64,000 nt of DNA from Stegostoma tigrinum. Its lineage: Eukaryota. Position 1 is the first letter of the stretch, and each line of letters begins with the position of its first letter. The notes under the pieces were generated by a model. The model searched no databases. It saw nothing but the letters and a program-made list of their open reading frames with translations, and had not been told where the DNA came from. Location: NCBI RefSeq assembly GCF_030684315.1, contig NC_081391.1, positions 15,291,342 through 15,355,341 on the forward strand. Direction: 5' to 3'. Both the position numbers and the translations under genes were made by a program. This document shows, in pieces, positions 1 through 64,000 of this stretch.

Positions 1-1924
1 ATGAGACAAGCAACCTGTTCCCCTACAGCAGTTTCTTGCAAATAAGGTAAATCACTCCATCCTCCCTGCCCTGGTTGTTTCAACCAAGACCAGGCCAGGA
101 ATTGAATCCAGTACCCTTTCGTCTACGTGGCTTAGCACAGTAAAATTAGATCATTAAACACTTACTTCATTGCGAAGTCAGAAGCATATTTAATCAGCTG
201 CATTACAGTCTTATCTCCAGTTGAGTGTAGGGATCTCAAAGCTGGCTTTGCTAAACTGACCTTGAAGAATTCTACACGACAAACTGAACAACGTATGGCC
301 CAGCAAGTAGTTCTTGTTAACAGATGATGGCACCGTACAACTGAAATTCTAGATACCCTCCAAACTTATTTTGCTGAAGAGAATTTTTTTTAAAAAGGCA
401 CAGATTTATAAATTAAAGACTTCCTCATCAATAACTCTCCTAAGGGAAGACAAAAAGGGCTATGTAACCTGCTACAACATCTGCCAGAATGATGAACGAC
501 TTGGTTGGCACAGATGAAAGAGGTTCTCTGTTCTTTTACTGGGAAGGTGGTAACATGCAAGATATTTGAACTCCGATAATGGCAGCAATCTCTGAGCTCA
601 TGCTGGATAGGTGGAGTATACTCAAAATCCCAGAAAAAGTACTCAATGCTAGGTTTAAATTGTTACGTTTCAAGTTGTCTATTTACTTTCAAGATAAACA
701 GAGCCAGGGTCTCAAGGCTGGTTAATCAATGCTTCTATCTTGGTAAATGCCCATCACTGGCTCAAAACCATTGGTTAAATATCCTGAAATTCCCTCCCTA
801 ACAGCATAAAACTGCAGAGGATCAAGAGGCAGGTTCTCGGGGCAACCAGGGACAGTAAATAAGTGCTGACCAGTCAGCTAAGCCCACCTTCAACAAGTAA
901 ATTAAGAAAAGAAACACCAGTAATAAAGCAGGTGCAATAATCAGACTAGACTGTTTTCCTTGGCAACAAGGTTTAAAAGGCGACTAGGTAAAGTTATCTA
1001 GTATCACAGGGGTCTGAACACAAAAGATCGGGAGAAGATATTCGCATTGCTGGAAGGATCAAGAACCAGAGGACACAGATTCATGCTAACTGACAAAGAG
1101 CGTCATCACATAGCAAGTGGTTAGAATCTGGAATGTACTACCTGACAGCATGGTAAAGGTTCAATCAAGAGAGTGAAGAGGGCATTGGCTTACAATTTGT
1201 AATGAAAGAACACATAGGGCTTTGGATGGAATGGAGGGGAGTGGCACTGGTGATTGGTTCCTTCAGAGGGCCAACAGAAACACGATGAAATAAATGGCCT
1301 CTTTCTGTGCTATATGCGTTCAATGATAATGTGACTATTAGTTTTGTTCTTTCAGAATAAGTATGTTCAAGATTTTGTCAGTCATGTGCCCTACTGCCCC
1401 AGTAAGTTTGCTTTATCAGAATGTTGGCAAACCGCTTTTGCTCTCAATAAACCATGAACTGCTGATCCCTAAGACTCAAAATATTGATCAGTCTCTATTT
1501 TGGAATGGCACTCCTTGTTCTTGGCTTGACTTCAACAAAAGCCACAAGTGAAGTGCACCTATTTTATAAGCCAATGTTTCAACAGGGCCAGGCCAATTAC
1601 TATAAAATGAGTTAAATATATTATTTAAGAAACACAGTGGAATTTCTCCACCCTGTACCAATCTAGTTATTTACCTTTATGAAGGGGAATGTTCCTCTGA
1701 TCTCCTTCCCTTCAACATACAAAAAATGTTTTCCTTATTAATCTCAACATGTCAGTTGGGATCAATAGCACAAATCTCACCTCTGGATAAGTTCAAGCCA
1801 CCCGATGGATTTGAGTGCAAAGTCTAGAAAAATACGTCCATGCAATTCTGGATTCACAGGTTCAAATTATACTCTCCAAAATCATGCATTCAAGTCCCAG
1901 GTGACCACCACAGGGGAGGTGTCA

Positions 1925-2262
1925 GGGAGCTCTGTGGTTAGCACAGCTGCCTCACAGTGCCAGAGACCCAAGTTCGATTCCACCGTCAGGCAACTGTCTG
2001 TGTGGAGTTTGCACATTCTCCCCATGTCTGCATGGGTTTCCTCCAGGTGCTCTGGTTTCCTCACACAGTCTAAAGACATGCAGGCTAGGTGGATTGGACA
2101 CGCTAAATTGCCCATAGTGCTCAGTGATGTGTAGATTAGGTGGGTGATGCGGGGGGGGGGGGGGGGGATGGGTCTGGGTGGGATGCTCTGGAGGATTGGT
2201 GTGGACTTGTTGGGCTGAACGGCCTGTTTCCACACTGTAGGGATTCTATGATTCTAATGATT
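1925..2262 (+). mobile_element. tRNA-derived V-SINE (HE1-like shark SINE)
   Basis: tRNA-like head (tggttagcac...gttcgattcc), V-domain core (gtgtggagtttgcacattctccccatgtctgcatgggtttcctcc), CR1-like tail ending in gattctat repeats. Three more copies occur in the window. Confidence 0.85.
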
Positions 2263-2279
2263 CTCTACACTGTCAGCTT

Positions 2280-2352
2280 TACCATTTCTTCAAACTGATC
2301 ATGCATCTGGCCTCTCAGGTGGATGTAAAAGATCCCATGGCTCTATTTAAAA
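2280..2352 (+). mobile_element. Deu-domain SINE fragment (SacSINE1/AmnSINE-like)
   Basis: cctctcaggtggatgtaaaagatcccatggctctattt resembles the DeuSINE core. Confidence 0.5.
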
Positions 2353-4134
2353 TGTTAAATTCCAGACAGCCAGATGAAGAATGATTTGGGAGTCAATGTT
2401 GACTCAGTCAAGTATTTATTTACCAGTAAAACACGAGTAGATACCTCCTCACTGAAATACACCACCACTGTTATAACAAGTATTTCTTCACATATGCTCA
2501 AGTAAAACACAAATACGTCCATCCTCATAACTGAACAAAATTGATAAAAATAATATGGAAGTACAAGGCAGCTATCACAACATTTATCCCTCAATTAATA
2601 TTGTGATCGATTTCCGTGTTTTCAAACAGTATTTGATTGCGAGGCACTTGCTGGGCAAACATTGGCAACTACATTTTCTATACAGCAACATCATTATATT
2701 GCAAAACCAACTGTGAAAGTACTCAGGCACTCTGAAGCTGTGAAAGGCTTTTACATAAATACAAATTCTTCTTTCCATTTTTTGAATGAATAATTAAAAG
2801 CAAAATCTGGATGCACACATTTTCATTACTACTTGAAGAGATGATGTCCTGGCCATAAGATCATGATACACAGAAGCAAAACTAGACCATTCAGCCCACT
2901 GAGTCTGTTCTGCCATTCAATCATGTCTGATTTGTTACTTCACCTCGTTCTCTTGACTTCTCCCCATAATATTTGAACTAACAGTTCACAGTGAATCACA
3001 AAATAGATTCATTGATTTTACTAGTTGGTTGCCTGCAGGTCATTAGGAACTACACTTCAAAATATAAGGTACTTTGCAACATCCTGGGAAAGTGAACAAC
3101 AATATGTAAATGCAATCTTTCTATTCATTCCAATTTCGATCGTTTAACCTTAAATTAGAAAATGCATCGAAAGTTACAACTTGTCTTATTGAAAACTTTT
3201 GTTTTTCTAAATTGTTACTCATGTGAGGAATTCATTGTTGGTTTCCATCCTACAATATTTTGAGTCCAGGATAATTGTGGCAGGCATGAAAACTAAGACC
3301 ACAATGAAATTAGCTATAACCTTACTGTATAGTTAACCAAGCTTGAGGGGCCAAAAAGCCTACTCTCGTTCCCCGTTACTTACATCCTTATTCTGGTTAT
3401 CCTGCTCAATATCATTTGAAAATGCTCCAAAGTGGCAACTTTGAATAGTGCCTAGTTACTTCAACTAAAATTGTTGAAAAATAACAGCTATAAACTTTGT
3501 ATTTAAAGTCCAACTTCTGTGCCTTCAGGACTTTCCAAAATATTGATGGACAGCTGTAAGTTTGGAAATGTTTACCAAATAAAATTAATTGCTCCACAAC
3601 AAGTAAACTAAAGCATTCTTCACAACAATCGACTGTATTCATTAAGAGAAAGTTCTGCAACACTAAAGCAGAATGCTTGGTACCTTTAAACTGCTTTATC
3701 GTTTCTGGCTCAGTGAGCACCTAAGCTTTCAAAGGAGGGAGGTGATAAAGGTTTGAACCATGCAACGTCTTCTCTTTTCTCACTATGGTTTGTCTCCTTT
3801 TAAAGCAAATCTATGACATTATAACTGTCTTTCCCTTATAAAAATGATCACGCAACATGACACCACGGCAGCCAAGGTCCAAATTGAGTAGCACTCAAAA
3901 ATGGGAGTGATAGTGATAATGAACCCACTATTACAATGTTGATATTTAGAAGATTGCAATATGTTAGGAATGCCAATTTTATTGAACAAATACTTTACAA
4001 CAGTCTTCACCAAACAGGATACAATTAATATCCCTGCTGCAGCAATAAATCAGGAAACGGAAGGAGGTAGGAACTCTGTAAAATTGCAATCACCAGATAA
4101 ATGGTTCTTCATAAACATTACAGCTCCTTGCGAA

Positions 4135-6566
4135 GTCATGGGGGACTTCAACTTTCCAAATACTGACTGGGAACACTATAGTTTGAGTACTATAGATGGA
4201 TCAGTTTTTGTCTAGTGTGTGCAGGAGGGCTTCCTGACACAGTATGTTGATAGGCCAACAAGGGGCGAAGCCACATTAGATTTGGTACTGGGTAATGAGC
4301 CTGGCCAGGTGTTGGATTTGGAAGTAGGTGAGCACTTTGGTGATAGCGATCACAATTCTGTTATGTTTACTTTAGTGATAGAAAGGGATAGGTGTATACC
4401 ACTGGGCAACAGTTATAGCTGGGGGAAAGGCAATTACAATGAAATTAGGCAAGATTTAGGGAGCAGAGGATGGGGAGGGAAACTGCAGGGGATGGGCACA
4501 TTAGAAATGTGGAGCTTATTCAAAGAAAAGCTCCTGTGTGTCCGAGATAAGTATGTACCTGTCAGGCAGGGAGGAAGCTGTAGAGTGCGGGAGCTGTGGT
4601 TTACGAAGGAAGTGGAATCTCTGGTCAAGAGGAAGAAGGCGGCTTATGTCAGGATGAGATGTGAAGGCTCAGTTAAAGCGCTTGAGGGTTGCAAGATAGC
4701 CAGAGAGACCTACAGACAGAGCTCAGAAGAGCCAGGAGGAGACATGAGAAGTTGTTGGCGGATAGGATCAGGGTAAACCCTAAGGCTTTCTATAGGTATT
4801 TAAGGAATAAAAGAATGACGAAAGTAAGATTAGGGCCAATCAAGGATAGTAGTGGGAAGTTGTGTGTGGAGTCAGAGGAGATAGGGGAAGCGCTAAATGA
4901 ATATTTTTCGACAGTATTCACTCTAGAAAGTGACAATGTTGTCGAGGAAAATACTGAGATACAGGCTACTAGACTAGGTGGGATTGAGGTTCACAAGAAA
5001 GAGGTATTAGAAATTCTACAGAGTCTGAAGATAGACAAGTCCCTTGGGCCGGATGGGATTTATCCTAGGATCCTCTGGGAAGCCAGGGAGGAGATTGCCG
5101 AGCCTTTGACATTGATCGTTAACTCATTATTGTCTACAGAAATAGTGCCAGGCGACTGGAGGATAGCAAATGTGGTTCCCCTGTTCAAGAGGGGGAGTAG
5201 AGACAACCCTGGTAATTATAGACCAGTGAGCCTTACCTCAGTTGTTGGAAAAGGTTATAAGAGATAGGATTTATAATCATCTAGAAAAGAATAATTTGAT
5301 TAGGGATAGTCAGCATGGTTTTGTGAAGGGTTGGTCGTGCCTCACAAACCTCATTGAGTTCTTTGAGAAGGTGACCAAACAGGTAGATGAGAGTAAACCG
5401 GTTGATGTGGTGTATATGGATTTCAGCAAGGCTTTCGATAAGGTTCCCCACAGTAGGCTATTGTACAAAATGCGGAGGAATAGGATTGTGGGAGATATAG
5501 CAGTTTGGATCAGAAATTGGCTTGCTGAAAGAAGACAGAGGGTGGTAGTTGATGGGAAATGTTCATCCTGGAGACCAGTTACTAGTGGTGTACCGTAAGG
5601 GTCGGTGTTGGGTCCACTGCTGTTTGTCATTTTTATAAATGACCTGGAGGAGGGCGTAGAAGGATGGGTTAGTAAATTTGCAGACGACACTAAGGTCGGT
5701 GGAGTTGTGTATAGTGACAAAGAATGCTGTAGGTTGCAGAGAGACATAGATAAGCTGCAGAGCTGGGCTGAGAGGTGGCAAATGGAGTTTAATGCGGACA
5801 AGTGAGAGGTGATGTACTTTGGTAGGAGTAAACGGAATACAAAGTACTGGGCTAATGGTAAAATTCTTGGTAGTGTAGACAAGCAGAGAGATCTCGTCTA
5901 TGTACACAGATCCTTGAAAGTTGCCAACCAGGTTGACAGGGCTGTTAAGAAGGCACACAGTGTCTTAGCTTTTATTAATAGAGGGATCGAGTTCCGGAAC
6001 CATGAGGTTATGCTGCAGCTGTACAAAACTCTGGTGCGGCTGGACTTGGAGTATTGCATACAGTTCTGGTCACTGCATTAGAAGGGGGATGTGGAAGCTT
6101 TGGAAAGGGTGCAGAGGAGATTTACTAGGATGTTGCCTGGTATGGAGGAAAGGTCTTACAAGGAAAGGCTGAGGGACTTGAGGCTGTTTTCATTAGAGAG
6201 AAGGTTGAGAGGTGACTTAATTGAGACATATAAGATAATCAGAGGGTTAGATAGGGTGGATAGGGAGAGCCTTTTTCCTAAGATGGCGACGGCGAGCACA
6301 AGGGGGCATAGTTTTAAACTGAGGGGTGAAAGATATAGGACAAATGTCAGAGGTAGTTTCTTTACTCAGTAGTAAGGAAATGGAACGCTTTGCCTACAAC
6401 GGTAGTAGATTCGCCAACTTTAAGTACATTTAAGTCGTCATTGGACAAGCATATGGACGTACATGGAATAGTGTAGGTTAGATGGGCTTCAGATTGGTAT
6501 GACAGGTCGGCACAACGTCGAGGGCTGAAGGGCCTGTACTGTGCTGTAATGTTCTATGTTCTATGT
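4135..6566 (+). mobile_element. Young 5'-truncated CR1 (L3/HER1-type) LINE, ORF2 endonuclease-RT disabled by stops and frameshifts
   Basis: APE endonuclease motifs MGDFN, TLDLVL and SDHN; RT motifs PGNYRPVSLTS, QHGFVKG, DFSKAFDKVPH, LGPLLFVIFINDL and KFADDTK; 3' tail (gttctat)n ending at ~6566. Confidence 0.95.
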
Positions 6567-6826
6567 ACCTGTATCCTTATGGACTTCATAATGGGGTCCT
6601 AAAGGTAGTAGCTAATGAGACAATGGGTTCACTTGTTTTAATTTCCAAAGATCCCCTGATTTGGGACAGACCTACCACATTGAAAAGTAGCCAACGTAAT
6701 CCCTTTATTCAAAAAGGGAGGTAGACATAAAGCCGAGGCCAGATTGTTTAATATTCATCACAATAAATGTTAGGAGATATTCTTAAATATATCATAGAAG
6801 GGCACATGCTAGTTAAATGCAAATCA

Positions 6827-7975
6827 ACTGAGATTTTTGAGTATCAAAGAAGTTTGATGAAGGCAGAGAGGTGAATGCTGTCTCCGTGGCCATAAAGCGT
6901 TCGGCAAGGTTCCGCACAGCAGACTGGTTAACAAGGTTGGATCACATGGAATCCAGGAAGAGCTAGCCGTTTGGAGGGGGGTGGTGCAAGGCTGTTTTTC
7001 AGACTGAAGGCCATGTGACTATGTATGCTGCAAGGACTGGCGCTAGGTCCACTGCTTTTTGCCATTTATACAAATGATTTGGATGTAAATACAGGAGGAA
7101 TGGTTAGTAAGTTTGCAGATGACACTAAAATTTATGATGTAGTGGGCAGTGAAGGAGGTTACATCAGAATACAATGGGACCTTGATCATGTTGATTGAAG
7201 ACTTGCAGATGGAGTTTAATTTAAATAAATGTGGGTGTTGCACTTTGGTAAGGAAGGACATATACACTTCATGGTAAGGTCCTGGGAAGTGATGCTGAAC
7301 AAAGATTTTGGGATGCAGGTTCACAGTTCCTTGAAGATGGAGTTGCCAGTAGACAGGGTAGAGAAGGCAGCATTTGCACTTGCCTTCATTGGTCAGTGCA
7401 TTGAGTATAGCTGTTAGGATGTGAGGTTAAGGCTGTACAGGACCCACATTAAGTCACTTTTAGGATACTGCATTCAATTCTGGTCTCCCTTCTGTAGCAA
7501 AAATGTTGTTAAATTAGAAAGGGTGCAGAAAAGCTTAACAAGGATGTTGCCACGGTTGGAGGGTTTGTGCTAAAAGGGAGGCACTGAGCAGGCTGGGGTT
7601 ATTTTGCCTAGAGCATTTCAGGCTGAGCGGTGATCTTAGAGATTGCAGGAATAGGGTGAATAGGCAAGGTTTTTTTCCTCAGGGTAGGGAAGTCTAAAAC
7701 TAGAGGGCATAGGTTAAAAGAGAAAGGGGAAAGATTTAAAAGGGACCCAAGGGGCAACATTTTCACGCAGAAGTGTTTATGTATGGAATATGCTGCCAGA
7801 GGAACTGATGGTGCCTGGTACAATTACAAAATTTAAAAGGCACCTGGATGAGTACATGAAAGGAAGGGTTTAAGCAGGATATGAGGCAAATGGGACTAGA
7901 TCAACTTAGGGTATCTGGTCAGCAGGAAAAGGTAGGCTGAAGTGTCTGTTTCCGTGCTGTACATCTTTATGACTA
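6827..7975 (+). mobile_element. Degenerate CR1 LINE 3' portion
   Basis: RT remnants (gtaagtttgcagatgacac = SKFADD; VLHFG) and a typical CR1 3' UTR ending ctttatgactat. Confidence 0.85.
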
Positions 7976-10616
7976 TTCAGGCAGAGCCCACGTGGTTAGG
8001 TGAAAGAGAAATTATGTTTGACATATCTTTTGGAGTTCTTTGAGGAAGTAACATGTGCTTCAGATAAAGGGGAACCAGTGGATATACTGTACTTGGATTC
8101 AGAGAAGGCATCTGATAAACTGCCACATCATAGGTTATTGTGGAAAATAAAAACTCATTGCATAAAGGACAACAAACTGGCATTGATAGCAAATTGGCTA
8201 GGTGACAGGAAGCAGAGACTAAGCAAGAAAGTTTGGCAAAATATTGTGAATGGTATACCAAGGGGGTCAGAGATGAGATCTCAACTATTTACAAATTTAT
8301 ATAGATGACTTAGATGGACGGGCGACAGTATGGTTGCCAAATGTGCTGACAACGCAACAACAGGTAGGAACAAAGTTGTGAAAATACATAGGGAGACTAC
8401 AAAATGATACAGATAGATTAAGTGAGCAAAGATGTTATGCCCTTAGAATACAATGTGGGAATATTAAAACGAATCCATTTTGGCAAGAAAAATAAAGTAG
8501 TATCTTATCTAAACGGTGAGACTCTGTAAAGCTAAGAAATACAGAGTGATGAGTATTCAGGTGCATAAATTGCAAAAGGTTAGTATGCACAAACAAAAAG
8601 TAAATTAGGAAAGCTAATAAGAACGTCATCATTTATCACAGGGCGGGCTGATTTGGGAATTTAGGCGTCGGTTATGTACAGCACTGGTGAGACTGTCTCC
8701 AGAGTATTGCACACAGTATTCATCACTTTCTTTAAGGACGGACACAAATGCTTTGCAGGAATGCTTACTAGAGTTAGGTGCTCGAGGTTGAATTCTTGCG
8801 TCAATTAGCTGACTTTGATTACAAATGACTGCAAAGATGAATGGGAAAGCCAACTAAGAGCATCTGTCTCAGGGAGAAATTGGTTTGTGCAGAAAGTGAG
8901 AAATCACCAAAAACAGTCAAGCACCTGCTCCATCACTCCTTTCACAATTTTGCAACTTGAAACAGCTATAGAGAGCACCAACTACTTGTAGAGGTGTAGT
9001 GACCACCAGAAAAAGAAAATCAACAGCAACACATTATTGATGGTCCTTTTAAAATAGCAATGGGTGGGGTGCTGCTGAACACAATCAGCTGTACAAATTT
9101 AATGAGATTACATTGGAAAAAAAACTTACTATTGCAAGAACCCATGTGTTATTCAGACTAGCTTCTCTGCTGATAGAGGGTTCTCATCGAGTTTTGCGAG
9201 AAAGTGTTCAAATATGAATACAAGGAGAGAACCAAGAACTTACTATGTCTTTTACCTCAACTGACAACAAATAGCAGGCTCAATCAGAAAGAAAACAGTG
9301 TCCATAGAATCTCTCAATGCCGTTAAACAACTGATTCCTCTGGAAGGCAAGAGTAAAAACTGGATCAACCATTTCTTAATAAAGAAAGCCAAGCTTAACA
9401 TCCTCAAATATTAGTTAATAATAGACAATCAATCAGAAAGATCAGTGAACAAATTAGCTTTTTTGATCAGTTTAGAGTCACTATTTTGTTATTTATCAAC
9501 AGCAAAATTATATCATCTCAATTTTCTACACTTACTGTAAAACGTAACACAATTAACAGCGACAAGAGAACTTCAAATCATCGTCTAATTATAGCTCTTG
9601 AATGCAAATCATGCCATTTAACTAAGGATGCTTTTTAGTGACGAAAAGACAACTTTACAAATGCAGAATATATTGTACCCTGTGAACTTCAGCTGGTGTT
9701 TTGAGTGTCAACCAAATGCACGGTGAAGACCGAAGTTAAATGTTACAGTATACCAAAAATTTATAGTAGTCTTGCAACTCTGGCGTGAACACACCAAGCT
9801 CCTTGCCAAAGGGCAGAGTCAACGTAGCATGAGGAGGGAGGTGCACTATGCAGACAAGGCACATGACTGAGAAAACTAGGTGAGAGGTTACAGCCAGGAA
9901 AAAGGCTTAAGAGGCGAGTCTGCAAGTTTTTAAAATTAACCACAAACATAAAATGCAGATACTAACAGAACATAGCTGTGCACTAGCCGTATAACGTTTA
10001 AAACTTGCAAGAAAACATACAAGGGACGGTACATAATTGATCAACCAGCTAGTAAAATTAAAATAAACCTCAAATTAAGATGCAAGGCCAACACAACCTA
10101 TATCATAGTCCAAAGATACAAAATGTTTACTCTATTTTGTACATTTTGTTCAGTAAAGTTCTGTACACCAAAAACTTTTAAGTACAATAATAACAGACTA
10201 ATAAGGAATGTTATGTACAATGGCAATGAAATGGAAAACAGATCCACATTGCTTGGTGGCACTACTTAAGGAAGCCTGGATCCCAGGAGAGTTCCTGCTT
10301 TTTTTAAAAAAAATATACTTCTCAAGGGATCCTTAATGTCCACATAACATGGAACAGACAGATGTAGTATTTTTAGCATCATATCAAAGAAATGTTTCAC
10401 TGACAACATAGCACATTACCAGCAGGACTATGCAGTATTAGTTTGGATTATTTGCTTGAACCCAAAAAAAAGCATAAACAAATAACTCTAAATCAGACTG
10501 CTGCCAACTGACATTGATAAACTAACTTCTGATTCACTTAGTATTCACTTTTACGCTATTCAGTCTTTGCACAATATACCTTTGCAGTTCACTGAGCTTT
10601 TTCAACTTAAAAAGCC

Positions 10617-10715
10617 GTAGAACATAGAACAATACAGCGCAGAACAGACCCTTCGGCCCTCGATGTTGCACCGACTTGTGAGCTAATCTAAGCCCATCCC
10701 CCTACACTATCCCAC
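10617..10715 (-). mobile_element. CR1 3'-end fragment
   Basis: Reverse complement of the tail seen at ~6470-6566 (tagaacatagaac..., cttcggccctcga). Confidence 0.75.
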
Positions 10716-13027
10716 TAAGCCAGGTGGTAAAAGAATGCACAATCGGCAGCATAATTGTGCAAGACCTGGCTGAGGTAAAAATCAGAGACTCTTAAGTTGC
10801 TACAAACAAATTCTAGCCACCACTATGCAGCTAATACCCTACAACTATTTCACAACGATGGCCTTGTAGTCCTCTGACATGTTGGTTGACTCAATGCCAC
10901 ACTAGCCAATGCACTGGTTTATTCCCAGAGTTACTAGGACCACAAACTAATAAATTATTCTGCTTCTTCTTTACTTACAGCGTCAAGACATTAATGGACC
11001 ACCTTACTCCTGTAACTCAATACAAAATCTAATCCCAAACCACCAGACGCTGGGTGATGACAATTTTCAATCTAATTGCAGCTTGCCCTCGACAGGTCCC
11101 CATTAGTGGGATGGCTGAGGTCAGCAGCAGCAGAAGCAGAATGAGCAGTGAGGGAGTGGGTTACTACAAACTTAAATCCTTTCATTCCTCAGTAACCCAT
11201 TACACAGTGATCTACCTTGATGTTGCATGCATTAGGTGAGAGCTGGGGTTTTAAGTGCATGTCTCATAATTGAACACCCCAAATGCAACCTCAGCTGCAG
11301 ATCACATGCACAAGAGCCACTTGAGGAAACTTTTGAAGCATCAACATCTTCAGGGCAAAAGGAGGGGTCTAAGGGGACAAAGTGTTTCTAAATGATCTAG
11401 AGTTGGGTTTATAAGAGTCAAATTCTCTTAGCTAACTGGTACAGTCCAGAAACAGGATTTCTTAAGGCCATAGGTCTCGTGTTCACACACTGTCCAGTGT
11501 AGTCTCGTGCAAATTGTTAAACAGTTGAAAACTCCAAACAACGAATCCAAGCAATGAGGTCTCCTGCAAAGAACATGCAATACGATCCATGCGTTCACAT
11601 TTTCGCACTAACGGGGGTATGTCACTGTGGCGAACAATCTTATGAAATGCTTTCAAATAAGCTAACACAAAGTAAAACCCTTTTCATTAATTTTGCCTTC
11701 CCGTTTCCTGTTCTGTAGCTTTGGCGTAATCAATCTGAATAAGTATATGAATTTCTCTTACCCAGTATCTGTTGCTGCCTTCAATAAATATAAAACATCA
11801 CAGTAAACAACCAGTTAAATTATAAAGTTAGTACAACCAGTTCTTAACCAACAAGCTTAGCAAGTTGACTTGAAATCAGTATCTTCACTGCTTTAAGTGC
11901 AACTTGAGCATCAAGAAAGACAGGAGGGACGGTAGGAAGGTGTGGCAAGACTTGCACTTAAATTCATGGCATATTAATTTTTTTCTTTCATAGACTTAAA
12001 CTATTTGAATCACTTTGCATCATTAGCAGTCCGCACATAGGGCAGATTTGCACAAATCAGAAATGGCAGTGTGAGAAAAAAACTGAAATCTGGAAACAAA
12101 GTCGGAAAATGCAGGTAATAGAATCAAGTATTTTAGCATCTTGAAAGGGAAAAATACTAGGTAATAATAGGGGGGAAAATAGGTTCATATTTCAAAAGCC
12201 CACCCTTTATTACAACTATATTTTCCAACATTTTGTGCCAGTAATACGTTAGGAAGAATGTAATATAGTATTGACCAAAAACTGCAATTGTTGTCAAAAG
12301 ATCACATTTTGAAAAGTTGGTCTACTAGCAATAGAGAAAAATTCATCTAAAAAAAAAGTGCATTATGTTGTTAATGGCAACATGAAGCCACTTAACATGA
12401 AAACAATCAAAACTAAACTACTAATTTTAAACAAAGGAAAAAAGGTGACTTGCAATACCTCTGAAATCTTCAGAGTAATGATAAAGCCTAAAGTATTATC
12501 AGTTATGAGATTTCTCAGTACAATCAGCCAGTTTATTTTCTGTATTTTCAACTGAAGGCGTACAATCTTGCCAAGAGTTGCATTGACAATGAACTGATTT
12601 GTTGTACCTTTGTCTCAGCCTGGCTCGTGTTGGTGGAGATAGCGGTGGACAATTGGACCAACAAGAGCACCACAGCTGAATTCAATCTGATCCTCATCTA
12701 ATATTTGTGCACACTCCTACCAAGCAGAAGTGGCAACACTGACTGGCATTAGTTAGAAGTAACAATACTCCCAGCTCTGGTCAGTCCAGCTTACCATAAA
12801 AAATAGCAGTAAATTGAGCATGCATATCAACAAATTCCTAAAGGTAACAGGACAAAAGGAGGTGGTGGTTAAAAAAAGTACATGGGTTACTTGAGTTAGT
12901 AAGCAGAAAAATGGATATTAAAAGCAGAAATCATGCTCAAACTACTGAATCACGAGAAAGGTAGCATAGAACTTTAAAAGGACATAAAAACAGAAGTTGC
13001 TGGAAACGTTCTGCAGGTGTGGTAGTA

Positions 13028-13260
13028 GCGAGTTTTGAGAAGATTTGTAGCTCAGGTTGAGTTTCTGGATGAGAGTTTGCTCGCTGAGCTGGAAGGTTAG
13101 TTTTCAGACGTTTCGTCACCATTCTAGGTAACATCATCAGTGAGCCTCCGATGAAGCGCTGGTGTTGCGTCCCGTTTTCTATTTATCTGGTTAGGTTTCC
13201 TTGGGTTGGTGATGTCATTTCCTGTTCTTTTTCTCAGTTCTGAGCGAGCAAACTCACATC
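13028..13260 (-). mobile_element. Penelope-like pLTR fragment with a short inverted 5' piece
   Basis: Nearly identical to 24946-25155. Flanked by TSD caggt(g/c)tggtagta at 13014-13027 and 13261-13274. Confidence 0.85.
13104..13143 (-). ncRNA. Minimal type I hammerhead ribozyme motif in a Penelope pLTR
   Basis: Minus strand reads uca-CUGAUGA-u-GUUACC(uagaau)GGUGAC-GAAA-CG-UC-uga: intact core, 6-bp stem II, palindromic ACGU stem III, 3-bp stem I. Confidence 0.7.
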
Positions 13261-13675
13261 CAGGTCTGGTAGTATCTGTAAAGAGAATCAGGGTTAACAT
13301 TTCGGGTCTGGAGACTTTTAATCAGAACTCAGACCTGAAATGTTAACTCGGATTTCTCTTCACAGGTGCTGCCAGACCTGCTGAGCTTTACCAACATTTG
13401 TTTTTGTTCCTGATTGACAACATCTGCAGTCCTTTTTGTTTTCATTTAAAAGGACAAAGGTGGCAGAACATGCAGTTAAGAGTGCCGGTCATTTTGCCAG
13501 GAAGAAATTGGAGATGGAAAGCAAAATAAAACAAAGGGTAAAATACTTAAGCGGTGCAGGAACAGAGAGGCCTGGATGTGTTTATCCACAAATCAAAGCA
13601 GGTGCCAGGAATGGTTAAGAACACGATTAATAAATCACACCGCATTTTGGGTTCTAACGGTACAAAATCAAGGAA

Positions 13676-13997
13676 GGGCAGCACGGTGACTCAGTGGCTA
13701 ACATTGCTGCCTCTCAGTACCAGGGACCCAGGACTCCAGCCTTGGGTGACTGTGTGGGGAGTTTACATGTTCTCCCTGTGTCTGTATGCATTCCCTCCAG
13801 GTGCTCTGGTTTCCTCTCAATGCAAAGATGTACAGATTAGGTCGATTGACCATGCTAAAACTGCCCATACTGTCCTATGCAGATTTGGTGGGTTAGCCAT
13901 GGGAAATGTAGGGTTACAGGGATAAGGTATGCTTTTCAGAGGATTAGTATGTTCTTGATGGGCTGAATGGCCTGTTTCCACACTGTAGGGATTCTAG
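13676..13997 (+). mobile_element. HE1-like V-SINE
   Basis: Same head, core and tail as 1925-2262. Confidence 0.85.
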
Positions 13998-16018
13998 TTT
14001 TAAAAAAGATAAACTTCAATAAAACAATGGTTTGGCTTCAACTGGATTCAAGTCCAATTGTACGTGCCACACTTTTGAGAGAGATGTAAACGGAATTAGT
14101 AAGGGCATAGAAAGTATGAACAAGATTAGTTTCACAGTTGAGGAACATCAATTACGTAGAAAGGTTTGAAAAGTTAGGACTGTTCTCCTTGGAGAAGAAT
14201 GAAAGCAGATTTCATACAGTTACTTAAATTATGAAGGGTCTGGACAGAGTAGTAGGACCTGGTGCAAGGATTAAGAACCAGAGGGAACAGTACTAATGTC
14301 AACGGCAAAAGCAGCAATGGGAACAGGAAGAAAACTTTTCACGGACTCCAAATCCTGGAATTCTCTTCCTAATGGCATTGCAGGGCAAACCACTGCAGGT
14401 GGGCAGCAGTGCTTCACGAAGGCAGCCCATTGCCAAGGGCAACTAGAGACGGTTAATAAATGCTGGCCAGCCAACAATGCTCACATTTCACAAATGAATA
14501 AAACAAAACATAGCAAGTGAATAGGATCTGGAACGCACTAACTGAAAGTATAGGGGAGTCACATGAGGATTTCAAACGGGAATTGAACAACTATTTGAGA
14601 AGAAAATATTTCAGAGTTGCAGGGACAAGGCAGCGTAGCAGTACCTGGTAAACTACATCTTCAGAGAACCAACGCACACAATGAGACAAATGGTGTCCTT
14701 GTGTGTTGTAACCATTCTACACTTACATAAACTTTACATATCACTGGTTACGCCTCAACTAGAAAATTATAGACAATCCTTTCATATTGCCACATTTCAG
14801 AAAGCTGTAAAGCCTTAGATGGGGTATAGAGGAATTTTTCAAGGATAAACATCATCAGTTCGAGGGGAGGTTTGATAGCTTCAGCCTATTCTTTAGCAAA
14901 GAAGCAAGGTTACGAGGTGGTCTAACACAACTTTTCAAGATGAGGGGAGGTTTTCATAGAAAGTAGAAAAAAAAATTCCTCAAGTACTCCACTGTATGAG
15001 TCATTGAGCAGAAGTCAAAGATTTTAAGTGATTGTGAAAAGATCAAAAAGTGTTTTGAGCTACGAAGCAGAACTTACCTAAAAGGTGGAAGATGATTCCG
15101 TCAATATTTTAAAACATTTAGGCAAGTACTTGAGGGTAAGGAATTTTTAAATTTACAGACAAAAGCAGTGAAATGGGACTATGCTGACTGCACCTTTACA
15201 GTACCAACACACACAGGATGGGCTGCAGGTTCTCTTACGTTCCAAAGTTTCCATGATTCTATCAACTGTCAAAGCTGGAATTTCTGAGATCTATATCACT
15301 TATGAGGTACAGCTTTTATGAAAAGGAGCTATATGCAATGTGTTAATCTCTTTATTTCCTTTTTTTTCCTCAAAGGAATAATAATGAACAAATCACCAAA
15401 GTAACATATTTCCTATCCTGTAGGACTGTTTCGGGAACCTCCAGAAAGTAAAGCTCAATCTGTCACATACTGCTGAGGTGTACGTGAGAGAGAAAAAAGA
15501 ATTGAGATAATAAAGTGGTATTTTTATAGGCAATCAAGAATCATCTTTTTGGTTTGGACCTGAAGAGGGCATTTACTGTCCAACTGACACAGGAAGATAA
15601 TGAGCCATGAGGCTGAACCAGTTCTCTTTTCATCAAGGAATATCATTTCACAGTTGTCAGTTGCCTGCCAGTATATTGATCCAAGTGACTGATTTAGAGT
15701 TCAACTGTTGAATGCCATCAGGTACACAAAGATCTACATTGTCCTCACTGATTGCCGAAACAGGAGTATTATGCAGGTGGAAGTACTGAAAAGAAACCTG
15801 GAACAGAAATACTAAGTGACATGCTATCCTTTTAAGACGTGCACAGAACAGCTGCTATCCACATTGAGTCCACCTAATTTAAGTATTGTTGTTTCAATTG
15901 TAGTCACATAAACGCATCTGAAGTGTAACTACAAGCATGAGGGCTCTTGTGGTGCATTAGTGCTATCCCTACCTCTGAGCCAGAAACCCTGGTTCTTGAG
16001 CCATTTGCTCCAGAGGTG

Positions 16019-16956
16019 AGAGTGATAATGGGAAATGCAGATGCTGGAGAATCCAAGATAACAAAGCATGGAGCTGGATGAACACAGCAGGCCAAGCAGC
16101 ATCTCAGGAGCACAAAAGCTGATGTTTTGGGCCTAGACCCTTCAGAGAGGGGTCAGGGAGAGGGAACTGGAGTAAATAGGGAGAGAGGGGGAGGCGGACC
16201 GAAGATGGAGAGAAAAGAAGATAGGTAGAGAGGAGAGTATAGGTGAGGCGGTAGGGAGGGGATAGGTCAGTCAAGGGAAGACGGACAGGTCAGGGAGGCG
16301 GGATGAGGTGGTAGGTAGGAAATGGAGGTGCGGCTTGAGGTGAGAGGAAGGGATGGGTGAGAGGAAGAACAGGTTATGGAAGCGGAGACAGGCTGGGCTG
16401 GTTTTGTGATGCAGTGGGGAGAGGGGAAGAACTGGGCTGGTTTTGGGATGCAGTGGGGGAGGGGGAGATTTTGAAGCTTGTGAAGTCCACATTGATATCA
16501 TTGGGCTGCAGGGTTCCCAAGCGGAATATGAGTTGCTGTTCTTGCAACCTTCAGGTGGCATCATTGTGGCACTGCAGGAGGCCCATGATGGACATGTCGT
16601 CTGAGGAATGGGAGGGGGAGTTAAAATGGTTCGCGACTGGGAGGTGCAGTTGTTTGCTGCGACCAAGCGGAGGTGTTCTGCAAAGCGGTCCCCAAGCCTC
16701 CGCTTGGTTTCTCCATTGTAGAGGAGGCCACACCGGGTACAATGGATGCAATATACCACATTGGCAGATGAGCAGGTGAACATCTGTTTGATATGGAAGG
16801 TCATCTTGGGGCCTGGGATGGGGGTGAGGGAGGTGGTGTGGGGGCAAGTGTAGCACTTCCTGCGGTTGCTAGGGAAGGTTTCGGGTGTGGTGGGGTTGGA
16901 GGGGAGTGTGGAGCGGACAAGGGAGTTGCGGAGAGAGTGGTGCATCTCAGGAGTGT
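16019..16956 (-). mobile_element. 5'-truncated Penelope-like retroelement (GIY-YIG endonuclease end plus pLTR) inserted into a SINE-like repeat
   Basis: ORF 16271-16945 has C-x2-C..H, NVVYCIHCTRCGLLYNGETKRRLGDRFAEH (GIY-YIG). TSD cagaggtg at 16011-16018 and 16957-16964. Confidence 0.9.
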
Positions 16957-18123
16957 CAGAGGTGTGTCATGTCATCTTGGAACAGGTTGTTAGAAAATGT
17001 AATAACCGTGAGGCTGAATGGTCCGAGATTCTGGATTCAGGTTTTAGTCTCAATGGAGGAACTGTTTAAAGCCTGCTGCTGCCAGAGCGAGCAATTTACT
17101 TTCTCTGAGACAGCACTTGTTCTGCAGTGATAATGTCCCTACCTTTTGGCCAAAAGGCCTGGATGCAAGTCCCACCTGCTCTAGAAAAATGTTATAGCAT
17201 GTCTCATTGGGTTAATTACAAAGAAAAAAGGGAGGGAGAAAGGAATCGGAAAAATTTTGATATAGTGAAATGAGTAGTGAGAGAGGGGGTTTTTCCACAG
17301 TACGGACCAGAAGGGCTGAATGAACAGAACCTAGACTCTAAATTATAATTAGTTCTTCAAACATCCATTTCTCCTGAAGGGTGGTAGAAATCATTGACAG
17401 GAATAATGATTCCAGAAACTGCAATTATAATTATGTAGTACCATCACCACAGACTTGGTTTGTTTTGTTTAAACATATAAAAATTCCACCCAATAATCTT
17501 GTTGTGAGATCAGATATTCTGAATCAAATGTCAACTTCAGGAATTTGTGGGGGGGTGGTGGGGTGATTGGAGTGATTGGAAAGAACAAGAAATACTAGTT
17601 GTCTTGCAAGCTTGAAAATGGTGCATTCCACAATTACAGTCAGCTGCACACCGAGGGCAGTTTAGTTTTCATTTGAACCTTTTGGAGTGGATTTTCTATT
17701 TTTATTTCCAAAAACACAGTTTAGCTTCTAACTAATCTGCAACTCATCTGCAGCAAAAGGGAACAGAAATGGTTAGCACCATAGCATATTTAGGAATTCT
17801 GTGTCATTCTTATAACTTCATGCAGATTCCTTTCATAAATTATAAGTGGCCTGTTGTAATATATTAATTACCTGTTCCTGGAGCCTGTATCAATGAACAA
17901 AAAGGTATTTGTTTTAGTTGCTGTAGATGAAGGGTACGAAGTGAAAAAAAAATCAGCTGGATATGAACAACTTACTGAAAAGGCCACAAACAGGACGACT
18001 GTTTCAAAAAAAAATGTTAAAACACAAATTAGAGAAAAGAAGGGAAAGAAATTAAATTTCAGAAGAGGGAAAGCTAGTTCTAACTCTCCCGACATAAAGG
18101 AAATTGGCTGTCCACCTGTGGGA

Positions 18124-18722
18124 GTGATAATGGGAACTGCAGATGCTGGAGAATCCAAGATAACAAAGTGTGGAGCTGAATGAACACAGCAGGCCAAGCA
18201 GCATCTCAGGAGCACAAAAGCTGACGTTTCGGCCTAGACCCTTCATCACAGAGGGAGATGGGGAGAGGGAACTGGAATAAATAGGGAGAGAGGGGGAGGC
18301 GGACCAAAGATGGAGAGAAAACAAGATAGGTAGAGAGGAGAGTACAGGTGGGGAGGTAGGGAGGGGATAGGTCAGTCCAGGGAAGACGGACAGGTCAAGG
18401 AAGCGGGATGAGGTGGTAGGTAGGAAATGGAGGTGCGGCTTGAGGTGGGAGGAAGGGATGGGTGAGAGGAAGAACATGTTACGGAAACAGACAGGCTGGG
18501 CTGGTTTTGGGATGCAGTGGGGGGAGGGGACGAGCTGGGCTGGTTTTGTGATACAGTGGGGGGAGGGGAAAGAACTGGGCTGGTTTTGGGATGTAGTAGG
18601 GGAAGGGGAGATTTTGAAGCTTGTGAAGTCCACGTTGATACCATTGGGCTGAAGGGTTCCCAAGCAGAATAGGAGTTGGTGTTCCTGCAACCTTTGGGTG
18701 GCATCATTGTGGCACTGCAGGA
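18124..18722 (-). mobile_element. 5'-truncated Penelope-like element
   Basis: GIY-YIG C-terminus (LQEHQLLFCLGTLQPNGINVDF) plus pLTR. 14-bp TSD gtccacctgtggga at 18110-18123 and 18723-18736. Confidence 0.9.
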
Positions 18723-19829
18723 GTCCACCTGTGGGAACCTCATTTGACAGCCGTTCAGTTGCTCCACAAACTCGCTCATGGAAAACATTATTCAGGAATG
18801 CGTTGTCACTAGCCATTTCTAACACTTCTCACAACCACTTCCAACTTCATAAACACACGCATCTTCTCAGGCTGATTAGAGTTGCAGATAAGCCATAACG
18901 TAGGAAAACCGAAGCCCTCCACTCCAATCCCACAAAACAGTGTCATCCTAGTTCACAACTCCTTCATTGAAGTTGGACTAAGCCAGATGGTACACAAACT
19001 CAGCATTGTGCTCAACTCGAGAACTTAGATTCAAATCCTGATTTCCTACAGGTCAGGTAAACCAAGTCTCCCTTCTGTAATATTACCAACTTGAAACCCC
19101 ACCTCTCCTCTAATTTTAAATTATTAACCGTACCTACAGTAGCTTGACATTCAACTGACCTATTCTACAAAGTCTCACCTCCCTTTCTACACTTAAAATC
19201 AAAAAACTGCACAAATTTATAAGTTCCTGTCCAGCCTTGTACAAATCTAGCCCCTCCGGCTTTACGGCTTAGATGATCTGTCACAACTATTTCCAGGCTT
19301 CCTCATTTTAGATTAAAACTGAATTCCCTTGTCATGCCTGACTGGGGTAGCACGTCGGAAATCAAACCCCACAATTCCTGGGGTTATCGCCAGCGTTGCC
19401 ACTAATCTCTGCAGCTGCTCAGACATTCTACACATACCAAATGGTGTGAACAAAGCATCAACACATTGACTTTCACTTTCAAAAGTCGCTGCCATGCATA
19501 CATCTGAAGTCCCTGTGCCAAAAAAAATTGGAGTGAGTAGTAGTTGTCACAAAGAGTCAAAAGATTTTTGAAAATATTCAATTTCCCAATTTACCTGTCT
19601 TTTAGATTCAGATTGACAAAGCATGTTCCAGGTTTCTGTATTTAAGCACTGCTGTCTATAACAATTAAATAAACACTGGAGATAGACAGGCAATTACAAA
19701 CAATTGTCATAAAACTGTAATCATTAAAACTCTAACCCCCTTATAAATAACTTGACACAGATATATGGATAGAAAAAAAATCAGAGTAATAGGCAGAGGG
19801 AAATTAAAAAAAAATAGGAAAGCAGTTCT

Positions 19830-20435
19830 CAGAGATAATGGGAACTGCAGATGCTGGAGAATCTGAGATAAAGCGTGAAGCTGGATGAACACAGCAGGCC
19901 AAGCAGCATCTCAGGAGCACAAAAGCTGATGTTTCGGGCCTAGGCCATTCATCAGAGACGTGCACAGAACAGCTGCTATCCACATTGAGTCCACCTAATT
20001 TAAGTATTGTTGTTTCAATTGAAGTCACATAAACGCATCTGAAGTGTAACTACAAGCATGAGGGCTCTTGTGGTGTATTAGTGCTATCCCTACCTCTGAG
20101 CCAGAAACCCTGGTTCTTGAGCCATTTGCTCCAGAGGTGAGAGTGATAATGGGAAATGCAGATGCTGGAGAATCCAAGATAACAAAGTGTGGAGCTGGAT
20201 GAACACAGCAGGCCAAGCAGCATCTCAGGAACACAAAAGCTGACATTTCGGGCCTAGACCCTTCAGAGAGGGGGACAGGGAGAGGGAACTGGAGTAAATA
20301 GGGAGAGAGGGGGAGGCGGACCGAAGATGGAGAGAAAAGAAAATAGGTAGAGAGGAGAGTATAGGTGAGGAGGTAGGGAGGGGATAGGTCAGTCCAGGGA
20401 AGACAGACAGGTCAAGGTGGTGGGATGAGGTTAGT
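19830..20435 (-). mobile_element. Composite Penelope insertion: pLTR piece, ~185 bp transduced flank from 15835-16020, and a second pLTR piece
   Basis: 19956-20430 is near-identical to 15835-16310. The whole unit is bounded by TSD gaaagcagttct at 19818-19829 and 20436-20447. Confidence 0.85.
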
Positions 20436-20638
20436 GAAAGCAGTTCTGTAGTCTCTGTACACAGGACTTGCCAAGATGATTCCCTGTTCTGATAACTCAT
20501 TGGGTAGCTAACTAGAAATGAAACATCATGATACTTGGAGTCATCACAAAAGTTAAAGCTTTTAATTGAAATACACAATTCCCAAACTACTACATTTTCA
20601 GACCCAAACAGATAAAAGAAATACTTCATTACAGATAA

Positions 20639-20736
20639 CAAAGTGTGAAGCTGGATGAACACAGCAGGCCAAGCAGCATCTCAGGAGTACAAAAGCTGAC
20701 GTTTCGGGCCTAGACCCTTCGGAAGTTCCCATTATC
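20639..20736. mobile_element. Tiny Penelope pLTR insertion with an inverted terminus
   Basis: Minus-strand pLTR piece followed by a plus-strand agttcccattatc end. 16-bp TSD acttcattacagataa at 20623-20638 and 20737-20752. Confidence 0.8.
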
Positions 20737-21949
20737 ACTTCATTACAGATAATTTCGTTCTAACTATCTGTAAACAATTAAGTAGATTCTACAATGTAAA
20801 ACATTAGGTCTCTTGTAAATTTCTACACACAGGTACAAACATAGATGGGGTGGGGGGGGGGGGGGGAGGAGGAATCAGCAAAGGGAAAATTGTAGAAAAA
20901 CGGTTCCATAGTCTTTGATCACAAAATCTGGTGGTTGGTTTTTACTGATATGAAGATTCATCCTCCAAACCTTTCCACTGTTTTGCAAGAGACAAGGAGC
21001 AAAAGGTTCACTTAAGGGGGCTCATATTAATCCAATTCAAAGTCACAACCTGTACCATCTGAAGGTAAAGATAAGCCAGTTTCTTCAGGTTTAAGGAGAG
21101 AACTGCATGTTTTTGCTAGCTTTGCAGACCTGTTAGCTTCTCTTCTAGTTTGACTAGCTTCTCTTTATCCTGTTCACAGTCCAAGCTGTTCAACCACCTG
21201 ACAAGTTGCTGCCAAGAGAATTGTTCTCATTGATAACTGATCTGTTTGCATGTTGCCGGAACCCACACTTACACAAACAGGGTTCACAAGTTATTTACTT
21301 TCAGAACATGCAGCAATCCTTGTAAATCACTGGTTTTCAAAACAGCTCTTTCTCATTTCAGTCTGCAATTTTAAAAAGCATAAAAAGTAATGGTCTTAAC
21401 ACTGATCAGAATGCTGCTTCTTGATCTTCCTTCTGTGGATGCTTTCAATCATTTGCTAGAGGCATAGGGTGACTTGTCTCTTACTTATTAAGTCACAGCT
21501 TACAGCAACTTCTGAACGAAGGATGACTGGTTTTCTTCTTAGAAGTAATTTGTACTGTAGGGAACAGAGACAGCCTCTCAGTCTGTGGAAATCTGACAAC
21601 TTTACACCATCTTGATCACATTAGCAAGCTGTTCAGCTAACCTGGAAACAACCACAAATGTTGGCAGGCAGAAGACTTTTGTTATCAGCAATTCATCACT
21701 AGCTAAGAACCAATCAGCCACCTGTTGCAGGCTGAATCTTCACAACCTTTGGCTGCAGCTCATCTGCAAAAAATCTACTTGAACCAGCAGCTATATAAAC
21801 AGCACTTACGTATTTCAGGTTACTTGTTTTTAAAAACTGCAGTAATCCTTCAGCAATCTTTGGCTTCTAAAACACTGTCTTTACACCTTCCTAAAACAAT
21901 TTATTTTCTATCATTCAGTTCTTTATTTCACGTATGAAGCATGCAGCAA

Positions 21950-22340
21950 CTGTCTTTTATGAAACACAGGTCCTGTGGCAAGTAGGTCTGGTATTGAACA
22001 AGAAATTGATTGCATGCTCGTAAATTCTAAGTTGTTGTTAATGGGTGTATTTCTGCATCAGGAACTGCAGCATTTTATCTCTGAATCATTGGTCTTGACC
22101 ACATTTAATGGTGCCGTGGACTGGGGTCTCAATAATTCATTGATGATGGTAATGTTTGTGCACATATCATGACTATGGATGAATGCAAACAGATATGACT
22201 GTGGGAAGCTGCCAGTTGATGGAGTAAATACTGCTTATGCCAGTGAATACAGCTAATGCCAAATGTGCATTCTGCAGTAGGGATTCCAAACTGAAAATTG
22301 TTGCGTAGGGAAGTACTCAAATGCAAAACTGATATTAATC
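21950..22340 (+). mobile_element. Possible very old RTE-like LINE 3' remnant
   Basis: Faint resemblance only: a W.GH-like segment and a terminal KCAFCSR CxxC-like peptide. No intact ORF. Confidence 0.25.
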
Positions 22341-22357
22341 TCAATCTTCTCAAGGAC

Positions 22358-22704
22358 GACATGGTGGCTCAGTGATTATCACTGCTGCCTGACAGCACCA
22401 GGGACACAGGTTCAATTCCTGTCTTGGGCAACCACCTGAGTGAAATTTGCATATTCTCACATTGGCGTGGCTTTCCTCCTGGTGCTGTGGTTTCTTCCCA
22501 CAATCCAAAGTTTGGCAAGCTAGGTGGATTGGCCATGCTAAATTGCCCATAGTGTCCAGGGATGTGTAGGTTAGGTGGATTAGCCATGGGAAATGCAGGG
22601 TTAAAGAAATAGGGTGGGGGAGAGTGAGTCTGGGTGGGATGCTTTGGAGAATCAGCATGGACTTATTGGGCTGAATGGCCTGTTTCCACACTATAGGGGT
22701 TCTA
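22358..22704 (+). mobile_element. HE1-like V-SINE
   Basis: tRNA head (ggtggctcagtgattatcactgctgcc...ggttcaattcc), V-domain and CR1-type tail. Confidence 0.85.
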
Positions 22705-24619
22705 CTTAAGACAAGTCAATAGCAAAGCGTCAAGTATACTTGAATGGTAGGATGATCCAATACATAAAGCACCACATTGTTCTTGTACAAATCTTGCCAA
22801 GCCTCATGCGTAATATTGTTTTTAATTCTCTCATGATGGTGATTTTAGAAGCTTTCAGAAGAAAAAGCCATTAGATTGATATCTAGCCTGCAAATCCTAA
22901 ATTATTACAAAGTTGGGTGTGTTTTGCCTGAGAAAAGCATGGATGTTGCCTGTCTTTAACAAAGGGATTAAACTGTGCGTACATGAATTAGACTAGAAAG
23001 AAGCAAGATACATGTATATAGGTTAAGTAAACAGTTTTTTTTTAAAAATACTGACAGTATTCAACCTTTGGACCAACTTATAACAGATATGGATTTGAAG
23101 GGAGAAGAAAGAGCAAGTGCTGTGGCTAAAATCACAATGTACAAACAATAAGTATTGTGAAATTAACTTCACGGTCACCATGATCTCTTCGATCTAAGAA
23201 TCAGAATGAAATTCTAAAGATCCTTTCCCTCAAACTAACTGAGGGTTTTTGACTTTGCGACATGTCACAGCTGCTGGTGGGAAAGGGGGATTGAGAAACA
23301 AGATATCCAGCTGTACCATGGCTTGGTGCAACTGTTGGCCTTTCCTGTCCATTTCATTTGAACTTTTACAAATGCATTCTGGTGGTGGTGTTGCATTTAC
23401 TTGTCAGAGCCCTAAGTGAAAGGCTAAGGACTGCATTTTCCCTAGCAAGATGAGTAGTTCAAAAGCCCAGTGGAAATAGAGAATAAACTTCTGAAAATAT
23501 AATCCAGCCCTTATTTGTATTTAAAAAATTCATGTAATTTATTCAAAACTTTTCAAGTGTTCAATTTCTTAGAAAAGTAACCTTTGTTTCAGACTCTGCA
23601 AAAAGATAATCATTTAACAACCTCTAAATTGTCGATCAAACTGTGAACTTAAACCCCAGATGAAAAATGTGTTTATTTTCAAATTTAAGCAAACATCTAT
23701 GATGACATAATAAAGGCTCAAGAAATTAACAAGGAAACTCTACTGAAACGGTTAAAACAGACATTAACGTATTTTTTCTAAATTGCATCAGACAGCCTGA
23801 CATGTAACATAGCCCAGCAGACATTTTAAACACTCATTAACACAAAGTCTTTTTTCCTCTCAAGTTTAAAGAGTAGGGGATCTTTAAGACCTTCAGGTTA
23901 CAAATTTAAATAGAACTAATCCACCTTTAAAGAGCATTTATGTCTACTCGAATTCATGGCTCTCACACTATAGGTGAAGGTGCTTGGAACAGGCAAAATT
24001 GGGTCTGTTTGAACTCAACCCTAGGTGTGATTAACATCCCACAACTTTCCCTATGCCCAAGTTAAATGTGAAAAAAACTATTTAAAGTAATACTTCATTA
24101 AGTGCCGTAAAGTAGGAAAAGCAGCAATTAATTTGGGTGTTGTGCACTCCTAAAACTGCCAAGTTACAGGATCAGATAATCTGTTTTTGTAATTTAGTCG
24201 AGATAAGTAAGGGCACAAGGAAGAACTCCCCACTCTTCTTTGAAAGTGCCATGGACTATTTTATATGCACCTGGCAGGTACAGAATGAGATTCAGTTAAT
24301 ATCTCATCCAAAAGCACTTTCCAACATCATTGAGGGAAATGGCTCAGAGCACTTAAGTGAACAACGTGAAAGTATCTCATAGCTGTCAGTGCAGCACCTA
24401 TCCTTGACTCAATATCAAGTTTCTGTGGAACTAAGGCTCAGCAATGCTATTCAAGATAACAGCCTGCACGAACCTTAATAGGTTTCATAAGTATGTTTTG
24501 TAAAATGGCTCTAATTGGGCATAAATATTTTGCACTCCTTGGTGGTTAGTGCTTTTCTCTTTGCTTGTTTTAGTTGTGGTGCAAAGGACAGACAGCAGAC
24601 AAGGGGAGACAAAGGCCTG

Positions 24620-24940
24620 GGTAGCATCATCACTGGACTGTTAATCTAAAGACCCAGGGAATGTTCTGGGGACCTGGGTTCAAATCTCAGCACAGCAGAT
24701 GGTGGAATTTGAATTCAATAAAAATCTGGAGTTCAGAGTCCAATGATGACCATGAAACCATTGTTAATTATCAGGAAAAAAACCCACCTGGTTCACTGCC
24801 ATCTCTACTTGGTCTGGCCGACTTGTGACTCCAGAACCACACCAATGTCGATGACTCTCAACTGTCTTCTGGACAATTAGGATGGACTCTAAATGATGGC
24901 CTAGCCAGTGATGCCTTTGTCCCATGAATGAATTTAAAAA
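24620..24940 (+). mobile_element. Second shark tRNA-derived SINE family
   Basis: cactggactgttaatct...ggttcaaatc (B-box-like)...gaatttgaattcaataaa, tail cccatgaatgaatttaaaaa. A related copy lies at ~43355-43690. Confidence 0.65.
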
Positions 24941-24945
24941 GAACG

Positions 24946-25483
24946 AGCGAGTTTTGAGAAGATTTGTAGCTCAGGTTGAGGTTCTGGATGTGAGTTTGCT
25001 TGCTGAGCTGGAAGGTTAGTTTTCAGATGTTTCGTCACCATTCTAGGTAACATCTTCAGTGAGCCTTCAACGAAGCACTGGTGTTATGTCCCGCTTTCTA
25101 TTTATCTGGTTAGGTTTCCTTGGGTTGGTGATGTCATTTCCTGTTCTTTTTCTCAGGGGATGGTAGATTGGCTCCAAATCAATGTGTTTGTTGATGGAGT
25201 TCCGGTTGGAATGCCATGCTTCCAGGAATTCTCGTGCATGTCTCTGTTTGGCTTGTCCTAGGATGGATGTGTTGTCCCAATCAAAGTGGTGTCCTTCCTT
25301 ATCTGTATGTAAGGATACGAGTGATAGTGGGTCATGTCGTTTTGTGGCTCGTTGATGTTCATGTATCCTGGTGGCTAGCTTCCTGCCAGTTTGTCCAATG
25401 TAGTGTTTGTCACAGTTCTTGCAAGGTATTTTGTAGATGACGTTCATTTTATTTGTTGTCTGTATAGGGTCTTTTAAGTTCAT
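24946..25483 (-). mobile_element. 5'-truncated Penelope-like element (second family) with GIY-YIG domain and hammerhead-bearing pLTR
   Basis: ORF 25067-25483 reads NVIYKIPCKNCDKHYIGQTGRKLATRIHEH...REFLEAWHS..SIN. HHR-like core at 25023-25062. Confidence 0.9.
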
Positions 25484-25924
25484 TAAAAAGAACTTTCTGT
25501 CAAACCATTGGAATCACCTCTCAGGCATTGCAAACATTCACTTTAGGAAGCCTAACAAGTCAACCAATTCACAACATACCAAACTCGCCTACCACAGATG
25601 CTCACAACCCTCGTATTTTCGCCAATCAACATTGCAGGCCTGGGATACTGGGCTAGCAACACAAAGATCAATAACAAGTTCAAATTCCACCATGTCAAAT
25701 TGTGAAACCAAATTTAATGTTTAAACATGAGACAACAAAATACCATGAATGCTTTGAGCCTTGGCTCATATTAACCCTTCAACTAAGTCTGAATGTTGTA
25801 AATAACCTAATCCGACAGTTGAATAAAGCACTGAAGTTCAGTCAGAAATGCCATTTTTCAAATGATTCCTTAAGCAAAGCACCTCTCAAAGTATACAAAG
25901 GATCTTACATCACTAAACAAAAAT

Positions 25925-26128
25925 ACTGAAAGAACTGCAGATGCTAGAAGTCAAAAAGCAAAACAGAAATTGCTGGAACAACTCTGCAGGTCTGGCACCA
26001 TTTGTGGTGAGAAAGCAAAGTTTGTGTTTTAGGTCCAGTGACCCTTCTTCAGAACAGCAATAACTCTGCTTTTGCTCCACGGATGCTACCAGACCTGCCG
26101 ATTCTTTCCAGGAATTTCTGTTTTGTAC
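25925..26128. mobile_element. Palindromic Penelope-derived element
   Basis: gaactgcagatgct...gcaggtctggcacc...gacccttcttcagaac followed by a partial inverted arm. Confidence 0.65.
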
Positions 26129-26814
26129 CTTGTATCACTATACTGAGAAAAGTTTGAGAATTCCCCTTGGAGCAGTAGTTGCAGTACAGATATTTGCTAA
26201 TGTCAATAAAACAGATGATTCATTCATTTATTTCACTGTTATTTTTTGGGAATATGAAATACACAGATTGGCTGCTGTGATTCTTGTATTAAAGCAGAGA
26301 ACAGTTCAGAGGAAAACACAAAGTGCTTTGAGAAGTCTGTGCCGAGTTTCTCGTGCTCACATCTTTGGAGTGAGATTTGACTACATAAATCATTGCATTT
26401 ACACTACAGCAGGACACTGACAACATCAACACTGTAAAAGGCATTCCATAATGTGCCCAATTATAAACTCAATAGCCAATTTGAAGTCTTAAGATTGTGG
26501 AGAAGTGTTGTTTTTCAGAATGGAGATCGAGCAGAGGTACCCAACAGTGTTGATGCTGGGACCACTACTGTTTTTGATATACCATAATTAGCAAGGTTTC
26601 ATGGCTTGAAACTTGGAAACGTAATTAAGAGGACAATAGCACATTAGGATATCCTCTATTGTGGTGTTTAGTATGATCACCATGCTGTGCGGGATAGGTT
26701 TCAAACATAACTAGCAACTTAAAACTGGTCATTCATGAAGCACTGTAGCTATCAGAGGCAGAATTGTTTTTAACCACAACCTGTAACTTCATGGATCAGC
26801 ATACACATGTGGCA

Positions 26815-27770
26815 TCAAGAAGCCTTTACAAAACTGAAATTAATGGGAATCAGAGGAAAATTCTCCAGAGTCATACCTAGCACAGAGGAAAGGTTCAATC
26901 ATCGCACCTACAGGTTATCACTGCAGGAGTTCCTCAAGATAGTGTCCTAGGCCCAGACATCATCATTTGCTGCATCAGTACCCTTTCTTCTATCATAAGA
27001 ATGGAGGTGTGAATTCTCATTATGATTGCTCAAGACTCAGCACTATCAGTAATTCCTCAGATATCATATTAGTCTCTCCAACAAGATCGAGACTAAACAT
27101 CATCCCTTGACATTCACCAGTTTACCATCACTGAATCCTCTAGTATTTATATTGCAGGGGTTACAACTGACCAGAAGTTGACCTGAAACAGTGTATAAAT
27201 ACTGTGGCTGTAACAGCTCGTCTGAGGTCCGGAATTCTGCAATAACTCATCTCTGACTCAAAGCCTGTCTGCAACAAACAAGTTAGAACTGTGCTGGAAA
27301 GCTCTCCATTTGCCTGGAAGAGTGCAGCTCCAATAACAATTGACAAGATCAAAAAAATCCAGAAAAAAACAGATGGGGTGTCAGTCAAGCATGCTAACAC
27401 CTTCAACTTCGCTCACTGCAACACTGATGCACAGCAGCAGCAGCGTGTACATTCTACAAGATGCACTGCAATAATTCAACCAAGGCTTTTTAGAAAGCAT
27501 TTTCCAAAACTGAAGCCTCCACTACCTAGAAAGACAAGTGCAGCCGATGCACAGACCACCATTATCTGCAAATTCCCCTCAAAAATCACAAGAATCCTGA
27601 TCCAGAACTATACCACTGTGCCTTACCATTACTGGGTCAATATCCTGGCTGTCCTTCCTACCAGGACAATGGGTGTAACAAAGTGCAGCTCACTTCCATC
27701 TTCATCAGAGTGATTAGGAATGGGAAATATATGTTGACCTAGTCGACAGCATAACACAAGTTAATATTTT
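26815..27770 (+). mobile_element. Old degenerate CR1-like LINE 3' part
   Basis: gcaggagttcctcaagatagtgtcctaggccc (GVPQxSVLGP) RT motif remnant, followed by a 3' UTR type that recurs in the window. Confidence 0.6.
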
Positions 27771-29549
27771 ACAAAAAGGAATTCAAGATGGCATAGAAAG
27801 ATTGTTGGAATGCACAAACATGGCAGAAGAAAGGTGATGCAGAGAACTGTGGAATGATGCATTTTGAATAAGGAGACAACATAAACTAAATAATAATTTT
27901 AAATTACAGCCAACAGTTTCACATACAAAAATCTATGAAAGTAAGAGCAAAAGTTGAGAAAAAATATTGCTTAAAAGGTACAGCTACTGAGCTTTTGAGA
28001 TGCAAGAAGTACAACAGCATTATGCCAAAAATTCATAAATCAGTGTTAGGTCTGCAGGCCTGAAGGTTCCAGTTCAGGTCCAAGTCCTATCTGCCTTGAA
28101 TACGTGTCAGAGTATGGGCAGACAGGTAATGAAAAAACATCTTCATCTCTCAGCTATCTGTCTTACTTTTTCATCCTTCAAGTCATGTCATGTCATACAC
28201 CATTATTAATCATGTGCTAAATTTCAAAGCCAGCAGACTACAAATCAGCTTTATCCCATCTAGGTCTGGCCGAATAAACTAAATATTCAGCATCAACAAT
28301 AATATGTCGGAGCACAAATAGGCTGATCAGGTCTGCCCTGCAAATCAATGATATCATGGCTGACTTGATACACCCATGCCCATTTATCTGCTGTTTCCCC
28401 AGAACCCTTGATCACCTCACTGAATTTTGTCTATGTCACTACCGTAACCTACCATCTGGGTCTGGTAATTAAAAAGTATTTGCCATTCTCTCTAGTTAGT
28501 CTTTTAAAGTCCTTTTCTCCTTGATAGAGTTATTAACTGGTACAGTCCTGTAACCAGTTCATTTTTCAGCCAATACAATATCCTACATTTAGGAGTAGAT
28601 TTCACTGGTATTGATATTAAGATCAGCTGTGGTTGGCCGTGCATCAATTGATTACATTTATTAAAATTAAAATGCTGATCCAAAAGTAGATAAATGAAGC
28701 AAACAGAAGCATTGTAAATCAAGAAAACAAGACAGCTGTTTGAGGTATCCAGGCTATTAGGTAATTCTGGATTTCAAAGTATTATGGGCTTATAAGAAAT
28801 TACCTTTGAGATAGGAGAAAAACAGCTCATTTTAATCATTACTGTTAATAGACAGACAGAACTATTCATAAAGCATCTTGCACAACCACAGGTCATCTCA
28901 AAGGATGTAATTTACTGCAATTCTGGAAAGCTAGCTGCATTATATTCGAGCTGCTCCCAAAACTGCTGCATTAGCAACAGTCACCTCACCTGACTGCAGC
29001 AGCTGAAAAGGAAAAAAAATCAATGGAAGGTTGAACTCCACAGAACAGGATTGTGTCTAAGCTCATTCTGCACTGACAAATAATCAAGAATGGAAACACT
29101 GCCTGTCTCAAGTGGGAAATATTCAGTTCACATTAATGTTGAATGGGAAGGAATGGGGAGGGACCTTGGCATTTCTTGAGTTCATATGAAACTGACTTCT
29201 CCCAGCAAATGTTAAGCATCCTGAGGGGCACCAAATGATTTTTGACCATAACATCGTAAGGAAAAGGAATAATGGGTGATTTTCAGCCGTTATTTGTACA
29301 AGACTAACAGTAGCTACCTTACAACCATTTTTGATTGGTTTACTCAATTTACTCCTTCCTACCTACATCAAGATTACTATTGGTAACTCAATGGACACTG
29401 GTCCAAGGAGCTGCAACGACTATTTCTGTGGGCCGTGGTACATTTAGATGACAATGGCAGTTGGCTTCCCAGATGCAAACTCCGTTTATATTGTTGAGTG
29501 TTAGTGAGTCAGTCTTTCACAAATGTAGCTAATGCAGCATTGCAATATT

Positions 29550-31980
29550 AACAATGTTACCTAACAGGTTGACAAAACGTTTGCACCCAAACCCACCAGC
29601 TCAGCAAGCATGTCTACAATCTCATCCACAACCCGAGCTACAAATCTTCGAAAAATTTAAAGGCCTATGGATGCAATTCCCTCAAACTGGCCTGCAGATG
29701 GGAAACAAATGCCAATCGGCTGAGCATGACCCACGAATGACTATACTTCCTGCAAGAAAATGCCTCAGAAAGCAGGTACACCACAAAACTTAAAATATAA
29801 ACCACCTATCAACAATCCACTGGCACAGAGGACAGCTTAACAGAACAGCCACAGAATAGTAAGAGTTATGGTCAACAATGCCCACTACCGCCTTCACAAA
29901 TACAAGCGGGAAATTGCATGCCAAAAGACTCTGTACTCCAACTCAACTGAGTAGGAACGGACATCCATACTGGAGCAAGCCATCAGCATACAACTAAAGA
30001 CCAGAATTTAAAAAATAGACTTACGAGAAAAACTGTCCAAAATCACCCTCATCAATGACACAGACAACGCAGTTTCATGGATTAAAAACATCTCAGGCTG
30101 ACCACTTACAGACAGAGAAGACCATCCTAGTATGCAGATTGAACTATAACTGCAGAAATGCCAAAAAAAACTGACTTCCTTGGTGCACTCAAATTGACAC
30201 TAAAGGGAAACGACTCCCGGAAAAAGTACAGACCATCAGACAGACAATAGTCAAAACAAAAGCAACACTGAGCAAAAAAGGTAAGTGGAATACATTCAAC
30301 ACAGGAGAGGAAAGACTTAAGAAAGACAGGAACATTGTAATCTTACCAGCGGACAAAGGACACATGACAGTAATCCTCAATAGAGCCCAACATATTGAGA
30401 AAGCTAACGCATACTAGCTGATACTGACACCTACCAACAAATGGCATTAGACCTGATACTAGATAGGGAACTGGGTTACAATGTCCCTGAAGAAATTACA
30501 CAACTCAGGAGACATCACCAAGACATACTACCAAAAAAATGAAGCCAGAGGGATCCAACACACCCTGTTTCTATGGACGCCCCAAGGTACACAAACGGGG
30601 GAAGGTGATCCCCCTCAGATCCACATCTCACTACCAGGCACACTAACATATAGACTTGCCAAAGAACTACGAAACAGAAATTGAAATACTTGTTGACAAC
30701 TTAGATGATGAGATGATGATATCCTTCAATGTAACAGTGCCATTTATGTCCATAAACATCAAACCTAGCCAAAGAGACGATTGCCACACGACTGGACGAA
30801 TCAAGTAGGCAGGCATCCCAGGACACCAACATCAGTAAGGAGACCACCATGAAACTACTAGATCTGTGGCTCAGAACCCACTTCACCTTCAATGGCTACA
30901 TATACAATCAAATCAACGGAACACCAATGGGATCCCCAATATCAGGACTGATGGCAGAAGCAGTAATGCAAAGGTTAGAATGGACAGTGCTCCCCACCAC
31001 ACAAGCCAAACTTTGGGCCTAATATGTAGATGGCACCTTCATGATTATCTAACACACAAAACTAGATGGAAACCAATGACACTTAAACAATACCCTCACC
31101 AGGATAAAATTCACTAAAGAGAACCACCACCAACTATCCTTCAGGAACATAATGGTAGAACACAAAAATGAGTACTCCAGACTAGCGTATATAGAAAGAC
31201 CACACATACAAGCCAGATACTCAATTACCCTAGCAACCATCCCAATGCCCACAAATGCAGCAGCATCAGGACATTATTTAAAAGAGCCACAACATATTAC
31301 AGCAACCCGGAAGAATGTATAGCCGAACAGGATCACCTATACGGAGTCTTCAAAAGGAACAGAAACCCGAAAAGTACTCACCAATCACCCTACCGTACAT
31401 CAAGGACATTTCAGTAATGACCGCAAGACTACTCAGACCCCTAGGTATCAGAGTGGCTCACAAACCAACCACCACCCTACAACAGCGACTGAAGAACATA
31501 AAGGATCCCATACCCAAAGCCAGCAAAGTCAGTATACTATACAAAATACCAAGCAAGGACTGAGAAACACTAGTAGGCCAATCCAGAAGAAAACTGACAA
31601 TACGGATACACAAACACCAAATAGACAAGTGGCACAACCATTTCTCACTTGTCTCCCAACATACTGACGAGGGACATAAATTTGACTGGGGCAACACATT
31701 CATAGTCACACAAGCCAAACAGAGGCACACCAGGGAATTTCTGGAGGCCTGGTATTCTAACTAGAATTCCATCAAACACATTGAATCAGACCTTGTGTAC
31801 AAACCACCAAGAAACAGAACCAGAAGTGGTACCAAATACCCCAAACTGAGGCATTTAAATAACAAGCAGGACAGAACACCGACACTTCACCGGGGACACA
31901 CTGACGATGTTACCGAGTCGGGTAATGAAATGTTTGCAACCAAACCCATTAGCTCAAAAGCATGTCTACAACCACGAAAA
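29550..31980 (+). mobile_element. Near full-length degenerate Penelope-like retrotransposon (RT plus GIY-YIG, pLTR pieces at both ends)
   Basis: ILPADKG; YNQINGTPMGSPISGLMAEAVMQRLE; degenerate YVDD; ITLPYIKDIS..TARLLRPLGIRVAHKP; LYKIP; REFLEAW. Similar pLTR sequence at ~29555-29655 and ~31900-31980, with an HHR-like core at 31898-31937. Confidence 0.9.
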
Positions 31981-34900
31981 TGTTTGCCCACCAAGTTTTC
32001 TCTGCCAAGAGAAGCTATCACCTGTTCTAATCACACATCAGTTGATGCAAAATCTACCAAAACAAAGAAAGTATGGTGAAGCCAAAAGTCAAACCATCTT
32101 GCAGCAGCAGCTCTATCTACTTTATCAGCCAGGAAAGCAAGTGCTGAACTGGCTTGTAACATTTCTAGGTTTCCCATTATCTTTATGAACTTGTCAGCTG
32201 AGTTGATGGATGCAAATACCTAGTTTCCATTTGAGCTTGTCCAAAGCTGGCATTCTGCACCAAAGAAAAATCAGACTAGTGTCACCAGTTATAAACTGCA
32301 CATAAAAGTATTGATTGAGGACACAATCTAAACTTGTAAGGACAAAATAAAACTGCTTGGTAAATGGCTCATAGTACTGTGAAAGTGCCCTATCTCTGAG
32401 ACAGGAAGCCCAGGTTCGGGTCCCACCTGTGCCAGAGGTGCGCATCAATATTTCTGAATAGGATGATTGGAAAATATCTAATATTATTTGATGCCTTTCA
32501 TATTCAAGCAGACAATTCATAAAAATTACACATCCACCATCATTAAAAACCTCATGATAACACTGATTTTCTCAAACTGTTGCTTTCTCAAAGGGGACAG
32601 ATATATACAAAATAATTTCAACACAAATATTCAAAGCACGTCAACTAATAAGCTCAAGTCTCCCCTCGCACTTCTTCATCTTACCCCATCAACATATCTT
32701 TCGGTACCTTTCTCCCTCTTGTAGTGCCTGGCTTCTTGAAATGAACTGACACTATTCACTTGCTTATGGCAGCAAGTTCCATGCTACTTTTGAATATCTA
32801 CAAATTCATGAAACCAATCTGTAGGCTTTCTGGTTCTCTTCCACACGAGGCATTTATCTACCTGTTACTCCAAATCCATAATCTCCACCTCCCTCATTGA
32901 TGGCACAGCCTCCTATCCCTCAGTTTGTGACACGTCTCCCCAGTCACCCCTCTCTCAGTCTGTGACTCATATCCTCTGTCACTCCTCTGTGACCCAATGC
33001 TTAACTCTCCTCAGTGACATACAACCCCCACAACTTCTCTCAGTCTATGGCCCAGCCCTTTCCTCACAGCTTTGCCCATGACCTGTCCTCAGTTGTAACT
33101 CAGTTCTTTACCTTGTCAAGCTCTCAATGAGCAAATAATAACTATAGCATTTCTTCAGGATCCTGATCATATGTTGCTCTATCAATCCATTAAACAAGTC
33201 AGAGGGCTCTCCCTCCAAATTGATTACCCAACTCCTCTTGATCCCTTGTTGAAAATCATCCTCACTTGTGACTAATATTCTCCACGGCCCCCCTCTCTCT
33301 ATTCATTACCTATTTCCAAGATGATGTATTGATTCCTGGCTCCTTCCTGAGGATTTTATCAACCACCCTACAAAACCTTCCCTTGGACCATGGAAAGGAT
33401 TCACGTAACCCTTTGTCACCACCACATTCCCCTTCTTTAGGATTTGAACACTCACACTATGATTAATCATTAACCCCATATCACTCAGAAAGGTACACTC
33501 ACTGTGACTTAGTAACACTCAGCAACCTTGCTACTTTGCCTGTACACTTCCCATCCTCAGTGCATGACTTACTCAAAGCATTTTCCTCAATCCCCTCCTC
33601 TGACTAAGGTACTTCCTTTTGAAGTCCCTCTTTTCTCTCTGGCCCTGCCTCTCTGGCCCAAAATATCACCAAGGTTCATTTCTTCACTGAGAATTTTCAC
33701 CCTTCCTGAGCCTAACCCTTGTGTCACTCATGGAGACCCTTTCAATGGCTTCTTCTCCTCCTCACAAACAGACAACAGCCTATGACCTCATCACCAATTG
33801 GGCCTCCCTATCACTGAAGCCCCACGCATCAATGTAGCCCCCTATCCTAACTCTTAAGCAGATTGGCCCAGATTCTCATGCAGATCATTCCCTCCTTGTA
33901 GTACCTTCACACAAAGATCCATTAACTTCACTGATGCATCAGACCTGAGTTTCTCCACTCAGAGAGCCTTGCCTTTCATGGAGGCATCTCCCATCTCTTA
34001 TCCACAACAAAAAGACCCAAGCTGTTGTTAGAAAGGTGCACTCAACTATGGTCCCTCATCTTTCTCTACCTGGCTCTACAACTCAGGCTCCTCCAAGCAC
34101 TAAGGCATATTTCTCTCTGTGGTCCCTCCCATTCACTTCCTCTGTAACTTCTCCCTCTTCTGGACAGCTGTCTTCCACCTCTCTTTGACCTATAGAGTTG
34201 TACAGCATGAAAACAGAACTCCTCCAGACTCCCCACCCACTTTACTTCCTTTGTTCTTCATCCACTTTTGCACATTCCTCACTTCTCACTCCTCTACCTG
34301 CTCCCTCCTCTTGCTCTTTTCCTGAATCTACACATCAACTCCTCAAACTCTTCCCAGCTCATTTTACCACCTACAGCCTCCCAAGTGCAGCCCCTCTTCT
34401 CATTCACTGGCCTCACCCCACTCACTAACCCCCACCTGCTCTTCTCTGACTCCTTGTCCATTCTTTGGCCCTTCTGCCATATCCTGCATTCTCCTCTTCT
34501 TCCCTTCCCACTTCTGCGCAGCCTACAGAGAAACTATTTGTCTTTAAAACTGTGGACCACAAGAAAATAGAACATTTAAATAAAAAGGCATTTACCAGAA
34601 TGGCTGCACAATTTCACAGCAACAGATTTGATACCTACTGTGCACTGTTTTTGTGGCTATGCGTTCGTGCAATATACACACGATCAAGAGCTGAGAAGCA
34701 AATTAAGCCAATTGGTTCTCAGCTAACTGAACAGGTTGAAATGGAGAACAAGTTAGAGACACAGACTGCAAGACATTCAAGACTGCATTTGTTCTGCCTG
34801 TTCTCTGTACTAAAACTCAGTTAGTCATAAGAAAACCAGTTACTTTTCCCGCAGCAGGTGCTGGACAGTTGTGACCTTTCAATTGATAACTCGGACATTT

Positions 34901-35169
34901 TTCAAGTGAATCAGTCATACTCTACTACTTACAAACTAGATTGAAGATTCCAGAGAAAGACAAGTAAAGACCTGGCATGCCAAGGAATGATAATCTCAGC
35001 AGTGGAATTATGAAGATCTGGACACTGAACTGACTTTCCAGTTTTTTTTATCTCCATCAAAAATTTATTTTCAGTATTTGTTTGTGGTTGTGTAATCAAG
35101 GGGGAAGAGTTTAACGGGGATGGGAGTTTTAGTCAGCGTTATATGCTAATAGCTTTACAATTCTTGAAT

Positions 35170-38095
35170 CACTAAGACTTCCTCTGGGGCAGGGGTGATC
35201 TGTACAAAAGGGACAGGTTGCACCTAAACTGAAAGGGAATCAATATCCTCACTGGGAAGTTCACTAGTCCTGCTCAGGAAGGTTTAAAATAGAGTGGCAG
35301 GGGTCTGAGGACCAGAGCAGCAGGTCAGCAAGAGTGGGGATTGAGGGAAAGGTACATAATAGGATCAGTAAATCATTAAAAAAAAGGACAGGCAGAGACA
35401 GTACATGAACACGATGATACTAATGGGCTTAAGTGTACTTACTCCAATGCAAGGAATATTATAGGTAAAGCAGATTATCTTCGTCCCATGTACTGATCCA
35501 GGCTCTATGATGTTGCAGCCATTAAAGAGACTTGATGGGAGAACAGGACTGGCTGCTCAACGTTTCAGGGTTTTGTTGATTTAGGCAAGGTGGAGAGGTA
35601 GATAAGAGAGGCGGAGGAGTTGCATTACTAATTAGGGAGAATCTGCACTCACAGAAGACACACTGGAGGACTCACCCACTGAGGCAATAGGGGTAGAGCT
35701 CAAAAACAAGATGGGTGCAATCACTCTGATGGGATTATACTATAGGACCCCCAACTGCCACCAAGACATTGAGGAACAAATATGTAGGCAGAATATGTAA
35801 AAGTGCAATAAAAACAGAGTTGTCATTGTGGGTGACTTTAATTTCCCCAATACTGACTGGGGCTCCCTTACAGCAAGAGGCTTAGACCAACAATTTGTTA
35901 AGTTCATCCAAGAAGGTTTTTTGAAACAGTATGTGGATAATCTGACTGAAGGAAGGGCCATACTGGACCTCATACAGGCTAATCAGCCTGGCCAGGTGAC
36001 TGACCTTTCAATGGGACAGCATTTTGAAACAGTGATCACACTTCTAAGTTTTAAGACCGCTATAAATAAGGTAAGTCAGGGCCTTGTGACAAGGTACATT
36101 TGAATTAGGTAGGAGCTAGGGAGTGTTAATCAGGAGGGGCTGTCATTAGGCAAGTCCACATTTGACATGTGGGAATTGTTTAAAGACCTGCTGATCAGAG
36201 TTCAGGGCCAGCATGTTCCAGTAAGGAAGAAAGACAAGGATGGCAAGGTATGGCACCCATGGATAATGAGGGAGACTTGAAATTTAGTCAAAATGAAAAA
36301 AAAAGCAGCATAAGATAGATTTAGGAAGCTATAATCAGATAGCACAGGACAAAGGTTAAAGGGAATCCCAAGGCATTCTATTCATACATGAAAAACGAGG
36401 ATAACCAGGGAAAAGGTAGGCCTACTTAAGGATAAAGCAAGGAACTTGTGTTTGGAGGCAGAGTATTGAGTGAGATCCAAAATGAGTACTTAGCATCAGT
36501 ATTCACCCAGGAGAAAGGTATGGAGGATAGTGAAATTTGTTTGGAGCATGCCAATATGCCACACCATTTTAAGATCAAGACAGAGGTGGTATTGAATCTC
36601 TTGAAGAGCATTAATGTGGATAAGTCCCCAGGGCCCAATGATCTGTACCCCAGGCTTTAAGAGAGGAGAATACTGGGGGCGTGACCAAGATCTTTGTAAC
36701 CTCATTAGCCACTGGAGGGGTCCTGGAGCACTGATGAGCATCTGATGTTGATACTCTGTTCAAGAAGGGAAATAGGGATAATCCAGAAAACTATAGAACA
36801 GTGAGTCTCCTATTGATGGTTGGAAAGCTATTGGTGTGAAGTTTTAGGGGTAGGATTTACATGCATTTGGAAAAACATAGGCTAATTAGGGACTGTCAGC
36901 ATAGCTTTGTGCAGGGCAGGTCATGTCTTACTATCTTCATGGAATTTTTTGAGGTGACAAAGGTGATCAATTGAGGGTACAGCAGTGGACATTGTCTGCG
37001 GATTTTAGTACAGTTTTCAACTTGGTCCCTCATAGCAGGCTCATCCAGAAGATTAGAATGCATGGGATCCACAGTGACTTGGCTGCATGGATTCAGAATC
37101 AGCTTGGCCATAGAAGATAGCCAGTTAGTGGGAGAATGTTTTTGAGGGTGAAGGTCCACGACTAGTGGTGTTCCACAAAGATCCATACTGGGACCTCTGC
37201 TGTTTAGTGATATAAATAACAGACTCAGATGAAAATGTGGATGGGTGAGTTAGTAAGTTTGCAGACAATACAAAGATCAGTGGACGTGTGGACAGTGTAG
37301 AAGGTTGTCAAGGATACAGCAGGATGTAAATCATTAGAGAAATAGCTGATGGAGAGAGGCGCTGAGCTTTGGGAGATTAAATGTTAAGGAAAAGTATAGA
37401 GTTAACGGATGAACCCTGAACAGCATTGTTGTGCAGAGGAACCTTGGGGTTCAAGTCCATAGCTTCCAGAATGTGGCCACATATGTAGAGAAGGCATATA
37501 GCATGCTTGTTTTTATTGGTCTGGGAATTGAGTACAGGAATCAGGATGTCATGTTGTAGCTCTATAAGACTTTTGGTTAGGCTATGCCAAGTACCGCATT
37601 CAATGTTGGTTACCTCATTACAAGGAGGATGTGGTGGCTTTGGACAGGGTGCAGAAGAGGTTTACCAGGATGTTGCCTGGATTAGATAGTATTAACCATA
37701 AAGAGGCACTAGAAAATCTCTCTGGAGTGGTGGAGGCTGAGGGGACACTTGATAGAAACCTATAAAATTAGTAGATGAATAGTAAGGGTTGACAGTCGGA
37801 ATCTTTTTCTCATAGCTGAAATGTCTAACACAGGGTGGGGTGTTCAAAATACTCCTGAGAGGAAGGGTTTTTTTTAAAAAAAACACAGTGGTGGGAGTCT
37901 GAATGCACTGCCAAGGGTGGAGGTGCAGGCAGATAAGATAAGGGCATTTGAGACTTTTAGATAAGCACATGAATATGCAAAGAATGGAGATATGGACCAA
38001 GGACAGGCAGAAGGGATTAGTTTAACTTGGCATCACGTTGGCACATCATCATGGGCCAAAGGGCCTGTTCATTTGCTATACAGTTCTATGTTTAG
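35170..38095 (+). mobile_element. Degenerate CR1 LINE including the end of the ORF1 esterase and most of ORF2
   Basis: WGRGDLYKRDRLHLN (SGNH esterase block V-like), LKCTYSNARNI, GDFNFPNTDW, DKSPGPNDLYPRL, SKFAD and a CR1 3' tail. Confidence 0.9.
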
Positions 38096-38439
38096 CTATA
38101 TCTATAGTCTAATTACCTAGAAATAATTCCTATATAGGTTTGTACACAGAATGAACTTTGAAGAATTGGTAGATTCCAAGAGACATTTGGATAGAAATGA
38201 ATAGAAAAGATTTAGTCTGATACGGGCCAAATGCAAGAAAGAGAGATTTGTTTAGATTGGGAAAACTTGATTGGCATAGACAAATTGAATCGAAGGGTCT
38301 ACTTCCAATCTGTATGACTAATACAAAACTTTGGTCTGTACTTTCTCTCAACCTTGGTCCAAGAGTCAGCTAAATTGGACTGCAACACTTACCCTAAAAA
38401 CTTTAACATCTGATACAACACCAGGAGTAACAAGCCTCA

Positions 38440-39320
38440 ATATGCAGCCCCCTGCTCACTCCTAGCCCCTCCCCATCACTGTTGCTCCAACACCAGATCC
38501 CTTCTCATTCCTGCCCCTCATCCTCACCATATTCAATTCACCGAGGATTAGACCCCTCTACCCATGACAATGGTCTGTCATACCACAGCACCACCTTCAC
38601 ACCCAATCCTTCCTGAAATCTTCTCCAAAACTACAGCCCTCTCCTCCTCCAGGTTCTCCAAGTCTACCACCCCCACCTCACTCCTGCATCTCCCAAGACT
38701 GCAGTCCACTCTTCACTCATGTCCCACTATTGCCATAACTTCTAAAACAACAGTCTTTGCCTCATTCCTGCCCCACCCCTCAGCATCCCCTCTTCTGACT
38801 CCTGCCTCTCCCCCTGACTGCAGCCCCATCCTCATTCCTGCTACCCCCTCCAGTTTACAGTCACCTCCTTTGTCCCATCTCTCATCCTCACCATGGCCCT
38901 CTACCCAAACTGCATCCCCCTTCATCATTCCTGCCTCTCTCAGACACCCCTCTGCAAACCACAGCCCCTTCCTCACTCCTGCTCCCTTTCCCTCACCATA
39001 CGCCTCCCATTCCAGACTGCAGTCTCTTCCTGACTAACTGCCCACCTCACCTTGCTCCCTCCCCAGACACCAGCCCATTTGAACTCCTGACATCTGACTG
39101 GAACCTCTTTACCCAGACCCTGCCCGCCCTCCCTCCCTCTCCCCAGACTGCAACCCCTGCCTCTCGCACTCAATGACCCCTCTTCATTCCGCCCAGACAA
39201 GCAGACCCTCCCTTTACCGTACACCAGACAGTAAACCCCTCCTCTGGTGCACCCAATCTCGGCCCAAACCCGCCTCAATGGTTCCTCCTCTTCACTGTTA
39301 ACCTTTCCTCTCCATCTCAC
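38440..39320. repeat. C/T-rich low-complexity tract (G-rich on the minus strand)
   Basis: Repeated cctcattcctgcc and cccagactgca motifs. The ORFs here are P/S-rich artefacts. Confidence 0.7.
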
Positions 39321-39325
39321 GTTAC

Positions 39326-39400
39326 CTTGACGTTTCGGGCCGGGTATGAACGCTCCAGTTTTCCAGCCGCCGCTCGCGCTCGCGCCAAACCGTCAGCTGA
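39326..39400 (-). other. Probable non-coding first exon of an unidentified minus-strand gene
   Basis: Donor TCAAG|GTAACG with the exon ending at 39326, at the edge of the CpG-rich promoter. The upstream boundary is approximate. Confidence 0.5.
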
Positions 39401-39660
39401 CCGCACCTGACGTCATCGGGCCGGCCCGTGACGGTGACGCGTCAGGTGGAACCACGTGATTCGGCGGCAACCGGTCTTTCGACGTTAAGCGGAGGTCGCC
39501 TTGAGGTTGAATGTCGTTGCGGTGGACGAGAGGGTTCGAGCGACCCAGGTGATCATTTCAGACGAGAGAGGAAGTGTCCCTTTTAGGGGGGGGGGCGAGG
39601 TCACTGAGACACGGGGAAAGATGTGTTCCCGGGGGGGTGCGCGGCATCACTGAGACACAG
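39330..39660. promoter_or_regulatory. CpG-island-like promoter
   Basis: The only CpG-dense non-repeat stretch in the window. E2F TTTGGCGCG (minus, 39381-39389), full CRE TGACGTCA (39408-39415), TGACGCGTCA palindrome (39435-39444), E-box CACGTG (39453-39458), ETS-like GGAAGTG (~39570). Confidence 0.8.
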
Positions 39661-39972
39661 GGGTGGGGAGAGTGATGTCCCCTGGTGATCACTCAGACGC
39701 AGGAGAAGAGCTGTCCCTTGGGGATCACTGAGACCTGGAAGAAGGGAAGAACTGTCCTAAAGATAACTGAGATGGGGGCAGAGTGACCCAGAGGATCACT
39801 GCGATACTCTCGGGGGGAGTGACCCAGGGGCTCACTGAGACACAGGGACCGGGGAGAGAGTGACCCAGGGAATCACTGAGACACAGAAGCAGGGCGAGTG
39901 AATGACCCAGAAGATCACTGAGACACAGGGGTAGGGGAGAGAGTTACCCAGGTGGCAGGGGTTTACTGAGAT
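39600..39972 (+). repeat. Degenerate minisatellite with a core of (ga)tcactgagacacagggg
   Basis: About 10 imperfect units of roughly 30-50 bp. Confidence 0.8.
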
Positions 39973-40135
39973 CCAATTGCATGGGAGTGTTGCAGAAACA
40001 TTAGGATGTCATAGGCCAGAGGGAGAAGGTGGCAGATTTCCAGATGAATACCCGTAGTGGAATACATATGTAGCAAAAACAACACTGGGATCAACACAGC
40101 ATGGGCAAAACTCCCACCCATCCAATTTTGTTTCA

Positions 40136-41400
40136 AGATAATAAAATGTGAGGCTGGATGAACACAGCAGGCCAAGCAGCATCTCAGGAGCACAAAAGCT
40201 GACGTTTCGGGCCTAGACCCTTCATCAGAGAGGGGGATGGGGAGAGGGAACTGGAATAAATAGGGAGAGAGGGGGAGGCGGACCGAAGATGGAGAGTAAA
40301 GAAGATAGGTGGAGAGAGTATAGGTGGGGAGGTAGGGAGGGGATAGGTCAGTCCAGGGAAGACGGACAGGTCAAGGAGGTGGGATGAGGTTAGTAGGTAG
40401 CTGGGGGTGCGGCTTGGGGTGGGAGGAAGGGATGGGTGAGAGGAAGAACTGGTTAGGGAGGCAGAGACAGGTTGGACTGGTTTTGGGATGCAGTGGGTGG
40501 AGGGGAAGAGCTGGGCTGGTTGTGTGGTGCAGTGGGGGGAGGGGACGAACTGGGATGGTTTAGGGATGCAGTAGGGGAAGGGGAGATTTTGAAACTGGTG
40601 AAGTCCACATTGATACCATTAGGCTGCAGGGTTCCCAAGCGCAATATGAGTTGCTGTTCCTGCAACCTTTGGGTGGCATCATTGTGGCACTGCAGGAGGC
40701 CCATGATGGACATGTCATCTAGAGAATGGGAGGGGGAGTGGAAATGGTTTGCGACTGGGAGGTGCAGTTGTTTGTTGCGAACTGAGCGGAGGTGTTTTGC
40801 AAAGCGGTCTCCAAGCCTCCGCTTGGTTTCCCCAATGTAGAGGAAGCCACACCGGGTACGGTGGATGCAGTATACCACATTGGCAGATGTGCAGGTGAAC
40901 CTCTGCTTAATGTGGAATGTCATCTTGGGGCCTGGGATAGGGGTGAGGGAGGAGGTGTCGGGGCAAGTGTAGCATTTCCTGCGGTTGCAGGGGAAGGTGC
41001 TGGGTGTGGTGGGGTTGGAGGGCAGTGTGGAGCGAACAAGGGAGTCACGGAGAGAGTGGTCTCTCCGGAAAGCAGACAGGGGTGGGGATGGAAAAATGTC
41101 TTGGGTGGTGGGGTCGGATTGTAAATGGCGGAAGTGTCGGAGGATGATGCGTTGTATCCGGAGGTTGGTAGGGTGGTGTGTGAGAACGAGGGGGATCCTC
41201 TTAGGGCGGTTGTGGCGGGGGCGGGGTGTGAGGGATGTGTTGCGGGAAATACGGGAGACGCGGTCAAGGGCGTGCTCGATCACTGTGGGGGGAAAGTTGC
41301 GGTCCTTGAAGAACTTGGACATCTGGGATGTGCGGGAGTGGAATGTCTTATCGTGGGAGCAAATGCGGCGGAGGCGGAGGAATTGGAAATAGGGGATGGA
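40136..41400 (-). mobile_element. Young 5'-truncated Penelope-like element with an open RT C-terminus/GIY-YIG frame
   Basis: ORF 40453-41415 (SIPYFQFLRLRRICS..., IPLVLTHHP, CNRRKCYTC, NVVYCIH..CGFLYIGETKRRLGDRFAKH). Its ATG comes from flanking DNA. Confidence 0.92.
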
Positions 41401-42317
41401 TGATGATGTAGACATTTACTTCTCATGCAATTATAATGATCCTTCAATAATTACATAGCTTCATGCTTGCTGCAATGATGAGCAATTAACATTAGTCAAA
41501 AGTTAACCTATAAAATTCTAGCAGGGCTAGACGGTAAACACAGAAATGCTGTTTCCAGGTTGTCCAGAACCAGTCAAAGGATCTGGGGTAGGCCATTTAG
41601 GACTGAGATTAGGAGAAATTTCTTCACCAGCAATATTGAGCCAGTGGAATTCTCTGTTCCAGAAAGCATATTTTCAAGGAATTAGATATAAATCTTAGCG
41701 CTAAATGGAGAAATGGTATGCCTTTGATGCCCACATTCCATGAGTGAATAAACTCCTCACCCACCTACAAGGAGAAGATTCTAACCTTGACCACCCCAAC
41801 TGGATGAAAGGCCATGCCCAAGTATTTTTCTGTTCCTCTCTCTCACTGTCTATCTGATTCATAACTATATTTTCTGATTTTTTTTCTCTCCCCCTCTCAT
41901 TATCAACCTGTTTCTCTCATTATTTCTTTGGCCCTCTTTTCTATCTCCCTAAATCCTTCTGTTTTTCACAGTCTTGGTGTTTCCTCACCGTGTCTGACTT
42001 TTTCATCGTATTGCTCTGACTCTCTCCATATCTCTCTTTCCTTTGTTGCTCTAAACCTTGATTATCTGCCTATCTCTGATCTTCTCTATTTCTATCTCAA
42101 ATCTATGATGCTCCCCCTTTATCATGCATCCCTACTCATTAGTTTTTTACTTTCTTTCACGCTCAGTCTCACAATCTGATTTCCCCATACACTATGTCTT
42201 TCAGGGGATTTTTCAATCTGTTTCTCCTTTTTGTATGATTGTAAGCACTGGACTGGAATTCTGATCCTGTCAATGCCTTGATATTTTTTGCAAAGTAAAA
42301 ATGCTATTAATCAGATG

Positions 42318-42965
42318 GTTCGCAACAAACATCTGCATCTCCCAGTCGCGAACCAATTTAACTCCCCCTCCCATTCCTTAGAAGACATGTCCAGCCTGGG
42401 CCTCCTGCAGTGCCATAATGATGCCATCCGAAGGTTGCAGGAACAGCAACTCATATTCCGCTTGGGAACCCTGCAGCCCAATGGTATCAATGTGGACTTC
42501 GCAAGCTTCAAAATCTCCCATTCCCCCACTGCATCCCAAAACCAGCCCAGCTCGTCCCCTCCCCCACTGCATCCCAAAACCAGCCCAGCTCGTCCCCGCC
42601 TCCCTAACCTGTTCTTCTTCCCACCTATCCCCTCCTCCCACCTCAAGCTGCACCTCCATTTCCTCCTACTAACCTCATCCCGCCTCCTTGACCTGTCCGT
42701 CTTCCCTGGACTGACCTATCCCCTCCCTACCTATACTCTCCTCTCCACCTATCTTCTCCTCTATCCATCTTCAGTCCACCTCCCCCTCTCTCCCTATTTA
42801 TTTCAGAACCCTCCGCCCATCCCCCTCTCTGATGAAGGGTCTAGGCCCGAAACGTCAGCTTTTGTGCTCCTAAGATGCTGCTCGGCCTGCTGTGTTCATC
42901 CAGCTCCACACTTTGTTATCTCAGATTCTCCAGCATCTGCAGTGCCCATTATCTCTGATCACTCT
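42318..42965 (+). mobile_element. 5'-truncated Penelope-like element
   Basis: GIY-YIG C-terminus plus pLTR with ctgatgaagggtctaggcccgaaacgtc. TSD ttaatcagatg at 42307-42317 and 42966-42976. Confidence 0.9.
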
Positions 42966-44325
42966 TTAATCAGATGTATGTGTGCTTTGACCTGAGATTG
43001 CAATTCAATTAGCTTCTGTCTTGCTGCCCCTCGTGTGAATTCTCAATTCCCGACAGTCAGTCCAGGAATGGAACCCAAAAAGATCTTCATGAGGAAGAAG
43101 ATGATCAGTGGATTCTAACCATGGGGACTTTTAGAGTCCCAGAGAGCAGCGATTCTCAGCATCTTCAAGGGATCATTGTGTTAATGAGACTTGAAAAATG
43201 AATATACTGGAAGGTTCAAAATGGCAAAATTGATTGTTGCAATGCTCTTCTGGCCTCCACCTTTCCACCTTCCATAAACCTCAGCTCATTCAAAGCTTTG
43301 CAACATCACAGCTGATACCAATTTCCACTCGGCCATTATCTAGTGTCAGTGGCAGATGGCAGCATAGTGGTAATGTTATTGGACTAGTGGTCTGGAAGCT
43401 AACATTCCAGAGACTGGGGTTCAAATCCCACCATGTCAGTTGGTGAAATTTAAATTTAGAGAATAAACATAAATGTAGTCATAGATAACTATCATCCCAC
43501 CTGTTCACCAATGTCCTTTGTCAAGGAAATCTTCTGCCCTTATCTAATTTTCACTAAATGTGAATTCAAACTTAGCAATGTAGTTAGCTCTGAGTTGCTC
43601 TTTGGCCTAGTAAGGCAGTGAGTTCAAGGGCAATCAGCAATACCAAACAAATGCTGGCCTTACCACACACACCAGCAATGAAAGAGCTAAATCTCAATCT
43701 CAATTCCTCCATGCTTTGAGGAACTGGTCCCTAAAGTCAGGAATTCCTTCCCTAAACGTCTGTGCTATTTCACCCTTCTGTGTACTTTTAGTCACTCCTT
43801 AAAATTCTTTCTCCCTGACCAAGCCCTAATACCTCCTCATTTGACTCAGCATCAAATTATGTTTGATAATCATACCTGTAAAAGACTTCAAAACAAGCCA
43901 CCACATTAAAGATGAGACTCAGTTTGCTGTTCATGAATACTTCACTTGGCTGCTTGGTGACATTGCTGCTGATGCATTGTCAAGGGATCCCCCTAGTCAT
44001 ATAAGGTAATGATTCTGAAAAAGTTTGTGTTGAAGATGCATCAAGCACCACCCAGTCTGATGATTTTTGAGTGAGGCATCAGGCATTTGTTGTATGTAAT
44101 CCTGATGTGGTCACATATAACGTGCCAGGTGTTTGATAGGACTTGTACCTAACTAGTCAGTGTAACTCGCACTTGTTGTTATCATTGCAATAAACTGGCT
44201 CTTGTTACGTAAAGCAAGTATCTCTTTTTGTTAAGAAGACAAAAAGTCAAAACTGAAGGCCCAGTTTAAGCTGTGGAGCACTCATAACAAATTATACAAA
44301 TTTGTTGTGTGTGTTGAAGTAAATA

Positions 44326-44670
44326 GGGTGGCATCGTGGCTTAGTGGTTAGCACATTGCCTCACAGTGCCAGGGACCTGTTTTGATTCCATCCTTGGGTG
44401 ACTGTCCATGTAGAGTTTGGACATTTCTCCATGTCTGCCTGGGTTTTCACTAAGATGCTCCAGTTTCCTCCAACAGTCCATAGATATGCAGGTTAGGTGG
44501 ACTGACCATGCTAAATTATCCTGTAGTGACCAGGGATGTGTGGACTAGGTGGTTTAGCCCTGGTAAATGTGGGATTATGGGGATAGGGTGGGGGGTAGAT
44601 CTGGGTGCGATGCTATTTGGATGGTTGATGCAGACTCAATTGGCTGAACGGCCTCTTTCCGCACTGTAGA
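44326..44670 (+). mobile_element. HE1-like V-SINE
   Basis: Same architecture as 1925-2262. Confidence 0.85.
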
Positions 44671-45555
44671 CGTTGTTATTTAGAAAATAACAATGATCTG
44701 ATAGCCATTACAGGGATGTGGCAGCAGGATGACAAAGATTGCAAAAGAGAAACTTTTCTCTATTCACCATGTTCCACTCTGAGGCACCTCACTACAAGTG
44801 CAATATATATTGCTGTGGATATTGCATTTTTCAGTCAGGTTTTGAGGACACCACTTTGAGGAGGAGTCTGTTAAGTCAGTATCAAACTTGGCATCATAGT
44901 TCCTGACTAATCCTATTTTTCTGTGTTTTTAATTAACTCCCTAACTTAAAGATCCTCCCCAAAATCTTTTGGTTTCAACTACAGTCAGCAGTTTAAATGA
45001 CCTATGTATAAACAACACAAGCAAGTTGTGACATAAATATTGTTTTAATTTTTAAAATATCAACATTTGAAAAGGTGTTTAAACGTACAGTACACTATAC
45101 ACAAAAACCTTATACTATGCACATCCATTGCACTCAAAATGCAACTGCTACTTAAGTTAATTGTTAATTTACAATTCATTTCAAGTATTACTCAAGTGAT
45201 AGAGTTTAGTGCATTGCTTGGAAATGCCATCAATAATGAAAGTGAATTTTCTCTTTTTCCTCCAGAATGTTTGGGGGAGTCTCGCAGTTTCCATAAATTA
45301 CATCCACCCTAACCCCAGCCAATCCCATCTAGATCTACTGATTAGAATCAGAGAACTTTTGAGCGCTGTTTCAAAGTAAGTGAAAATTTCTTTAGTGAAG
45401 CCCCCAGTGGGTGCTTTCCCCTATAATTAATTTGGAAAAGTAAATGGTGGGGAGGGGAGGTGAAAATTAAAGTCTTCACAGAATCACAGATGCAGCCACT
45501 AATCCCAGCCTCTGCAGGAGGGGCCAACACTTAAATCAACACAGTCTGCGCACTT

Positions 45556-45562
45556 GCGCGCA

Positions 45563-45625
<63 letters not shown>

Positions 45626-45634
45626 GCACACACA
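45556..45634. repeat. (CA)n microsatellite with flanking (CG) dinucleotides
   Basis: Directly visible alternating purine-pyrimidine tract. Confidence 0.97.
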
Positions 45635-48600
45635 GATATATATCCAGCATGTTTATAAAATCGTTTAAAATTGATTAACTTTGATGTGCACATGATGGAA
45701 GCAAATTGTAAACAACATATAAAATCATGATTCATGAAGTTTTGTCACAATACAGTTCTAATTTCTAGGCTTCAACGTAACCATTACCTTTGGTGGTACG
45801 TCAACAACTCTATGTATATTTAGATAACACCTCTAACATCCTAAAATGCCCCAAGGCACTTCACAAGAGCATTATAAAACAACATGTGACACCAATCCAT
45901 ATATGGCAATGTTAGAAATAAAAACAAAGTGTGGAGAAACTCAGCAGATCTGGCAATATCTTTGGAGAGAGAAGCAGAATTAACATTTTAAGTCTGATAT
46001 GACTCTACTTTGTAATAGGCGATATTGGGTCGGGTGACCAAAAGGGAGGAAGCTTTTAAGCAGTAAAGTGAGATAGAGAGATTTAGGCAGGAAATTTCAC
46101 AACTTAGAACCCTGGTGACTGAAAGCAATTGAAATGTGCCTCAGCGCTCAAGATTCGAGAACTGGATGAGTGCAGTGATCTGAGAGGTGTGTGCAGCTAG
46201 AGGAAATCATAGAAATAGGAAGGAATTTGAGAAGAAGGATGAACACTCTAAAATTGCTTGATCAGGAGCGTAAGCAAATCAGAAGGCCTTTGGGAAACAA
46301 GACTTGCCATGAGTTATGACACAGGCTGCAGACTTCCGAATGACCTCGGGTTTTTAGAGGGTAGAATTTGAGAGACCCGCCAGGAGTGCATTGGAATGGT
46401 AAAGGTGAGAAGTCATGAAGGCCTGAATGAGGTAAGGGTTTCAGCAGCAGATGAGTTGAGACAGGGGTGGTATCCAGGAGGTGGAAATAGGCACCCTTTG
46501 AGAAGATGCCTCATTCCAATCCAAATAGTTTTCCAATCCAATTGCTGAACATGTTTTCTGGTTATTGTAAAGCAATTTCATGAATTATATCAGTACTGCT
46601 GGATCCTAAATATTTGAACTGTATTGACTCAAAACACTTGAAATTAAGTTCAGAAATAACTCTATAAACATCCTGTATGATATGTGCATATGTACATATA
46701 CATACATATAAATATTGCATATGCATAATACAAATGTGTTTTTTCCCTTCCCAGTAGTTTATAGTGTTCACACTGCACAGCTCTTGGGGAAAGTGTCTGC
46801 TGGTGAAAACTCCACGACTGCTGCCTGTGTCTAGTGAGGAGGTACCAGGAGACAATTTGGAGTACCTTTCATCGCCAGTTATTCTCATTACTAGCAGCAA
46901 TGTGTCACACTTGCTTGAGAAACTGAATTTCTAATTAAAGGGTGTTTATGTCGCAGAGATGGGGAAAGTGAGCGGCATTGTGTGGCAGACTCAAGCAACT
47001 CAGCAGTGCCAAAATTTGAGATCTGCAAATCAATAACCAAATAAACTCAACCACACTTGATGCAACAACTTTGCCGTGCCCATAACGAGAGTGAGGCATT
47101 CCTATCACCACACTGACTGCGCAGCTCACAAAGTCTGCTGGTCCCTGTTGGACAGTGCGACTTATACCTTTGATCTGTGAAGCTGGAGGTAGTCAACAGA
47201 AGACCCCATCTATCTCTTAGCATCAGCCACACACATTCCTGCTCCTCAGCGGGGAAAACGTGGCCCATCAACAGTCGTCAGTCAATTAGAATGGGCACTG
47301 CTCTTGTTGGTTGAGACGTTGGGTTGGAGTATTTGGTGGGTGGACCCACTGGATTTCCAGTTCTACTTTACATGTGTACTGATGAGGTGGCACAATGCTG
47401 TAGATTCCGTGACCCCTTCCCCTTACTCCCACTGCAGGATAGGCCCTTAAAGGTATGGTTCCACACAACATTTTTTTTAGCAAAAGTTTTTTTTTGAGGA
47501 ACAGGCATCTTTAAGGCTAATGACCCTTGCTAAGTTCTAGCACTGATTCTAGAGGAACTGATACCTTCTACAAACCCGGCATTTTGTGATCAGTCTGTGA
47601 ATTTGGAGCAAATAAATAGTTCAGAAATATATATAGGAGTGGAGGAAATCACAGAGAATGGGAAAGTTGCTTGATTATTTGCTTCACAAGGTGCTATTTT
47701 CCCTTCCTTGAAACCAAACAGAAAGAATATAATTGGGCCAGGTGGCCATGGAAAAATACCCCATTCTCACCATCCCACTCATTAAGTTTGGGTGAGAAGG
47801 TCCATTGGTCAATTAATGGACACTTGAGGGCCTCAACTTATCACTTCCAGGACTTAAGATTTTGGAGTGCCATGGTGGAGTTTCTACCTCTGACTGTCAA
47901 GTCCAACTTGCTCTAGAGGTGTGTCACAACATGTTTGAACAGGTTGATGAGAAATATCTACCACCTGCTCTATCACCTGCCTTGGTTGTGGGTGGGAAAG
48001 GTGTCTTGTTTCATGACCAGATGTGGGGTTAGAAAGGAGGGACCTCCAATTTCCCCAATAGAGGGTCAATTGGAAACCTCCAGAAGGAAAATCCAATCAG
48101 AATTGTCAAACTAGACGCACTAATCTGACTCACCGTTTGCACTTCAAAATAGATCATTTAAAAACATGACTATTTCTCAAATTGGTTTTTTCTTTGGGAT
48201 GGACAAGGATTGGCTGTCTGATATCTCCTGGCCTTGACCATGACCCCATACCCCGATCTCCACAATAAGAAGATAACTAACAATGCCCCATGGAGTAGGC
48301 CTCGATTGGTAATCCTTAGGACTGGAAGCTGAATGACTGGCGGCTTCTGGCAACCTGAGACACCAGGCGGGCTACAAGTCAAGTTGCTCAATGGTGGGGT
48401 GCTAGGTTAGTGGCCACCTAACAGGCCTACCTACACACTTTAAACCAAAGTTAGAAAATCGGAACCCGATAAGCTTTTCTTTGAAAGTCTACAATCTCTT
48501 TCAGTTTTTTTTGGGGGGGGGGGTGAATAAAGTTTATTTCTTCTTCCCAACCTTAGTTTTCTTTATGGTGAGGGGAGAGGCTGGTATACCTGGTGTTACA

Positions 48601-48692
48601 TTTAGCCAAAACAAAGCATATTTATTTTTTAAAATTCAGTCACAGGATGTGGACATCACTGAACTAGGTTGGCAGTTTTCTTTCCTGTAAAG

Positions 48693-48925
48693 AACTGCGG
48701 ATGCTGTAAGTCAGAGACTAAAAATAGAAGTTGCTGAAAAAACTCAGTAGGTCTGGCAGCATCTGTGGAGAGAAATCAGAGTTAATGTTTGGGTTTGAAT
48801 GACCCTTCCTCAGAACTGGGAGGGGTCTGAGGAAGGGTCACTTGACCCAAAACGTTAACTCTGATTTCTCTCCACAGGTGCAGCCAGACCTACTGAGTTT
48901 TTTCAGCAACTTCTATTTTTGTCTC
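48693..48925. mobile_element. Palindromic Penelope-derived element with a decayed hammerhead core
   Basis: Arms of ~100 bp (~48715-48814 and ~48826-48925). ctgaggaagggtcacttgacccAAAAcgttaact shows the core GAAA mutated. Confidence 0.75.
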
Positions 48926-49191
48926 TTTCCCCACCCCATCCCTAAATTCTAGAGGACAATTAAAAGCCAATTACATTGCTCTAGGCTTGAGTCACTAAAA
49001 GCTACACCAGGTGAAGATCACAGATTCCTTCCCCAGCAGATATTATTGATTTTTACTTTATGCCTGGTTCCTTCCCCCACACATCCTCCACTCCTTTAAG
49101 AGGCAGTAGATGTGGACTGTGCCTGTCTAGGTTGTGTGGTGCAAGTTGGGTGAGAGCTGGAGGTGAAGGAGATCAATCAGGATTTCTCCCC

Positions 49192-49444
49192 TTACTTCTT
49201 TTCCACCAATCTGTGCATTTGGAGCTTCCTGCACCTGGCAAAAAGTGAGATTAGGCTCCTCCGCCGACGTTTTCCGTAGCCATTGGGGTCATCTGTACTT
49301 TTTGGGGGACTTGGCTCCTTCCCTTTAGGTCCCAGCTGGTAGAGTCTATAGGCCAGGTTGAGAGTGTTGCAGATGCCCAGGAAGCAGCGCGAGGGCTTGT
49401 ATTTGTTGTCGGGGCCACGTTTAACTCTACCTTTTGGCACTGTA
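49192..49444 (-). CDS. adm5: Adrenomedullin-family (AM5-like) precursor, last coding exon, encoding the mature peptide
   Basis: Branch point ACTAAC plus a T-rich tract and CAG acceptor (phase 2). Encodes TVPKG-RVKR-GPDNKYKPSRCFLGICNTLNLAYRLYQLGPKGKEPSPPKSTDDPNGY-G-KRRRR-SLISLFARCRKLQMHRLVEKK*: a 6-residue Cys ring, an NLAxxLYQxG helix and a P-x-G-Y-G-K-R amidation site. The family call is strong; the paralog symbol is less certain. Confidence 0.9.
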
Positions 49445-50678
49445 CTGGAATTCAAACCAAACCAAAACAAAAAGCAGTCTGTTAGTTACCAGCCATGAAT
49501 CCAATTGGACAAGAGGCCATTCATCCCACTGTGCTTGTGCTGATCATTTTGAAAGAGCTTCCCAATTTACAAAACTCAGCCCTGCAGTCCCGTCTCTCTT
49601 TCTTCTTTTAAGATTCTTCCTAAGACATGCTTTTCTGATGAAACCTTTGCTCCTAATATCTTATGAAAGCTGTCAAACTATTAACTGGTTATCAACCATG
49701 TAAAATACCTTGGGATATTTTACTCCATGAAATGTGCTGCATAAATGCAACATGTTATGCCTGTCCTTTTCCACTGATTCCCCCCACAGCCATAGAGTTA
49801 TAGAAATGTACAGCACAGAAACAGATCCTTCAGTCCAACTCACCCGTGCCAACCAGATATCCTAAATTAATCTAGCCCCGTTTGTCAGCATTTGGCCCAT
49901 ATCCTTCTAAATCCTTCCTATTCATGTACCCATTCCAGAAGCCTTTTAAATGTTGTAATTGCACCAGCTTTCCCCACCTTCTCTGGCAGCTCATTTCATA
50001 CATGCACCACCCTCTGCTTGAAAAAGTTGGTTCCTTTCAAATACCTGCCCCTCTCACCTTTCTATGCCCTCTAGTTTTGGACTTCCCTAACCTGGGGAAA
50101 AGTCTTTTGATATTCACCCTTTCAATGTTCCTCATGATTTTATAATTTTTGTAAGGTCACCCCTCAGCCTCTGACATTCCTCAAAATTGTTTCCCTGATA
50201 TTGCTGAAAAGAGAGATGTGTTGCCTAAATGCTTGATCATTTGCTTATCAGGACAAATGCAAGAATGCCAAATGTCAAATAAACACAACTTACACTCGTC
50301 AAATAAAGGATGCCAATTCTTTGGCAGTTGAACTACGATTGGCCAAAGCATTGTCATGGAGAAAGCAACAGCAAATTATATTTCTTCCTATGCCACCAGG
50401 AAATTTAAAAAAAAAGCAAGGTTTGCAACACACTCCTTTAGTTTGTGAATTATTTCATATGTCGGAACCCACACTCTGTAAACAGCAGGCTGTTTTACTG
50501 TGATGGCCTCACACCTGTTAATATTCTGATTTAGTGCCAATTTTCTAGGCAGGGTAACCAGTGACCAAAGTGGTGTAGGAGTGTGGCCCATCAGAGAATC
50601 AGGTGCAGGACCTTCTCCCTTCCCCAGTTGAACACCACACTCGTACTCACAAAACTAAGAAGGGAGCTCTACAGGGTA

Positions 50679-51326
50679 ATAAAATGTGAGGCTGGATGAA
50701 CACAGCAGGCCAAGCAGCATCTCAGGAGCACAAAAGCTGACGTTTCGGGCCTAGACCCTTCATCAGAGAGGGGGATGGGGGGAGGGAACTGGAATAAATA
50801 GGGAGAGAGGGGGAGGCGGACCGAAGATGGAGAGTAAAGAAGATAGGTGGAGAGGGTGTAGGTGGGGAGGTAGGGAGGGGATAGGTCAGTCCAGGGAAGA
50901 CGGACAGGTCAAGGAGGTGGGATGAGGTTAGTAGGTAGCTGGGGGTGCGGCTTGGGGTGGGAGGAAGGGATGGGTGAGAGGAAGAACCGGTTAGGTTCCT
51001 TCCTCCCACCCCAAGCCGCACCCCCAGCTACCTACTAACCTCATCCCACCTCCTTGACCTGTCCGTCTTCCCTGGACTGACCTATCCCCTCCCTACCTCC
51101 CCACCTACACCCTCTCCACCTATCTTCTTTACTCTCCATCTTCGGTCCGCCTCCCCCTCTCTCCCTATTTATTCCAGTTCCCTCCCCCCATCCCCCTCTC
51201 TGATGAAGGGTCTAGGCCCGAAACGTCAGCTTTTGTGCTCCTGAGATGCTGCTTGGCCTGCTGTGTTCATCCAGCCTCACATTTTATTATCTTGGAATCT
51301 CCAGCATCTGCAGTTCCCATTATCTC
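50679..51326. mobile_element. Young Penelope pLTR insertion in inverted (head-to-head) form, within the last intron of the adrenomedullin gene
   Basis: Arms 50677-50968 and 50998-51289 are reverse complements. 14-bp TSD agctctacagggta at 50665-50678 and 51327-51340. Confidence 0.95.
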
Positions 51327-51680
51327 AGCTCTACAGGGTAGCTTCCTTGGCTCATTAATAACATCATGTTCTAAGCCCACAGCCTCTACCACAGAGAAAG
51401 AAAGGGAAACATGGGAATACAGCACCTACAATGTCCCATTAAAGCCATACATCTTCCTGACTTGGAAATGTATTGCTGTTCCTTCAATCTAGCTGGTTCA
51501 AAATTCTGACTGTCCTTCCCTGACAGCAATGAGGGCTTGCCTGTACACCACAGATTCAAGTGTTTCAAAAAGGTGGCTCACCACTGCCTTCTCAAAAGGG
51601 GAATAGGGATGGCTAACAAATTTTGGCACAGCCAGCAATCCCCACATACGCCAAACGAATATTAAAGAACTACAAAATAC

Positions 51681-51860
51681 CTGTCATTGATGCTTCCCTC
51701 CCTGTTCTCCAATTTAGAATCCAGGAAACCTGTAGCAGAGTCAGATGCAGAGGTGATTTGGGACTGTGGGACACTCTTTACCTGTGGCTCCAAAAGCTTC
51801 ACGTTGGAATTTTGCAGATTTTGAAGAAATAACTGGAAAGCAGGTGAGGGACCTGGGTTT
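51681..51860 (-). CDS. adm5: Adrenomedullin-family precursor, middle coding exon (propeptide)
   Basis: Acceptor tttctttgtccctccccAG and donor GACAG|GTATTT. 180 nt, phase 2/2, open in the required frame (NPGPSPAFQLFLQNLQ...EGSIND). Confidence 0.85.
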
Positions 51861-52645
51861 CTGGGGAGGGACAAAGAAACACAGGAGCAGGTTAAATTAG
51901 AAACCCCTAACAGACTCAGCAAAAAACCTATATTGATATGGCATCTTTAATGTGATGAAAGATATGCAGGAGGAAAATTTGACAACGGGACATATAAGGA
52001 CAGGTTTTGCCTCATCACCAAAAGCTTGGTCCGAGAGGCGGAGTTTATGGAGGATCTTAAAGGAGGATGCAAAGACTCAGATGTAGGAAGGAACTTTCAG
52101 AGTTTCATCCTCTGCAAATGGAAGCATTGCCACCAATGCTGGAGCAATTAATATCAGATTTGCACAAGACATCAGAATTAGAGGAAGTGAAGATACCTCA
52201 GAGGGTTGTGGGTCTGGAGGAGATTAGAGATGGGGTAGGGAGGGACTGAGGCTATGGATGGATTTGAAAACCAGAAGAAGTATTTTATGATGAAGACATT
52301 GCTTAACCAGGAGTCAATGTGCTACATAACTTCCATAGAGATTTGTAGAAGCTGACAGTTCATAAATTAACCAGATGTATGTTGAGCTGTATAAATGAGT
52401 GATTCCTGGTAAATCTCACATTGTGAGGTTAACTGTCTTCTCCTTTAATTCACTCCATAAAGCCTCCCTTACTAATCAAACTCACCAGGTCCTGATATCC
52501 GGGGCCCCAGTGTTAAATTTTTGATTGATACAGTTCCTATGCTGTGCCATGCTATGTTTTTAATTGCGTTAAAGGGCAAATAAATGCCAGTTGTAATACT
52601 TTGGAAGTTCAACAGCAAGGAATAGAAAGTATGGCAATCTCTTAC

Positions 52646-52731
52646 CTTTTGGTTCTGGCCAGCGCCTGTGTTTCAACAAGGACGCCCATGTGGAAATATA
52701 ACATTGCGACGAGCACAAACACCACTGTCAT
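52646..52731 (-). CDS. adm5: Adrenomedullin-family precursor, first coding exon (signal peptide)
   Basis: Acceptor ttttcAG (exon starts 52742), ATG at 52731, hydrophobic MTVVFVLVAMLYFHMGVLVETQALARTK, donor AAAG|GTAAGA (phase 2). The spliced ORF is 519 nt, 172 aa. Confidence 0.88.
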
Positions 52732-53404
52732 GATCTCCCGATCTGAAAATCCACACAGGTGGCAAAATTAATCAAATGTTGAGTCACTGCTTGGTTCATG
52801 TTCCCTAGCAGCCGATTGGTAACAGATGAAATCAGTCTGTTCACAATCTTGCTGACTTCGAGATGAGTTTCATCCTCTGGTCAAGGAACAGGGGACTGAG
52901 TTGGATGATCAGCCATGATCATGTTGAGAGACGGAGCAGGCTTGAAGGGCCAAATGACCCACTCCTGCTCCTGTTTTCTATATTTCTATATCCTCACATT
53001 TGCACCGCCACTAAAACCTTTGGTTTTACTGTGAAACACCACCTGCCCTGATCCCTGTTTCACTCATCCGCTGTTTAAATCCTCTTTCGTGGTGTTGTTA
53101 CATTCAGCTTTGATAATCCTCCTGGAAGGTCTCCCAAATTCTATCCTCTCCAAATCTCTGCTGCCAATCTTTGAGTCGGCAACAAATCGTGTTTCCCCTA
53201 TCTCCCAACCTGTGCTCACTACATGACACTGGTTTCCAGTAAAGCAACACCTAGCTTTTAAAATTCTCAAAATTGTGTTCAAGCCCTTCCTTGGCCTAAC
53301 CACTATTGTCCCCCTCATCTTTCCACATCTTTGTAACTTTACTTCGTCCTGCATCCCTTTGTGATATCTGCTCTCCTTGTATACTGACCTTGATTGTAAG
53401 CACC

Positions 53405-53945
53405 CCCAACTGTTTCAGTTGTATCAAAGCTTGGAGTGCTTTGAGCAGTTTGGGCCTCCTTACCTCAGGAAGGATATTATTGTCAAAGAGGAATCACAAT
53501 GAGAGTTCACCGGATTTATTCCTGGGAGAGTGGGACTGTCTTTGGAAGAGAGATTGGACAAACTGGGCCTGTTTTTGGGTATTTCAAAGAAAGCAAGGGG
53601 CTTTCACTGAAATCTCCAAAATGCTCGAAGTGACAGACGGGATAGATGTTTCCCCTGTTTGGAAAATCTAGAACCATGGGACACAATTTAAACATAAGGG
53701 GGGTGCCACTTACTGAGATGAGGAGAAAGTGTTTTTACTCAGCGTGCCGCAAACCTTTGGATTTCTCTACCACAGCAGGTTGTGGAAGTTAAGTCTTTTA
53801 GCCTGATTAAGGTCGAGATTTCTCATCATTACCAGTAGTTTACAGGGTTATGGGGGTGGGTGGGGAAAAGACATTCAAGTGTCCAGTCAACCATGATTGC
53901 ACTAAATGGCAGAGCAAACTGAATGACCTACTCCTGTTCCTGTGT
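53405..53945 (+). mobile_element. Old CR1 3' fragment
   Basis: Degenerate CR1 C-terminus and 3' UTR (tctagaaccatgggacacaattt..., aatgacctactcctgttcc). Confidence 0.65.
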
Positions 53946-54639
53946 ACAATCATTCGACTGTAGGCTTTGAGTTGTTGAGGCTTCACAATCACGAATTCCC
54001 TCGCTGTTCGTCTTTGCCTCTTATAGTACTGTAGTTCTTATTCCTCTTTGAAAGAGGCTCTGAAAACTCATCTTTGACTAAGCTTTTGGTCATCTGACCT
54101 AATAACTCCTTATATGGCTCATGATTCATTTTACCCTCCTGTTAAGCACCTTCAGGCATTTCATTATGCGAAAGGTGGTCTATAAATATAAATCATGATC
54201 ATTGTTAACCACATTGTTAACTATTGTAGCCAGTAGTTAAGGGACCTACACCACACTATCACCTCCATCCCCAACACTTTGCCAAGAGCGGGGAGCTTTC
54301 CACTGCTGACTTGAGAGCCTGCAAGGTTCAGGGTTACATTATGGCTGCTTGTGACCACTTAGACAATTTACTGACTCTTGTTTGAAAGGTTTCAAGTAAC
54401 CCTCTCCCCCACCTCTAGACCACAGCTCAGTTAAACTATGATGAGACTGCCAGCTTGGATAATACAATTCAGTACTGTGTCCATGGCAACACCCATTGTG
54501 CAACAGACTAAAACACCACAGCAAATCATAAAGTCATAAAGTTTTAATTTAAACGGAGCTTTAGGGATTGACTGCAATTCATTTTGCCTTCCATTTCACC
54601 TCCTCACCCACTCCATCTTAAGTACATAATGCAGGCTAA

Positions 54640-55190
54640 AGTGACCAGCGTAGGACTGAGTGAGTGCTGCACTGGTGGGGGCAGGTGCATTGTTCAGGTG
54701 AGCTGTTAAACTGAGGCCCTAATGTCCGTCTCATATTAACATAAAAATCCTACTGTCACAATCTTGAGGAGATCTGTGGGAGTACACCCCACACCTTTAG
54801 GAAATATTATACCTTAATCAACATCACCGTTCCAAAATCCACAAACTCTACCACTTAGAAGGACAAGGGCCACAGATGCATGGGAACACCACCACCTACA
54901 TGTTCCCCTCCTATCTGAACACCTGACTTGGAAATGTATTGATCTTCCTTCAGTGTCGCTGGAGTCAAGATCCTGGTGCTCCCTCCTTTACCGTGGGAAT
55001 CCTTACAAAACCCAAGGACTGCAACATTTTTTAAAAGTAGTTGATTTTCTCCAGGGAAGTTAGAGATGGTGAATAAACAGTGACAATGCCCACATCCCAA
55101 GATTTTTTTTAAATCACAAAGAACACATGATTGGTTTGATATCATGTAGCCGTTTGTGGTATCTTGCTGTGCTGCATTTGGCTACATTAT
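54640..55190 (+). mobile_element. Deu-domain SINE remnant interrupted by another repeat fragment
   Basis: gtgctgcactg...ttaaactgaggccc...taaaaatcc...tcaacatcacc, resuming at ~55125 with gtttgtggtatcttgctgtg. Confidence 0.5.
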
Positions 55191-55662
55191 CATAAGGTAT
55201 AGGAACACAATTAGGTCATTCAGCCCATTGAGCTTGCGCCACCATTCCATCATGGCTGATATGTTTCTCGACCCCACTCTCCTGCCTCTTCCTCTCAACC
55301 TTTGGTCACTGCAACAGTGACTGTACTTCAAAAAGTGAAGCACTTTAGAAAGTCTTCAAGGCTGCTCTATAACTGCTCATTCAATATTTTTTCTTCTGTC
55401 CTGCTGATCCTGACGGCTCTCCAACATCTATTTTCACTCAAACCCTTCCATAAAAAAGGGCATTTGCTGGTCATAAGCAAGAAAATAGGTATCAACATTG
55501 ACTTCAACTGAGCAGCTACAATACTCTCTTGACATCGCACAAGTACTTTCAGGTAATGAACACCAGATGGCAGAGAAGAGCAGTCAGCACAACTGAGAGA
55601 GGGTGACAGTGATGTAGATAATTAACAGATAAAAGTTATGAAAGACCTGCACTTTCATTGTG

Positions 55663-55827
55663 AGATAACAAGATGTAGTGCTGGATGAACGCAGCAGCAT
55701 CAGAGGAGCAGGAAGGCTGACGTTTCGGTCCCAGTCCTGCTCCTCAGATGCTGCTTGGCCTGCTGTGTTCGTCCAGCTCTACACCTTGTCATCTCAGATT
55801 TTACAGCATCTGCAGTTCCTACTACCT
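55663..55827. mobile_element. Short palindromic Penelope pLTR insertion
   Basis: 16-bp TSD ctgcactttcattgtg at 55647-55662 and 55828-55843; inverted pLTR ends. Confidence 0.85.
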
Positions 55828-56814
55828 CTGCACTTTCATTGTGTCTTTCATGGCCATTTGTCTTCCTAAATTGCTTCACAGCCAATGAAGTACGTTTAAA
55901 GTATTATCTTTCAGGAAACACAACAGCTAAGCTTGGGAATAGCAGATCCCATCAACATCCACAGGATTATAAGGCATTGACTGAGAGATACTTTTCTTTA
56001 ACCAAGACTCTAGTGGTTAATACCCCAGCTCTGCCATGAAATAATACCCATGATATTATCTATGTTCCATCTGTGTGTGTATAAGGGGACCTTAGTTTAA
56101 ATCTCATTTGAAGGAGGTTAGATAAGGGCAGATGAAAATAGGCATTAGCCAGGGAAAAACAAGCATCACAAATTGAAGTAGATAATGCAAGCAAATGACA
56201 GACATGCAGATGATGGACTATACCCATTCTGCCTTAATACCTCTAAATCTTGCACAAGCAAAGATGTTCTTGGAACCACATTGCTACACTGTAACCATTA
56301 GAGGGAGCCACAGAACTGTGTAGAAAGACCTTTTAGGGTTCTCTGGTGCAGTTGTGTCTCTTCCTGTAGGCCAGGAATGCCAGGTTTAAGCTTCACCAGC
56401 TCTAGAGGATTATAATTATATTTCTGAAAAGGTCGACTTAACACTATCTAGAATGACAGCCTGAAACAAAAATGCTGGAGAAACTCAGCAGATCCGGCAG
56501 CAATTGTGGAGAGCAAAACAGAGTTAACATTTCAAGTCCAGTATGACTGTTATTCAAAACTCGAATGACTGCTTGCACTGCCTGACATGGAATATGGATT
56601 CTCAAGGCAGTGAACATTCACAATGTCTTTTACACTCAGTGATGGCTGAATGTGCACAGTATACACCTCCAGTATCAATAGTACTTCTCCGGCAACTGAG
56701 CACACACAGCACGTATCTCGCTACGAAATTTTCAAGGATCTAACAGGCAACCGGCATAGATATTGGAAATGTTTAACCCATCGTACAAGGAGAGTGGAAG
56801 CTGGAATTAACACA

Positions 56815-57625
56815 CATTGATGGATACAGAGTAGAGGAAGCTTTATTCCATACTTAACCATGTGCTGTCCCTGTCCTGGGAGTATTTGATGGTAACAGTG
56901 TATAGAGAGCTTTATTCTGTATCTGACCCTCTGCTGTACCTATCTTGAAAATGTTTGGTGAGGATAGTGTAGAGAGAGATTTATTCCATATCTAACACTA
57001 TGCTCTATCTGTCTTGGAAGTGCTTGGGTGCAGTATGGATGGAGCTTTGTGCTGTGTTCAAGCCAGTGCTGTCCCTGTCCTGGAAGTTTTTGACGGGGAC
57101 CATGCCAAGGGAACTTTGAGTTCAAAAGATTCAAAAGAGTTTTACTTTCAATTTACTTTTGGTTTAAAAGAGTAGAAGGAGCTTTCCTCTGTCTGTAACC
57201 CTGTGCTGCATCTATCCTGGGAGCATGATGGTAACAGTGCAGAGAGAGTTCTACTTTCAGATTAGACTAAAGAAGGCTTCTCTTTTCATTTACAAGAGTA
57301 GAGGAAGATTTACACTACATCTAACCCCATACTGTCATGGGAATGTTTGATGTAGACAGTGTAGAGGTGCTTTACTTTCAGTTTAAAGCAGTGGAGAGAA
57401 GTTTTGATTTCAGTTTAAGAGCATAGAGGTAACTTTCAGTTTGAAAATAGTCCCGCGAGTTTTATTTTCAGTTTAAAAAAGAGTAAAGGAAGCTTTATGC
57501 TGTATCTAACCCTCTGTACTGTACCTGACCTGGAAGAGTTTGATGAGGAACGTGTAGAGGAGGTTTTACTCTGTATCTAACCCCTATACTGTACCTGCCC
57601 TCGGACCTTTACTCTATATTTAACC
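56815..57625 (+). repeat. Degenerate ~65-bp satellite array
   Basis: Recurring unit approximately gagagctttactctgtatctaaccc-tgctgtacctgtcctgggagtgtttgatggggacagtgta. Confidence 0.8.
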
Positions 57626-58369
57626 ATGACTTGTTTTAAAATGATGGGATCTTACACAGAGTCCATTCCTATATGGCACCTGTGCTGTATTGGTGGAAAA
57701 AGTTCTCTGATTAATCTCACTTTTCCTAGCCCTGTGTTTTATTGCCTTTCAAGTGTTCAATTTCCTTCCAAAATTTACTTCTGCCGTCACTTTTTCAAGC
57801 AGCAGTGAGTTCAAGAAGCCTCTAATTCAGTTGCCATACTCTGCTAGCTCACTGAAAACGGGCTTTCCCCAGAAGAGATGTCTAGTTTCAGCTGAGAATG
57901 GTTAAGAAAGGTAATTTTAGTATTATGAATAATGGAGGGTGGGGATGGGTTGGGAAAAGGAACTCTCAAAGTCTCTAAATATGAAACCACCCTATGAGAT
58001 TTTGCAAACTTTGACACGTGGTCTGACTAACGCAGGGGACCCCCATTAAGAAAAAGTAATAAAATGAACTAATCGTTAATCGTAAATAATCAGAATTAAT
58101 TTCATCGTTTACCACTGTGACCCAGAGAATCATGGTCGCATAAAAATTTTTATTTACATCTTATAGTCTCCTGAGGAATTAGAGGTCAGCATTAACGTCC
58201 TACTTGAACTTTGTTGGGTTGTTTATCCATTTCTGATTAATCGTTGCTGTCATTGTAGTATCAGATTTCATTTCACGAGGCTGAAACCTTTCCAGCTTTC
58301 TTTGGTTTTTGCACACACGGTTCATCCCTTTTTTCTGAGGTTACAGGTTAGGTACAAAGTAAAACTGTC

Positions 58370-59065
58370 TGTATGCCTCCCTATCAAACACTCCAGGACA
58401 GGTACAGCACCGCGTAGGTGCAGAGTAATACTCTCTCTACCCTTTTAAATGGAAAATAAAGCTCCTGATACACTGTCCCCATCAAACACTCCCAAAACAG
58501 GTACAGCACAGGATTTGATGCAAGTTAAAGCTCTCTCTACTCTTTTAAATGGAAACTAAAGCTCCTGGTAAAGTATCCCCATAAAAAACTCTCAGGACAG
58601 GGACAGCATGGGGCTAAATCCACAGTAAAACTAACTCAGAGATAGCAAGAACTGCAAATGCTGGAGTTAGAGATAACACAGTGTGGAGTTGGAGGCACAC
58701 AGCAGGCCAGGCAGCATCAGAGGAGCTGGAAAGTTGATTTTTCAGATCAGGACCCTTCTTCAGAAATGGGGCTTTACTCTTTTAAATTGAAAGTAAAGTT
58801 TCATCTACTTTTGTGATCTGAAAGTAAAGCTCCCTTTCTTGTGTACCAATCAAACACTTCCAGGACAAGGAAGCAATGATTTAGTTGCACAGTAAAGCTC
58901 CATCTACCCTGTTAAAAGTGAAAATAAAGCTCCCTCTACAATGTACCCATCAAATACTCCCAGGATAAGCACAACATGAGATCAGATACAAAGTAGACCT
59001 ACCTCTGCACTGTCCCCATCAAATACTCCCAGGGTAGAGACAACATGAGGTTACATACAGAGTCT
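58370..59065 (-). repeat. The same ~65-bp satellite in the opposite orientation, interrupted by a Penelope pLTR piece (~58637-58770)
   Basis: Units ccccatcaaacactcccaggacaggtacagca...agtaaagctc are the reverse complement of the 56815-57625 unit. Confidence 0.8.
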
Positions 59066-59364
59066 AAACTGTTCTGATTTAGAACAGGATAGAAAAGCTT
59101 TCCATGACCACTGTCAGAGTGGTCTCACCAATAAAGACTTTGATACAGTTTGAGATGTAACAAAAACCGAATGAGCTTAGGTCATTACGTATACCTAATA
59201 CATGGCTGCTTCAAACTTGTCACCTCTTCCTCACTGATTTATGACTGCTCATAAAGCTCAAGACTAATAGAACATTGCAGGAAGAATCAATCATCAATGA
59301 TGGCTGTGAGGGGCCTGACATTTGAGCTACCAGGAAACTACTTTGAAATACAGCTATCTTCATA

Positions 59365-59404
59365 GCGAGTTTTGAGAAGATTTGTAGCTCAGGTTGAGGT
59401 TCTG
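59365..59404 (-). mobile_element. 40-bp Penelope terminus insertion
   Basis: Matches the element end at 24946. 13-bp TSD agctatcttcata at 59352-59364 and 59405-59417. Confidence 0.85.
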
Positions 59405-59848
59405 AGCTATCTTCATATTTATTGGCATTGTGAATGGAGTGGCTGCTTCAAATTGATCAGCTTTAACAATCACCCAAGTTACTACTTTCTAACTTTCATT
59501 CACAGTTGGTGAAAGCTTAATATTTTACTGTCTCCTGGACCTCCCAATTCCTTGATATAGTTCAAGGACTAGTTGTAACAGTCCAAGTAACCCATTGACT
59601 GTATGTGAGCCCACAGATAGCAATGGATAACTGGGCTATTCACCCATGGGAGGCAGGCCTATTACAGCCAATCCCATTTCTGCCTGGTAAGAGACTTTCC
59701 AATAGGCCGGGCCATTGGACACTGATGAGGAGCAGCAAAATCCCCCAGGTGAAAATCCACATCCTAATTGGGCCAGTAGACCCACAACTTATGTTTTTAC
59801 TAACAATATTTAAGCTTCTGGGTAATTCCAAAACGAATTGACACCTTA

Positions 59849-60051
59849 ACATCAGAGATAATAGGAACTGCTGATGCTGGAGAATCCAAGACAGCAAGGT
59901 GTAGAGCTAGATGAACCAAGCAGGCCAAGCGGCATCTTAGGAGCAGGAAAGCTGACATTTTGGGCTAATGAAGGGTCTAGGCCTGAAACGTCAGCTTTCC
60001 TGCTCCTAAGATGCTGCTTGGCCTGCTGTGTTCATCCAGCTCTTCACCTCG
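59849..60051. mobile_element. Short palindromic Penelope pLTR insertion
   Basis: TSD ttgacacctta at 59838-59848 and 60052-60062; two opposed pLTR ends. Confidence 0.8.
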
Positions 60052-63000
60052 TTGACACCTTACCATATCATGGATCACGAAAAGAGTTCGATTCCGATCC
60101 AGAAACCCTGCTGGATAACTTGGATGTGTGTGCATGTTAGTTGAGGACAGAATCAGTTTCGGCAGAGCCCCAATCAGGTTAACTAATCTTTCTGCTGATT
60201 TTCTTTTAACATCTAGATTTGATTATTTCAACTCCCTGCCGTCCACCTCCACTTTCCAACTTGATCCAAAACTCTGATGCCCCATTATCCACACGCTTCC
60301 TGCAAAAGCTCAACTCAGCCTACTTTATGAATCCTTCCATGGTGTCACTCCCTCCCTTGTCATGCCTCCAGCCCTTGGAGATCTCTGCATCCCTCCAATT
60401 CTAGCCTTTTCCTCCACATTCTAAATATAATTTTCTTTCATTTATTCTTGTGTGAGATGCGGACATTGCTGGCAAAGTTAGCATTTGTTGCAATCACGAA
60501 TTGCCCCTGAACTGAATGATGTGCCAGGGCCATTTCAGAGTGCTGTTAGGAGTCGACCACATTGTTGTTGGTCTGGAGTCACATGTAGGCCAGACAACAG
60601 ATTTGCTTCCTAACGGACATAGTGAACCAATTTTATTTTAAAACAACAATTGATAATAGTTATCACTGATGACTCAATATTAATTTAGTTTAAGTTCCCA
60701 CAAGCCATGTGGGGTTTGATCTCATGATACAAGTCTGGGTAACTGGATTATTAGGCCAGTGGCAATACCAGTATATTACCGACCTACCAGTCACGGTGTG
60801 CATTGTTTGCATTTGGACTACTAGTCCTGCATACAGGAATCCCTCCTCCAAGCCTTCTCTCTCCTCTCCCTTAAAATGCTCCTGAAAACCATCTTCTTTG
60901 ACCGAACCTGAGGTTATTCACCCCAATATCTCCCTACGTGACTCAGTGTCAAATGTTGTTTCATAACTGTGCTTCTGATGCATCCCTGGGATGTTAAAAG
61001 TAACACATTGGTACTCATGTTATTGCAGACACCATCAACAAGAGTTGGTTGAAATAGGAATTAAAATCATGTGGGAGGGATGGAATCCCTTTGTTGGGAA
61101 ATGAATGACAAGAATAGTGAAACTTTTTGATGATTGAAGAGTTCGCGAGTTATTGGACAGTTAAACAGCTGCAGTAACATCCTCAATAAGAGCTTACAGT
61201 TATAGACGTGGGTGCTGAATCCCGAGTTGGCTGATGACTGATATACTTGAATATTTATTTTATCCAGCAGCCCTTACATCTACAAACCAATGAGGTCTGG
61301 CTTTAAGCATGCACCAGCTCATAAAACAGCTATGGGTGATTCATTAATCTTCATATAGATAACTCAGTTTGCACAAAGCAGAATATTCTTGGCTTCAGAA
61401 ACATCGGCAGTGCAGACTCTCTCAGCCAGTGCTTCCACTGTCTTCAGTGCCCCTGGGCTAGGGACGGGTTAAAAACTGAGCTCGTAGTTACCGTTTTTGA
61501 TTGCAAACCAGTGAGTAATGGCTATGTGCGTGCCCATTCATGCTTCAGCTCGACAGCGAAGTATTCCACAACCGCGCACTGCATCCACACCCACTACCTC
61601 CACCACCACCACCCGGTGGCTCAGTAATCAATAGCTAGATTGAGCTTGGGTGCAAGATGCCTTGTAGTTGAATAGCCAGACTGCCACCAACTAAACCAGC
61701 CCATAATGCGGCAGACTGACGGTTCTGGTTTCGGTCCCTAGTGCACGTGTTCTCCTTGGTGTCAGAGCTGAACACCGTTAGACCAGCACTCACGCACATT
61801 CACAGTGTAGCTCAGGTCACTGACCTGAAGCTGGACCGTAGCTGCTGCTCCCCCTCCCTCACATACTTGGCATTGAGGCAAATTCTACTCCTACCCCGAC
61901 TCCAACTCCGGCTGAGATCGTTCAGACCTGACTGGAGATTAAATTCGGGGCACGTACTAATATACAAATTAGGAACAGAAGTAGGCCATTCAGCCCCTTG
62001 AGCCTGCTCTGGCAGTCAATAAAATCATTGCTGATCTGAATTCTCCGTAGTTCTGCCTGCCCCCAATAATCTTGCACTCCATTCTCTATACCACTAATGT
62101 CTTAAAAAGGTTCAAAGACTCAGTTTCCACAATATTTTGAGGAAGAGGATTCAAAAGATGCATGACCCTCTGTGAGAAAATGAAATTCTCCTCAACTCTG
62201 TTTTAAAAGATCAACCCTTATTTTGAAACCCCTGGATTTAGATTCTCCCACGGGAAGAAACAGCCTGCCCACATCCACCCTGTCAAGACCCCACTAGGAT
62301 TTTTTACATTTTCAATCAAGTGGCCTCTTACTCTAAACTCCAGAGGGCAGTCCCTGCCCTTACTACCCTGAAACCCCATCTGTAGCCGCCTGTATTGTTA
62401 CCTAACAAGTCATATTGAGAAGCATCCATAAAGGGACAGTACAGTGCAAGTGGTAGTGCTTGGCAACAAAGCTTTTTTCTTGATTTATTTTCATTAAAGT
62501 ATTTCAAGCCAGGGTGGAAGCAATTCATTCTCAATCCTGGGAGACTGCCGGATAAGAAATATATTCCTGCCAGGCAAATGAAGTAATTTTGACAGGCAAA
62601 ATTATAAGCAATTGCACAGGTTAATGAATGCAGGTTTCTGATGTGTTGGGCTACCTGATCTAATGCAAATTGGAAGCAAGGTGAGAGAATTGGCCTCTCT
62701 GCGATGGAGAACTTGAGAAAATATAACTCACGAGGGATGAATTGCAATGCATTCAAAGTTAAATAATCGCCTAACCCTCATAGCAAGCAGGATGGTCCAT
62801 GGAATGATTTGCATTTATCTAGCATTGTTCGCACAGACCTAATGCCTCAAAGCACTTTACAGCCAGTGAGGTACTTTGTGAAGTAAGGTAAATCACCATA
62901 ATCCCAGAGGACCATATATCATATCTCTCATTAGAGAGAGAGAGAGATGACTGGTGGTGGTTTAACCTGAGGGTCACCATGCCTCAGGCAAAGGGGAGAG

Positions 63001-63084
63001 ATTGACACTTCATGGTAACCTCAGCCGGTGCAGTTGGAGTCAGTTCGCTGGTTTCCAATGCGTCTGATACCAACGGCAGAGTTT

Positions 63085-63570
63085 GTGCTGCCATAGTAGC
63101 CGAGTTGCACACAGCAAGCTCCCACAAACTGGCAATAATGACCTGATAACTTGTTTGTGATGTTGATTGAGGGATAAATATCAGCTGGGACGCCGGGGAA
63201 GGAGAACATACTTTATCTTCTTTGAAACTGTGCCATGCAATGCTTCCTCTAAATTTTCTTGCAGTTGCATAGAACTCTGAGGGCCACGCGTGGCTGCAGC
63301 TGCCAGAGAAAGCAGAAGCCAATGCATCAGAACACCAATTGACAACTGTAGAGTTTCCCAGGAGTTGCATGGCTGCACAGCTTACAGCAGCATTGGTGGC
63401 ATGGTATCTTGCCACCATAGAAGATAGAAGATGCCTGGGTTTAACATCTCACAAGGAAAGAAATTGCATTCCCAATGACACAGTATCTTAGTAATATGCT
63501 AGAGAATCAGCCTTGATTTTTTAACACTTACATCATGAAGTGGGATTTGAACTGAGAGCCCTGTGCCCCA
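63085..63570 (-). mobile_element. Deu-domain SINE remnant
   Basis: cacagcaagctcccacaaac...tgatgttgattgagggataaatat...gtgccatg...gtttaacatctca, the antisense of the 54640 family. Confidence 0.55.
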
Positions 63571-63785
63571 TCAGGATTGCTCTGCACTGAGGCACCGGAT
63601 AGAACCAGTAGAATGATCAATTCCTATATTCAGAAGCTATCATTACCTTAAGGATAAGAAGACTCACCTCACCACAATGTCCAGAAGGTTAGAGTTCATT
63701 CAAGCATAACAGATGTTAAACCTGATACTACAAATTCTAATCTAACAGATACTTGTTTAAAATTAAATAAACATAAAGCACCTAC

Positions 63786-63925
63786 CTGTTTTGATCTGGT
63801 GTTACTGGGACTTCAGACTGTCTGAGTAATCAGGCTGTATGATATATTATTCCCTCACTGGTAACTGTCAGAATCACCAATCCCTGTATTTGTCCAGCTC
63901 CTGAGAGCTGCTCAGACTCTTTACT
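63786..63925 (-). other. Probable non-coding exon 1 of the adrenomedullin-family gene
   Basis: Donor ACAG|GTAGGT with the exon ending at 63786. No ATG in the exon. Inr-like CAGT lies 29 nt downstream of the CATAAAA box. Confidence 0.6.
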
Positions 63926-63975
63926 GTCTCATGCTGTGGACTGAAGGTTTTATGTTGTTGAAAGTGGGCGGGACC
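63926..63975 (-). promoter_or_regulatory. Core promoter candidate: CATAAAA box and GC box
   Basis: CATAAAA on the minus strand at 63954-63948; GGGCGG at 63966-63971. Confidence 0.55.
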
Positions 63976-64000
63976 TGAAAATCGCAAACACACACAGACA

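Follow-up and report, generated by a model that had tools for sequence, protein, structure and literature searches.

Host DNA from a neighbouring locus inside a Penelope-like insertion of a shark genome

An insertion near 20 kb in the window, by which we mean the whole 64,000-nucleotide stretch of shark DNA analyzed here, carries host DNA and pLTR sequence copied from the surroundings of a Penelope-like element at 16 kb. The insert is bounded by one TSD, occupies a site that is empty in a relative, has an identified donor and contains a junction with microhomology. Our preferred explanation, which we hold to be just about probable, is that repair of a break after insertion patched the donor flank and some 230 bp of pLTR into a Penelope-like copy; we infer every step of this course. 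The features to which we refer are the following:

15835–16020, no strand assigned: donor flank, the original of the captured DNA (self-comparison; organism B contig)
16021–16941, minus strand: donor, a Penelope-like element truncated at its 5' end that retains disrupted coding sequence for a GIY-YIG endonuclease (TSD, Pfam, translation)
19818–19829, no strand assigned: left TSD copy, 12 bp (exact match to 20436–20447)
19830–19958, minus strand: left pLTR piece, representing the 3' terminus of a Penelope-like element (family columns 2–133), apparently of non-donor type (pairwise alignment)
19928–19955, minus strand: decayed hammerhead motif within the left pLTR piece (motif scan)
19956–19958, no strand assigned: AGA, 3-bp microhomology at the joint of left piece and captured flank (pairwise alignment)
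19956–20141, no strand assigned: captured host flank, a copy of 15835–16020 (184 of 186 positions identical)
20142–20370, minus strand: pLTR and 3' UTR from the donor (shared donor states; hammerhead core broken by a common 3-bp loss)
20371–20435, minus strand: right tip, likely non-donor, the end at which the inserted or resident element is 5'-truncated (mismatch counts, order and permutation tests)
20436–20447, no strand assigned: right TSD copy (the single copy remaining at the empty site of organism B)

Structure of the insert and its donor

By comparing the window with itself (blastn), we found that 19956–20431 duplicates 15835–16309 at an offset of 4121, with 96.4% identity over 476 columns, 17 of which are mismatched. 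The sequence-only reading had described a duplication of about 185 bp of flank plus the pLTR of the 16-kb element, and this was borne out. Donor and captured segment lie 4121 bp apart in the same orientation, and the flank sits on the 3' side of the donor element with its orientation kept. A single exact 12-bp TSD, GAAAGCAGTTCT, brackets 19830–20435; as had been claimed, it encloses the whole insert, and 19818 and 20436 are its only positions on either strand of the window. Regarding the second pLTR piece, which had been placed at 19830–19955 and said to start at CTGATGA, the minus-strand core does start at 19955, but the piece extends to 19958 and overlaps the flank by AGA, the end of the one and the start of the other being alike. 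The internal junction is 3 nt away from the core, and a 3-bp microhomology has by itself a chance of about 1 in 64. The structure, a duplication within one TSD, is real.

The 16-kb copy is flanked by a TSD of its own, CAGAGGTG, at 16011 and 16957, and it interrupts a repeat, also carried in the captured flank, which we take to be a SINE. This repeat continues beyond the 16-kb element and has no continuation at 20 kb, where the left TSD copy of the donor is nevertheless present within the insert. Because the insert holds this TSD copy and the interrupted repeat without its resumption, the 16-kb copy is the donor, as the sequence-only reading had proposed. Both private variants named in that reading (A at 16035/20156 and a 3-bp loss at 16144/20265) were found in donor and copy, and neither in the left piece or in other copies covering those columns. 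The 18-kb and 20.6-kb copies were discarded as donors since they lack the shared variants. The reverse direction, with the 20-kb copy as the source of the 16-kb one, was ruled out by the donor TSD, the resumption of the repeat and the contigs of organism B. Finally, a simple unequal crossover would have duplicated or deleted the whole 4.1 kb, which was not observed.

The captured flank is made up of around 100 bp of non-repeat DNA, around 85 bp of the SINE-like repeat and the left TSD copy of the donor. Using 15700–16020 as query, we found no third copy of the flank elsewhere in the window at E ≤ 0.01; its repeat has weak in-window matches at 32388 and 17113.

We compared 18760–21400 with contigs from four of 23 runs (X1, X5, X6 and X8), of which X1 is from the same species. 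In all three runs of organism B, a single contig covers 18762–19813 and 20436–20563 with 3 letters between them, showing 78–80 substitutions over 18762–19813 (around 7.5% divergence). The prediction that a relative would have the site empty, with one TSD copy, was therefore confirmed in 3/3 runs, and insertion and capture must both postdate the split from organism B. Each of these runs also gave one contig over 19960–20092 at about single-copy depth, with 10.9, 14.1 and 17.8 against comparison depths of 9.5, 14.1 and 15.4 (contig depth summed inside the repeat was not taken as copy number). Hence, the flank is ancestral host DNA and not part of the element, and the suspicion that it might be a high-copy part of an element was dispelled by its single copy in organism B together with the lack of a third copy in the window. 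In runs X5 and X6, the contig over the donor flank extends for 762 further letters that lie off the 20-kb site.

One could argue that the duplication is an artefact of assembly. Among the same-species contigs listed, none crosses the internal junction at 19956–19958 or the right junction, and the X1 contig at the left junction extends 25 letters into the insert, the bridging threshold being 31 letters. However, the two copies differ at 17 of 476 columns, while X1 contigs on unique DNA show 0–1 substitutions in 658–1095 letters; the X1 donor contig differs from the 20-kb copy at 3 of 209 letters, and the exact TSD bounds the insert and matches the empty site of organism B. We consider a false local duplication highly improbable.

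The captured flank starts at an AG after a pyrimidine run, and we considered whether it is a host exon. This reading was discarded: none of four nearby open frames had a Pfam match and a crude exon scan gave noise. The flank differs from organism B at 14 of 133 positions, compared with 79 of 1052 in the background (p 0.23), so that its divergence gives no sign of constraint. It contains no recognisable gene, and what was captured is a non-coding 186-bp duplication without evident function. On the plus strand, 15424–15477 and 15530–15610 are short open frames with splice-like edges and no Pfam match, the second of which ends in a stop.

The Penelope-like family and its ends

The repeat family is a Penelope-like element. 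The donor frame reads VVYCIHCTRCG..YNGET, a GIY-YIG motif with two internal cysteines, one of which is lost in the 40-kb copy (VVYC..RTRCG..YIGET). Two of the five frames scanned matched the GIY-YIG model of Pfam with E values of 0.0043 and 0.073 (the latter for the donor), both below the curated cut-off, and Atlas feature matches to GIY-YIG/HTH_animal clusters reached 0.96–0.97. The longest open frame (320 aa) gave no reverse transcriptase match in Pfam, the window copies all being 5'-truncated, and no match in a PDB sequence search. The endonuclease motif agrees with the criterion for EN+ elements of the Penelope/Poseidon type in excerpts of PMC8557442; other traits of this type that we observed are inverted copies, TSDs and family ends spaced in line with an optional 30–40 bp tail. 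The TSDs measure 8–16 bp at eight of the nine other family insertions (nine of ten in all), and 5 bp at the 40-kb copy. In X1, family 3' ends pile up at 19829 (1452 contigs) and 20177 (2614 contigs), around 35 nt apart, resembling anole Poseidon, for which excerpts of PMC11167929 describe a tail and a pair of start sites of the RT. A metagenome scan with a 30-nt pLTR motif found 0 loci.

A minimal hammerhead motif (CTGATGA-stem-GAAAC-GTC) is predicted, as a sequence motif, in four copies; the left piece and the 58-kb copy hold decayed versions of it. The motif scan found no intact core in the donor or in the 20-kb copy, from both of which the shared 3-bp deletion has removed it. Rfam gave 0 matches in 15000–21500 at E ≤ 1, and the fold was not seen in single-strand (monomer) folds; minimal hammerheads are thought to be active as dimers, according to excerpts of PMC4209133. 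On the minus strand of 15781–16021, none of 12 poly(A)-signal hexamers was present. There is no poly(A) tract at the flank junction, and the other Penelope copies viewed are also tail-less. Nor does the captured DNA hold an intron whose loss could mark an RNA origin.

Several further observations concern the ends of this family. At the 5' junction of the donor (16942–16956), a 12-nt pLTR fragment and 3 further bases precede the TSD, which suggests a short template jump. Four insertions are inverted (20633–20740, 50677–51326, 55663–55830 and 59852–60053), each within an 11–16 bp TSD, and in all four the outer 3' start (columns 1–4) is used by one arm and the inner 3' start (columns 36–42) by its partner. 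Such a pattern would agree with priming at two RT start sites from the two strands of the target. X1 also contains joints from 19829–19832 to 20177, 20178, 20633 or 20634, with 29–64 contigs each, linking outer to inner start on opposite strands. Their short side, of no more than 42 letters, is about as long as the tail, and they are possibly copies with an inverted tail. Among the 12 other family arms, six (at 20.6, 55.7, 55.8, 58.7, 59.9 and 60.0 kb) end or invert at columns 90–135, at or near the hammerhead motif, making this zone a possible truncation hotspot. Apart from the family, 13027–13237 and 24946–25156 form an unrelated pair of 211-bp direct copies with 94% identity, a repeat with further matches in the window.

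Composition of the insert

To compare informative sites, we used an alignment of 13 family arms. Over 20142–20368, the copy has the donor states at 16023, 16035, 16172, 16227 and 16246 and the deletion at 16144; those at 16023 and 16227 are also present in the 18-kb copy. Donor-type sequence is supported only as far as 20368. In the last 65 bp, the copy has none of the three donor-private bases (16249, 16273 and 16293), and at its very end it agrees with four of the five other copies spanning the site and not with the donor. Counting mismatching columns among the 65 of 20371–20435, we obtained 10 for the donor, 8 for the 18-kb copy, 3 for the 43-kb copy and 2 each for the 40-kb copy and both 51-kb arms. 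CpG sites were excluded from the two tests of this pattern. On 11 non-CpG sites, an order test gave p 0.015, or 0.03 when either end is allowed, and a breakpoint permutation gave p 0.04; leaving out the final 4 bases raises the order test to 0.033 and the permutation to 0.08. Of these four tip bases, three (TAG) are also found directly left of the left TSD, so the tip bases could be target-derived, with one extra base.

The left piece differs from the donor at 19 of 131 columns and from the 43-kb copy at 11 of 132, and it shares with the latter the diagnostic bases at columns 5, 36 and 37. Like the left piece, the right tip agrees with the 43-kb type, the subfamily assignment being based on five copies spanning the tip. 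These comparisons give moderate support to a template other than the donor for left piece and right tip, which look as though both came from the ends of a single ordinary copy of around 300 bp. Into it, some 415 bp of donor flank and pLTR look to have been set, with homology at the right joint and the 3-bp microhomology at the left one. We thus regard the insert as a likely three-part mosaic with a non-donor right tip. Of the single switch envisaged by the sequence-only reading, the junction near the hammerhead core holds; donor sequence running up to the right TSD probably does not, with moderate support from a tip with 0/3 donor-private substitutions.

Regarding age, we counted four private non-CpG changes in the 194 bp of left piece plus tip and five to six in the 828 bp of the duplicated part. 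The rates of 2.1% versus 0.6–0.7% (p 0.07–0.10) form a weak age trend, with p 0.40–0.47 after dropping two junction-proximal substitutions. Close to the junction, within 15 bp of the end of the left piece, the substitutions at 19944 and 19947 are absent from the other aligned copies, and each equals the base that the donor flank has in that register (15823 and 15826); identity across the final 20 nt thereby rises from 8 to 10. This unexplained match may be due to chance or to patchy templating at the junction.

Break repair or template switching

In the course that we favor, an ordinary 5'-truncated copy of around 300 bp would have inserted and created the TSD, and would later have been broken near the hammerhead core. 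The right end would then have invaded the homologous 16-kb copy in the same orientation, on the same chromatid or a misaligned sister, with around 100 bp being converted to donor type and copying passing the end of the donor pLTR to run 186 bp beyond homology. Finally, the new strand would have been rejoined to the left end through the 3-bp microhomology. The capture itself would need neither RNA nor a transposon enzyme. Break repair is supported by a right tip with 0/3 donor-private bases and two to three rather than ten mismatches next to a middle with six donor states, and by a left piece and tip that are both of the 43-kb type, as halves of one copy would be. A homologous junction paired with one of microhomology is the product described for long-tract gene conversion, and a donor as close as 4.1 kb is in line with the preference of gap filling for sources in cis. 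A flank end lacking both poly(A) tract and poly(A) signal, and a donor that is truncated and has no intact hammerhead core, also speak for repair, and the higher private change in left piece and tip leans weakly to the same side. On the other hand, organism B has no plain copy without the flank, the predicted intermediate, its site being empty in 3/3 runs; the inferred resident, at around 2% divergence, could postdate the split at around 7.5%. Break repair is further weakened by the moderate mosaic signal (permutation p 0.08 without the tip bases), by an age trend that disappears without the two junction substitutions, by subfamilies defined from five tip-spanning copies, and by the recurrent rotifer host spacers, which their authors tie to the machinery of the element in excerpts of PMC3846280. 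Besides, a junction at the hammerhead core, with six of 12 arms ending nearby, fits a stop of the RT better than a random break, which we estimate would fall in the hammerhead zone of a 300-bp copy around 13% of the time.

Template switching on RNA within a single retrotransposition event, an amended form of the earlier model, is possible, if on the unlikely side. Here, the RT would start at the normal 3' start of an active-element RNA, stall at the hammerhead, use the 3-nt microhomology to jump to an RNA that reads through from the 16-kb copy, copy flank and pLTR and probably return by homology to the active-element RNA for the last 65 bases. This model is suited by the junction 3 nt from CTGATGA, by the arms ending in that zone and by the fact that organism B shows no plain copy. 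The left piece begins where 3' ends of the family usually lie (contig ends pile up at 19829 and 20177), as predicted by internal initiation (excerpts of PMC11167929). The stray 12-nt pLTR fragment at the donor 5' junction implies that template jumps seem to occur in the family, and excerpts of PMC3846280 provide a precedent of host DNA between pLTRs within a TSD for which read-through and jumps were proposed. However, the model requires a minus-strand read-through RNA from a truncated copy, and an insertion 4.1 kb from its source is plausible only with a tethered nascent RNA. Hammerhead cleavage was dispensable for insertion in vitro (excerpts of PMC11167929), the flank end has no poly(A) tract or signal, and since the last 65 bp are likely non-donor, a second switch back is probably needed. 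As a specific form of this course, an RT that stalls at the hammerhead, jumps to a tethered read-through RNA of a dead neighbour and jumps back by homology seems doubtful to us. As for the sequence-only proposal of read-through RNA plus a template jump in one insertion, its donor, flank, TSD, empty site and hammerhead-proximal junction stand, but its RNA intermediate and single event are not established. Improbable, in our view, is a switch to a DNA template within one insertion event, the cDNA leaving its RNA at the hammerhead, priming on nearby genomic DNA by microhomology, copying the 186-bp flank into the 16-kb copy and re-annealing to the element RNA or the target end. It would account for locality, for the junction near the hammerhead and for the single TSD without any read-through RNA, and the in-register matches at 19944 and 19947 hint at pairing. 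Yet these substitutions fit break repair equally, a 3-bp match is a weak primer, and landing within 186 bp of a family copy in the same orientation would be a coincidence of around 1–2% by a rough local count. Considering the 4.1-kb distance, the shared orientation and the pair of junctions, DNA break repair fits at least as well as the RNA route.

L1-type 3' transduction duplicates the 3' end of an element and its downstream flank inside a TSD. Unlike it, the 20-kb insert has no poly(A) tail, carries a second pLTR piece 3' of the flank and is local. Since the Penelope RT initiates inside the element RNA (excerpts of PMC11167929), plain read-through transduction is unexpected without a template jump. 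The closest likeness is found in Penelope elements of Adineta vaga. There, excerpts of PMC3846280 report host spacers of 0.9–1.5 kb before the 3' pLTR of Pen1_Av, an NRPS gene framed by Pen3a, an intron-containing gene between pLTRs with an 8-bp TSD, and non-coding captures between solo pLTRs, for which read-through transcripts and template jumps are proposed. As in those cases, unrelated host DNA lies between direct pLTR pieces with one TSD around all. In contrast with them, the shark donor is identified 4.1 kb away, the capture is exactly the 3' flank of that donor, short (186 bp) and gene-free, and the insert is likely a three-part mosaic. Host DNA was captured here as the sequence-only reading held, but this route for shuffling it is not new, the same excerpts describing host spacers between pLTRs in TSDs.

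Capture by gap filling is documented for DNA transposons, just as the pLTR-host-pLTR architecture is already known. Of the single-copy Pack-TIRs in excerpts of PMC8277862, 160 of 281 lie within 15 kb of the parent, mostly less than 5 kb away, with a median microhomology of 2 bp. Their gap filling is independent of transposition, and in primates the outgroup ortholog carries the uncaptured TE in 91 of 97 cases. Our insert likewise combines nearby host DNA in a TSD-bearing TE, a donor at less than 5 kb, short microhomology and a single copy in the window. It differs in its retroelement host, in having one homologous junction, into another family copy, and in an outgroup ortholog (organism B, around 7.5% diverged) without the TE. 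Long-tract gene conversion, whose termination can be non-canonical and microhomology-mediated (excerpts of PMC5104497), shares the homologous start, the overshoot into non-homologous flank and the closure by microhomology. That work, in the same excerpts, concerns kilobase tracts in a reporter assay in cultured mammalian cells; by contrast, the 20-kb insert involves around 415 bp, natural repeats and an apparently fixed germline event. In the literature, with incomplete coverage of subscription papers, we found no Penelope capture reported together with its local donor, and no direct report of shark Penelope transduction, one-sided repair in LINE copies or locally templated L1 insertions.

The rotifer cases have no nearby donor to compare with, while the 20-kb locus offers donor, product, TSD and empty site together, and the pattern at its informative sites suggests that a mosaic makeup is possible in captures of this kind. 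Should the repair model be true, some host segments regarded as mobilised by Penelope would be products of break repair and not of retrotransposition. If the RNA model is true, the hammerhead would be a point of template switching; in the stall-and-jump form, it would be a hotspot at which local host DNA is captured in a single insertion, and this would explain the pLTR-host-pLTR structures of rotifers.

Follow-up and report, generated by a model that had tools for sequence, protein, structure and literature searches.

The Thr directly before the second Cys of the disulfide ring is treated as the activation switch of the CGRP and adrenomedullin (AM) family; the few natural members known to have lost it are duplicated copies confined to particular lineages, and their activity is doubtful. 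The hydroxyl of this Thr bonds the His of TM5 of the receptor directly. Nothing on this contact was found in the available text of PMC4882435, PMC11982234, or a bioRxiv preprint. Structure–activity data, all of them for human CGRP at human receptors, show that the Ser6 analogue is more than 10-fold and the Ala6 analogue approximately 100-fold less potent, that Cys6-CGRP has approximately 5-fold lower affinity and loses all efficacy, making it a competitive antagonist, and that Asp6- and Lys6-CGRP are weak antagonists (PMC3904261). Replacement of Thr20 in AM is cited in the same paper as lowering potency, and Val6-CGRP, the closest analogue to an Ile peptide, is cited there, second-hand, as inactive; little pathway bias is reported among the CGRP analogues. 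An earlier note on the DNA described here had called this Thr important for activation, with which the weakened or silent Ala6, Ser6, and Cys6 peptides agree. The main text of PMC3904261 makes no mention of Ile at position 6, and the literature searched yielded no functional test of an Ile analogue or of a receptor from any shark.

Natural family members without the Thr are given in PMC3904261 as equine CGRP-1, CRSP-2, CRSP-3, and the AM4 of two pufferfish, agonism being doubted in these cases; porcine CRSP-2 and CRSP-3 are cited as giving no cAMP at CLR or CTR. For adrenomedullin 5 (AM5), the porcine peptide raised cAMP far less than AM did, whichever CLR-RAMP pair was used, with comparable cardiovascular effects, and the authors of that work surmised another receptor (PMC3259696, citing Takei). 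Pufferfish AM5, on the other hand, is recognised by CLR1-RAMP3 (PMC6283891). Shark AM5 is absent from the 2013 list of exceptions in PMC3904261, and no description of the ring change reported here was found in the literature searched, although such a sequence may be shown by Wong and Takei 2009, whose subject is the adrenomedullins of chondrichthyans, or in the alignments that supplement PMC3904261.

The hormone gene of Stegostoma tigrinum

In the window, which is the whole 64,000-nucleotide stretch of Stegostoma tigrinum DNA that was analysed, a hormone gene is present on the minus strand as three coding exons with GT-AG introns. Its 519-nt open reading frame encodes a 172-aa prepro-hormone identical to RefSeq XP_048377214.1 (pro-adrenomedullin-like, Stegostoma tigrinum). 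Coding exon 1 (52646..52731, minus strand) contains the start codon and ends at a GT donor, matching residues 1-29 of P0001, and its hydrophobic N-terminus is, on visual inspection, a putative signal peptide. Coding exon 2 (51681..51860, minus strand) encodes the pro-region and is joined to exon 3 in contigs of two sequencing runs (X5 and X6). Coding exon 3 (49192..49444, minus strand) encodes the cleavage site, mature peptide, amidation signal, C-terminal extension, and stop, and scores 27.7 bits against the Pfam PF00214 profile (curated cut-off 22.3); an atlas comparison gave a family-level lead only (score 0.88). In intron 2, window positions 50680-51330 contain pieces of a high-copy repeat, partly in opposite orientation and with very high contig depth, which look like a common SINE.

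Processing signals predicted from the sequence flank the mature peptide. Before it is RVKR (49417..49428, minus strand), a predicted furin/prohormone-convertase site, which we take to have this role from knowledge of the family, and after it is Y-G-KRRRR, in which the amide-donor Gly and polybasic cleavage site occupy 49258..49275 (minus strand). The predicted mature AM5 peptide between them is 47 residues long (49276..49416, minus strand) and identical in four carpet-shark genera. Its six-residue ring, CFLGIC (49369..49386, minus strand; the disulfide is presumed), has one of the two lengths, six or seven residues, expected in the calcitonin/CGRP family. It is read from the minus strand at 49386-49369 as TGC TTC CTG GGC ATC TGC, with the Ile codon ATC (49372..49374, minus strand) immediately preceding that of the second Cys and corresponding to AM Thr20 and CGRP Thr6. 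The earlier note had reported this codon, and re-reading of the minus strand and of the spliced open reading frame confirms it. When the exon is aligned with the human AM2 and AM chains in PDB, the shark Ile falls on their Thr. Nearly all of the family has Thr directly before the second Cys and the Stegostoma gene has Ile; the peptide is not filed here, on its sequence, as a canonical CLR/CTR agonist.

An explanation by sequencing error, a private variant, or a decaying pseudogene has in its favour that ATC is one transition from ACC and that AM5 is described as absent from rodents and as carrying a frameshift in human and chimpanzee, yet it is extremely improbable. Four of the 24 listed sequencing runs were compared with the locus. 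In runs X1 and X3 (samples S1 and S2 of study P1, which is possibly the source of the assembly itself), 931-nt contigs cover 48900-49821 with no differences. Run X5 (sample S3, study P2) has a 554-nt contig in which 51681-51860 is followed directly by 49255-49444, again with no differences; since it joins exons 2 and 3, the transcript is spliced and includes the Ile codon. Exons 2 and 3 are spliced likewise in run X6, from a second organism, which differs from Stegostoma at 26 positions across 48904-49444, none of the 23 listed being in the Ile codon. Assembly error is therefore ruled out, the contigs of three samples, taken from two studies, all having an unchanged ATC. A private variant is ruled out by the presence of Ile in five other genera, and a pseudogene by the open reading frame, the splicing, and the purifying selection on the mature peptide described below, in line with the earlier view that the gene is not a pseudogene.

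It is very probable that the gene is the AM5 orthologue, and it is filed as such. In the more careful of two trees, built from 33 selected precursors, seven elasmobranch and ten bony-vertebrate rows, one of the latter named Adrenomedullin 5 by its source, are on the same side of a branch with support of 99/94, and a quick tree of 99 rows supports the AM5 grouping at 92. Orthology with AM1 was considered and rejected, the AU test rejecting the joining of the elasmobranch rows to AM1 (p = 0.015); another AM gene sits on the CGRP/calcitonin contig, C20. The free tree also separates the elasmobranch rows from AM2/intermedin, although the AU test does not reject this union (p = 0.25), and AM5 is favoured over AM2 because of the gene position beside a CPT1-type gene. 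The CPT1-type exons are approximately 61 kb 3′ on the same strand, the stretch between being unannotated, and PRMT and AP2A genes are on the same contig, 7 Mb off. This fits the place expected of AM5, next to Cpt1c in a block of the 19q13 type, and a link between adm and cpt1c has been reported in alligator and anole (PMC5608299). As Cpt1a and Cpt1c are reported in elasmobranchs, with Cpt1b lost (PMC4589379), the CPT1-type neighbour is presumably Cpt1c. A crude motif scan of the 200 kb upstream gave nothing convincing for pax or rcn3 neighbours.

Searches of this genome identified amylin, the CGRP/calcitonin locus, a second CGRP-like gene, and one other adrenomedullin in addition to the AM5 gene, the names of these other paralogues being our reading of the sequences. 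The ring Thr is kept in all five of the other family peptides found, calcitonin and amylin included. No AM2-type gene turned up in these searches, which miss weak exons. The adrenomedullin on C20 has an AM2-like ring and helix, whereas the precursor tree places the skate counterpart of this gene beside AM1 (93/83). The second CGRP-like gene (L003, G000:C50:22678341-22678475) shares a contig with AM5 and lies close to PRMT and AP2A, apart from the CGRP/calcitonin locus on C20; it is possibly an old whole-genome-duplication copy.

The ring residue across sharks and selection on the peptide

None of the seven galeomorph orthologues, which represent three orders, has Thr at this position. Six have Ile (Stegostoma, Hemiscyllium, Chiloscyllium, Rhincodon, Cetorhinus, and Mustelus) and one, Scyliorhinus torazame, has Leu. 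A profile search returned 81 further proteins, from which one unrelated 4132-aa match was dropped, and all 80 of the remaining adrenomedullin-family rings have Thr, bearing out the statement in the earlier note that this residue is highly conserved across the family. Likewise, Thr is present in all 24 bony-vertebrate AM5-clade rows and in the nearest relatives, the four AM5 rows from a sawshark, an electric ray, and two skate copies. The comparison with orthologues that had been proposed thus places the change in galeomorphs, within a sample that has one squalomorph species, no horn sharks or chimaeras by name, and no mammalian AM5 identified among the rows. Since the seven galeomorph rows are related, the simplest account of them is a single ancestral event rather than seven: one Thr-to-Ile transition on the galeomorph stem would have been followed by Ile-to-Leu in a catshark. 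The ring residue may also serve as a galeomorph shark marker. A commercially available primate AM5 peptide has Val here, which, if confirmed, would be a precedent within AM5.

Other positions of the peptide changed in the same sharks. At AM position 24 (49360..49362, minus strand), i+4 from the Ile, Leu is present in all seven galeomorphs, this column being Gln or His in 74 of the 80 other rings and Leu in one. At AM position 47 (49291..49293, minus strand; counted back from the amidated residue), all seven have Asp, as does one of the 80 others, and at position 22 they have Asn or Arg, the other 28 AM5 rows all having Gln. The Leu24, Asn/Arg22, and Asp47 changes could compensate for the loss of the Thr, or could weaken binding so that there would be no antagonism at natural concentrations. 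The earlier note had described the residue and its processing context without the AM5 identity, the fixation across three orders, the Leu24 and Asp47 changes, or the published exceptions (CRSP-2/3, equine CGRP-1, and pufferfish AM4), and was to this extent incomplete.

Ring position 5, which is normally Gly, Ala, or Ser (PMC3904261), has the expected small residue in galeomorphs (Gly, 7 of 7), as it does in the bony-vertebrate AM5 clade (Gly, 24 of 24) and in the sawshark (Ala; Pristiophorus, P0008). In batoid AM5 (Narcine and Rhinoraja; P0009, P0010, and P0011), the ring Thr is kept and position 5 is Thr, not Gly, in all three rows; rays seem, from these rows, to have altered the agonism motif independently, at the neighbouring position. 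The two Rhinoraja records are on contigs of equal length, possibly reflecting a tandem duplication.

Between shark orders the mature peptide does vary. Within carpet sharks, across four genera, none of the 47 mature-peptide columns varies compared with 25 of the 125 columns outside (Fisher p = 2e-4). At the nucleotide level, among the 23 of 26 differences listed for X6 across 48904-49444, those in the mature peptide are four silent and no replacement changes; there is one silent change in the amide-donor Gly, and behind it one silent and three replacement codons. This pattern indicates that the peptide is being kept, rather than decaying. A role that needs no receptor, for example as a cationic antimicrobial peptide, might also retain it; such a role is mentioned in PMC3904261 as a suggestion for the Thr-less pufferfish AM4, and the shark peptide has a net charge of +3 and added hydrophobic residues. 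The net charges of other family members range from +1 to +6, however, so that the shark value does not stand out, and invariance of all 47 residues would fit a receptor partner better, making this explanation very unlikely.

Receptors and the probable action of the peptide

This genome has CLR on contig C9, CTR on C2, and three RAMP genes. The earlier note had suggested that the Ile peptide may have co-evolved with a divergent shark CLR. Of the eight CLR positions named in PMC5609567 as having the largest signalling effects, seven (His295, Ile298, Leu302, Asn305, Leu345, Phe349, and His374) are the same as in mammals in the three galeomorph CLRs compared, those of Chiloscyllium, Mustelus, and this genome, and the eighth, 348, is Gln, as it is in 62 of 91 rows among the matches listed. 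These 91 rows are those of at least 400 aa from 120 listed of 342 matches, with numbering anchored on the mammalian TM5 His. Across positions 30-400 there are 18 columns in which Chiloscyllium and Mustelus agree with each other and fewer than 10 % of the other 89 listed rows agree with them; none of the 18, among the matches listed, is a galeomorph-only change at a signalling residue of TM5-TM7. The nearest is 352, which is Val in galeomorphs and also in coelacanth, the AM5-clade peptide of which has Thr, and galeomorph CLR has a few differences in ECL1. Co-evolution of CLR with the Ile peptide was therefore not found, since the signalling residues named in PMC5609567 are kept in all three galeomorphs, and this part of the earlier suggestion is not upheld. 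As the other family peptides in the genome keep Thr, the receptors remain tuned to Thr ligands.

At CLR position 291 (L076:7000-7070, G000:C9), Val is found in this genome and in Chiloscyllium, and Leu in 88 of the 91 rows among the matches listed, Mustelus included; judging from these rows, Val291, close to the upper end of TM5, is a change of the carpet sharks. The TM5 exon of shark CTR (L083:7169-7243, G000:C2, ~85.93 Mb) encodes His-Ala-Pro, compared with His-Gly-Pro in human CTR and most CLR rows, and the Ala-for-Gly after the TM5 His is a candidate for compensation.

It is conceivable that the peptide is a full agonist at a shark receptor, with loss of the hydroxyl offset by second-site changes in the peptide (Leu24, one helical turn away) or by a shark CTR-RAMP or CLR-RAMP pair. 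At i and i+4, Ile20 and Leu24 each put a hydrophobic residue in place of a polar one, and the two are fixed together in all seven galeomorphs; the His-Ala-Pro of shark CTR, Val352 of galeomorph CLR, and the differences in ECL1 could be read in the same way. Against this, the CLR core is unchanged, Val352 is shared with the coelacanth and its Thr-bearing peptide, shark calcitonin and amylin keep Thr, and in CGRP even Ser and Val fail to replace Thr (PMC3904261). Full agonism is therefore considered unlikely.

Likewise, the peptide may act through a receptor other than CLR-RAMP, such as the AM5 receptor surmised for mammals, in which case the Thr would be dispensable and the rest of the peptide under selection. 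The weak cAMP response and comparable cardiovascular effects of porcine AM5 (PMC3259696) are consistent with this, as is the departure of batoid AM5 at ring position 5, by which two elasmobranch lines have altered the CLR-activating motif. The mammalian receptor remains hypothetical, however, and pufferfish AM5 uses CLR1-RAMP3 (PMC6283891); the conservation of Thr in all of the bony-vertebrate AM5-clade rows and the intact ring and predicted amidated C-terminus of the shark peptide also argue for CLR-RAMP. Action elsewhere is thus an outcome that we do not expect, without dismissing it.

The best explanation, with about an even chance of being correct, is that the peptide is a retained AM5 ligand that docks on CLR-RAMP and activates it weakly, as anything from a partial agonist to an antagonist, tempering the Thr-bearing CGRP and AM. 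It would be secreted, cleaved at RVKR and KRRRR, and amidated at its Tyr, and would bind through the retained helix and the C-terminal D-P-x-G-Y-amide. Ile would keep the beta-branched packing of Thr without the hydroxyl, weakening the step from the ring to TM5 and TM6 that drives Gs coupling, and the Thr-less state may have been kept by selection for low efficacy. The peptide would then be a partial agonist of, or competitive brake on, the receptor of the shark's own Thr-bearing CGRP and adrenomedullin. The earlier note had proposed a weak or biased agonist or a natural antagonist; weak agonism or antagonism stands as the best reading and bias does not, given the little pathway selectivity among CGRP analogues in PMC3904261. 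A stronger version of the weak-ligand explanation is a dedicated endogenous CGRP/adrenomedullin receptor antagonist in galeomorphs, full-length, ring-intact, and amidated, which would bind well without signal and would have been retained by selection in all three orders, the gene having been damped separately in rays; this is doubtful.

Significance and comparison with known systems

Here the Thr has been lost in a single-copy, spliced gene under purifying selection, in three shark orders, with CLR unchanged. If the peptide is a partial agonist or antagonist, it would be a built-in brake on CGRP/adrenomedullin signalling. If it is a full agonist, it would reveal a way of activating the receptor in which the hydroxyl is not needed, and if it is silent at CLR but active in tissues, it would offer a selective means of probing the receptor surmised for mammalian AM5.

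The closest known system is bony-vertebrate AM5, with which the shark gene shares its clade (99/94), its position beside a CPT1-type gene, the ring C-x-L-G-x-C, and a C-terminal D-P-x-G/S-Y/F-amide, Asp48 and Pro49 being present in all 24 bony-vertebrate rows and in all seven galeomorphs. It differs in that the galeomorphs have Ile or Leu at position 20, Leu24, Asn or Arg at position 22, and Asp47, whereas all 24 bony-vertebrate rows have Thr20 and Gln22. CRSP-2, CRSP-3, and equine CGRP-1 are, like shark AM5, natural members without the ring Thr; they are described as lineage-restricted tandem derivatives of the CGRP locus, whereas shark AM5 is single-copy and fixed across three orders. The AM4 of Takifugu and Tetraodon is also an adrenomedullin without the ring Thr, although it is described as a teleost-genome-duplication copy of AM1, which keeps the Thr in other fish, and is therefore a different paralogue with an independent loss. 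The synthetic CGRP analogues with Ala, Ser, Cys, or Val at position 6 are changed at the same residue and are reported to be weak agonists, inactive, or antagonists; unlike shark AM5, they are man-made single changes at human receptors.

Follow-up and report, generated by a model that had tools for sequence, protein, structure and literature searches.

A probable adrenomedullin 5 ortholog in the zebra shark and loss of the ring threonine in galeomorph sharks

Here, we present an analysis of an adrenomedullin (AM)-family gene on the minus strand of a 64,000-nucleotide stretch of zebra shark (Stegostoma tigrinum) DNA, referred to below as the window. The gene is real and is already annotated in RefSeq; comparison with its homologs indicates that it is very probably the shark ortholog of AM5. 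Its orthologs in galeomorph sharks lack the Thr of the Cys ring, and we suggest that this residue was lost once in these sharks and that the peptide diverged rapidly thereafter. The Thr loss in the galeomorph orthologs is new; we found no paper on it or on shark AM5, the AM5 assignment of this locus included, in the open-access literature searched, from which most comparative-endocrinology papers are absent. Wong and Takei reportedly described an AM5-like gene in a dogfish in 2009.

As proposed in the initial annotation, three exons splice in frame to a precursor of 172 aa (Table 1). The introns measure 785 and 2236 nt and have GT..AG ends with pyrimidine tracts, and both coding junctions are phase 2. 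A possible internal donor near 51781 would, if used, change the reading frame. The spliced precursor matches RefSeq XP_048377214.1 of Stegostoma tigrinum ("pro-adrenomedullin-like") at each of its 172 aa (100% identity) and, therefore, the exon junctions agree with an independent model; moreover, the precursors of the whale shark, the epaulette shark and the bamboo shark align without gaps over both junctions. Exon 3 matches Pfam PF00214 with an E value of 4.2e-6 and 27.7 bits, which passes the curated cut-off of 22.3. Because of the PF00214 match, the RefSeq identity and the gapless carpet-shark alignments, the three-exon call does not arise by chance, and the Pfam, PDB and RefSeq matches uphold the placement of the gene in the calcitonin/CGRP/adrenomedullin family. 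Neither tblastn with 140 homologs nor a scan for the ring-amide motif revealed a second copy or a pseudogene in the 64-kb window, and an atlas search returned only the same family again.

Table 1. Features of the AM-family locus (window positions)
Feature	Position	Strand	Basis and details
Exon of 189 nt, likely 5'UTR and non-coding, with an acceptor and a single upstream ORF of three codons	63786..63974	-	tblastn; splice ends; stops; junction predicted
First coding exon	52646..52742	-	Acceptor 52742, ATG 52731; coding part 52731-52646 (86 nt); hydrophobic signal-peptide-like N terminus; hydropathy <=3.4; modelled helix 2-25
Second coding exon, propeptide	51681..51860	-	180 nt; spliced translation; 60/60 residues identical to RefSeq P0001
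Third coding exon: RVKR, mature peptide, Gly-KRRRR, C-terminal tail, stop	49192..49444	-	Spliced translation; PF00214
Predicted mature 47-aa amidated peptide	49276..49416	-	C-x4-C ring, its Cys codons beginning at 49386 and 49371; DDPNGY end; processing inferred from motifs
ATC (Ile) codon in place of the Thr found in 133 of 140 homologous rings	49372..49374	-	Zero-difference contigs of runs X8 and X11 cover the codon
Possible long 3'UTR	45049..49191	-	AATAAA at 48626 and 48538; ATTAAA at 45049 and 44933; contigs of run X10

The gene had also been called complete, which holds for the coding sequence but likely not for the transcript. Upstream of the ATG exon, across a predicted intron of 11,043 nt, a segment is matched by N-terminal extensions of the Chiloscyllium, Scyliorhinus torazame and Mustelus models (tblastn, E 3e-6 to 0.045). 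This segment is likely a 5'UTR exon because it has AG and GT ends of its own and, when joined to the ATG exon, places in-frame stops just before the ATG; these stops, in turn, support the ATG as the start. Because the candidate exon has an acceptor, the first exon of the transcript likely lies outside the window, beyond position 64000. At the other end of the gene, contigs of run X10, for which the kind of nucleic acid is unrecorded and may not be RNA, cover 45346-48781 and 48904-49444. The alignments of contigs from X10 and X11, two small runs of one study and of unrecorded kind, end at the acceptor at 49444 with 65 more letters, and those of contigs from a larger run continue through it; among the 15 contig alignments listed of 11,784 (mostly repeats), none spans any of the three junctions. 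The contig ends at 49444 and the downstream coverage hint weakly at splicing and at a long 3'UTR.

The RVKR site, the 47-aa peptide and the following G-KRRRR described in the initial annotation are all present in the spliced translation. The ring reads C-F-L-G-I-C and is accompanied by the amidation signal Y-G-K-R, from which we predict a disulfide and an amide; a six-residue Cys ring and a C-terminal amidation signal are described as hallmarks of the family (PMC3259696). The tail after the mature peptide comprises 27 aa counting the Gly. A helix following the ring is predicted at residues 113-126 in a low-confidence model (pLDDT 66-68 for the helix and 50-68 for the whole peptide). A further site proposed earlier, RTKR, is present in the zebra-shark precursor but is not conserved beyond carpet sharks: five other sharks have STSR, SDDR, SVDR, DTDR and STNR at this place. 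RTKR is thus confined to carpet sharks and probably dispensable.

Orthologs occur in at least 15 named sharks and rays, zebra shark included. By this distribution, the gene is old and not specific to the zebra shark, which leaves the earlier suggestion of a lineage-specific paralog unsupported. The homologs were gathered with an AM5-weighted profile, and no chimaera ortholog is among the 120 of 165 profile hits listed. Rhinoraja has two copies of the gene on a single contig. Sharks have, in addition, a separate AM1-like paralog named "adrenomedullin a" (P0120, P0126, P0131 and P0139).

We compared 140 rings from 139 of the 140 proteins. In 133 rings, Thr directly precedes the second Cys; the seven exceptions are the seven galeomorph-shark orthologs, six with Ile and one with Leu. 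The Ile of the zebra shark is not an assembly error because contigs without differences cover the codon and six other species share the Thr loss. In the family at large, the ring Thr is near-invariant with known exceptions and is not required for membership. The mature peptide is identical at 47 of 47 residues in four carpet-shark genera, and the prepro part is 84-90% identical, suggesting purifying selection on the mature peptide in carpet sharks. Between galeomorph orders, the ring-to-amide identity is 57-82% and thus near the prepro identity of 47-73%. By comparison, identity is 97-100% for the paralog "adrenomedullin a" in an overlapping shark set and 82-100% for the squalomorph and ray orthologs in seven of seven pairs tested (for these identities, the S. 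torazame peptide lacked two residues and that of Amblyraja was truncated at an internal KR, with a small effect).

By analogy with the family, the precursor would be secreted, cleaved both at RVKR and after the Gly of G-KRRRR, amidated and cyclised to give a 47-residue ringed peptide; the amidated C-terminal tail would then bind the outer domain of CLR/RAMP, and the ring and helix would insert into the receptor core, resulting in cAMP output. AM5 of pufferfish uses CLR1-RAMP3 (PMC6283891); in eel and rodents, AM5 is hypotensive, and in medaka it is responsive to salinity (PMC4657274). At CLR/RAMP pairs, mammalian AM5 is described as weakly agonistic for cAMP, and a different receptor has been proposed (PMC3259696; PMC3483629). 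We consider it probable that the spliced AM-family gene, as a likely AM5 ortholog, encodes a hormone with a cardiovascular or osmoregulatory role and that this hormone acts on a shark CLR/RAMP in which Ile is tolerated; the peptide would most likely be an agonist at the sharks' own receptor and weak at standard CLR/RAMP pairs.

Normal agonism is open to doubt because Thr6 of CGRP, a key determinant of agonism, tolerates no tested substitution (PMC3904261). Specifically, Cys at position 6 abolished efficacy, and potency was impaired by Ala or Ser; an earlier study had found Val6-CGRP to be inactive, and replacement of Thr20 in AM lowered potency. The same source states that all family members have Thr at this position apart from AM4 of two pufferfish and CRSP2/3, which are doubted as agonists (PMC3904261). 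It is, therefore, conceivable, albeit unlikely, that the galeomorph peptide binds CLR/RAMP by its intact amidated tail without activating it, as a natural antagonist or a weak or biased partial agonist, or that it has become the ligand of a different receptor or taken up a new role, e.g., antimicrobial or at a decoy receptor, while remaining under selection within carpet sharks. The confinement of the Thr loss to all seven galeomorph orthologs, the divergence of their peptides next to the near-constant "adrenomedullin a" and the slowly changing squalomorph and ray orthologs, the precedent of AM4 and CRSP2/3 and a predicted net charge of +3 are all in line with this possibility. However, the Thr-substitution data were obtained with human CGRP at human receptors, and shark receptors may have co-evolved with the peptide. 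Moreover, if anthropoid-primate AM5 likewise has a hydrophobic residue at the ring Thr position, the Thr loss is convergent, and the change in galeomorph sharks is less singular. A hormone acting as an agonist at the sharks' own receptor remains the reading that we prefer. Were the galeomorph peptide an antagonist instead, it would provide an endogenous brake on adrenomedullin/CGRP signalling.

The assignment to AM5 had been argued from two stretches of the peptide, of which DDPNGY, as a DP tail, proved diagnostic, and the helix stretch NLAYRLYQLG did not. From ring to amide, the peptide is most similar to an AM2-type sequence. Using a criterion derived here from named sequences, we found an Asp-Pro-x-x-aromatic-amide tail in 90 of 140 rings, including the zebra-shark gene, all chondrichthyan orthologs and six of six AM5-named proteins. 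AM1-type and AM2-type sequences, that of hagfish and those of shark "adrenomedullin a" all lack it, the groups being assigned here by names and motifs. The label was supported by phylogeny, with trees built from 53, 31 and 30 of the 140 proteins chosen for taxonomic spread. In the whole-precursor tree (30 rows by 145 columns), the chondrichthyan group is supported at 100/97, and chondrichthyan plus bony AM5 sequences are split from AM1 plus AM2-type, hagfish and shark "adrenomedullin a" sequences at 97/99 (LG+G4) and 100/99 (mixture model), all trees being unrooted, without a CGRP or amylin outgroup and with a single AM2-type sequence that is partial and long-branched. Six of seven constrained alternatives on whole precursors were rejected (p-AU <0.05), grouping with AM1 at AU p values of 5e-5 and 6e-4. 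In the mature-region trees, the AM5-side split is supported at 94/87 and 95/90, and the AU test rejects none of four alternatives (p 0.055-0.14); one mature-peptide tree separates the galeomorph rows from the other sharks at 77/63. Searching with a profile of the galeomorph prepro part only, 28 DP-tail precursors ranked on top before the first non-DP precursor (111 non-self targets, 68 of them DP); tetrapod prepro parts scored low, at 7-18 bits versus 6.9 for the best non-DP row.

The gene might instead be the chondrichthyan ortholog of AM2 (intermedin), which we regard as very unlikely. In the PDB, human ADM2 ranks first (E 2.5e-5) and above ADM; the AM2-type sequence has the highest ring-to-amide similarity (19/37, score 92; medaka AM5, 17/35, score 63); grouping with this single sequence on whole precursors was the one alternative not rejected (p-AU 0.058); and no other shark AM2 is among the 120 of 165 hits listed. 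We note that AM2 is under-sampled because the profile used to gather the homologs was weighted towards AM5. The PDB ranking was dropped as a paralog test: medaka AM5, used as a control, likewise ranks ADM2 above ADM, so that the ranking does not discriminate. Moreover, the tail is of the DP and not the SP type, the precursor continues in a long tail after the Gly at which the AM2-type sequence ends, and the prepro profile and the whole-precursor trees favor AM5. Least likely is that the chondrichthyan group, which is distinct, well supported and on a long stem where an unrooted tree could have its root, represents a fourth AM paralog from the early vertebrate genome duplications that was lost in bony vertebrates and is AM5-like only in appearance, given that the DP tail is shared with AM5 and the prepro part resembles that of amphibian AM5, that no second AM5-like lineage in sharks or rays is among the hits listed, and that extra losses would be needed.

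The neighbourhood of the human ADM5 gene is the PRMT1, CPT1C and NOSIP region. Two turtle models in the DP group are fused with pieces of CPT1 and NOSIP, which fits this neighbourhood; these fusions anchor the AM5 label of the bony group and not that of the shark locus. The CPT1 and NOSIP pieces of the two models gave no tblastn hit in the 64-kb window, and short PRMT1 and CPT1 motifs had no match there. No neighbour exon was found in a Pfam scan of 300 of 510 non-repeat ORFs (at least 42 aa; those in 20954-61149 outside the gene's own region), which returned a single endonuclease hit and a DM hit below threshold. In the window, ORF lists and crude scans for exons revealed retro-element remnants only.

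While the gene itself is ordinary and RefSeq-listed, the proposed assignment would extend AM5 over sharks and rays; a 2018 review states that two AM genes are known in cartilaginous fish and describes the family inventory as incomplete (PMC6283891). With the change of Thr to Ile or Leu, galeomorph sharks offer a natural experiment on the residue that is linked most closely to receptor activation in the family. It bears on whether these sharks have a rebuilt receptor pocket or a natural antagonist, and on which receptor AM5 uses.

Compared with known members of the family, RefSeq XP_048377214.1 is the same gene, but the record does not name the paralog. AM1, shark "adrenomedullin a" and AM2/intermedin have the ring, the amide, the dibasic sites and PF00214 in common with the zebra-shark gene; however, all of these have SP-type tails (ISP-x-GY in AM1, SP-H-S-Y in AM2), and AM1-type precursors have a conserved N-terminal segment, the PAMP region, that the zebra-shark precursor lacks. 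Medaka AM5 (P0129), mammalian ADM5-like proteins (P0110, P0111, P0124, P0133 and P0140) and unnamed amphibian, sturgeon and coelacanth proteins have a C-x4-C ring and a DP-x-x-Tyr-Gly tail and are on the same side of the tree as the shark gene. The zebra-shark peptide has 13-18 identical residues of 31-37 aligned with this AM5 set from ring to amide, and amphibian members have a weak prepro similarity to it; in contrast to the zebra-shark peptide with its Ile, this set has the ring Thr, and while the shark peptide keeps an AM1-like "P-P-K-S" spacing before the tail, bony AM5 shortens this spacing. The AM5-like precursors of squalomorph sharks and rays (Heptranchias, Pristiophorus, Pristis, Mobula, Hypanus, Narcine, Amblyraja and Rhinoraja) are orthologous, forming one group with the shark gene at 100/97 and scoring up to 107 bits with the galeomorph prepro profile. 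These keep the ring Thr and a slow-changing peptide, whereas the zebra-shark peptide has neither the ring Thr nor a likeness to that of Heptranchias beyond 19/37 residues from ring to amide.

The intron preceding the mature-peptide exon of the AM5-like gene contains an inverted repeat. Its two arms are 297 nt each, 99% complementary and separated by a 29-nt spacer, and both consist of a highly abundant shark repeat. This structure is either an inverted duplication of recent origin or an artefact of the assembly; a long hairpin would form in the pre-mRNA of the gene. The self-repeated share of the window is ~19%, and broken retro-element remnants, comprising LINE-type endonuclease/reverse-transcriptase fragments and GIY-YIG-like fragments, were recognized by eye.

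Repeat and putative transcript features in the window
Feature	Position	Basis or location
Inverted repeat, arms	50672-50968 and 50998-51294	Intron preceding mature-peptide exon
Retro-element remnants	3943-6372, 30175-31760, 40453-41415	By eye
PF14529 match	35801-36100	Pfam
Possible second donor	51781	Within coding exon 2
X10 contig	63261-63780	Intron immediately below upstream exon

The possible internal second donor (CAG/GTAAAG) is strong-looking; if it were joined to the acceptor at 49444, the frame would be shifted and the mature peptide lost. A 545-nt contig from X10, a sequencing run not on record as RNA, aligns next to the likely 5'UTR exon, with 25 letters unaligned at its low end, and may derive from either a retained intron or another transcript.

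Among the stored homologs, the skate Rhinoraja longicauda has two diverged AM5-like genes on the same contig (P0009 and P0010), the sturgeon Acipenser sinensis has a duplicate pair of AM5-like genes on a single contig (P0014 and P0015), and a single gene model in Anolis sagrei (P0008) contains two AM1-type peptides. In shark "adrenomedullin a" (P0120, P0126, P0131 and P0139), the prepro region is of the AM1 type, while the mature peptide clusters with AM2 and hagfish AM.

Only two of the stored rings, those of P0005 (Cetorhinus) and P0007 (Mustelus), belong to peptides with a predicted C-terminal Phe-amide rather than Tyr-amide. This end may shift RAMP preference. CGRP ends in a Phe-amide, and in this respect the two predicted shark peptides resemble CGRP.
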